A DNA stretch of 57,115 nucleotides from Pachysolen tannophilus NRRL Y-2460 (lineage: Eukaryota), in assembly GCA_001661245.1 (NCBI GenBank), contig KV454017.1, forward strand, positions 1,023,903 through 1,081,017. Direction: 5' to 3'. Made by a program: the position numbers and the translations under genes. Under the pieces are notes generated by a model. The model was not told where the DNA came from, did no database searches, and saw only the letters and a list, made by a program, of their open reading frames with translations. Of this stretch, positions 1 through 57,115 are shown piece after piece (the stretch's first letter is position 1; each line of letters opens with the position of its first letter).

Positions 1-3666
<3,666 letters not shown>

Positions 3667-3948
3667 ATAGACTTGCTCCATATACTTGTTTATAGAAAAA
3701 AAACTGAAAATTTATATACTTATCTTAACTATAGATTCAATAAATTAACAAAATTGTTGTGATTTTACGTGTATTTTCATCTCTTTCGGTGTTAATCGAA
3801 ATTTTCGCTGGTGTTTACCAAGAGTTCCGGAAAATACGAAAACATCGATTTCGGAAGTATTAAAGTATAAATAATTTAGATGATTGAACTGTCTTCTCCT
3901 AGTTTGTTATATTGGTGAATATATCAGTAGGATTGAAGCAAGGTCAAG

Positions 3949-6854
3949 ATGGGTGCTCCTATGAAGGGTGAGTTTTAATTTTTTTTTTTTTTTACTTTTT
4001 AAGCAAAATTCTCTAAAGTTTTAGTGTATTAACAAAGTTGATTTTATATTCAAATTTAGGGTTGGTACAATTTATATCGGATATACGTAATTCCAAAGCA
4101 CAAGAAGAAGAAGATAAAAGAGTTCAAGCGGAATTGGTTAATATTCAAAGGCAATTTGCTGATCAGCAGCATTTATCAGGGTACCAGAGAAAAAAATATG
4201 TTTGTAAATTATTATATATCTATATGTTAGGTCATACGATCAATTTTGGGTTTATGGAAGCAATAACTTTACTTTCTTCAAAAATTTATAGTGAAAAGCA
4301 AATAGGATATATGGCTGTTTCTTTATTTTTAAGTGGGAATAATGATTTATTACCATTGGTTGTGAATTCTTTGAAAAATGATTTAAACGATGAAAACCCA
4401 GATTATAATTGTTTGGCTTTGCAGTGCATAGCAACATTGGGAAACGAAACATGGGCAGAAATTTTAACAGAAGATGTTTTTCAAATTTTAAGATCACCAA
4501 CAACTGAAACTTTACCACGTAAGAAAGCATCTTTGGCACTTTTAAAATTACTTCAAATTTCACCACATATTATTACTGAAAAGCATCCTTCTTGGATTCC
4601 ACGTATTATCGCTTGTATTGATGATAAAGATTTAGGTTTTGTCACTTCAATAACTTCATTAGTTCAATTCATTGCAAAAGTATCACCAGAATCTTGTCGT
4701 CTCTCAATACCTACTGCAACAAGAAGATTGTCAAAGTTGATTATAGATGAAAATTGTGAATCTGATTATTTTTATTATGACGTTCCAGCTCCTTGGTTAA
4801 CAGTTAAATTATTATCATTAATAGAATATTTGGTTCCAGATGCTTCAACTGCGGATATTGATAATATAACTTTGTCAAATTTAAAAGAAATAATTAATAC
4901 AGTAATTGAAAAATCAGTCACAAAAAAAAATTCTCAATATTCTAACTCACAGCAATATAAGAATGCTCAATCAGCAATATTATTTAGTGTCATAGCATTG
5001 GGTGCACATTTAGATGCCTCCACAGATGCAAGTATGAATGCTATCAGGGCTTTAGGATACTTATTAGATTCACCGGAGACAAATACTAGATATTTAGCAT
5101 TGGACGCATTGATTAAAGTAGCTGCGAGAGGCGGAAACCCTGCTATTAAATGTGCTTATGATCATTTAAAGAAAATATTAGATTCACTCAAAGATAAAGA
5201 TATTTCTATTCGTCGTAAAGCAATTGATTTATTATACACATTGTGTGATTCTTCTTCTGTGGAGAATATATGTAACGAGTTATTGAAATACATAGAGGTT
5301 GCAGATTATCAAATGAGATCGGATGTGGCCGTAAAAGCTGCAGTTTTAGCTGAGAAATATGCCACAGATGCTACATGGTATGTTTCAACTATTTTGAAAT
5401 TAATATCATTAGCAGGAAACCATATGACTGATGAAGTCTGGGAGAGAATAATTCAGATTGCTGTGAACAACGAAAGCTTACAGCCTACGACATGTAGAGC
5501 AGTTGTTAGACATTTGAGAAACAATTTGTTCCCGGAATCAATGATGAAAGTATCTAGTTTTGTTCTTGGCGAATATGGCTATAGAATTGAGGCAAGTGTT
5601 TCGCCCCAAGAACAATTTGAAATTTTATATGACAAGTACTTTTACTGTTCATTGATCACGAGAGCTATGTTATTATCTTGTTTCTTGAAATTTTTCATCA
5701 GGTATGAATTTCTTAGACCTCAAGTTATGGACTTGTTTCAATTAGAGACCAAATCATTAGATTCCGAGATTCAACAGCGCGCTATCGAGTATTTGAAATT
5801 GGTCACAATGGATGATAATTTAGTATTTGTAAAGCAAGTTGTCCAAGAATTGCCTCCTTTCCAAAACGATGTTTCACCATTGATTGCAAGATTGGGTAGT
5901 GTTAAGGATGTTACTACTGCAATGATTAAACCAATAAAGCCACCACTGCCTCCTCCACCACGGGCTAAAAGAGCATCATCTTCGGCTGTCCCACAGCTTT
6001 CACAAAGACCTTCAAGAGCATCCACGTTCTCAGGAAGTGATAACTCTTCAGTGAATCCATTTGATTCTGCTTTCATCAACGGGGATCAGAATAAGTTAAC
6101 ACCTCATTGGGAAGAAGGTTTTTATAGACTGTTGCATTTTGATCAGGGTATTTTTTTCGAAAATTCATTAATGAGAATTATCTATCGCTGTCGCACGGAT
6201 AAGAACAATTTAGTTTTCCAACTTACATATTTTAACAAATCGCCGGTAGATATAACTGCTTTGACAGTTGATGTTAAATCCAACACCTCAACATCGGAAC
6301 CTTCCTACATTTTAAGTACTTTAGAATTACCTCTGAGCGATATTAAAGTGCACGGAAAATCAACACATTCATTTGAGGCATCGTTGAGAAACATTTACGA
6401 AAGTAAGGAAGCACCGATGCTAACAGTATCGTTTATGGCTGGATCATTTGTTCAACTTTATTTGAAATTACCAATCTTGTTGATAAAAACCTTATCTCCA
6501 GCTCCTTCTTCTTCTCCACAAGATTTCTTTAAAAGATGGCAACAATTATCGCTGCTAGGAGCCGATGGAGAATCACAAAGAATTTTTAGCATTTCTCATC
6601 GTCATAGCGATGAATCTCTACTCCGTGTGGTTAACAGGTTGGGTTTCAACATTGTTGAAAATGCAGACTCAAACTCAAGGAATATAGTAGGAGCAGGTAT
6701 ATTACACACCGTTAAGGGAAACCATGGTTGCTTATTAAGGCTAGAACCTGATGAAGAAGGAAGACAATTCAGAATCACTATTAGAGCTACAGGACCCGGT
6801 ATTGCCAAAGTTTTAGCTGACACCATTATTGAATTATTCGAGTTTGGATTTTAG
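3949..6854 (+). CDS. APL3: AP-2 adaptor complex alpha subunit; join(3949..3967,4060..6854), about 937 aa
   Basis: Splicing gives MGAPMKGLVQFISDIRN, the conserved alpha-adaptin start. GYQRKKYVCKLLYIY, YSEKQIGY, a Pro-rich hinge and an ear domain follow. Intron GTGAGT...TATTAAC...TAG. Confidence 0.93.
3968..4059 (+). other. Spliceosomal intron in APL3
   Basis: GTGAGT donor, TATTAAC branch (4027-4033), TAG acceptor; removal restores frame and the conserved N-terminus. Confidence 0.9.
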
Positions 6855-7057
6855 ACATTAACCTTTTTGTCACATATAGATAGCCATCTTCTCTTGGCTT
6901 TGTTTATATAACTAAAAATGTATTTATTGTAGAATTATATGGAATATTTCAAGTAAAATCTATTAGTCGACCTAGTGAAAAGTATGGAAAAAAATAATAA
7001 TAAACCAGCCAAAAAAATATATATATAAATATATAAAACAGAAAAAAATAATATTGA

Positions 7058-7918
<861 letters not shown>

Positions 7919-8271
7919 ATTTTAACAACTTACAAAACTCATATAGTTTTACATTTTTAAAATACATAACTCCAAAACTTTTAAGTTGTTTTTTTATAAA
8001 TCTCTTATACTAGACTATCTCTTATCTCTACAATATCATGATCTAATCTATAATCAAAACACAAACTTAAGCTGTTTGAAAATATTGTGTTATCTCTTTA
8101 TACAAATTTCAATGTATCAGCAGATTTTCAGTTGCAACATACAGTTTGGGTAATGATAAAAAAAATGAAAAATATAAGTTGTAATTAAACATTCTTCATA
8201 TTAGATATCAAGTTGAAAAAAATAGACGCAATTTGCTTAAGAGTCGAGAGGAAAAAGTTTCTTTAGATAAG

Positions 8272-9978
8272 ATGGCTCCAAAGAAGAAGTCTTCGTCGAA
8301 AGCTGATGTATTTTATGGGAAAAAGGATAAGCTGGCTCCGAATAAAAGTGTACCATTAGCAAGACAAATTCATCAAGATGATGGAAGAAGTTATGATGAT
8401 TATGAAAGAGAGAAAATGGCTAAAGCATTGAGAGAAAGGGAAATGAAACGTAGCTTAGGTCCCATTAATAACCAGCAATTGGAATTCTTTAATGGTGTAG
8501 GGAATTATTTGAAAGAGAATACTACAAGTGAAAATTTTATACAAACTTTATTGGTTTTATTTATTGTTAATTTGTTTTACAGTACTTTTCATCAGACTGC
8601 TGGTATTGATATTTCCACTATAGGTTTTTGTTGGCTAGGTGCTATATCTTCATATGTTGTGAATCATATAACTCAACATAGGAAAATTAAAGTTGCTATT
8701 GAAAAAGGTGAGATCCAAGAAGATTCAATTGAAGCTAAAGTTACAGTACCACCATTTGAAAATCTTTACGTTTCAACTTTACCAATTTTAATTTGTTATT
8801 TACTAAGAAAAGATTTATTGGTGATTAATTTAGGGATGGTCTTTGCATTAATGGACTCTCCAGATATTATTAATATCTTTACATCTACTGCTGTCATGTA
8901 TAATTTTCAAGAAAAGGAAGATGGTCTTTCTTGTGTAACTGTTCCTGTATTACATTACGTGATAAGAACTATTATCGATTATTATGTTGAGAATTCTTTA
9001 AATAAACCAGAAAAGTGTCTTTTTGCAACATTGTTTGTTAATTTGGTTTTTGCAGTAAATGATGAAACTAGTGATGTTGTTTTAGTTATTTTCAAGTATT
9101 TGATTTATTGGTTTGCTGGTTTAACTATTACTGTCACTCCCTTATACTGGATCTATTCTGATAATTCAAAAAATTTTTGGTTAAGAAATTTAATTTTAAT
9201 TTGTATTTATGCAATTTTCATTGTTGGTTTTTATAATGGAGTTGTGAATTCACTTACTCCTATATTGAAAAATCATCCATTATCTTGGTTAAAAATTTTT
9301 ATTACTCAATCAAAGACGAGATTTAAAATAATGGAAATATGGATAGGTTTATTTTTCACAATTACTCCAATTTTTTTAAAATTTAGTTCATCATGGCAAA
9401 TTGATTTAAAAAGAAAAATTTGGCATTTTATATTATTTTTTACAACTTTACATCCATTGATTATAGATCCAGAATTAGTAAAATTGGCTTTTGTTGGTTT
9501 AATTGGAGTTTTCATGATAATTGAAACGTTAAGATGTACAAGGCTTCCACCTTTTGGGCCACAACTAGCTAATTTACTAAAACCATATCAAGATCATAGA
9601 GATAATCAAGGTCCAATAGTTATATCATATTTATTTTTATTATTTGGGGTAGCATTACCTATTTTTTGGAAAAATTCCGTAGCTGGGTTAATCTGCCTTG
9701 GATTAGGTGATTCAGCTGCATCTATAATTGGAAGAAGAATTGGGTCCCTTCCTTGGTTTGAAACTAAGAAGACAATGGAAGGTACTTTGGCCTTTTTAAC
9801 TTTTTCTATTATAGGTTTATATTTTTACAAATACATGGGAGGTGATGATTATAGCTTCAATTCTATATTGATGAGCTCTGTTTTCACCGCAATGTTAGAA
9901 GCTGTTAGTCATGCAAACGATAATTTATTGGCACCTGCCTATATGTTTGCGATGCTAGAAGTTACAAAAAACTCTTGA
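8272..9978 (+). CDS. SEC59: Dolichol kinase
   Basis: Multi-TM protein with RKIWHF, SYLFLLFG, GLGDSAASIIG, KKTMEGT and NDNL motifs (CTP-transferase-1 family); first ATG at 8272. Confidence 0.92.
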   Translation: MAPKKKSSSKADVFYGKKDKLAPNKSVPLARQIHQDDGRSYDDYEREKMAKALREREMKRSLGPINNQQLEFFNGVGNYLKENTTSENFIQTLLVLFIVNLFYSTFHQTAGIDISTIGFCWLGAISSYVVNHITQHRKIKVAIEKGEIQEDSIEAKVTVPPFENLYVSTLPILICYLLRKDLLVINLGMVFALMDSPDIINIFTSTAVMYNFQEKEDGLSCVTVPVLHYVIRTIIDYYVENSLNKPEKCLFATLFVNLVFAVNDETSDVVLVIFKYLIYWFAGLTITVTPLYWIYSDNSKNFWLRNLILICIYAIFIVGFYNGVVNSLTPILKNHPLSWLKIFITQSKTRFKIMEIWIGLFFTITPIFLKFSSSWQIDLKRKIWHFILFFTTLHPLIIDPELVKLAFVGLIGVFMIIETLRCTRLPPFGPQLANLLKPYQDHRDNQGPIVISYLFLLFGVALPIFWKNSVAGLICLGLGDSAASIIGRRIGSLPWFETKKTMEGTLAFLTFSIIGLYFYKYMGGDDYSFNSILMSSVFTAMLEAVSHANDNLLAPAYMFAMLEVTKNS

Positions 9979-10160
9979 TCATTGATCAATTCAACTATTT
10001 AGCGTATATCTATATATAAATATATATATATGTATTTCGTGTACATCAAATCATAATAATAAATAAAACACTTTTTATTAGTTATCAACTTGTTAGAAAA
10101 GAAGATAATCTTGTTTGATTAGAGTGAAGTAGCTCCGTCATGGTATGATTCAAAGTGAAG

Positions 10161-11113
10161 ATGGAGTTATTGCAGCTTTTTGAAGAGAAACCAATTAATT
10201 CAGTAAGTAATGTCTTTTTGAATGAATAAAGAATAGTTTTTATTGACCTTCATAATTTTTTGTAAAAAAATTTAAGTATATAATTCCTAAGAAGAATATA
10301 AATAGGACTCAATTTCCTTTATATGATAAGGAACAGGTTATCATATATCAAAGGGAATTGTCGAATACTTTAGAGATTACATTTGTATCGAAAAGGTTAC
10401 AAACAAGGTTTGTTGCAGAGTTTGTGTTTAATAATATTGTTCCTAGGTATCAATTACAAAATCCAAAAGAATCAGTTGAATTTGAAAATGACCAGATGAA
10501 GTTATTATGTAAAGACGAGGAATCAGGAGTTGTCGATTGTAACGATGAAAGTGGTGTGGTGATTGTATTTGACTGTGGATTACAATGGTGTAGCAACAAA
10601 ATAGGTAATGTTCACCGTTCCAGTGGTTTGATAACAAGATTACAATGTATGTTAGATGATAAGCTCGATGAGGAATTTAAGACAAATGAGAATAAATCTG
10701 AAATCTTATCGAAAGTGATTCTAGTAAATCCATTTGATAAAGATATAGATCAAGTGATTGATCAGAATGTTAGGATATATGATGAAAAAAAATTAGAATT
10801 GATGGATGCTTTAAGAATTACTAGAGATGAAAAGTACAATTCTAAAGAAATTTTTTTAAGAGAAATGTTAGTTATTGATGATTTGATTAAGAAATTGAAA
10901 AATATTACAATTTATCTTGATAAAGCCATAAGTGAAAATGAAAATTTCGCAAAATTTAAATTGAATTATTTAATTATTGATAATTTAAATTTTTATTATT
11001 TCCAGCTATACGAGAATAAGACTTTCCATAAGAAATCAAATGAGTTAAATGATGTTCTAGATACGTTGGGAAATTTATTATGTTGTAATGTTATTATAAC
11101 CAAAAATCAATAA
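10161..11113 (+). CDS. Putative Rad51-paralog / Shu complex subunit (Psy3-like); predicted join(10161..10202,10277..11113), about 292 aa
   Basis: C-terminal LNYLIIDNLNF...LGNLLCCNVIITK resembles the Walker-B region of Psy3 (IVIDNLSF...FLGCWIITK). The ORF has no early ATG, and an upstream exon with GTAAGT donor, TATTGAC branch and AAG acceptor joins in frame. Confidence 0.55.
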
Positions 11114-11167
11114 TGATTGGTTTCTCCCAAAATAAGTTTTTTTTCTTTCTTATAATATTTATTATTT

Positions 11168-12028
11168 TCATTTGGTTTCAGCTTCAGACAGATTCTTATT
11201 TTCTGATGGCTTTACTTCTGCATTTTCGACAACAGGAGGCTTTTCACTAGTTTTTTCATCCGCAGGTTTTGTTTCGGATTTGTCATTAGCATTATCGGTA
11301 TCTTTTCTCAAATCGCCTCTACTACCACCACTATTTCTGGAGAATTTATTATTTCTACCACGGCCTAATAATGAATGAAAAAAATAAAAGAAAAAAGGGT
11401 TAGTGTTAGTAAGTTGATCATATACTATAAGTTAAATTATTATTTTTTTAACAAAATAAATATACTTACGATTTCTAGAATCATTTTTCCTTCCATTTTT
11501 ATTTGATTGTTTTTTATAATTTGTCTTTTCATATTCTTCAAAAGTCATTTTCTCAAAATTTTGACCTTGAAATTTAATATCATTTTTTAAAAAAATTTCT
11601 ACATCTTCAACAGAGCGGAAAACAAGGAAAACAACACCATTTTTCTTGATTCTGATTTGAATAGCTCCTGTAGATCCAAACAGTTGCTGTAACTGATCTA
11701 AATCCGCATTCAATGGAATATCTTTCAATACAATGGTTCTTGAATTAAGTTCTTTTTTCAAATTTTCTAAATCATCCGTACTTGGAGCAGGTTTGATCCT
11801 ACTAATAAACCCATCTTTCACATTCAATACATCGGAATGAGACAACGCATCTTCAACCAGCTTCAAATCAAACCTCTTCATTCTCTTGAATGTCATCAAA
11901 GTATCCAAAGATAATCCACCTTTAGACTTTAAATTTTCATTCATAAACTTATCGGTGATCAAATTCTCATCGGAAAAATAAAACTCAACCTGACCAAGAA
12001 TATCCTTTTCAATATCTCCTCCAGACAT
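11168..12028 (-). CDS. LHP1: La RNA-binding protein; complement(join(11168..11364,11470..12028)), 251 aa
   Basis: La motif (QVEFYFSDENL..DKFM, TFKRMK) plus RRM. A 3' intron (GTAAGT...TACTAAC...TAG) adds an RGR/GGSRG-containing charged tail ending at TGA 11170-11168. Confidence 0.9.
11365..11469 (-). other. Spliceosomal intron in LHP1
   Basis: Minus strand GTAAGT at 11469-11464, TACTAAC at 11411-11405, TAG ending at 11365. Confidence 0.88.
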
Positions 12029-12251
12029 GACCAATACTACTCAAATACAATACTATTCAAATACAATACAACTTATATACATATATATATATATATATCT
12101 ACGTATATCAATATATATAGATCTTTCAGTAAAGGCAAAAAATTTTCCATCTATTGCTGCTACTGCTGCTGCTGCCTTTCATGGAAAAACTGGAGGTCGT
12201 GCTGGAAAATTCAAAGTGCCATTTTAGGAAATCATTTTTTTTTTCAGAGTG

Positions 12252-12286
12252 ACGCGTCTTTTGATAAATTTTAAAAGAATACGCGT
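12252..12286. promoter_or_regulatory. Two MCB (ACGCGT) cell-cycle boxes upstream of POL12
   Basis: ACGCGT at 12252-12257 and 12281-12286, 135-170 bp before a DNA replication gene; typical MBF-regulated promoter. Confidence 0.8.
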
Positions 12287-12420
12287 AAAGGAATGGAGTT
12301 CTAAGTGAAGTTAGTTTATAATATAATGTTTGAATTGATTTGAATTTTATCATTTTTTTTATTTTTTTCTTTTGGCTTTTGGTTTTTGGATTTCAAGGTA
12401 AGGAAGTGAGGAAGTGAGGG

Positions 12421-14574
12421 ATGTCGTCTGTTGAAGGCGAGATAGTGGCCAAGTTTGGTGCCAAGGCGAGGGATGATTCAAGTTTTATTTCTACTTTCCA
12501 AAAAATGATGGAAATTTTTGATTATTCAGTGGAAGATTTATTTTTGAAATGGGAATCATATATTTTTGCTAATAATTTGAATGATTTGGAGTTAACTAGT
12601 GAGAATTTGAAGAGTTTACAGAGTTATATTCAGCATAGTTTAGAGAAGAAGCTTAATGTTGGAGGTTCTGGTTCAAATGTTAATTCTTCACTAAATGTTT
12701 CTGTAAAGAAGATTAGACCAAAAGTTAATTTTTCAAGTCCAAGTATGTTTGGTCTTCCTTCTACACCAATGACAAATAGTATTAAGAAACGTAAATTGGA
12801 TTATTCAATTACTGGAACACCTTTGAGTACACTGAGTAAGCTTAGTTCGCTGAGTGCTCTGAGTTCGCTGAGTAAGCCGAATATACTGAGTACACCCGGT
12901 ATAGATTCTGGGAGTTATGAAAATCAAAATCAACATCAATATCTGCCATCATCTTCATCGCCATTGTCAAATATCACTAATAAGACAAGTATAAGTATAA
13001 TGAGTGATGGTGTTAATACGAATAATCCACCGGATACTCCATCTTTTAAAACAAAGCAACAATTACATGAAAGTGGTAAGATAATTGAGACTTTGAATCT
13101 GGATATTGAACCATCTAAAGGTTTAGATTTAGAAAATGGTGATAAATTTTTTAAAATTATTGCTAATTTTGATTCTAAAAAATTTAAATTTAAAACAATG
13201 AGACAAAAATTATTAGAAAGTGCAGATGTATTAGATGATCAAATTGATAGTTTTGCAAATATTATTCAACAACATTATCAATTTGATTCTTTTGTTTTTG
13301 GTAACCCTGCTATTGCTTCACAAAATGAGATTGTAGCTATAGGTAGAATTGTTCCAGATTCTCCTTTAATTCCACAAGATCTGATTTTAAATTCAGATTC
13401 TTTATATTTAGAAACTTCAAGATTAAACGGTATTGGTCAAAGAGTTCCTTTAAATTTGAAAAATATTGAAAATTATTCGTTCTTTTTAGGTCAAATTGTT
13501 TGTTTAAAAGGTTTAAATCCAACTGGTGAATCATTTGTTGTTAAAGAAATAATTCAATTACCATTATTAGGTGCACCAGTTACAAGTAAAAAAGAATTAA
13601 AAGAATTTAATAAATTACAACAAAATCAAAGTATAAAAATAATTGTTTGTTCAGGACCATATACTTCAAATTCAAACTTAGATTTCACATATTTGGTAGA
13701 TCTAGTGGAAAGAATAAATAATGAAATAAAACCTCATTTAGTCATAATGTTAGGTCCATTTATTGATATAACACATCCAAAGATAGCAGATGGTTCCATT
13801 GAAATCCCAAATCTATCAAAACAACCAGATACATTACAAGATATTATGAAGACTACAGTTTCACCAATATTGAAAACCATTAATAATAAGATCCAAGTTC
13901 TTATTATCCCATCATTGAAAGATGTAAATTCAAACCATTGCGCATATCCACAAGATTCTTTAGATAAAAAATTATTAGCATTACCTAAAAATTTTAAATG
14001 TTTCCCAAATCCTTGTTCTTTCCAGATTAATGAAATATTAATTGGTATTTCGAACAATGATATTTTCAAAGATTTAAAAGATGTCACAAGAGGAGATTCA
14101 GATAAACAAAATAGATTTGATAGAATTGCAAATCATATTATAGAACAGAGACGTTACTATCCTTTGTTTCCTGGATCAATGAAAACTAAAAAAGTCAATT
14201 CTATACAAAATAATATTAATAAAAATGAATATTCAACAAAAGAAGAAGAATTAATTGAGCATATAAGTGGAGCAGATCTAGACATACCATATTTAGGCCT
14301 TTCTGAATTTAGTGATGTCATTCCAGATATTTTAATAATTCCTTCAGAATTGAGATTTTTTGCAAGAGTTGTTAAAAATGTTGTTGTTATTAATCCAAGT
14401 AACTTTATGAGACAAAATAGCCCAGGAACTTATGTAGTCTTGAGCATAAGTCCACCAGATTTAGGGGAAAATGGACTAACAAAAATTGATGAAAACAAAA
14501 CTACAAACGAAGATGATCAACTTTACATTCATGATGTTTGGAAAAGAGCTAGAGTTGATATATTTAAAACATAA
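12421..14574 (+). CDS. POL12: DNA polymerase alpha-primase B subunit
   Basis: LFLKWESY N-terminal domain, GRIVPDSP, LETSR..GIGQRVPL, GPFIDITHP, QRRYYPLFPG, PDILIIPSEL, VVINP. Confidence 0.95.
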   Translation: MSSVEGEIVAKFGAKARDDSSFISTFQKMMEIFDYSVEDLFLKWESYIFANNLNDLELTSENLKSLQSYIQHSLEKKLNVGGSGSNVNSSLNVSVKKIRPKVNFSSPSMFGLPSTPMTNSIKKRKLDYSITGTPLSTLSKLSSLSALSSLSKPNILSTPGIDSGSYENQNQHQYLPSSSSPLSNITNKTSISIMSDGVNTNNPPDTPSFKTKQQLHESGKIIETLNLDIEPSKGLDLENGDKFFKIIANFDSKKFKFKTMRQKLLESADVLDDQIDSFANIIQQHYQFDSFVFGNPAIASQNEIVAIGRIVPDSPLIPQDLILNSDSLYLETSRLNGIGQRVPLNLKNIENYSFFLGQIVCLKGLNPTGESFVVKEIIQLPLLGAPVTSKKELKEFNKLQQNQSIKIIVCSGPYTSNSNLDFTYLVDLVERINNEIKPHLVIMLGPFIDITHPKIADGSIEIPNLSKQPDTLQDIMKTTVSPILKTINNKIQVLIIPSLKDVNSNHCAYPQDSLDKKLLALPKNFKCFPNPCSFQINEILIGISNNDIFKDLKDVTRGDSDKQNRFDRIANHIIEQRRYYPLFPGSMKTKKVNSIQNNINKNEYSTKEEELIEHISGADLDIPYLGLSEFSDVIPDILIIPSELRFFARVVKNVVVINPSNFMRQNSPGTYVVLSISPPDLGENGLTKIDENKTTNEDDQLYIHDVWKRARVDIFKT

Positions 14575-15045
14575 AAGTTTTTTATTTATTATTTTATTGC
14601 TAATCAGTTGGTTAATTTTTTAAGTAACACTACATGAAAGCTTTTTTCTACTATCAATTATATATTAGATAGCCAAGTTTAGAAACACTTTTCTTGTGAG
14701 TTGTCGATACGGAATCGGATTGCTGCACCCCTCAAAATAATTCGGTTTTAACGTCTGATTATTCTAATCATAGCAACATCCATTGGTCCTCCATGAATCT
14801 AGTGTCAAATAGCTTTTTAAATCTTAAGTTCAACTTATCAATACTCTTAATATCATTTTTTGTGATTTCTACTCATATTGCAAAGTTCATTTGAATAATA
14901 CAAAAATCTTTATCAAGTTTTCTTTATTTTTTAAAAAAAATCATATAAAAACAACAGTAAGTCAGATACAGTATATGTTTATATATATTACTTGTAATCA
15001 AATAATATGTAGGAAAAGAAAGAATAAATTTAATTATTGCATTTT

Positions 15046-18000
15046 TTAATGATGTTTCTTTTTGAAAATACTCTTCAACGTATTTTTAGAACCTTTTGAT
15101 TTAGCAGTTGAAGAGCTACGCGTCGAGAAGTTACTATCAAGAGTGGTATTTCCAATATCAGTACCATCACCCTCCAGTTTCGTTGCCTGATCATCAGCGG
15201 CTTTGGAATTTCCATTAGTACTAGATGACTTATTATTTGCGGCAGAATCGTTAGAGACATCTTCATCATTACCTTTGTTTTGCGATGCAAAATGCTCATT
15301 ATTATCAATAGTGGCAACAACCGGCTCACCTGTTGGGGCTGATTTGGTGATTATGTATTTGTCTCCTTGCTCAAAATCCAAACCATTTTGGTCTTTATTA
15401 GACTCGTTTTTTTGTCCTCTTTGTTCAATAGTATTAGAATTTCCAACAGGAATATTTGATGGAAACTCTTGTCTTTTCAACTGTGCTAATGATTTGGGAT
15501 TGCCAGCCACATTATTTTGAATATCATTATTTTTTGAATCTTCTAAATTTTTTAATTCATGTTTCTTTGTCTCCAAAATTTCATTATTATTGTTTTTAAT
15601 CAATTCAATTTTTTGATTCTCTTTCTTTAATGATTGATTTTCCAAAGATTCCAATTCTTTTTTTTTTGATTGCAATTCATCTAATTGTTGTTGTTTTTCA
15701 TTATGAACTGATTCCAAAAAAATTTGATCTTTAATTTCTCCATCTTTAGAAAATAATTCGTTATAAGAAATATTATTTGATTCAACATGAGGTACTTTAG
15801 AATCTATATGATTAATATTGTCTTTTTCTAAAATCTGGTTTGGTTCAGAAACCTTTTCTGTTTCATTTATAGTTTTTTCAAATTTTTTTGAATCATCGAT
15901 ATCCTTATTCGTAGTTAACTTCTCTCTAATTGAATTTGCTTCTGCTAACAAATAATCAATATTGTTTAAATTACCAATATCTTTCGATTCAAGTTCAACA
16001 GAAGGATTTTTTCTAACGTATACACTGCTGATATACCGTTCTCTAACAGAAAGATCACTATCTTTTTCTAATTCCACATCGTTTTCTTCCAAGTAAGAAA
16101 GGTAATAATCTAGAATTATTTCTCCAATTTTCACAATTCCAACAGTAAGATGTTCAGCAATCAATGCAGGACCCACAATTTTCCACCATCTTATACCAAC
16201 TGCAGATCTTGAAGATGATGAAACAATATCACCATTGTACATAATGGAAATAGTGACAGAAGTTAAAGAACCAACACAAATTAAAAATTTCAAACAATTA
16301 TCCCAGGGGAAAATTGACTCTGATCTATCTGGTACTGGAGATTTAACCATTGATAAAATTTTTAAATAGTCCAATTTTTGTTCAATAAGATTGATAATAA
16401 GGGAGATTAAAGGACCTAAAGACCAAACTGGTCCAAACATAGTAAGGAATCCAAATTGTAAAATCAATTGACGATAGTCATCGTTTACATCATAATCTGG
16501 TAGTTGTAAATTTTTCCTGACATGAGTTAAAAATTTTTTTTCTTTTTCATTATCTTGAAAATCAACCAATAAATCATTTTCTTTTCCTAATAATTCTTTA
16601 ACTTTTGGATGTGATAAAACTTTTCGAAGGATTAATGGTAATGCAAATTCCATAAATAATCCAACAATTTGATTTGTTAATATGAAATATTGATATTGAG
16701 TTCCTAGTCTAAATTGATTTACAGTAAAATCGCTTCTCTTAACTGTAATGTTACCAGCATATTTTGTTAAATGATCACTAAAATCTGGTAAGTAATCATT
16801 TAATTTAAAACCAAATGGTAAATAAATAAAGCTAGTAATTAATAATGCCATATAACTAGTTAAAAAATTGAAAATAAATGTTTTAATCAAGTTTGAATAA
16901 TCATATGAAGATTTTGTTCGATGATGTTCCCATTTTAAGTAAATTGAAACAAATTTATTATAAAAAATTGTAACTATAGTCACCAATACAATCAACAAAA
17001 CAGTTGGAACTAAGGATAGATATGATTTCAACCAACCATCATAAATTTCGTTTAAAAAAATTTCAACAACAAAGGAAAATAATTGGCATCCAACTAAAGT
17101 ACCAATAAATACTAAGGATAAAGGTAAGAAAAAAACTTGTTTAATTAATTTTTTATAAGTTGGTTCTCTTAAAATTGAATTATCTGTTAAATTTTCAGCC
17201 ATTGGAATTTCAACTTTTGAAATTTTTTTGGTACCCCATTGATCAACTAATTTTGATTGAGTTAATTTCCAATATAGGTAAAAAGCAATTGACCAAGATA
17301 AATTAACAATTGTAAAAATTAAAGAATAATTTTTAAAAATCAAATTTAATGAAAATCCAATAAAAGTTAAAGGGAATAACCAATTAATATAAGTATTAAG
17401 GAAATAATGATAAAAAGCATATTTACTTCCAAAATAATGTAAGATAAAATTAATATTTTTATTATTTTCATTTGTATTGAAACTTGAAATATTAAAAATT
17501 GTTGATTTTAATTGTTTTTGAATAATTTCATAATTTGCTACAGGTAATATTGTCTTAACATGAGTCCAATTACCACTTTGAGCAGTAATACCACAACCTC
17601 CATTAGAAATTGGACTTGTTAAAATCAAATAAATGATTCTTAATCTTTCTGCAGGTGATAAATTTTTTATATCCAGTTTACTTTCCAACAATTCATTATT
17701 AACACCATAGATCCAATCTTTTATTTCATCATCTTCAACCAGCTTTAATAATGCAGAATCACTTAATTTAACGAAAACCAATATAGTATCAGCTTTATCT
17801 GGTCTAATTTCCAAATAAAATTTTTTAGAATCTAAAACTTTAAGTAATTCATTTAAATCTGAATTTGAATCACCTTCAGATTTATCCAGCGCATACGATA
17901 CTTGTAATACAAAATCTGGATTCAATTCAATTAATGACTGAAAAGTTGTACCAGAAGTAGCAGCTGTATCAGCAACAGCGCTAACTGCTGTACCAGCAGC

Positions 18001-18111
18001 GCTAACAGCTGTATCTTCAGAACCAGTAGTATCAGTTATATTTCCACCACGTACAGGACGGCGCCTCACATTCTCATCATAATTGAGATTAACCGAAGTC
18101 GATGTCGACAT
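15046..18111 (-). CDS. IST2: Anoctamin/TMEM16-family cortical ER-plasma membrane tether
   Basis: SPAERLR, about 8 TM segments, DYDVNDDYRQLILQFGFL, long acidic disordered tail and polybasic C-terminus (KSIFKKKHH). Confidence 0.9.
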   Translation of the reverse strand: MSTSTSVNLNYDENVRRRPVRGGNITDTTGSEDTAVSAAGTAVSAVADTAATSGTTFQSLIELNPDFVLQVSYALDKSEGDSNSDLNELLKVLDSKKFYLEIRPDKADTILVFVKLSDSALLKLVEDDEIKDWIYGVNNELLESKLDIKNLSPAERLRIIYLILTSPISNGGCGITAQSGNWTHVKTILPVANYEIIQKQLKSTIFNISSFNTNENNKNINFILHYFGSKYAFYHYFLNTYINWLFPLTFIGFSLNLIFKNYSLIFTIVNLSWSIAFYLYWKLTQSKLVDQWGTKKISKVEIPMAENLTDNSILREPTYKKLIKQVFFLPLSLVFIGTLVGCQLFSFVVEIFLNEIYDGWLKSYLSLVPTVLLIVLVTIVTIFYNKFVSIYLKWEHHRTKSSYDYSNLIKTFIFNFLTSYMALLITSFIYLPFGFKLNDYLPDFSDHLTKYAGNITVKRSDFTVNQFRLGTQYQYFILTNQIVGLFMEFALPLILRKVLSHPKVKELLGKENDLLVDFQDNEKEKKFLTHVRKNLQLPDYDVNDDYRQLILQFGFLTMFGPVWSLGPLISLIINLIEQKLDYLKILSMVKSPVPDRSESIFPWDNCLKFLICVGSLTSVTISIMYNGDIVSSSSRSAVGIRWWKIVGPALIAEHLTVGIVKIGEIILDYYLSYLEENDVELEKDSDLSVRERYISSVYVRKNPSVELESKDIGNLNNIDYLLAEANSIREKLTTNKDIDDSKKFEKTINETEKVSEPNQILEKDNINHIDSKVPHVESNNISYNELFSKDGEIKDQIFLESVHNEKQQQLDELQSKKKELESLENQSLKKENQKIELIKNNNNEILETKKHELKNLEDSKNNDIQNNVAGNPKSLAQLKRQEFPSNIPVGNSNTIEQRGQKNESNKDQNGLDFEQGDKYIITKSAPTGEPVVATIDNNEHFASQNKGNDEDVSNDSAANNKSSSTNGNSKAADDQATKLEGDGTDIGNTTLDSNFSTRSSSTAKSKGSKNTLKSIFKKKHH

Positions 18112-18501
18112 TTCTTTCCTTACCGCTGTTTAATTCAATTATTTTGAAAAGAATATTTAATTAATATAAAAAAATGATAAATATTATATATATAGATAAA
18201 TAGATAGATGCCCTTTGAAACAAACAAAATCCTTTACATTTAACATTGCTCCAGCGAATTACCTAATTCGGATGATTTGATATTGCGTAAACGACCCATC
18301 ACAAATAAGTCAAAAAAACAAAAAATTTTTGAATTGGAAAACAAAGTGTTAAAAAAAAAAAAAAGAAAAATAACCCAACCAAATTGTGGATATATAATAT
18401 TAAAGAATACAAGTAGTAAAGTAGATTATTTTTGTTAGGTTGATACTTGCGATTTATATTTTTTGTTTTTTCCAGTTTTTCTTTTATGTGATTAAAGAGA
18501 T

Positions 18502-19434
18502 ATGGTTAGTTTGTTTAAAAAAATACATTTTTATTTTAAGTCGTCGTTAGCGCTATTGACGTTACTTTTTTGTGCAGTATATGGTGTATTAGCATCTGTT
18601 GTATTGGGTATATCTGGTAAAAAATATTTATCACAATGGGCTACAGCTAGGTTTTTTTATTGTGTTTTTTCAAATCTTTTCAATATTAAGATTGAAGTTG
18701 AACACGAGGAAAGATTACAAAGTTTACCTTCTATTATTATTGGTAATCATCAATCTGTATTAGATATATTAATATTAGGGAAAATTTTTCCAAAAGGTTG
18801 TTTTGTAACATCAAAAGAATCTTTAAAATATGTTCCATTTTTAGGATGGTTTATGAGTTTAAGTGGTACATTTTTCATAAATAGATCTAATAGGGAAAGA
18901 GCAGTAAGAACTTTAAATAATGCTTTAGAAGAAATGAAAAAAAATAAACATGCAATTTTTATGTTTCCTGAAGGTACAAGATCTTATGCTTTAACTCCAA
19001 CATTATTACCTTTTAAAAAAGGTGCTTTCCATATGGCTGTACAATCTGGAATTCAAATTGTACCAATTGTACTGTCTAATACTTCATCATTAGTAAGTGG
19101 GAAATTATATAATTTTAAACAAGGTATTATTAAAATTAAAGTTCTTGAACCAATTCAAACTTCACATTTAACAAAAGATGATGTACATAAATTAGCAGAA
19201 AATACAAGACAACAAATGTTAGAAGTTGTAAATGAATTAGGTTTTTCAAAAGTTAATGGTGATGATTTTACAAATGACACTTTGGAACAAGAAGCAACTC
19301 AAGTAATAGAACAACAACAAAGCCAAGATGCAACAACAGACCTGGATGTAACAGATATGGATACATCTGTTCAAGAAGAACAAGTCCATGAGTCAACTTC
19401 ATTACTCTCGAACAAGAAAGGGGTTACGGATTAA
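18502..19434 (+). CDS. SLC1: 1-acyl-sn-glycerol-3-phosphate acyltransferase
   Basis: NHQSVLD, FINRSNR, FPEGTRSY and FKKGAFH acyltransferase motifs. Confidence 0.95.
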   Translation: MVSLFKKIHFYFKSSLALLTLLFCAVYGVLASVVLGISGKKYLSQWATARFFYCVFSNLFNIKIEVEHEERLQSLPSIIIGNHQSVLDILILGKIFPKGCFVTSKESLKYVPFLGWFMSLSGTFFINRSNRERAVRTLNNALEEMKKNKHAIFMFPEGTRSYALTPTLLPFKKGAFHMAVQSGIQIVPIVLSNTSSLVSGKLYNFKQGIIKIKVLEPIQTSHLTKDDVHKLAENTRQQMLEVVNELGFSKVNGDDFTNDTLEQEATQVIEQQQSQDATTDLDVTDMDTSVQEEQVHESTSLLSNKKGVTD

Positions 19435-20048
19435 TGAATTATTTTTTATAAATATATAATAACTAATTTTGTGTGTGTGTGTGATTTTTTTATTTTTTTA
19501 TTTTCTAAATAATTTTATTGTTAACCCACTTTAAAGAATGTAAATGTACTTTTTTAACATTTTACATTTACATTTACATTTATTTACATGTTTATAGATT
19601 TTTAGTTAGATATAATAATAATAATAATATATATATATATGCATTAAAATTAACTATAAACTTGTTTCGTGTTTTCATTTTCATTTTACGTGTCATATTT
19701 TTTTATCAATTTCAATACTATTATTGGTAGAATCAAGGCAGGGTTCTAAAGTCATGAGTCGTGACTGCATATGAGCTATGCATTGATCTATACTTGAATT
19801 ATAAAGTAAAATAATTTATTTAACTTACTGACTTTAAGTACACTATTTATAGGTTGATAATATAAATCTCGACACTCTTATTGCGCGGCTGAGCCAAAAT
19901 AATTGTTGTTTGCATTTTTATTTCTAACTAAAAACTTGAAGATAAAATATATAAGATTAGTTTTTTTTGCTCTTTTTATAAAAAAAAAATTTAGTGTTTA
20001 GTATCTTGTTATAAGATTTATAAATATAAATATAAAGATAAAGATACC

Positions 20049-20377
20049 ATGTACCGAAAAGTGAGTTTAAATTTGATTTTTGTTATTAGTACTATAAGGT
20101 ACTGGATAATAGTAGCTGTTTTGTCAGTTTTTATTTTTTAAAAACTTAATTTACTAACCTTATCAATGTGTTTTTTCTCTCTCTTTTTTTTTTTAAATAG
20201 CAATATCCTCCACCAGGTGGTTACTATCAACAACAGCCACAAATGTATTATGTTCAGCAACCTCCACCTCCTCGTAGAGGCGGTGGAGGTGGAGGTGGTT
20301 GTTGTGAATGTTTGGCTGCTCTTTGTTGTTGTTGTGCTATTGATGAATGTTTGAATTGCTGTTGCTTTTTGTGCTAG
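20049..20377 (+). CDS. Small CYSTM (cysteine-rich transmembrane module) protein; join(20049..20060,20201..20377), 62 aa
   Basis: Spliced product MYRKQYPPPGGYYQQQPQMYYVQQPPPPRRGGGGGGGCCECLAALCCCCAIDECLNCCCFLC. Intron GTGAGT...TACTAAC...TAG. A P/Q/Y-rich head plus CLAALCCCC tail is typical of the CYSTM family. Absent from the ORF track. Confidence 0.88.
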
Positions 20378-20597
20378 ATATTTTATAGAGGAATTGAGAG
20401 ATTTTATTATGATTTATATGTTTTTTTCTTTTTGGGGTATATTTTATATTGTAAAAAAAAAAATAGAAAATATATATAAAAAAACAAACCATTTGATTGA
20501 TAACAAGAAAAAGGTAAAGNAAAAAAAAAAAAGTTAAAACATTTTTGGAAAAAAATGGGTTATTAATTAATATTTATTTATTTATATTGTAGATTAA

Positions 20598-21907
20598 ATG
20601 TCTGAGAGAGTAACATTGATTCCTTTAATAATACGAGATAAGTCGACTTTGGATATTATAGAAGGAGATGATAAGTTATATATTCATGTAATTGATTTAG
20701 ATAAATCAAGTGATGGTGAGAACAAGTTGAAAAATCCAGATGTGATTTTTAAAGAAATACAATATATAAATTCTAATATTGAAACACCAAATCGAATATT
20801 AGGTTTAGATTTGGATTTTAAAGAAGAAGAATTAAAATTGAACAATGATAAATCATTAAATAATAATTTTAAAATTAATTTACAAATAGAGGCAACTACA
20901 GGTATTTTAAATTTTTGTCAAAAAATAAATAATCAATTAGCAATAAATGAGATTAAATCAAAATCTTTTAATTTTAATGAAAAATTTCCTAAAGATGATG
21001 AATATTTTTTAAAATTTTTATGGTTTTATTTATTAAAAGGTTCATATGATTTATTAGAAGATTATTCTATAAAAAGTATCTTAACATGTGATTATGGTAA
21101 AGAAGAAGAAGAAGGTGATTTAGAAATTGTTATAACCAATAAAAATGAATTTGATATAACTTTAGCTACAATTAATTTAAAGCAAGATAAGAATTTAAAA
21201 ATTGATCTTTTCCAATGGTTTGATCTTAGTATTCAAGTTCAAGATTATAATTTTAGGAAAATGATTTCCAATTTATATCATGAGAATTTTTTACTTAAAT
21301 TTGAAAAAAAAATCTTATTGATGAGAATAAAAATTATGAGAAAAATCTTGAAATAATTAAAAAAGATGTTTTAAAATTTTTAGAAATATTAAATAATAAG
21401 AAATCAAAAATTTTAGAATTAGAACAAGAGAATTTTACAACTAATGAGAATTTAAAATTATTGAATAAGAAAAGATTAGAAAAGGATAAGTATGATCTTG
21501 ATAAATCTGTTATTGATATAACCGATTTATCAAATGAAATTGAAAACGCCAATCCAGAAATAACAACAGGTATTGATTCTTTACCGCAAACTCTAGGCCT
21601 GCAAACTGTGGGCCCAGAAGCTCTAGGCCCACAAACGCTGGAAGTTCTGTCCCCAGGCACACCACCATTGCCATCGCCGCCAAGGAAAAAAATGAAATTT
21701 AAAAAGGAAAACGATGATTATGCCGAACGCACACGACCTTTATCTGATTTTAAAAATTCCAGTAATCTGGATCAAATTATTGTTAACCAACCTTTACATA
21801 CTTTTCCAATAAAACCAGCCCAAAAAAAAAATTCCCAATCCAGTAGCAAAAATAACACAGACACCGCAGACACCGATACCGAGATTGATACCGAGTATAG
21901 TAGTTAG
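20598..21907 (+). CDS. LIF1: XRCC4/Lif1 family NHEJ factor, interrupted by a -1 frameshift at A9 (21304-21312); about 436 aa if repaired
   Basis: After the shift the frame reads KFLEILNNKKSKILELE, matching the XRCC4/Lif1 ligase-IV-binding motif (LNEKK.KI..L). It also has an NLS-like PPRKKMK and an acidic DTDTEIDTE tail. Confidence 0.7.
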
Positions 21908-22928
21908 TTATCCGTATGGGAAAACAGAAAAAAAGAAAAAAAAAGGGGGAAAAAAAAAAAAGGTAAAATTTTCGGTTCAGCAAGAACAAGGCTTAAGGGG
22001 AAAAATTATATAAAGAGAAAATAGGCTATGATGTAATAAACCGATGAACTTCTCCGCGACATCTTCATAACGTCTTCGCGACTTCTCCGCGACTTTTCCA
22101 ATACTTTCCCATAACTTTTTTAAACGTTTTACCTTGTTTTTCATTGTTTTATATATATATATATATATATTATATACATCAGTTTAAACCTATACGATCT
22201 TCTCCATATCGATCTCCGGAAAAGGAAACTCTCCTACTTTGAACAGCGCTTAACTTTTTTTCTTTAAAATGTTATTTAATTATTATTTAAATTAATACAT
22301 TATTATTAAATATTTATATATATATATATATATATATATAAATTTAATTGTTTTTTTTTTTTTTTATTTTTTTTTTTTTAATAAAAAAAAGTATCAATTT
22401 CAGCTTCTGATAATATTTTATATAAATTATCATCCACTTTAGTTCATTCGTTTTTTTACTTTTATTTTCAATTCGATCTTATTATATTTAGCTGAGAAAC
22501 AATTTTTTTTATTTTTTTATTTTTTTTCTTTTTTTCTTTTTTCTTTGTTTTGCTTAAAAAAAAAAATTTTTTTTTTTTTTAATACAATTTTTCACGTTGC
22601 GTTCATTTCAGTTTAAATAATACTGTACTACTGGTGGTTTTTAATATTGATACTAAAAAGAAGGTAGAGTACGAATTATTCTTTATTTAGATCTTTATTC
22701 TTTATTATTGAATAAAGTACCCTTGCAGGTGGAATTAAAAGAGATTTTTTTTTTTCTTTTTTGATTTTGATTTTGTTTTTGCAGATTGAAAAGCAAGAGA
22801 AAGTAAAGTAAATCTTTTCATTCAATTTGATTTCATTCGCTTCTACATTTGCTACAAATATATTTTGTTTGTCTGTTTGTTTGTTTTTATTAAATTTCCT
22901 TCTCATTATCACCACTATTAATATTATA

Positions 22929-25151
22929 ATGTCATACCCATTCACTAGTTATGCTCAAGAGTTATATTCTCAACCACAAAGTGGTGCTGCTATTATACCT
23001 CAACATCTTATGATGCAATCCCCTTATTTGTCACAAAGCAGGTTTCCTCCACCACCTCCAACTGGTAATTTTTATGCACCTCCACATGGTGGGATACAAG
23101 CAAATAATTCCCATCCAAGTTTGCTTAAGCATGGAAGTAATAGTAATGGGAGTGCAAGTGCCAATGGCAATAGCAATGGTAATAGTAATGGCCATGGTCA
23201 TGGCGGCCACGGGAATTCCAATGCCAATGCCAATGGCAGTGGGAGTGGGAATGTCAGTCTAAATGCCAATGTCAACGGTAATGCCAATGCTAATGCCAAC
23301 AACGGTAATGCGAATAGCGGTGTCAATGCTGGGGCTTCAAGTGATGCTGCTGCTGCTGCCCATGCTGCTGGGGCTACCATTAATGGACATGGCGGTATAA
23401 ATAATCCAAATTATTATAGCAACAATAATAGTAATATCAATATTGTAATGCAGGAAGATCAGTATCTGGATTATAATTCCAATGGTCATGATTATGGTAA
23501 TGGTGGCGCAATGCAAGAATATTTAAATTATGAAGATTATGGTTCAAATGGACAATTAAGGCTGGGCAAAAATCTGAATTTACCACCAAATGGAGCAAAT
23601 GGGTTTCAACAACAAGGTGCTCCATCTAGAACCGTTTATTTAGGTAATATACCAAGTGATATTACTCCAAAAGAATTATTGGATCATGTTAGATCAGGTG
23701 TTATAGAAAATGTAAAGATTTTACCTGCTAAAAACTGCGCCTTTATTTCATTTTTAGATGAAAGTTCAGCATTATTATTTCATTCTGATGCAATTTTGAA
23801 AAGGTTAACCATTAAACAAAATGATATTAGAATTGGTTGGGGTAAAAATTCACAATTACAACCCGTTGTATTAAATGCTGTTAATAGGTATGGTGCAACA
23901 AGAAATGTATATTTAGGAAATTTATCACCAGATATTACTGAAGAAGAATTGGAAAATGATTTAAAAGATTTTGGTCCTATTGATACTATAAAAATTATTC
24001 CAGAAAAGAAAATTGCTTTTGTACATTTTACAAGTATTCTTACAGCTATAAGACTTGTTCAAAATTTACCAATAAATGAAAAATATCAAGACAAAAAAAT
24101 TTTTTATGGTAAAGATCGTTGTGCTTTTATAACAAAGACTCAACAACATAATGCAGCACAATATTTGGGCTTGAATCCAAATTATGAACATCTTATAACA
24201 AATGCTGATAGAGATTTTATCTCAACTGCACTTGTACAGCAATCTACCGCAGCAGCAGCTATTGCAACATCTGCTGGAGGTGCCAATAATTTGGGTAATA
24301 GAACTGTTTACTTGGGTAATTTGCATCCGGATTCTACCATTGAAGAAATTTGTAACGTTGTTCGTGGTGGAATTTTACAAAATGTCAGATTAATATCGGA
24401 AAGGCATGTTTGTTTCATCACTTTTATAGATCCAATTGCTGCTGCACAATTTTTTGCAATGGCTAGTTTACATGGATTAATCATCCATAATAGAAAAATT
24501 AAAATTGGTTGGGGTAAGCATAGTGGTCCTTTAAGTAATGCTTTAACCTTAGCTGTTGGAAATGGTGCTAGTAGGAATATCTACGTTGGTGGGTTGGAAT
24601 TAGGAGATGAACAGGAAATAGATGAGGAAGTGGAGTTCGATGAGAAAAGTAACATAGATTTGAATAATGAAATTGCAAAAGAACAAGATGAAGAAAATAA
24701 GGAGACTGAATCTCAAACACAAGAAAATGGTATTGAAATCCCTTCGTCAGTGAAGACGGAACATGGAGAATCCAAATCATCAAAAATAGTTTACACTGCC
24801 TCAAAATTGCGCAATGATTTTGGAGAGTTTGGTGAAATTGAACAAATTAATTTCTATATTGAGAAAAATTGTGCTTTTGTAAACTTCACAAACATTTCTA
24901 ATGCTATTAAGGCAATAGATGGTATTAAGTATAATAAAGATTACGAGAATTTGAAAATTAATTTTGGAAAAGATAGATGTGGTAATATACCTAGACAATT
25001 CCAAAACGGTTCTTCATCTGGTGAAATTAATAACAGCAATAACTTACGTTTCAAGGGATCTATTGGAAAAGAAGGTGAATTTACGCATGATGGTTCTTTC
25101 AGTGATTTAAATGGTAATATCAATACTGAAGATTTTTTAGAAGACAATTAA
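22929..25151 (+). CDS. MRN1: Four-RRM RNA-binding protein with N/G/A-rich low-complexity N-terminus
   Basis: SRTVYLGN...LLFHSDAILKRL...IGWGK, TRNVYLGNL, YGKDRC, GNRTVYLGNL, INFGKDRC; first ATG at 22929. Confidence 0.88.
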   Translation: MSYPFTSYAQELYSQPQSGAAIIPQHLMMQSPYLSQSRFPPPPPTGNFYAPPHGGIQANNSHPSLLKHGSNSNGSASANGNSNGNSNGHGHGGHGNSNANANGSGSGNVSLNANVNGNANANANNGNANSGVNAGASSDAAAAAHAAGATINGHGGINNPNYYSNNNSNINIVMQEDQYLDYNSNGHDYGNGGAMQEYLNYEDYGSNGQLRLGKNLNLPPNGANGFQQQGAPSRTVYLGNIPSDITPKELLDHVRSGVIENVKILPAKNCAFISFLDESSALLFHSDAILKRLTIKQNDIRIGWGKNSQLQPVVLNAVNRYGATRNVYLGNLSPDITEEELENDLKDFGPIDTIKIIPEKKIAFVHFTSILTAIRLVQNLPINEKYQDKKIFYGKDRCAFITKTQQHNAAQYLGLNPNYEHLITNADRDFISTALVQQSTAAAAIATSAGGANNLGNRTVYLGNLHPDSTIEEICNVVRGGILQNVRLISERHVCFITFIDPIAAAQFFAMASLHGLIIHNRKIKIGWGKHSGPLSNALTLAVGNGASRNIYVGGLELGDEQEIDEEVEFDEKSNIDLNNEIAKEQDEENKETESQTQENGIEIPSSVKTEHGESKSSKIVYTASKLRNDFGEFGEIEQINFYIEKNCAFVNFTNISNAIKAIDGIKYNKDYENLKINFGKDRCGNIPRQFQNGSSSGEINNSNNLRFKGSIGKEGEFTHDGSFSDLNGNINTEDFLEDN

Positions 25152-25286
25152 AAGACATGATAACTTAAAAATAAAATACTAAAAAGACAAATAGAAAAAA
25201 AAAATTAAAAAAAACAAAAAAAAACAAAAAAAAAAGAAAAATAAAGAACTTCGTATGCTAGATCTTGCATTTTGTTAATCTCTCTA

Positions 25287-26060
25287 TCTTTAGAGTTAAG
25301 AAAAAAAATTTATAAATTGGCCGAGATACATGATTTTATAATAGTTGAAGATGATCCTTATGGGTATTTAATAATGCCTCCTTATAAAGATTTTAAATTA
25401 GGAAACGTAACTCTTGATATAACTCCAGAAGATTACGTCTCCAAATTATTACCATCATCATATTTGACTATAGATACAGTTGGACGTGTCATCAGGTGTG
25501 AATCTTTTTCTAAAATTTTTGCACCAGGTTTACGTTTGGGATTCATTGTTTGTCATAAAGAATTTACGCAAAGAATTAATATATATGGTGGTATTACTAC
25601 TGGGTTTTCTCTGGGTGTTTCCCAAATGTTAGTTACAAATACTATTGATCAGCTTGGTGGTTTTAATGGCTGGATAGAATGGTTGATCAAACTTAGAAAT
25701 GAGTACACATATAGGAGAAATGCAATGTTAGATATATTGTATAATTCAAAAGCATTCAAAAATGGCTTGATCGATCCAATTGATCCAAATTGTGGAATGT
25801 TTGTCATTGTTATTGTGAAATTTAACAGACCCGAAACAGAATATAAAGAATTGATACAGAAATTGATATATAAGACAATTGAAAATGGTGTGAATGTTGT
25901 TCCTGGAACAAACATGATGTTTGATGAAAAATCTATTTCTCGTGCTAATTTTATGAGATTGACTTTTTCTACATTAGAAGACAATGACGAAATTTCTGAA
26001 GCAACAAAAAGGTTTACTAAATCAATAGAAGAATTTTTCAGTGATTTACAAATTGAATAG
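25287..26060 (+). pseudogene. ARO9: C-terminal half of aromatic aminotransferase II (inverted relative to its N-terminal half)
   Basis: SLELRKKIY..IIVEDDPYGYL, DTVGRVIRCESFSKIFAPGLRLG (PLP lysine). No proper start codon; homology begins exactly where the minus-strand half ends. Confidence 0.85.
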
Positions 26061-26419
26061 CTTTAAATTTTTGATTTTAGAGATTTTTATTTCAATTGTA
26101 TCAAATCCATAAATTTATATAAAAGTAAAAAAAGTAAATTGAACAGTTTTTTAGGTTATTTTTGACAAATAAAAAGGTAAAAACTAAAAATATTGTTCAA
26201 ATATCAAATGATAAGAAAAATTTTTATAATAAAGACAAAAATCAAATTGAAGAATAAAAAAATTTATGAAACAGAACTGAAACAAGTAGAATGCAGATTT
26301 TTTTATAAAAAATAGAAGTTTTTCTTTTTTTTTTTTTCCTTGTTTTTCTGACTTTATCTATCCGTTGACAGGAAATCCAGTTCAATATGTATATAGATCA
26401 TTATTGTACATATAATGAT

Positions 26420-27163
26420 TTGTGTTAAACCAGAAGGATTTTGACCATTACAAATGGTGTATAAACCTTTTGGTTTCTTTAAACCAGGATAATATTTAGA
26501 CCAGTTTTCCAACAAATCTTTCAAGCTTTCATAATGAATACCTTCACCATAAAAATCTAATTTTACTGGAATTGGCATTCCACCAAAATTGGTTACTTGT
26601 TGACAAAAAGGTTTATAGGTAAATTCTTCTACCAAGAAAGTATCACCTTCATCAACGAGTAATTCAGCTATTCTATGTAAACTATTACCACTACCATTGG
26701 TAAGAGTTATATCATAATTTCTAAAAGCTGGCTTGTTTGTCTTTTCAATAAATTCAAAAGTAAAATCCAACATTGGCTTTAACCCGGCTGTATGAGCATA
26801 TTGAAGACCTTTATCAATACCAATACATTGCTCTTTATTAGAAGTCCGATTTATTGTAAAAGAAAATGAATTTTCCTTTTGATTTAAACTATCAATTGAA
26901 TCTGCAGGAGTCAATAACTGGGAATTAACACGATCTGATTCACTGGAAATTTCTGATCTTTTCCCATAAAAGGGAGTATCTGTAACCTCTACTTGTAAAG
27001 AATGGACCGGGAAAAACTCATGATAAGGTTCACCTCCAGCCAAAGATATCGGGTTAGGATGAGGTTTAATACTCTCAGGAATAGAGTCCGGCAAAAACCC
27101 CAGAAAAGGTATTCTACCAGCACTTCTTTTGGAAATCAAATGCAGCAAAGGAAAACTTGTCAT
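26420..27163 (-). pseudogene. ARO9: N-terminal half of aromatic aminotransferase II (ORF runs on to a stop at 26354 with 21 non-homologous residues)
   Basis: ISLAGGEP..FFP, LQYA..AG, LTNGSG, LVEEFTY, KPKGLYTICNGQNPSGLTQ, then abrupt loss of similarity. Confidence 0.85.
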
Positions 27164-27347
27164 CTTATATATATATATATGAATATTTGAATATATATTA
27201 AAAAATCAAGAACAAAATTGAACTAAATCTTTATCTTATATACTTTTTCATTATCTATATATGCACTTTGCCATATATGTACGGCTAATTGCAATGTTTA
27301 AATCCATAATTATCAAAACAATTTTCCTTATTAGGCAAGTACGACCG

Positions 27348-27369
27348 TGACTCATTTACCGGTAAATGA
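27348..27369. promoter_or_regulatory. Gcn4-type site TGACTCA overlapping an 18-bp palindrome in the ARO9/TPN1 divergent promoter
   Basis: TGACTCA at 27348-27354; TCATTTACCGGTAAATGA at 27352-27369. Confidence 0.6.
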
Positions 27370-27756
27370 CAGTAGAAGCCGAAAAGGTATTAAAGATGTC
27401 AAACCCGATATGCATAGTAAATATCATGTTTGACAGCGGCCAAAAATGGGTTTTCAGTGGAAAAAATCTTTTAACAAATCCGATTGAAAAACTTGGCAAA
27501 TCTGGTGATATACTTTATTGTCCATTAGTCAACAGATGTTTCGAGGAAATCATTTTTAATTGTAAGTTTATTTCATTTTTTTATTTTTCATTTTGAAATA
27601 TTAATGATTGAGTCCAATAGCTCATAGTAATATATATTTGAGCTTATTATTGTTAGTTTATTAAGTATATATTATATTTTCCAGATACTTTGCAAATTTA
27701 AAGAAACGGCAGCACCCCTCACCCCTCTTTATATATATATATATCTTTTGGTAAAA

Positions 27757-29382
27757 ATGGGATCGTTGAGTCACAGTAAATTAGACTTGGATAAGGAAGA
27801 GGTTGAAGAGATAGTTTCAGGTTCTGGTACGGAATCTGTTAAAGAATTTGTTTCTTTTAAAAAAAATGCATGTGGTTTAGTGGTGAATAAGTTAAATAAG
27901 ATTTCCACGACTTTAGATTCGTTTGGTGCAGAGACTAGAGGTATTGATAGAGTGCTACCAGAGGAAAGAGAGAAAAATTTTACAAAAGTTTGTATTCAGG
28001 TTTTAGGATTATGGTTATCGGGCTGTGGTGGGTTAACTTCCATGTCATCATATTTTTTAGGTGCAACTGTTTATGGTTTAGGTTTAAAAGATTCTTTAAT
28101 AAGTGGATTAGTATCTACTAGTATAGGATGCGCTATTGCTGCATATTTTTCAATGATGGGACCCAGATCTGGGTGTAGACAAATAGTTGGTGCTAGGTTT
28201 CTCTTTGGGTATTGGTTTGTTAAATTTGTTGCATTAGTGGCAATTATTGGTACTTTAGGTTGGAGTGTTACCAACTGTGTCTTGGGTGGACAAATATTAG
28301 CTGCTATATCTGATGATAAAGTTCCAATAGAAGTCGGTATAGTTATTATATCAATTTTTTCATTTTTTGTTGCAGTTTTTGGTATTAAACAGTTATTAAG
28401 AGTAGAAACATTTTTATCAGTACCTGTTTTCATTGGTGTCATATTATTATACATTGTTTCTGAAAGAAGGTTTGATTATCCGGATACTGTTTCTACAGGT
28501 GATTCTATAACAAATAAAGGTGATTTTTTAACTTTTTTTGCCTTATGTTACTCTGTCACTGCTACATGGGGAACTATGGCTTCTGATTATTATATTCTTT
28601 TCCCTGAAAATTCCTCAGATTTAACTATTTTTTGTATAACTTTTTTTGGAACTTTGTTTCCAACAATTTTCGGTGCAGTAATTGGTATATTAATTGGAAA
28701 CAGTTCATATTATTATGAACCTTGGAATGAAGCTTATGAACAACTTGGTATTGGTGGATTATTAAATGAATGTTTTAAACCATGGAATGGGTTTGGAAAA
28801 TTTGTCTTGATTGTGTTATTCCTTTCCCTTATTTCAAACAATATTATGAATACATATTCTGCTGCATTTTCACTGCAACTTTCTGCTGTACTGATTTCCA
28901 AAATTCCTAGATGGTTTTTATGTATTGCAATCAGTTCAGTAACAATGATTGCAGCTTTAGTTGGAAGAAATAAATTTTCTACAATATTAGGTAATTTCTT
29001 ACCCATGTTAGGATACTGGGTATCTATTTATTTTATATTATTATTGGAAGAGAATACAATATTTCGCAGAAAAAGGTTTCGTCATTTATTTATTAAAGAA
29101 TTTGAAAACGAAAAGAAATATTATGAAAATAATGAAAATAATTATAATTTTACAATTTGGAATGATTCTAGTAGATTAACTAATGGTTTTGCTGCAGGTA
29201 TTTCATTTCTTATAGGGGTTGCAGGTGCAATTTTAGGTATGGCTCAACTGTATTATATTGGGCCTATTGCTAAAAATCTTGGAGATTATGGTGGAGATCT
29301 AGGAATGTGGATCAGTATGGGTTTTAGTGGACTTGTGTACCCCTTTTTAAGATATTTTGAATTGAAAAAATTTGGAAGATGA
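27757..29382 (+). CDS. TPN1: Vitamin B6 transporter (NCS1 purine-cytosine permease family)
   Basis: GLWLSGCGGL, MGPRSGCRQ, WSVTNCVLGGQ, ASDYY, NTYSAAF, GGDLGMW, and C-terminal RYFELKKFGR as in Tpn1. Confidence 0.9.
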   Translation: MGSLSHSKLDLDKEEVEEIVSGSGTESVKEFVSFKKNACGLVVNKLNKISTTLDSFGAETRGIDRVLPEEREKNFTKVCIQVLGLWLSGCGGLTSMSSYFLGATVYGLGLKDSLISGLVSTSIGCAIAAYFSMMGPRSGCRQIVGARFLFGYWFVKFVALVAIIGTLGWSVTNCVLGGQILAAISDDKVPIEVGIVIISIFSFFVAVFGIKQLLRVETFLSVPVFIGVILLYIVSERRFDYPDTVSTGDSITNKGDFLTFFALCYSVTATWGTMASDYYILFPENSSDLTIFCITFFGTLFPTIFGAVIGILIGNSSYYYEPWNEAYEQLGIGGLLNECFKPWNGFGKFVLIVLFLSLISNNIMNTYSAAFSLQLSAVLISKIPRWFLCIAISSVTMIAALVGRNKFSTILGNFLPMLGYWVSIYFILLLEENTIFRRKRFRHLFIKEFENEKKYYENNENNYNFTIWNDSSRLTNGFAAGISFLIGVAGAILGMAQLYYIGPIAKNLGDYGGDLGMWISMGFSGLVYPFLRYFELKKFGR

Positions 29383-29684
29383 AGGTTTTTGTTTGGTTTT
29401 TTTTTTTTTAAATATCATTACATTTTCAACAAAATTATACATACATAATGCAGAATGGTTAATTACTTAGTTTACATAGAGAAAGCTATGTATTTTTTTT
29501 TTTTTTTTTTAATTCACAAAAGAACATGCTCAAAGACTCAAAGCGAATGAAATAGAAATAGACTGATTAATGATTAATATTAAATAATGAATGTGATACT
29601 AGACTTTAAACAGATAAATATTTGAAACAACCTCGAAATAATAATTTGCGGACACTTCATAGTCAATAATAGCTGATTAAATGA

Positions 29685-30500
29685 TCAGTCAGCATGATCA
29701 CCATTCAGAGTGGAATCGTCAATCAGTGTAGGACCGTTAGTCAGACCGTTAGTCAGACCATTAGTCAGACCATTGGTCAGAATGTGACCATCTTCTTCTG
29801 TTGTGTTATATCCAAGTGCTCTAATAAAAATCAATTCCAATATCCAGTAAAAATATTTCCAGAACCTACCTCTATGAACGTTGCTGCCCGTATTACCATC
29901 TGCAGCATTGGATATTGCTGAACTCTGATGATTACCATTTTCAAAATTAGTTGCAGCGGTATTCTCTTCTTCTTCCTCCTGTGACTCTTCTGGGATTTCA
30001 TCATTATTCTCAACAATGTCGGGGTTTAAAGGTTTTTGCCTTGTATCTTGATTTGAAATTGCATCAGAAGAGTACAAAGGAGATTCATGTACATTGTTTA
30101 TCGGCGTGCATATTTTGGAACAAGACTCTAACTTTGGAGATTCCAGGTTTAATTCATTAGTTTCTGCAAACTCAACAACAATTAAATTGTTATCAAATCC
30201 ATTATTATCTTTGGTAATTGGCTGGTTTGGATTACACAACCATTGGTTATCATTAATTATAAACTTATACGTGAATGATTTCTCGGCATCCTCTTCTCCA
30301 GAATTCGAATTTGAATTTGAATTTGAATTTGAATCTGCAATTTTATTTAAAAATTCACCCAAATCAAATTCCCAGTTTTGTGTTGTATCATTCCCATTCA
30401 TTGGTAAAGGTGTCCATTTTGAAAAATCTCCAGCTATTGATAATGATTCAATCGATTTATCATAAGGAAAAGTAATTATACTCTCTTTAAATTTGTGCAT
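29685..30500 (-). CDS. AMPK-beta-type carbohydrate-binding (CBM48) domain protein, MDG1/CRP1-like
   Basis: IAGDFSKW, YKFIINDNQW, DNNGFDNN form the CBM; acidic linker; amphipathic RFWKYFYWIL segment; first ATG at 30500. Confidence 0.7.
   Translation of the reverse strand: MHKFKESIITFPYDKSIESLSIAGDFSKWTPLPMNGNDTTQNWEFDLGEFLNKIADSNSNSNSNSNSGEEDAEKSFTYKFIINDNQWLCNPNQPITKDNNGFDNNLIVVEFAETNELNLESPKLESCSKICTPINNVHESPLYSSDAISNQDTRQKPLNPDIVENNDEIPEESQEEEEENTAATNFENGNHQSSAISNAADGNTGSNVHRGRFWKYFYWILELIFIRALGYNTTEEDGHILTNGLTNGLTNGLTNGPTLIDDSTLNGDHAD
29733..29780. repeat. 4 x 12-bp coding tandem repeat (ACCRTTRGTCAG)
   Basis: Four near-identical units encoding CTG-ACY-AAY-GGT on the minus strand. Confidence 0.9.
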
Positions 30501-31084
30501 CTTTAAAAACAATTATAAAACTTTCTAACACAACAAATAGCAAGATAAGAAGAAAACGAAAAAAAAAAAAAAAAGAAAGCAAAACCCAATCAATAACCAA
30601 ACTAAATCAATAAATAACTCAGATATATAAAATTGTGTATCTTATCTTGAATTGTACAATGTCTTTGTACTTGATTTGTATTTCTATTTTTTAAAGTAAT
30701 ATGCAATATCAGCATAAATGGTCTTACCCTTTAATAAAATAAGCTAAACCCGAATACACAAACTTCAAAAAAAATATTAACTCTTTTTTTATAATTCAAT
30801 CAATATAAAACAAGTTTAAAGCTTTGTCTTTTATCTTCAATCTTCAATCTTCAATCTCAATCTCTATGATTTTATAGTACGGCGGTACGTTTGATCTTTT
30901 CCCCTTTATTTTTCACCGAATCCGAAGATCATTTTTTCAATCTATTCTGCGGCAAAACTAACGGTTTTAAAAGTCTTTAAATTTTTCAATACCTTTTTTT
31001 TCTTTTATTTAATTTCTTCTTCTTTTCTTTTTTGAATCACTATTGAAATAACTTTGAATTTTGAGAGAAGAAAAAAGTAGAAAG

Positions 31085-34000
31085 ATGAAGGTAAGAATTT
31101 TTTTTTTTTTTTGTAATTTAGTAGATGGTATTGTGTTTTAATTTTATTTAATTATGTATTTACTAACAATTTGGTTTTGGGTATTCTATTTTTTTTCTTT
31201 TTGTTTGTTTGTTATAGCAAAGAATTTCTTCATTGGATATTAAGTTGTTAACATCTGAAGTGGATGAGTATTTGAAAGGTTATAGATTGCAGAATATTTA
31301 TAATTTATTGAATAATTCAAAATCTTATTTGTTGAAATTTGCAATTCCGGATTCCAAGAGAAGTTTAATTCTTGATTGTGGATTTAAATTTCATTTAACT
31401 GATTTTCAAAGACCAACAACTCAACAACCTACGAATTTTGTTGTAAAATTAAGAAAACATTTGAAAACCAAGAGGTTAACCAATATTAAACAAGTGGGAG
31501 ATGATAGAATTGTTGTATTAGAATTTGGTGATGGCATTTATTATTTAGTATTAGAATTTTTCAGTGCTGGTAATATCATTTTATTGGATCAAGATAATAA
31601 GATATTATCTTTACAAAGATTGGTGGATGAAAAGGAAAATAATATTAAATATGCTGTTGGTGAGACTTATAAAATATTTGATAAATCATTATTTAAACAA
31701 GAGGTTGATTTTACCAATAATTCTCAAAGAAGATTATTTAAGAAAGAAGAAGTTATCAATTGGATAAGTAATGAAAAATTAAAATTAGAAAATTCTAAAA
31801 AAGATGGGAAAAAGATTAAAATACTTTCAATTCATAAACTTTTATTTGTTAATGCTGCTTATTTATCTTCAGATTTAATTCAAATTGTATTAATGCGTAA
31901 AAATATCAATTATGCTGAAAATTCAATTAATTTTTTAAATGATGATGAAAAATTAGAAGCAATAGTTGATGTTTTAAATCAATGTGATTTGGAATTGAAT
32001 AATCTTGTAAATAAACCAGTAGGTCAAATTGAAGGATTTATTGTATCTAAGAAAAATCTGGCTTATGATGAAAATAATGAAGGAAGTTTGGAATATATTT
32101 ATGATGAATTTCATCCTTATAATCCTATCCATAAATCTGGTGATTGTCAAATAATTTCAATAAAAGGTTACAATAAAACATTGGACAAGTTTTTCACAAC
32201 TCTTGAAACTTCAAAGAATTCTTTGAAAAAACAACAACAAGAATTAACAGCAAAGAAAAGATTAGAACTGGTTAAAAATGAAAACTTGTCCAAGATTAAC
32301 CAACTTACAGAAGTACAAAACTTGAATGTTAAAAAAGGTGAATTAATAATGATATATAACGATACAGTAGAAGCTTGTAAAGATGCAGTTCAAACATTGA
32401 TTGATCAACAAATGGATTGGAAACATATTGAAAAATTAATTCAGATTGAAAAATCTAGAAATAGTGAAATTGCTCAATTTATCGATTTACCTTTGAATTT
32501 AAAAGAAAATAAAATTAATTTAAGATTACCAGATGTTAATCTCGATGATGAATTTTATGACGAAAGTGATAAAGAAGAAGAAAGTTCTGACAGTGAAGAA
32601 ACGGAAGATAGTGAAACAGAATCAGACTCTGATAGTGAACAATTCATCAAAAAACAAAATAATAAGAAAAAGAATCAAGACAAAATAGTAAAAGTTACAA
32701 TTGATCTTTCGCTCTCAGCTTATGCAAATGCTTCTTTATATTTCGATGCCAAAAAGCAAGCACTGGAAAAGCAACAGAAGACGGAAAGAAACGCCAATAT
32801 TGCAATCAGAAATACTGAGTTAAAAATTAATAAAGATATAAAATTGCAACTGAAAAATGCAAAAATAAATGCAACTTCAGAAGTAATCAAACAATGGCGT
32901 CAAAAATCATGGTTTGAAAAATTCTTTTGGTTTATCAGTTCTGATAACTATTTATGTATTGCCGGAAGAGACAATCTGCAAACCGATCTTATTTTTTATA
33001 AGCACTTCAACAATGATAACGATTATATGGTTTCCAGTGATATTGAAAATTCTTTAAAAGTTTTCATTAAAAATCCTTATAAAGATCAAGAAATTCCACC
33101 AACTACTTTGATACAAGCTGGTATTTTTTCAATTTCAGCTACTAAGGCATGGGACAACAAAATTGTCACTTCCCCTTGGTTTGTTAAAGGTAATGCTGTT
33201 TCTAAAAAAGATTTTGATGGAGGTATTTTACCTGCTGGAACTTTAGACATTGTGACGGAAAAGAATTTTCTTCTTCCAGTACAGTTGGTATTGGGGATGG
33301 GGTTTTTGTGGATCGGTGATGACGAGACTACTGCCAAATATAGAGAAAATAGAATTAAAAGAGATCAGGAATTAGGATTTAAATTGGTCAATGATACTGA
33401 AGTTATAGCTAAAAAAATAAAGGAATTGAAGTTGATGATTGTGAAAAAAGGCGGAGCAAATGTTAATAAACCTAAGGAAGCTGAACAGCAAAACAGCACG
33501 AAAAAAAATAATGAAGAGTCAGACTTGAATTTAGGTTCTGAAGTAAAAGATACAGAATCCAAGTTAGGAAAGGATGATCATTATCAAATTGGAGAATCAA
33601 TTAATTCTGACAGTAATGTTTCTGAAGCTTCAAACTCTTTGGAGTCGTTAAATCTTAATAGTGGCAAAGACTCTAAGAGAAACCGGAAACATGAAAGGGA
33701 TTCAAAGGACACAAAAGCCGTTTTGCGATCTCTGCATGCTCAAGCAAATATTCGGGGTAAAAAATCAAAGATGAAAAAGATTAAAGAAAAATATGCAGAT
33801 CAAGACGAAGAAGAAAGGAAATTAAGAATGCAAGTTTTGGGCCACAAAGTGTTAGAGTCTAGCAATGGAGAGAATTCCAATAATGTTGGTCACGGACTGA
33901 AAGATACAACAGAACCAGAGAAAAATATTCACTGGAGACAAGATCGCAAAAAACAGCAGGAAATTAATCAATTAAGGAAGATCATAGCACAATTAGAAGA

Positions 34001-34487
34001 AGGAGAAGAAGGAGAAGAAGAAGAAGAAGAAAGAGAAGACGAGAATGGAGATGGAGAACACGGGGATGGAGAGGAAAAAGTATCTCACAAAGGGACTTTT
34101 ACTGAGAGCTCTAGTAGACTGCAATTCTCTTCATATAGGTATATAATGGATAGAATGATAGCCTCTCCATCAAAGAGTGATGTCATTACTGATGTTATAC
34201 CTGTGTTTGCCCCTTGGTCTTCTTTACAGAAATTCAAATACAAAATTAAGATTCAACCAGGGAATTTGAAGAAGGGTAAAGTTGTTAATGACATTATTGA
34301 GTATTTTACTAAACAAAATTTGGCGGCTTCGAAACAGGAAAATACGTCAGAGTGGTTTGATGATCTGAATTTAATAGGCCAGATTAACCAGCAAGATTTG
34401 TTAATGCCTATACTAGTTGGAAAGATGAAATTAAACTATCCAGGTGGTTCAAATGGTTCTTTCAAGAATGACAAGAAGAAAAAATGA
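31085..34487 (+). CDS. RQC2: Ribosome quality control complex subunit 2 (NEMF/Tae2); join(31085..31090,31218..34487)
   Basis: Splicing gives the conserved start MKQRISSLDI. FVVKLRKHLK, DRI, LEFFSAGN, WFEKFFWFISS, PVFAPW..LQKFKYKIKIQPG..KKGK. Intron GTAAGA...TACTAAC...TAG (31091-31217). Confidence 0.95.
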
Positions 34488-34809
34488 TATGAAAACAAAA
34501 AAAATTAAACTTTATTATAAAATCCATCTTTATTTTTAAATTTCACTTTTAGTAATACATATTTTACGCATAAAATACTTTGTAAATTTTTGTAATATTT
34601 ATAATATATGTGATATTAGTGACAAATAAAAATGTCTGCTTCCAAGCAAGAAAACAAAATCTCTTGAAGTGCTGAGTAGAAAGAAGACAGAAAACGATAC
34701 AAAAAAAAAAAAAAAAAAAAAAAAAACAAGAAAAACAATATATATATATATATATAAGAAGAAAACAAAAGTATGAAAGGAAAGGTATAGCATATCAAAT
34801 ACAAAATTC

Positions 34810-36559
34810 CTAAACAATGAGGTAATTTTCACTTGATAAGTTGTAATACAAGTCGAAAGGTAGCTGTTCACCATCATTTTCTCCTCCAATACTGGTAACA
34901 TTATTAACAGTTACATTACTTAAATTGGATAATCCATTTTCCACACTGAAATGAGCTTCCATTGGGAATAAAATTTCTTCATCTTCGCATTCGATACTAA
35001 ATTCAAAAGAACCTGCTTGTACTGCGTCCAATTTATTAATTTTGAAAATGATTCCATCTTCTGGATATTCTATACTTATTGTATCATTTTCGTCTTCTTT
35101 TAATACAGCGTTGAATCCAGCTGCTGGAACATATAATAATGCTTCTGAAATTCGATGTTCAACATCCTGGAATTTTTCAGTTGTTTCATATTCAACTGTA
35201 ACATCAATAATACCATTACCATGATTGTTAACCCAACAAGAAAACAATAATGGTAAGAACGAAGATTCATCAGTTTTACCAAGACCCCTCCATCTTAAAA
35301 CACCTAATGATTGATCATTTGAAGGGAATCCTTTTGATTTATCTTTTAATCCAATTGTAGAAGTCTTATTAAATAAAGCCTTATCAACATTAGGATGTGT
35401 CTTGTACTGAATATCAGAATTTTTATCAAGAGTTAAGAAAATATTTGAATGAGCTAATGATGAATCATTAATTCTCAATTGCAAATCACCTTTAATTTCA
35501 CTTGCTTGAACTGAACCATCTCTTGAAATTTCTGCAGTAATTTTTTCATTAATAGCAATAAGGATACCGTTATTATCCAATTTATTTGATGGAGGCAGAT
35601 TTTTAGTACTGGTTGAAAATGAACCAGTTGGGGATTGTGAATAATCTTCAGGTATTCTTGATGATATACGAGGAGTTAAAGGATCAACCAATAAAGGTTG
35701 TCTTGCTTCTGAAATTGATTTATTTTTTTTACCCAATTGTAAACCACCACGTCTTGGAGGATTTCTAGAAGATTGTGAAATTTGTGAAGGAATTGGTGAG
35801 ATTGTAGGCTGAGCTGAATAAGTATTAAGTTGTTGATAAGAAGAAGGAGTATGATCTGGATGATAAAGACTACTAGTATTACCTCCACCAAAACCTGTTT
35901 CAACACGTCTTGCTAATTCTTTTCTTTGAATTTCTTTAGCACGTCTTTTCCTTTCTTCAGTTGCTTCAAGTTCTTTATTTTTTTCAATAATTTCTTGAAT
36001 TTTTTCTTCATGAGAATCCATTTCTAAAAAGCTTTTAACTTGTGGTAATGTTAAATTTTCTTTATAACCAAGATTAACAATTTCATCCAATGCACTTAAA
36101 ATTTGGAAACAATTTTCAAAAATTTCTCTTTCATCAATTGTCCTTATCAATGAAGTGATTGTTTCAGTAACCAAATGTAAAGTATCAATATCTTGTAAAA
36201 TATTTGAATGTCTATTGGTAATTAACACAATATATACATCTTCTAAAGGTTGATAAACATATCTAACATTTTCATCTCTAATTGTAGTATTTTGGCTTGA
36301 CTTGGATTCAGATAACAATGTTGGGAAATTCGCCAATAATGAGAGAACTCTATCTTTAGATAAATCTCTAAATTGTCTAGATAAAATGGTTTTACCACCA
36401 CGAGAACATATAGAAGCTGCTAATACAACCTATCAAAAAAAAATTTTTTTTTTTCATATTGAAATTATCCAACCAACGTTAGTAAATGAATAATATAAAA
36501 AAAAAAAAAAAAAAACATACACCCCAAATAAAAGATTCAAATTAATTTATACATACCAT
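34810..36559 (-). CDS. RET2: Coatomer delta subunit; complement(join(34810..36429,36557..36559))
   Basis: ATG-only first exon, intron GTATGT...TACTAAC...TAG (36556-36430), giving MVVLAASICSRGGK. VRYVYQP, SNILQDI, MDSHEEKI, THPNVDK and mu-homology domain. Confidence 0.95.
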
Positions 36560-36939
36560 TTTTGAATTAATATAACAACTCTATTAATCAATTAATAATT
36601 GTAATTGAAATTGAAATTCCAAGATTTTAAAATTCTTTAATGCAATAATTTTTTTTTCGCCTTTTTTCTAAACAACAAAAAATCAACAAATTTTAATTTA
36701 AAATTGCGTTAACTTATTATAAAAACAAAAATCAATCCTACTATATAAAATACAAGGTTAATTACTTGCTAATTACGAATTGAGTTTTCATTCATTAATT
36801 ATTAGTATTAAATATATATTTACAATATATATTTACAATATATAAATATTTATTACTACTGTTTAGTTCTGTGTTGTTCAATTTTTTCTTTTGATTTTTG
36901 ATATCGAACAACGACCAAAGTGTATCGTAACCGTTTAAA

Positions 36940-38235
36940 TTAAACATGTTTAGTTAACAGTTCCCAACGATCTCTTTGTTGGATGAACCAGTTTGGTAAA
37001 TCTTCATCTTTTGGTAGTATTATCTTGATACTTTTACTTTTTTTATTTGTTGAAGTATTGAAATAATTACTTGGTAAAGGTTGATAATATAAATATTTTT
37101 TAAATTTTTGTTTATCATTTTCTGTAATATTATTTGAAAAATTATTAATATTTTCTTCTTCAATACCACCATCTTTTGATCTATTAGATTTTTTTTTCTG
37201 TTTCCTCATTTCTGCTAATATTAATAAATTTTTAGGTATTTGTGGAGATGCAGATAAGGATAATAAATCATCATTTTCTGGTAATGTTTCATCATCTTGT
37301 TCTAATTGAATTTTTTCATTATTTTTTGAAATATTCATAGGATTTGAAATTGTCATTGATGTAATTTTTTTAAAATTTTCATTTGAATTAATTTTATGAA
37401 TTTTAGCAAAATTTAAATTTTTAATTTCCTTTTCATGTTGTTTTTGTAAAAATTCATCATGAGAAACTAATTGTACTCTAATTAATTCTAAAAAAGTTTC
37501 TGTAAAATAATTTGATTTTATACCACAATGTAATCTATATTCATTAATAATACTTGAAAAACTCCATTTTTCTAATTTTCTTAATATTCCAATAACTGTT
37601 TCAGTCTTATCAACTAACAACACATTATGTGTTTTTTTATTTAAAAGTAATTCAAAAATTTCAACAATCAAATTGGGTTTAATAATCATCCAATCTTCCA
37701 TTTTGTAATTATTACTATTAGCGCTATCACTATTACTCTCATTACCGCCACCACTGCTACTTGTATTAACTCGACTCCCCACATTGATACCAGAACCTGT
37801 ACCAGAACCAGAACCGGTTTCAGAAACACCACTTGCTCCTTCTACACCGGAAGCTCCAACACTTCCACTTCCACTTCCACTTACATTTGCATTTGCATTT
37901 GCATTTGAACTTGTTTCTGGGTCATTCTCCTTGTGCTTTTCAATAACTGTCATCTTAGAACCCCCAATATGGTACAGCTTTGTATTTGTCTCTTCAACAA
38001 AATTTAACAACGTCCTTTGTGGTTTCTCTGCATCCAATAAAATCAAAGAAGTCAAGTTCAATGTCTCCAAGAATGGATAATTCAATGGATCCAATTTAGC
38101 ACATCTATCTATAACACATACCCAACAAAATAATGTTAGTTAATTCGTTATTCAATAAAAAAAAATTTATTAATCATCAATAAACTTACATATCCCTTCC
38201 TCAACCAAACCAAAATTATCAGGAGGAACAAACAT
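36940..38235 (-). CDS. OCA4: Oca4-like protein (Y_phosphatase2 pseudo-phosphatase family); complement(join(36940..38108,38190..38235))
   Basis: Splicing gives MFVPPDNFGLVEEGIYRCAKL..LNYPFLETLNL; NVLLVDKT..VIGILRK..KWSFSSIINEYR. Intron GTAAGT...AACTAAC...TAG (38189-38109). Confidence 0.85.
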
Positions 38236-38349
38236 CACACTCTCTGCAATCCAATGGTATCAACAGACTATTCCAATTGATTCAACTTCAAGTAACGTAT
38301 ATATCAACTTTATTATTAAAACTATTATTTTCTACTCTGCTGCAGTTTA

Positions 38350-38380
<31 letters not shown>

Positions 38381-38570
38381 TTATTATTTTTTCAAGTATT
38401 ATATAAGGTCTAAAATAATGATAGCAATTATATACGGCTAAAAGATCATCACTTGATAAAAATACATCAAGATCAAATTGATACGGAAATAAGCTTCAAT
38501 TATCAATTGTTTATAAAGGATATATTTATATTATTCTTTATTAATTAGGGGGATATCTTAAGAGGATAAG

Positions 38571-40313
38571 ATGGGGAATAATACTTCTAGTCCAATGAGG
38601 AATACGGCAGGCCGTCGTCATTCGACTAAGTTATCGAATAAGATTAATATGAAAGTGATACATGGTAATAGTATTAATATTCGTAAGAGATCAACTCCCA
38701 CTGTGTCTGGAGTTAATAAGGTGGAAGTGAATGGTGAATTTAGTGATTCTATTAGTACCAAGATTAGTCCTTCGGAGCTTACATCTGTAAATACAGATCA
38801 TGATTCCATTAGAACTGATAGAGAAAGAACTTATTCACAAGGTACTAATGATTTATCAATGTCAACAACAATTACTTCAGATTCTTCATTTAGTGGAACT
38901 TCTTCTTTAGAAAATTATAATAATACTCTTAATTCTGCTTTACAACCAGCTACAGATTTAGGTATTACCAATAGGTCTCTTGATGAACAAAAAATTCAAA
39001 TAACTCATTCTAATAAAAATGTTGACAATACTATTAAAGAAGAATCTGATAATAATGATAGCTTTAAAATAAGGAGACCTAATATGATTAGAAGTGCAAC
39101 TGATACGGAACTTATACCTGTTTTAATTAAATGGAAGGGAGACGGTAGTGAGAAAGATGTATATATAGTGGGTGATTTTACTAATTGGAACAAAAAATTG
39201 AAATTAGTTAAATCAGTTCAAGATCAAAATCAATTGGCGAAAAATAAACAATTGATCAGTGATGGGTTATCACAGTTATCAATGAATGAAAATGATTATG
39301 AAATCGTTTTAAATTTAACTACTGGTGTACATAAAGCTCAATTTTTAGTTAACAATGAAATTAAAATTAGTGATTCATTACCTATGGCCACTGATAACGA
39401 GGGTACAATTGTGAATTGGTTTGAAGTTTATAAAAAAGCTAATATTATGAATGATGGTAATGATCAGACTATAAGTAACGATGCATTGGCAAAATCAGGA
39501 ATTACTTCGGAAATTGGAAATCCAGTACAAGATGATAAATTGAATGAAAAATTAATTATTGAAGCTGGTGTAGTTGAACAACAACGATTAATTAAAAAGA
39601 CCCAATCTTTAGATGCAGTTAGTAAAAAACGTGATAGAGACATCAGTCCAATGAATCCAATTGTTTCATCGTCACCAATGCATTCTGGTGATGTATCTCC
39701 ATCAATTTCGTCTGGAAGAAGTAGAGTTACATCGCCTTCTCCATCGAAAATTTCACAAAATAAGAATTTCCCATATAGTATGAATCAAAGGCATTTCAGT
39801 AGTCAATCTACAAATTCACAATCAACTTATTACAAACACAATAATTCCAGTAATAATTCAGTTTCTACTTATTTGCCAACAAAAATTCCTAAAAAAATAT
39901 TGGAATATACCACAGAATTACCGGAACTTTATTACGATCAGGAATTCATGTACCCATATTCTTTTTATACGGATGATCATGGTAATACCTGTTTTGATGA
40001 CACTGCACCAATAGATTATGATGATTATCTATCAAATAACTTACAACTAACACCTCCCCCAGCATTACCTGCGTATTTAGACTCATTGCTAATTAACGAT
40101 GGTTATCATAGTTCCAAGAATAACAAGCTAAATGATTTGAATGTGGACAAATACTCTGCCTTGAATTATAGTGGGTTGGATAATGTTCCTAACCACGTCA
40201 TTTTAAACCATTTGATGACAACTAATATAAAACATAATGTAATGGTAGTGGGTGTTATAAATCGTTACGAAGGTAAATTTATTTATCAGCTGTTGTTCTC
40301 TCCAGTAGATTGA
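38571..40313 (+). CDS. SNF1 kinase complex beta subunit (Sip1/Sip2/Gal83 family)
   Basis: MGNxxS myristoylation motif, glycogen-binding domain (VYIVGDFTNW, LPMATDNEG.IVNW), ASC domain (PPPALPAYL, PNHVILNHL, RYEGKF). Confidence 0.9.
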   Translation: MGNNTSSPMRNTAGRRHSTKLSNKINMKVIHGNSINIRKRSTPTVSGVNKVEVNGEFSDSISTKISPSELTSVNTDHDSIRTDRERTYSQGTNDLSMSTTITSDSSFSGTSSLENYNNTLNSALQPATDLGITNRSLDEQKIQITHSNKNVDNTIKEESDNNDSFKIRRPNMIRSATDTELIPVLIKWKGDGSEKDVYIVGDFTNWNKKLKLVKSVQDQNQLAKNKQLISDGLSQLSMNENDYEIVLNLTTGVHKAQFLVNNEIKISDSLPMATDNEGTIVNWFEVYKKANIMNDGNDQTISNDALAKSGITSEIGNPVQDDKLNEKLIIEAGVVEQQRLIKKTQSLDAVSKKRDRDISPMNPIVSSSPMHSGDVSPSISSGRSRVTSPSPSKISQNKNFPYSMNQRHFSSQSTNSQSTYYKHNNSSNNSVSTYLPTKIPKKILEYTTELPELYYDQEFMYPYSFYTDDHGNTCFDDTAPIDYDDYLSNNLQLTPPPALPAYLDSLLINDGYHSSKNNKLNDLNVDKYSALNYSGLDNVPNHVILNHLMTTNIKHNVMVVGVINRYEGKFIYQLLFSPVD

Positions 40314-40477
40314 GACATTGAAGCTTTTTTTTTTTTTTATGTTTTTCTTTTTTTATTTTTATTTTTCGGTTTGTGTGTTTTAAAAAGGTTAAAAAGGTTG
40401 CTTGCTTTAATTATTTGAAAGGTTTATTTTATTATGTTTTTTATTCTCTTTTCTTTATTCCTCTTTTTTTTTTTAAG

Positions 40478-41137
40478 TGGTGAAAAAAAAAAAAAAAAAG
40501 AATGTTTAATATATGATATGTTAATATTGTTAAAATATGATATCCATTATAAGTTGGTAAAACAACTGTGTATCTACACACGTATAATTGTAAGTTTAAA
40601 AATAAAACTGTACAAGTCCAAATCTATTCAACNNNNNNNNNNNNNNNNNNNNNNNNNNNNNNNNNNNNNNNNNNNNNNNNNNNNNNNNNNNNNNNNNNNN
40701 NNNNNNNNNNNNNNNNNNNNNNNNNNNNNNNNNNNNNNNNNNNNNNNNNNNNNNNNNNNNNNNNNNNNNNNNNNNNNNNNNNNNNNNNNNNNNNNNNNNN
40801 NNNNNNNNNNNNNNNNNNNNNNNNNNNNNNNNNNNNNNNNNNNNNNNNNNNNNNNNNNNNNNNNNNNNNNNNNNNNNNNNNNNNNNNNNNNNNNNNNNNN
40901 NNNNNNNNNNNNNNNNNNNNNNNNNNNNNNNNNNNNNNNNNNNNNNNNNNNNNNNNNNNNNNNNNNNNNNNNNNNNNNNNNNNTTTGGTGAAAAAAAAAA
41001 AAAAAGAATGTTTAATATATGATATGTTAATATTGTTAAAATATGATATCCATTATAAGTTGGTAAAACAACTGTGTATCTACACACGTATAATTGTAAG
41101 TTTAAAAATAAACTGTACAAGTCCAAATCTATTCAAC
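40478..41137. other. Assembly gap (N 40633-40983) flanked by a ~155-bp direct duplication
   Basis: 40478-40632 matches 40986-41137 apart from homopolymer lengths. Confidence 0.9.
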
Positions 41138-42425
41138 AATCCACTTGATAAAATTTATCTCTGTAAACAATTTTACCATGTTTACCTTTTTCAGCCCAAA
41201 TGCTAATAGCGGTTAATTGATTACCAGCAGCACATCCAGAATCAAGACCAACAGTAAATTCTTTTGGTTGAAAACCTTTTTTAGCGTAATGACCATAAAA
41301 TACTTTTTGAGGTAATTTACCATCTTGCAAATTTTCTTGTTGCTTTATATTCCAATGTTTTGACCAGCTTTCTGAACCTTTAACTGATTTTGGGTTTTCA
41401 ACTGGTTTGGTAAAATCTGGTGGAGCTAAAGCTCTAATAGAAATTACTGTTTCTGGATCCTGATCTTCCAAATTTTCTATATCCCATACTAAACCTCCAT
41501 GAACTGCTATTCCTTGAATAGGCTGATCATCTATAAAAGTTTCGCTTTGTTTATATCTATGCGAAACACGTCCCAATTCATAAATCAAAGGACAATTAGT
41601 CAAGTAATCAATGTGATGTGAAGATAATTTTTTAGCAATTTTCATTTCTTCATCCAAATCGAAAAAATCTTTAGTAATAAAGTTTTCATTAATATTATCA
41701 TTAATTTTTTTTTCATCCTCATTCGAAGTATTATTTGTAACAAATTGTGGTTGTTTTAAACCATGATACTGAGCATACCTTTTCAATATTTCAACTTCAT
41801 GATTACCCAATATACATCCAATGTTATTACCAACAGCCCAATTTAATACCCCAAAAGAATCATCACCTTTAGTTAAAAAATCTCCCAACATAATAATATG
41901 ATCATCTTGATAATTTATTTTTAATTCTTGCATTAAATTGGTTAATTGATTAAATGACCCATGTATATCTCCAATCAATATCAATCTTTTCACAAATTTC
42001 TTTTTTTTCTTAACCATTTGTTCTTGTAATTCAACAATTTCATCCAAAAATTGATACTTGTCATTACTTAACTCCAATTCAAGGTCAAAGTCCATATCAA
42101 ATTCCAAACCTTGTTTCATCAGTGGATACAAATAGACAGGTAATGAGCCAAGCTTTACAATATTCAATGGTTTTTTCGAAGCCTCAGGCAGTTGTCTTGG
42201 AAGATAAACCAAAAGATAATACGCCAACGGAATGAAAACTAATGACCCAAGCAAGTATATTATCTTGATCCAAATCTTATTTCTCCTTGAAGTCCTTTCA
42301 GAACTTAAAGAAAAATCATCATCATCATCACCATTATTATCATCATTGTATAATCGAGCATCATTGTTTCGAAGTATAGGCGTTGTCTCCGAAGCTAAAC
42401 CAACATCATCACCATCTTTAAACAT
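41133..42425 (-). CDS. PPN2: Vacuolar metallophosphoesterase / endopolyphosphatase (YNL217W family)
   Basis: Type II TM anchor, dileucine-like SETTPIL, IGDIHG, LGDFLTKGDDS, GNHE, VHGG, YGH, GLDSGC; first ATG at 42425. Confidence 0.85.
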   Translation of the reverse strand: MFKDGDDVGLASETTPILRNNDARLYNDDNNGDDDDDFSLSSERTSRRNKIWIKIIYLLGSLVFIPLAYYLLVYLPRQLPEASKKPLNIVKLGSLPVYLYPLMKQGLEFDMDFDLELELSNDKYQFLDEIVELQEQMVKKKKKFVKRLILIGDIHGSFNQLTNLMQELKINYQDDHIIMLGDFLTKGDDSFGVLNWAVGNNIGCILGNHEVEILKRYAQYHGLKQPQFVTNNTSNEDEKKINDNINENFITKDFFDLDEEMKIAKKLSSHHIDYLTNCPLIYELGRVSHRYKQSETFIDDQPIQGIAVHGGLVWDIENLEDQDPETVISIRALAPPDFTKPVENPKSVKGSESWSKHWNIKQQENLQDGKLPQKVFYGHYAKKGFQPKEFTVGLDSGCAAGNQLTAISIWAEKGKHGKIVYRDKFYQVDC

Positions 42426-43180
42426 TTCCAACTTCTTTATTTTATTTTGCTGCTTTATTTAAAACATACAATTCATTAAATGTAGATCCGAAATAGCCAA
42501 AAACATTATATATACTTGTGACCTTATGTCACTTTTTAACCTCTTTGGTACAAACAGTCGTTTAAAGAAGATATGTAACTATTTTTCTTCTCCGATTCCA
42601 CGTGCAGCTCATCAAGGAGAAAGAAAAGGAAACCCAATTTTTAAAAATTCAATAGTACTTCTCCTATTAGGAGAAGTATTATTGAAAGAAACTCAAGAAA
42701 CCAAAGAAAAAATGAAAAAAAAATTTTTTTTTTTCTCCTATTTCAGTCCAGTGCCAATCCATTCAATGCACAAAGCTTGACGTTTGAAACTTGACACTTG
42801 TCACTTAAAACTCGTCACATGACACTCGAAATTAATGACGTTTTGACGTTTGACGATCGATGTTCGACGTTCGATGTTTGAAAGGTGGACATCCTGCACC
42901 AAATGCCCAATGCCCAACGCCCAACGGAAAGTACGCAGGCGAAAGCCCAAGCACCTGCCCAAGCATCTGCCGAAACACCTGTCGAAACACCTAGCGAGGC
43001 TCCAACGCAAACGCAAGAACTATCCTTAATTCAAAGACATAACTATACGAGCCTTTAGATGTTTTGATATTATGATTCAGAACACACTAATGGCTTAATT
43101 TCATTTGGAAATTATCTCTGGTAAAAAGAAAGAAGAAGAAAAAGAAAAGGAAAAAAGCAGAAGTGGCCTTTATTGGTGTA

Positions 43181-44692
43181 ATGTATTTCATTGTGACTTT
43201 GTTGCTATTGTGTGCTATTGTATATTCTGCGCTACCTTATGGAACCAATCTAGAGAATTTGTTTTTTGATTCAAATCATGACTTGCAAAATTTTATTACG
43301 TATATTGCAATTTTTTTCTTGATATGGTATATTGTGGTTTTAGTTTTGGCGATTAATGGGGTTGGTGAAATTTTATGGAAATTTAGTAGGATTCGTAAGT
43401 TTAATTCATCGATATTTGAAGAGAGACGGGATTACGATGATTTCTTTGAAGGTGTCACGATTTTAAGACCTTTAAAAGGGGTTGATCCAAAGATGGAAGA
43501 ATGTTTAGAAAGTTGTTTCTTACAAAAATATCCAACTGATAAATTTGAAATTATTTTTTGTATTGCTGATGAAAATGATCCATCAATACCAATTGTGAAA
43601 AATTTACAATTAAAATATCCAAATGTAAATTCCAAAATTGCACTTGGTAAAGAACATTATGGACCAAATCCTAAGATTAATAATTTAGCAAAAGGATATC
43701 ATGATGCAAAATTTGATATATTGTGGGTCTTAGATTCTAATGTTTGGGTATCTTCTGGTTGTTTACAAAGAGCAGTACGTGCTCTTATAGAATCAACAGA
43801 TAATGGAAGAAAAACTTCAAGACCTGTAAAGTTAGTACATCATTTACCTCTTGCCTGTTCTGTTGAAAGCAAATTAAGTTCATTGGGTGCTAAATGTGAT
43901 GAAATGTTTTTAACAACTGCCCACTCCAAATTTTATGTTTCTTTAAATAAAGTCAGTATCAGACCTTGCGTTAATGGTAAATCAAATTTTTATCGAAGAT
44001 CAGATTTGGATTATGCAGTAATGAAAATTGGTAAAGGTTTTAATCCAAGTACTGATGGTAAATCTGGTAATACAGCTAAAGATGCTTCTTATTATAGTTC
44101 TTTAAAAGGTCATAATGGTATAAAATTATTTGCAAGATATATCGGTGAAGATAATATGATTGCTATTGCATTATGGGATTATTGTAATGGTAGAACTGGA
44201 ATGACTGGAGATGTTGTTATACAACCATTAGGAGGTATTAATTCATTAATTGATTATTGTCATAGAAGAATAAGATGGTTAAGAGTAAGAAGATATATGG
44301 TTTTAATGGCTACATTATTAGAACCTTCTACTGAATGTTTCTTAAGTGGGTTATTTGGTACTTTTGCAATTTCGGTAATTTTTTTCAATTCTTTATTCAT
44401 TAACAAAATTTTCATCTTACATGTTTTAATTTGGCTTTGTTGTGATAGAATTCAATATACAGTTGAATTTGATTATGCTGCTGCTGATCAGGCTTGTACA
44501 AGTAAACAAGAATTACCAGGTTTTATTTTGAATCTCACTAAGCATAAAGATTTAAAAGAATGGATTCCGCTTTGGATTTTAAGGGAAACTTTGGCTTTAC
44601 CAATTTGGATTGCCGCTATGATGGGTCATGTAATTGAATGGAGAGGGTCTTCATTTAAAATTAATGCAGATTTAAGTGCTGAGGAATTATAG
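43181..44692 (+). CDS. Ceramide glucosyltransferase (GT21; GCS1/HSX11-like)
   Basis: GVTILRPLKGVD, YGPNPKINNL, WVLDSNVWV, CVNGKSN, IGEDNMI, RRIRWLRVRRYM, ATLLEP; first in-frame ATG at 43181. Confidence 0.93.
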   Translation: MYFIVTLLLLCAIVYSALPYGTNLENLFFDSNHDLQNFITYIAIFFLIWYIVVLVLAINGVGEILWKFSRIRKFNSSIFEERRDYDDFFEGVTILRPLKGVDPKMEECLESCFLQKYPTDKFEIIFCIADENDPSIPIVKNLQLKYPNVNSKIALGKEHYGPNPKINNLAKGYHDAKFDILWVLDSNVWVSSGCLQRAVRALIESTDNGRKTSRPVKLVHHLPLACSVESKLSSLGAKCDEMFLTTAHSKFYVSLNKVSIRPCVNGKSNFYRRSDLDYAVMKIGKGFNPSTDGKSGNTAKDASYYSSLKGHNGIKLFARYIGEDNMIAIALWDYCNGRTGMTGDVVIQPLGGINSLIDYCHRRIRWLRVRRYMVLMATLLEPSTECFLSGLFGTFAISVIFFNSLFINKIFILHVLIWLCCDRIQYTVEFDYAAADQACTSKQELPGFILNLTKHKDLKEWIPLWILRETLALPIWIAAMMGHVIEWRGSSFKINADLSAEEL

Positions 44693-44887
44693 ATCTTTTC
44701 TAATAAGATGATAAAAAAAAAGAAAAAAAAAAAAAAAAAAACAGCAAAAGAAAATTATTATTATATAGAGTGTACCATAAATATGTGTATCATTATGCAT
44801 TAAAAATAAATAAAATTTATATAGAAGTAAAACTAAAAATTAATTCATGTATATATCGGAATCAGAACTAATATGAAAAAACACAAT

Positions 44888-47011
44888 CTAAACATGCTTA
44901 GAGGCTAACGTTTTCTTGAAATAATCTATCTCTGATGGAATTTCAACATAAAAATTCATCAAATCATCTAACTCGTTATAAATTGTCTTGTAATAATATT
45001 TCAATTTTTTGAACAATTCACTTTCCTTATTCAATTTACCCTTTTCTTCTAATTCAAAAAACCAATTCATTATCTTGTAAATTCCATAAATATTATCATT
45101 GACCAAACGGTAGTCATCACAACATTGCTTAAAAAACTTTGAACTTAATAATTGAGGATATAAACTAGTAGGAACGTAATCTACAATAATTGATAAGTAT
45201 TGATTTGACTTTAAATGTGATTTATAACCTTGGTCAATTATTAAATTGAGTGCTAATCGTTTTTCACCAATTGAAATGAGGTAATTAAATAACCTTAATA
45301 ACACATTAATATCTGTTATGGCTAATGATTTTTTCAATAATAATTCTTTTGTAATTTTTAAAATGTTAGAGCTATCCCCTGAGATCAAGGTTAAATCAAT
45401 GAATTTAGAAATTGTATTTTTCGTTTCAGTGGAAGTTAAATTGACCATTAAATTAATAAGACTATTATCCTCTTTTGTAATGTTTTGATCAAATTCATCT
45501 CTGAGAGCAATAAAAGTCCAAACATTTAAAGCTGTATTCAAATCTTTTGTATCACAACATTTATCCAAGATTCTCATCAAAGAATTTATATTAATTTTGG
45601 GTAACCATGGAATTGCATCAAAATGTACTAAAGCTTCATAACTTTTATCAACCAATCCTATTTCACTAAAACCTATCAAATATGATGATAATAATGGTTG
45701 AATTTCTGTAGCCAAACCTGATTTTGATCTGATGTTTTTAATTATTTCATCAAGGACTTTTGTTGCAAATGAAATTTGATTACAATATATTAAAGTTCTT
45801 ATTAATGATGAATAAATTTCAAATTGATGAATTAACAATTTTTCATTTGATAAAGAAGTGACTTTAAAGATTTTATATAATTCAAATGCAAATTCATAAT
45901 CTTTACTATATTTGCTAAGGCTTATGAATGACAAATAATAAATCAAATTATCATAACCTAATTTTTCAAGCATTAAATTGGACATTTTGCGAAGATCGAA
46001 AAATGCAAAATTATATATATCATGACAAATTAATAATTTTTCATATAATATAGTTGGGAAATTATATTTATTGGATAATGTAACGTTAAATAGTTCATTT
46101 GCAATTTTGAAAAATTGTTCACCTTTTTCTGAATCTTTATTTAAATATGATTTTATACTTCCATCAAGTAAAGGAAGAATGACTAATTTAAAAGTTGTTT
46201 GATTAGGTTTTATTCCCCATGATAACATATCTGAATAAACATCCAATAAATTTGTTAAATTTTCTTCAGTTGATTCAAAAGTATGTATTCTTAATGGTAT
46301 TGATTTTAAAACCATATTTAAAATTTCTAAATTTGGGATTATATTTTTTGATTTTATACGTAAATATATTGCAAAAATTTCATTATTCTTATTTTGTCTT
46401 TCTAAATTATAAATAATTTTATATTGTTCTTTTAAAAAATCTTTATCAGGTCCATGTAAATCATCTTCAAATATTTCAATTTTAGAAAAATTTCCATTTT
46501 CTTCTTCATTAATTTGTAAATTTTCTAAATTTGATTCTAATAATTGTATATCATTTTGTATATTTGAAGATGTTGAAAATAATCTATTATGAATAAAATG
46601 ATTTTTCAAATTTTTATCTATTGCTTGATTTGAAATATCAATTTTCTTATAACCAGTAATACTTCCTCTTTTAATAATATAAGCTTTATAAGAAAGATTT
46701 TGATCATTTTTATTTGTCTTTGATTGAATTAACAATATTGTATCTTTTGATTTTTGAGAATCTTTCTTATTATTACCATTATCATTTTTCAAAAGATTCG
46801 GATCAAAAACAATATAATTCGATGTCGTTGATAAAATAGGATGTGGATTCGATGCTGTATTATTTTTAGAATTCTTATTCAATATACTATCTATAACTGT
46901 TAATTTTTGCTGCTTCAAATAACTAGGATCAAAAAATGGTGGATGAGGAGATGACGTATGTGCAGTATTCGAAGCATACTTTGACAAACTAGCAAGTGTC
47001 TTCAAAACCAT
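44888..47011 (-). CDS. RPM2: Mitochondrial RNase P protein subunit (PPR-like)
   Basis: N-terminal FFDPSY and LTNLLDVYSDML..IKPNQTTFKLVI.PLLDGS resemble the RPM2 domain; helical repeats follow; first ATG at 47011. Confidence 0.7.
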   Translation of the reverse strand: MVLKTLASLSKYASNTAHTSSPHPPFFDPSYLKQQKLTVIDSILNKNSKNNTASNPHPILSTTSNYIVFDPNLLKNDNGNNKKDSQKSKDTILLIQSKTNKNDQNLSYKAYIIKRGSITGYKKIDISNQAIDKNLKNHFIHNRLFSTSSNIQNDIQLLESNLENLQINEEENGNFSKIEIFEDDLHGPDKDFLKEQYKIIYNLERQNKNNEIFAIYLRIKSKNIIPNLEILNMVLKSIPLRIHTFESTEENLTNLLDVYSDMLSWGIKPNQTTFKLVILPLLDGSIKSYLNKDSEKGEQFFKIANELFNVTLSNKYNFPTILYEKLLICHDIYNFAFFDLRKMSNLMLEKLGYDNLIYYLSFISLSKYSKDYEFAFELYKIFKVTSLSNEKLLIHQFEIYSSLIRTLIYCNQISFATKVLDEIIKNIRSKSGLATEIQPLLSSYLIGFSEIGLVDKSYEALVHFDAIPWLPKININSLMRILDKCCDTKDLNTALNVWTFIALRDEFDQNITKEDNSLINLMVNLTSTETKNTISKFIDLTLISGDSSNILKITKELLLKKSLAITDINVLLRLFNYLISIGEKRLALNLIIDQGYKSHLKSNQYLSIIVDYVPTSLYPQLLSSKFFKQCCDDYRLVNDNIYGIYKIMNWFFELEEKGKLNKESELFKKLKYYYKTIYNELDDLMNFYVEIPSEIDYFKKTLASKHV

Positions 47012-47577
47012 TTTTTCCCCTATCTTTACTTGACTAAACACAAATATTAAATATTATATCAAAGAAAAGAGAAAAAATACCAAAAAAAACAGTTCAATAA
47101 CTTAACATATTAATAAGGTATTAAAGATATTATTTAGCATCTTATCCATTCTATATAGTTTTTCAATGGCAAGAAATTTAAAAACAACAGTAGTGTACAT
47201 AACTACTGAAAAAAAAAAAAAAGTTTTATTCATACGATCGGGAAAAGCGCTAAAAATTGAAATTACGCGCATTCCTATTGGATCTCACAGTAAGGAAAAA
47301 GAAGGAAAGTACAGGGTAACGGAAATAAGAAAATTTTTTAATTTTCTTGCCGCGCACTATCTTTAAGAGCTCATCTCTTAAAAAAAAAAAAGAAAAAAAA
47401 AAGATTTTATTTAAATTGTAAACAAAAACAAAAGAATGTAAATAAAAATAAAACAAGCACAATATATTAAATAATTAAGTAAAAAATAATTTAAAATAAA
47501 TAAATAAATAACACCAACACACACACACAAAAAAAAATAATAATAAATATATATAATAAAAATATGGAGATAAATCT

Positions 47578-47626
<49 letters not shown>

Positions 47627-47848
47627 NNNNNNNNNNNNNNNNNNNNNNNNNNNNNNNNNNNNNNNNNNNNNNNNNNNNNNNNNNNNNNNNNNNNNNNNNN
47701 NNNNNNNNNNNNNNNNNNNNNNNNNNNNNNNNNNNNNNNNNNNNNNNNNNNNNNNNNNNNNNNNNNNNNNNNNNNNNNNNNNNNNNNNNNNNNNNNNNNN
47801 NNNNNNNNNNNNNNNNNNNNNNNNNNNNNNNNNNNNNNNNNNNNNNNN
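47627..47848. other. Assembly gap (N run) between long poly-T tracts
   Basis: 222 N bases flanked by homopolymers. Confidence 0.98.
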
Positions 47849-47854
47849 AAAAAT

Positions 47855-47890
<36 letters not shown>

Positions 47891-48002
47891 TTTTCTTAAA
47901 AAAATTTTTTTCTGTCTCAAGTTTTGCCTAAACGGCTTATATATATATATATATATATATTTGTAAAAAAAAAAAAATAGGAAGCTTGGATTGATTGATT
48001 GA

Positions 48003-50522
48003 TCAACTTTGCTTCCTAACGTTGATAGGAACATCCAAATAAAATTTGTAATTTCCGTCTATTTCATTTATAATACCTTTTTGAACTTTCACGTCTGATT
48101 CATGATCATATAATACATCATATTCGCAGTTAAACAGTTTTTGAGTTTTAAACTTTATTCTTAAAAAATAAAGCCTACTTACTAAACAAGTTTGAAAATC
48201 TGGAACCAAAATTACTGAAGATAATTTTTCTTTATCTAAAGATAATGAAAAATCAATTTTTTGTGAAATTTTTAAATTTGAAGAATCATCATTTACTTGT
48301 GTAATTATTGGTTCATTTTTAATTTTAACTTTAGTAGAAAAAACATTTGTAAAATAAGATTTTTGGAAACTTAATTCATTAATAGCTTTTAATCCATTCA
48401 GACTTGTTAAAGATATAAAAGAATCACGAGGAAAAGCTTTGACTTTTTTAGTAAAATCTCTAAAATCTTTTTTCAAAGTTTGATCTAAAATTAAATTTGA
48501 TCCAAACCAAGTTGATTGCAATTCAATAGGTAAAGGTGTACCTTTTGTCCTAACATTGACATAATGCAATTCTATATCTGGTTCTAAAGTAATTAAACTG
48601 GATAACATGTCACCTTTGTTGACTTCTGGAATATATGATTTTTGATTCATTGATATAGGCAGTGATGGAAGTACGTATTTAAACTTAATACTTAATGGAA
48701 TAATGTAAGAACCTGAACTCAAGATTGAATGCGAAGAAGAATTGGAAATTGGACTCTTCAAAGCATTATAATCGAGTATAAAATTAGAACTAACAGCTGC
48801 TGAGATTGAAAAAAATCCAAACTTATCCCGTAATTTATCATCATAAATCTCTAATAAAGATTCTTTTCCTTCATTAATATTCAGTTTTTTTTCAAAAACT
48901 TTAGAAATTTTTAATTTCTGCTTCTTTTTCCGGAAAAGTTTGAACGAATTTGAATAAATTATATCGGAATTAGCAGTTTCTTGAGAGTCTGAAAGAGTTG
49001 AACTATTTGTAGACCCTAATGAAGACGCTCGAGAAACAAAATTATGATCTTGTTCACGATATAAGTTTGGATGTTTATATCTAGCTAAAGATTCACTGGT
49101 TCGACTGCTACTGCTCTTATCAGCATCTACTTCACCTATTCGACGATCCTCAACTCGATCGCTACACCTTCCTTCCCCTCCACTACCACCCCCATCGTTC
49201 TCCACATTGGGAGAAGATATTCGGTCATATACCAAGATTCGTCGGTCTTGATCTAAGACAGGAATACCAGCTTCAATTACTCTGATATCACGAGAAATCA
49301 ATTCCTTTAATTGTGTTAACTGTTCACATGGACTTGGCTTATATATATCGTAATCATTCCTATCACTTCCCGAATCTATTTGTGAAATATCTTTAGGAAT
49401 AAATCTTATTAAACATCTTTTATTTGCCTTCACAATAAATTTCTTATTATCTGATTGATTTTCCAAAGTTATTAATCTTGCATTAACAGAGTAATTAACT
49501 GAGAAATTGATATCTGAAAGATCTGCAGCTGATAAAAATGATTTATCAGTATCTTCCATTTTCACACCTGCAGGTGGAACTTTGACATTATTAAAACCGA
49601 TAGAAGGTGCTAATTTTAAATGTGAATCTAATGATTGATGACAACTTTGATCTAAACAATTGAAAGGAATCTTAAATTGGAAAAATTTCTTATATTTACT
49701 TTTTGGAGCCAAAATCCTAGATGCAGGTAATCCAATATAAACACCTTCTTTCTTATCAAATTTCAAATTATTGGAATTATCAACATATGTCCAACTTCCA
49801 CCTAGATCTATCATTCTTAAAAATGTTTTCGTTTTAAAATCTTCAGAAATATCATTTATCGCAGTGATTCTGCAATTACCTTCAAAAGTTACAAAAAATA
49901 ATTCAAATTGACATTCTTTACGAGAAGTATTCTCAATAATGATATGACCATCAATTATATCATCATTTGTGAAAAATTTTTTTTTAGATATTTCTTTATT
50001 TAACTTTATATGTAATTTAATTTCTGATTGTAATGAATCCAATTCAAGATTATTCAAATTATCCAATATTGAATATTTGGAACTATCATAAAGATTTTCA
50101 TCATTACTATTATGATCTGAATTATTGCTTGTATTCAAAGTATCTTGTTCTTGATAAGCTGGTAAATTATAAGATGAAACATCTGAAATTAAACCACTTG
50201 AACTCTCAGTTATATTCAAATCTCTTTCACTAGCACTAGCAATTGATCTATTTAAGATTGACTGGTGCATTTGATAAGAAGGTAAAATATCAAATAAACC
50301 AGTTGAACCAATTGTAGGACAATTATCATCTGCAGTCAGCAAATTCAGCAACGATGGATAAATTGGATCTGTACTAACCACTGATTCGCCAGTCCTAGTA
50401 CTCGAAGCAGAAGACGATGAGGATTTTTGGACATTGATACTTGTGCCACCACTACCACTATTTCTCAATGGATCGCTCTGTAACTCACTGGAGTCGAAAG
50501 TTGATAAAAATTCAGAATTCAT
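48003..50522 (-). CDS. Bul1/Bul2-family Rsp5 ubiquitin-ligase adaptor
   Basis: DILPSYQMH, PY-type motif LPAY, FFVTFEG, FLRMIDL..SW, KKFFQFKIP, LVPDFQTCLVSRLY; first ATG at 50522. Confidence 0.85.
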   Translation of the reverse strand: MNSEFLSTFDSSELQSDPLRNSGSGGTSINVQKSSSSSASSTRTGESVVSTDPIYPSLLNLLTADDNCPTIGSTGLFDILPSYQMHQSILNRSIASASERDLNITESSSGLISDVSSYNLPAYQEQDTLNTSNNSDHNSNDENLYDSSKYSILDNLNNLELDSLQSEIKLHIKLNKEISKKKFFTNDDIIDGHIIIENTSRKECQFELFFVTFEGNCRITAINDISEDFKTKTFLRMIDLGGSWTYVDNSNNLKFDKKEGVYIGLPASRILAPKSKYKKFFQFKIPFNCLDQSCHQSLDSHLKLAPSIGFNNVKVPPAGVKMEDTDKSFLSAADLSDINFSVNYSVNARLITLENQSDNKKFIVKANKRCLIRFIPKDISQIDSGSDRNDYDIYKPSPCEQLTQLKELISRDIRVIEAGIPVLDQDRRILVYDRISSPNVENDGGGSGGEGRCSDRVEDRRIGEVDADKSSSSRTSESLARYKHPNLYREQDHNFVSRASSLGSTNSSTLSDSQETANSDIIYSNSFKLFRKKKQKLKISKVFEKKLNINEGKESLLEIYDDKLRDKFGFFSISAAVSSNFILDYNALKSPISNSSSHSILSSGSYIIPLSIKFKYVLPSLPISMNQKSYIPEVNKGDMLSSLITLEPDIELHYVNVRTKGTPLPIELQSTWFGSNLILDQTLKKDFRDFTKKVKAFPRDSFISLTSLNGLKAINELSFQKSYFTNVFSTKVKIKNEPIITQVNDDSSNLKISQKIDFSLSLDKEKLSSVILVPDFQTCLVSRLYFLRIKFKTQKLFNCEYDVLYDHESDVKVQKGIINEIDGNYKFYLDVPINVRKQS

Positions 50523-51023
50523 TTTTTCGGAGTTAAGGTTAAATTCTAATAATTCAAAACTGAGTGTGAAGATTGGAAAAAGAAAATAAAAAACAAAAAA
50601 TGAAGTCAATCAAGTTTATTAATTATTCAAAATCAAATACAATATAGTCATCTACTAAAGAAAAGAAGAAAGAGAAAAAAAAATTCACTTTTTCTCACAA
50701 TATTAGAAAACTCAGAGTTTATTTATAGTATTTAGTTTAAGAGAGAACCTAACCAATTTTTACATATATAATTTCAACTAAATTTATAAAATCTATAGAG
50801 ACTCTTGCGTGCAGATGATTTAGGCAGAAAGTAAACTTTAAAGTATCGAAAACACCAATTTTTTCAATTATAATCTCATGTATTCTCACAAGATAATTCT
50901 TTTTTTCTTTTGAACTTATCCTAATTCAGTTTCAATGTAAATCAATTGTTACAGTATATGGAAAAATTAGGTTTATAATAACCAATAAAAACCAAAAAAC
51001 CCATTTCTGACTCATAAATTGAG

Positions 51024-51056
<33 letters not shown>

Positions 51057-52036
51057 ATATTTTTTTTTCCCTGTAGTTATTTAATTAACCATTTGTGCAT
51101 TAAATACAATAGAGAAAGAAAATTTTTTCTTCATCTTCTCCCCAATATTATCAGTTTTAATTCTAGATTTTCAAGAGCAAATGATAATATCTACCTATAA
51201 AAAAAATGGATAATTGCAACAATTAAAACCGAATATGCAAGATGTATGTAATAAGACAACAGACAACAAAAACATAATAGTAAAAGTGAGAAATTTGAGA
51301 AAAGTGTTATATATTTGCATGTTTTAGTCATAAAAGGATGTAAGGCAAACGCGTCTGTATTTTTTTTCTCTCTTTCTCTCTTTATGTATCTCTGCGTTTG
51401 TGTACATAAATTGGGAATAATCCCCAAAAAATACCGGAGTTTACGAAATTATCACTATTCATTAATCCGTTTATAAGATGATAAAATAAATTGTAGTTGA
51501 TCATATTTGTGTTTTTTTTTGTTTTGCCACCAGGAGTTGTTTCATAAAATAAGTAATTAATAACTTGAATTGTAAGGTAGCGCGTAGTTGGCGTAGGTGG
51601 CGAAGATAGCGTAGGCATACTAAAAAATAATATTAATGCAATTTTTGCATCAATTTTTCGTAATCGTTTTAAATTCATAGACTAATACTATATCTTAATA
51701 ACTCTTTTGTCTCTCTCATCTCTTTTTGAGTAACATTGATTGAAAAAAAAAAAAGAAAAAAAGGGGGGGTTAGGTATTTCTTATTATTGAATATTGCGAT
51801 ATCAATTTTTATTTTGTGACATTTTTCACAAATTACAAAATTTTTTTTTCTTCTTTTGTTTCTATAGATGTTTAATTTCTTGTGATTTTAATTGTTATTG
51901 TGTAATTTCAAATTGAAGTTTTTTTAACTCCGAGAAAAAAAAAATAAAAATAAAAGAAAAATAAAAAAAAATTAGAATAATAATATATTAACAAAAATTA
52001 ATTACTAATTGTAAAAGGAAAATCTTAATTTTCATA

Positions 52037-52876
52037 ATGATAAGAAATCAAGCAGGAACGCAAGAAGGTCATGGCGAACTTGAGACTAAAAAAAATATAA
52101 GTCATCCATTTGAACTGGATGAGGAGTGGAATTATCATGATACTGTTGACCCAAATTGGGTTGCTGGAAAGGGCGCTTCTGATAATAAATGGAGCAATTT
52201 TAATAAAATACAGATTGATCCATTTTCGGAAGATAGGAGTTCAGCTGATAATTATAAATTATTAATTGGAGCTATTACACCAAGACCAATTGCTTTTGTA
52301 TCAACTATTAACTCTAAAGGAAATAAGAATCTTGCACCTTTTTCTTATTTTAATGTTGTTAATAGTGATCCACCTATATTTGTTATTGGTTTCACTGGAA
52401 ATTCAAATTTTAGAGATACATGTAGGAATATTATGGAAACTGGTGAATGTACCATAAATATTATATCAGAGTGGTTTGTGGAAGCTGCGAATTTTTGTAG
52501 CATTAATTCACCACCAGATGTTGATGAATGGAAACTTTCAGGATTAACTGCTTTACCTTCAACAAAAGTAAAACCACCTCATGTAGCAGAGTCGGCTTTT
52601 TCTATAGAGGGGAAATTAATAAATTCTCATGAATGGAAATCTAAATTTGATCCTTCCAAAATTTCAGGAACTATGTGTATCATAGAAGGTGTTAATTTTC
52701 ATGTTAGAGAAGATCTTACTAACAAAGATCAGAATTTATTAAATTTTACAAAATTAAAACCTGTGTCTAGATTGGGAGGTATAATGTATTCTAGGACTGT
52801 TGAAGGTTACGAACTCACTAGACCAAATTATGAAGAAGAAGTTGAGAAAAAAGAAGTAAAAGATATACTCAAATAA
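52037..52876 (+). CDS. Flavin reductase-like FMN-binding protein (DIM6/NTAB family)
   Basis: YKLLIGAITPRPIAFVST, NLAPFSYFN, DT.RNI.ETGEC.INII, PPHVAES.FSIE, PVSRLGGI.Y. Confidence 0.88.
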   Translation: MIRNQAGTQEGHGELETKKNISHPFELDEEWNYHDTVDPNWVAGKGASDNKWSNFNKIQIDPFSEDRSSADNYKLLIGAITPRPIAFVSTINSKGNKNLAPFSYFNVVNSDPPIFVIGFTGNSNFRDTCRNIMETGECTINIISEWFVEAANFCSINSPPDVDEWKLSGLTALPSTKVKPPHVAESAFSIEGKLINSHEWKSKFDPSKISGTMCIIEGVNFHVREDLTNKDQNLLNFTKLKPVSRLGGIMYSRTVEGYELTRPNYEEEVEKKEVKDILK

Positions 52877-53149
52877 TTTTTATTAAATTAAAGCTAATTC
52901 GTATAGATATTTATTATTGTTTAATAATTGAGAGAATAATTAAATACAATTTTTCGATTTTATTAATTTTGCAATGTTTTAGCCTAATAAAAATTTTAAA
53001 AGTATATTTTAATAGTTATTCGTATTCTTATATCGAAATATAGTCTTTAAAAGATACCTTTTTTTTTTAACATTTTCTTGTAAAAGAAATTTTTTTTTAG
53101 CCGAAACATAATTAAGATCTATTGAATCTTGAATTTCCATCGTTTTAAA

Positions 53150-53992
53150 ATGTCTGATATTAACACTCTAGCTGTTATTGGCTGTGGAACCATGGGTTCA
53201 GCTTTAATTCAATCAATTTATCGTAAAGTTTCTAGTTCAGCACCAAAGCATATCATATTGACTACAGCTACAGATAAATCTTTGGAGAAATTACGAATAA
53301 AATTTAAAATACCAAACGCTAATGGAATAAGTTTTGAATTTACTACAAATAATCGATTGGCTGCCTCTAAAGCAGATGCCTTATTATTGTCGTGCAAGCC
53401 AGACTTGTCACTTGAGATATTGAACTCGATAAAACAAGATATTAAAGACAAATTGTTGATATCTATCGTTGCAGGTTTCTCCAATTCTAGACTTGAGACA
53501 TTTTCAAAATATACTTGCACGATTATGGCAAGCATAGTCCTTTCATATACATCCGGTCCAATTTCATTAACCATGAATCCCTCGGTAGCTGCTCGGTATG
53601 GTGATTATTTGGATAACTTATTATCACAGCTGGGAAGTATTATCTTGGTAACAGAAGACGAAAGTGACATAACCAATGCAATCATTGGTTCTGCCACTGC
53701 TTTCACTTTATTATACGTTGAATCATTAATACAAGGTGGTATTTCAAAGGGATTGACTTACGATAAGGCAAAGAAAATGACTTTGAAAATGGTAGAAAGC
53801 ACTTTAAAAATGGTTTTAACGGCTGGGGAAAGTTCTGAAGAATTAATAAACGCCTTAGTAACTCCTGGAGGTACTACAATCGATGGGCTTTTGACTTTAG
53901 AAGAAGGAAAGTTTAGATCTACTGTTACTCGTCTGGTGCAGAGCAGCGCAGATAAGGCTGCTTCATTATGCAAGGACAATGATATGAGCTAG
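53150..53992 (+). CDS. Pyrroline-5-carboxylate reductase-like protein (divergent PRO3 family member)
   Basis: IGCGTMG Rossmann motif, LSCKP, ISIVAG, VTPGGTTIDGL..LE; the usual R-x-M-[PT]-N-T and GSGPA motifs are altered. First ATG at 53150. Confidence 0.8.
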   Translation: MSDINTLAVIGCGTMGSALIQSIYRKVSSSAPKHIILTTATDKSLEKLRIKFKIPNANGISFEFTTNNRLAASKADALLLSCKPDLSLEILNSIKQDIKDKLLISIVAGFSNSRLETFSKYTCTIMASIVLSYTSGPISLTMNPSVAARYGDYLDNLLSQLGSIILVTEDESDITNAIIGSATAFTLLYVESLIQGGISKGLTYDKAKKMTLKMVESTLKMVLTAGESSEELINALVTPGGTTIDGLLTLEEGKFRSTVTRLVQSSADKAASLCKDNDMS

Positions 53993-55473
53993 CTAATATT
54001 TTCTAAAAATGTTTATAGATGTTTATTCTGTTTTGCGATAATAGGTACGAGTTTGCTATTATAATGATCATGAAAAGAATAATGCGGCTACAAATTTATA
54101 TACAATAAAATTTTATTTAACTTTTTTTTATTCTTAACCTTATATTCAACATTACGCAAACGAAAAATAAAATCCAAAATCACTCTCAATAAAAACATTT
54201 AAGACCCAAGTAGGCTGGAAATTCTACTTTTATTGATAGACGGGTTGTAGTGTTTTTCATTTTCAGATGAACAATTATATTTCCTCTTTTGTTCAAATAC
54301 AACAGTGATAATATGTACATAACGTAAATTATCATGCATAATTTATACATATTATTCAGCGGATGTGTTTGTCACTTCTAATACTAATGATATATTCTCC
54401 ACAAATTCTCAACTTTGATCTCAAAGAAAAGAAATAAATTTAGCAATTATGTATTATCATTTACTCATTGTCAGTTGACAGGAAGTTGGAAATCAGGTGT
54501 ATTTTGAAAAATGATAATGTACGCATCATGCATATAGTGTTTACTTCTGATGATCCTGATTCACCAGGTATTATTTGCACAATTAATATGATTGCCAATT
54601 AGAACTAGGAGAAAAATAAAATGTTTGAGTTACCTAATAATTACTTCTAATATTTTAGGATACTCAAACTAGATTAAAGATAAAAGACAGAATAATGAAG
54701 TTCCCAAAACAATTGTAGAATAAAATTTCTTCACTACAGAAAGCGGTTTTGCATATTTGAAGTAATGAGAAAAAAAACTTTTAACCAGAAAATAGATTTA
54801 TTCAGAACCGCTGAAACTCTTAAAAATTACAGTACTGATTATTCAAAACCGTTTGTTTGTCTAATTAAAAATTACAAAAGGAAGCTTTTGTATTATAGAT
54901 TACAAGAAACCATCAATAATAGTAGCTCTGAATAAAAAAGGTACCAAGTTTTTACAGAAATCCAAGTAACTTGTATTAGAGATAAACGATTACAGAGCTA
55001 GTTGCGGAATTGCAATAAACAATTTTTTGTGCTAACTTGATTAAGACTAAAGGGCAATATAAAAGGGAAACAGATCCAGGAAGTTTAAACTGTAACATCA
55101 CAAATCTAATAGTATATAATCGTAAGAGGTTTGATTGCATTTATGAATTTTTTTTTTTTTTTTTTTTTTTTGGTTTGTTGATAACTAAATTTTATACAGT
55201 CTAGCTTGTATTTTCATAGAATCAACTATTTCGATACAACATTTGATTTCTTGATCACAAAGTTAAACTTCACTCAACCTATTTATAAAGACTTCGAATT
55301 GTGATAATTATTCGTCTTTTACGGATTTTCGGCCAAAAAAAGAAAAAACGTAGTGTAAGAAACTTGATCTCAGACCACAAGTTTCAAATGTTGTTTAGGT
55401 ATGCTACTTGATTATTCTTGCTGTAAGTACTTTCATTTAGCTTTGGAGGACAAAAGGGAGATAAAGGTGAGCG

Positions 55474-56301
55474 ATGCTGAAGCCTGAAAAGTATATTTTA
55501 TATGATTTATCGTCGGAGTTAAAACCCAAAACATGGTCACCCAATACATGTAAAGTTCGCTTGACTTTGAATTATTTAGGTATTCCATTCGAATCTAAGT
55601 TTCTAAAATACCCTGAGATCAAAGAAGTTTTGTCGAGTTTAGGGGTGGAGCCATGGGAATCACAAACAATATTTCACAAAGCGGAGTATACTCTTCCTGC
55701 ATTGACTATAAGGTATGAAAATGGATCAGAAGAAACTGTTATGGGAACCGAAGAAAATATTTTGAATAAAATAGTAAGTGTTTATGGGAAAGACAAACTA
55801 TATCAAGGAGAAGAGGAATTCTGCGAGGTATTAATGGGCTACTACGGAGAATATTTGAAAGGACTAGTTTTTAAGAATGTAGTTCCTTTTATTCGAAACA
55901 TTTTAGATGATGATGGTGGTTTCACTAAAAAGTTTTTTGATAATACAAGAACCATATCGCCGGCACAACTTGATATGCTTAGGGAACGAGATTCGAGACA
56001 AATGGAAACCGAATGGCAAGAATTTAAAGATGAGCTTGCTTCATTCAAATCACTTAAGAAAGTTTGCGAGGGGCAAACGTCAGATGAAAAATTTGAGTAC
56101 TATATTGGTAAATTGGATAAATTTTTAAAAGGTGATTCAAAATATTTAATCAGTGATGAAAACCCCAGTTTTGCTGATTTCGTGTTGTTTTCAATAATTT
56201 TATGGTGTAAACAAAGCGTTAAAGGTGGAGCATTGGAGTTTGACTTTCTCACAAGAGTGGAAAAAGTATGGTACGAGAGAATTAGCAAATATAATTACTG
56301 A
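55474..56301 (+). CDS. Glutathione S-transferase-like protein (fungal GSTFuA/etherase-like group)
   Basis: ILYDL, WSPNTCKVRLTLNYLGIPF, YPEIK, YTLPA (cis-Pro loop), PSFADF N-capping box. Confidence 0.8.
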   Translation: MLKPEKYILYDLSSELKPKTWSPNTCKVRLTLNYLGIPFESKFLKYPEIKEVLSSLGVEPWESQTIFHKAEYTLPALTIRYENGSEETVMGTEENILNKIVSVYGKDKLYQGEEEFCEVLMGYYGEYLKGLVFKNVVPFIRNILDDDGGFTKKFFDNTRTISPAQLDMLRERDSRQMETEWQEFKDELASFKSLKKVCEGQTSDEKFEYYIGKLDKFLKGDSKYLISDENPSFADFVLFSIILWCKQSVKGGALEFDFLTRVEKVWYERISKYNY

Positions 56302-57115
56302 AATTTGTCGAGATTCAGATAGAAAGTTTGTTTCTGCGATAGAATACTGGGTGGATAATGTAGGATTGAGAGCTGATCGGATATGTAGAATGTTCTACAT
56401 TATGAGTTTCACTAAAAAGAAGAAAAAAAAAGTAAAAAAAACCGTTTTTAATTTGGAGCAGAATCTGAAAAGAGTAGATCATTGTAAGACCAGTAATCTT
56501 TATTAAATATAAAAATGAGGAAACTGTTCACTTGTTATGCATTTTAAATATGATTTTGCTTGAATAAGTATGTAAATACTAAATCTGATTTTTTTAAAAA
56601 TATCTGACAAAAGTTTAGTACTATTTTTCTCTTAATGAAGGAGAATTAGACAAAGTCAGAGAAAGACCAATATGTTACTGTATTGGACGTAGTTTTAAAC
56701 TGATATCTTTTCTATGTTACTAGTTCTCGTTAAGTAATCATCAGGAATTTCTGCTTTATTCTGCATGTAGAACAATGTAGTGTACAATAGAGAAATGTTT
56801 GAGTTACAAAACGATCAAAAGTTGACGTTGGATATCATCAAGGATAGATATTGATACAAGTAGCAAAAGCGTTTTTTTGGGCAAAGGTAACGAATAGCAT
56901 GAGCTTAGAATTTAAAGAATAGGTTCTCATTATATACAGTGCTCAGGTTCGAGAGAGAACCTCAATCAATAAACAAGAATGTAAACCAATATAGTAATAC
57001 TTCGAGTGCAAGTCTTGCATTAATAGTCTTCTTACAGTATTGTGCAGCGTATAAATGAAAGTAACTTTGATGTCACAGTAACATCATAAAAAAGAAATAA
57101 CAAAGTAGAAGGCCC

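Follow-up and report, generated by a model that had tools for sequence, protein, structure and literature searches.

In the deposited draft genome of Pachysolen tannophilus NRRL Y-2460 a gene for an ARO9-type aromatic aminotransferase is found as two halves on opposite strands, and turning one segment of 1133 bases around would make the gene whole. Does the organism carry this inversion, or does it exist only in the assembly? We have addressed this question in the window, by which we mean the complete stretch of 57,115 nucleotides that was analyzed, using the deposited sequence, homologous proteins and contigs built from public sequencing reads. Coordinates of the features discussed are collected in Table 1.

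The split is as it had been outlined in the preliminary description, with a minus-strand half ending in GQNPSGLTQ and a plus-strand half starting with SLELRKKIY. Translation of the minus strand from 27163 to 26420 gives 248 residues from the initial M to the final Q with 0 stops, and translation of the plus strand from 25287 to 26060 gives 257 residues plus a stop codon, with no stop internally. As the assembly stands, the frame of the N-terminal half continues for 21 extra codons past 26420 and then meets a stop at 26354-26356. Flipping 25287-26419 generates a frame of 505 residues (248 + 257) with 0 internal stops and with no residue lost or gained, in agreement with the preliminary description. 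Its observation that the breakpoints share just 1 ambiguous letter also holds, and there is no inverted repeat at either of them. The bases of the segment that follow the stop codon would comprise the 3' untranslated and terminator region of ARO9.

Table 1. Positions in the window of the features at and around the split ARO9-type gene.
Feature	Position	Strand	Remarks
ARO9-type aminotransferase, C-terminal half	25287..26060	+	257 codons plus stop; translation, PF00155 and PDB chain 6hnv_A match
ARO9-type aminotransferase, N-terminal half	26420..27163	-	248 codons, start codon 27163..27161; translation and PDB chain 6hnd_A match
Region downstream of the stop codon, within the flipped segment	26061..26419	+	359 bases, 81% A+T (0.81)
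Flipped segment	25287..26419	none	1133 bases, in the orientation opposite to that of the public-read contigs
Left junction in the assembly form	25286..25287	none	unbridged by any contig piece shown
Right junction in the assembly form	26419..26420	none	unbridged by any contig piece shown
Near-palindrome	26397..26419	none	23 nt, with a perfect stem of 8 nt and a loop of 7 nt; lies directly inside the right breakpoint
A-rich low-complexity tract	about 25180..25252	none	repeat families D1-D6 and pairs I1-I25; Logan contigs break here (skipped repeat 25180-25250)
T-rich low-complexity tract	26313..26349	none	imperfect inverted counterpart of the A-rich tract; another site at which Logan contigs break (skipped repeat 26313-26349)
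Divergent intergenic region, from the ARO9 start to the purine/cytosine-type permease gene (PF02133)	27164..27630	none	undisturbed

The C-terminal half matches the Pfam family PF00155 (Aminotran_1_2) with an E value of 9.2e-08 and 32.1 bits (cut-off 19.7), over profile positions 170-357 of 361. When the N-terminal half was searched alone against Pfam there was no match at E <= 0.01; PF00155 is present in all of the full-length relatives from the protein collection. The best relatives carry the source names ARO9, aromatic amino acid aminotransferase II, and 'similar to S. cerevisiae YHR137W ARO9'. Of the full-length relatives in the protein collection, the Pachysolen tannophilus protein P0003 is the nearest, with 55% identity over the C-terminal half, and the N-terminal half is identical to its nearest full-length relative at 105 of 226 aligned positions. 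The closest known counterpart is Aro9 (aromatic aminotransferase II) of budding yeasts, represented by S. cerevisiae YHR137W and by the PDB chains 6hnd and 6hnv, which are named 'Aromatic-amino-acid:2-oxoglutarate transaminase'. The protein differs from Aro9 of budding yeasts in that the identity to the nearest full-length relative, taken over the C-terminal half, is only the 55% given above.

Comparison with PDB chains reveals how the halves fit together. Residues 7-248 of the N-terminal half correspond to residues 5-258 of 6hnd_A (E 2e-49), and residues 1-253 of the C-terminal half to residues 259-519 of both 6hnv_A and 6hnd_A (E 3.2e-63). The halves therefore abut at 258|259 of 6hnd/6hnv with neither gap nor overlap, and together cover 5-519. 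The same 6hnd/6hnv values may be set against those for the Aro8 chains 6hnb, 4je5 and 6s8w, which lie between 1.2e-17 and 4.5e-17 for the N-terminal half and between 1.2e-33 and 8e-29 for the C-terminal half. Judged by sequence, both halves appear to be far closer to the Aro9-type chains than to Aro8. We take 6hnd and 6hnv to represent the Aro9 that Kiliszek et al. 2019 described for Candida albicans. An S-F-S-K motif lies at residues 321-324 of the joined protein, within the C-terminal half, and aligns with the same motif of 6hnv_A; in this fold its K is the presumed Schiff-base lysine for PLP. According to PMC9290597, 6HNU is Candida albicans Aro8p and 4JE5 is S. cerevisiae Aro8, and Kiliszek et al. 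2019 is cited there for the C. albicans Aro8 and Aro9 structures.

We also joined the two translations in a script and aligned the product with 19 full-length homologues using MAFFT. There are 0 gaps within 15 columns on each side of the join in all 20 rows of the alignment. Since the halves meet exactly, both on the homologues and on a solved chain, not one residue has been lost or gained. Two halves free of stops at 29% G+C, with an exact join between them, have the look that would be expected of an intact gene that has been flipped only on paper.

The translations of the halves were made with the standard code, and we re-read them under table 26. Five CTG codons then read as alanine, none of them near the join. 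The single CTG of the C-terminal half (at residue 109 of that half) aligns with a serine of the Aro9-type chain, a position that suits a small residue. The protein collection holds a copy of the truncated frame, P0125 (269 residues, frame 26357-27163 on the minus strand), and this is the translation under table 26 and not under tables 1 or 12; the record has thus been treated as that of a CUG-Ala yeast. The gene would be an ordinary, intact ARO9-type orthologue of a CUG-Ala yeast, with a predicted function as aromatic transaminase. A near-identity search of the protein collection found the 269-residue frame in 1 contig only, the window's own record, which favors an assembly error. No 505-residue protein of this species was found in the collection, and a search with the C-terminal half for longer proteins reached 55% identity at best. 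The collection has only the truncated copy from the window, and so is silent on the form present in other assemblies.

A direct view of the junctions is provided by sequencing reads. Five public runs contain the region, with a share of words of 0.95-0.96, and no RNA run is among them. Four of these (X1-X4) come from one sample and date from 2010-2016, and the fifth (X5) comes from a second sample in a second study, of 2023. We compared the Logan contigs of X1, X3, X4 and X5 with positions 24300-27900 (3601 bases), leaving out X2. Rare variants are lost from such contigs, and allele fractions cannot be read from them. A contig of 4.1-5.2 kb in every one of the four runs follows the minus strand from 27900 to 26420, and its next position is 25287, from where it continues upward on the plus strand. 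This contig is record 3 in X1 (4157 nt, depth 251.5, left flank 272.3), record 8 in X3 (5211 nt, depth 99.1, left flank 104.6), record 13 in X4 (4171 nt, depth 243.3, left flank 265.8) and record 18 in X5 (4149 nt, depth 136.4, left flank 127.8). The whole 505-codon gene lies within a single contig in X1, X3 and X4, and within the overlapping records 18 and 19 in X5. The reciprocal join, which falls in the intergenic region and connects 25251-25285 to 26420-26350 on the opposite strand, is made by a small contig of 143-178 nt in each of the four runs (records 2, 7, 12 and 17), such that 26350-26420 adjoins 25251-25285 in the public-read contigs.

The joints have the same form in every run. They connect 25287 with 26420, and 25285/25286 with 26420/26421, on opposite strands in both cases, with zero letters between the two sides. 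Over the 3601 bases compared there were no base differences or indels with respect to the window in any of the four runs, and among the contig pieces listed for these runs there is no collinear crossing of 25286|25287 or 26419|26420. A de Bruijn contig consists only of words that are present in the reads, and the un-inverted junctions therefore physically exist. The contigs of four of four runs, from 2 samples and 2 studies, thus carry only the un-inverted form, within the resolution of such contigs; this is the outcome that the preliminary description had attached to a misassembly of a collinear gene.

From this we conclude that the split is probably an inversion-type assembly error and not a property of the genome, and that the organism probably carries an intact, collinear ARO9. 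The chromosome would hold one collinear ARO9-type gene of 505 codons, which is read from the minus strand and converges on the RRM-protein gene at its left. In the draft as deposited, 25287-26419, that is the C-terminal half together with the downstream bases, would stand in the wrong orientation. This reading supposes that the assembly was built from DNA like that of the runs compared, and that the flip arose in a computational step. The best-matching run may be the assembly's own sample, in which case the assembly is at odds with the very reads it came from. Over the region the two samples do not differ, and they may be one strain.

Might some of the reads derive from molecules in the orientation of the window? 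We recomputed the depth of the bins that contain the assembly junctions from the two un-inverted contigs alone, and the reported and recomputed depths are equal in 7 of 8 junction bins. At the left junction the un-inverted contigs explain all of the depth in X1 (247.5), X4 (238.6) and X5 (123.9), and at the right junction they do so in all four runs (246.8 in X1, 97.5 in X3, 235.6 in X4 and 92.0 in X5). With depth fully explained, no further contig, in the form of the window or any other, has been placed in those seven bins. The exception is the left bin of X3, where a depth of 110.2 is reported and 97.6 is expected. The difference comes from an extra contig that adds 12.6; it counts against an error in the assembly, and it leaves the window at 25354, which is not how a molecule in the form of the window would behave. 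In X1, X3 and X4 the small junction contig and its neighbors differ in depth by no more than about 10%. In X5 this contig (record 17) has a depth of 52.5 compared with about 128-136 for the neighbors, and this too counts against the error. It may be shallow as a result of its ends in the A tract.

These data bear on a second explanation, in which the assembler was faithful and the inversion is real, either private to the clone or DNA preparation that was sequenced or present in a minority of cells, having inactivated ARO9 very recently. We regard this as unlikely. In its favor, the reciprocity of the flip is exact, the ends share 1 letter and no bases have been lost or added, and a real event would require no odd behavior of the assembler; moreover a rare variant would be compatible with the Logan contigs. 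Against this, only the un-inverted form is seen in four of four runs (2 samples, 2 studies), there is no surplus depth in seven of the eight junction bins, and the end joining of two breaks usually costs or adds a few bases, none of which are seen here. Furthermore the un-inverted contigs are unbranched at the junctions, where branching would be expected were both forms abundant. If the DNA for the assembly came from a different preparation, the flip could be real in that preparation.

A real break might be sought in the local sequence. Palindromes are break-prone sites, and a near-palindrome abuts the right breakpoint. It is the only such hairpin within 25200-26500, and the probability that either breakpoint would abut one by chance is about 2.4%, which speaks for a real inversion. 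The calculated fold energy is -3.8 kcal/mol with a z of -0.79, so that thermodynamically it is unremarkable in comparison with shuffled sequences. We have not adopted the near-palindrome as the cause of the flip, as it folds no better than shuffled sequence, and the same result tells against a real inversion. The left junction of the assembly lies within a small hairpin with a z of -1.88, a weak signal that is equaled by 11 of 200 shuffles.

In the window, the A-rich tract and the T-rich tract make up an inverted repeat that is imperfect, with a best pair 33 nt long at 82%. This repeat is displaced by about 35 nt outward from the left breakpoint and by about 70 nt inward from the right one, and being offset from both it was rejected as what delimits the flip. 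Once the segment is un-inverted, the tracts become direct repeats about 105 nt apart. The near-palindrome, the exact reciprocity and the positions of the tracts are as compatible with a real break as with an artefact. An intron just before the C-terminal half was a further candidate, with GTATGC at 25253-25258 and an AG at 25292-25293. This was rejected, since the halves are on opposite strands, no more than 41 nt are spanned, the join is complete without an intron, and the contigs exhibit a direct join in the DNA.

The geometry of the split raises a further idea, that of a programmed or reversible inversion acting as a switch for ARO9, such that a culture would contain both orientations. The cut falls at a codon boundary and reversal would restore the gene perfectly. 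This resembles the bacterial invertons and the FLP system of the yeast 2-micron plasmid, in which the orientation of a segment likewise decides whether a gene is whole. Site-specific inversion switches of that kind need inverted sites at the ends of the segment, a recombinase, and both orientations in the population. None of these three features was found at the ARO9 locus. The segment ends lack inverted repeats, and the pair of A/T tracts does not bound the segment. A Pfam scan of the 25 other frames of at least 150 aa in the 57-kb window found no recombinase or integrase family, and the contigs of all four runs present a single orientation. Beyond the geometry nothing argues for such a switch, and we consider it very improbable. 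We give equally little credence to a variant in which a low-frequency, possibly reversible inversion, independent of repeats and with its right end at the near-palindrome, toggles ARO9, the assembler having reported the minority form.

The remaining possibility is an inversion fixed throughout the species that has made ARO9 a pseudogene. The intact gene is found in the contigs of 2 samples at the depth of the flanks, and neither half has a stop, both of which oppose it, and we attach next to no weight to this explanation. Three readings had been offered in the preliminary description: an assembly error, a loss-of-function inversion and a switch. The first of these is the one favored by our analysis, while the other two are unsupported by the contigs of four of four runs and by seven of eight bins.

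How, then, might an assembly error have come about? The window is a scaffolded draft, with runs of N at 20520 (1), 40633-40983 (351) and 47627-47848 (222). The single N at 20520 is at the head of a run of A, and the N runs mark a scaffolded draft that has been partly gap-closed. Inversion misassembly is usually caused by a small contig that is placed between gaps in the wrong orientation, or by an inverted repeat that exceeds the word size. No sign of either is visible at this locus. A mis-oriented contig needs ends at both junctions, yet it is at the A/T tracts that the Logan contigs are broken, and this counts against the error. Inversions are one of the classes of scaffold error that are counted with the GAGE scripts for four scaffolders in Tables 5-8 of PMC4262078, where the counts are, for example, 6 to 30 when summed over the S. 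aureus assemblies. In comparison with this class of misassembly in scaffolded short-read drafts, our locus is alike in having an orientation contradicted by the reads, a gapped scaffold and a short piece (1.13 kb). It is unlike them in that its junctions are without Ns or a repeat, are exactly reciprocal, and lie in unique sequence.

Reading the split as an error of assembly has consequences for the use of this record. In it, ARO9 is best treated as intact, and the truncated frame of 269 residues would then be the product of an artefact, not a pseudogene. It would be wrong to infer from it a loss of aromatic amino acid catabolism, of which this is the first step in the Ehrlich pathway, in this CUG-Ala yeast. 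More generally, where an inversion splits a gene with codon precision and the halves are undecayed, it should be tested against reads first. In the present case the junction-bridging contigs of public runs settled most of the question.

The split gene is set in an A+T-rich (29% G+C) stretch of ordinary budding-yeast chromosome. Neighboring frames encode an ARO1-type pentafunctional protein, AP-2 alpha adaptin, DNA polymerase alpha subunit B, a TMEM16-type protein, an RRM protein, a purine/cytosine-type permease and others, with near full-length Pfam coverage. Two frames of 252 and 200 codons on the plus strand at 20598-21907 overlap at 21305-21356 in different reading frames, across a run of nine A at 21304-21312. 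They could be one gene broken by an error of homopolymer length or by a real frameshift. Neither had a Pfam match, and a search for longer relatives with P0123 found none in the protein collection.

The divergent region between ARO9 and the permease gene is a putative promoter region. It contains a TGACTCA heptamer at 27348-27354, flanked by CCG triplets, which we take to be the consensus of Gcn4-type bZIP factors. At two short TA-rich stretches, 27166-27186 and 27571-27746, several contigs from all four runs touch the window and then diverge from it. These stretches, which lie in the intergenic region and where the permease frame begins, have the appearance of dispersed repeats that are short and of low complexity.

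The RRM-protein gene (22812-25151, plus strand), which is convergent with ARO9, encodes a long N-terminal region of low complexity that is rich in Asn, Gly, Ala and Ser. The ARO1-type frame lies at 1-3666 on the plus strand and is open at its 5' end. It includes EPSP synthase, shikimate kinase, dehydroquinase and shikimate dehydrogenase domains, and is located about 21 kb from ARO9, so that two aromatic amino acid genes are found in one window.
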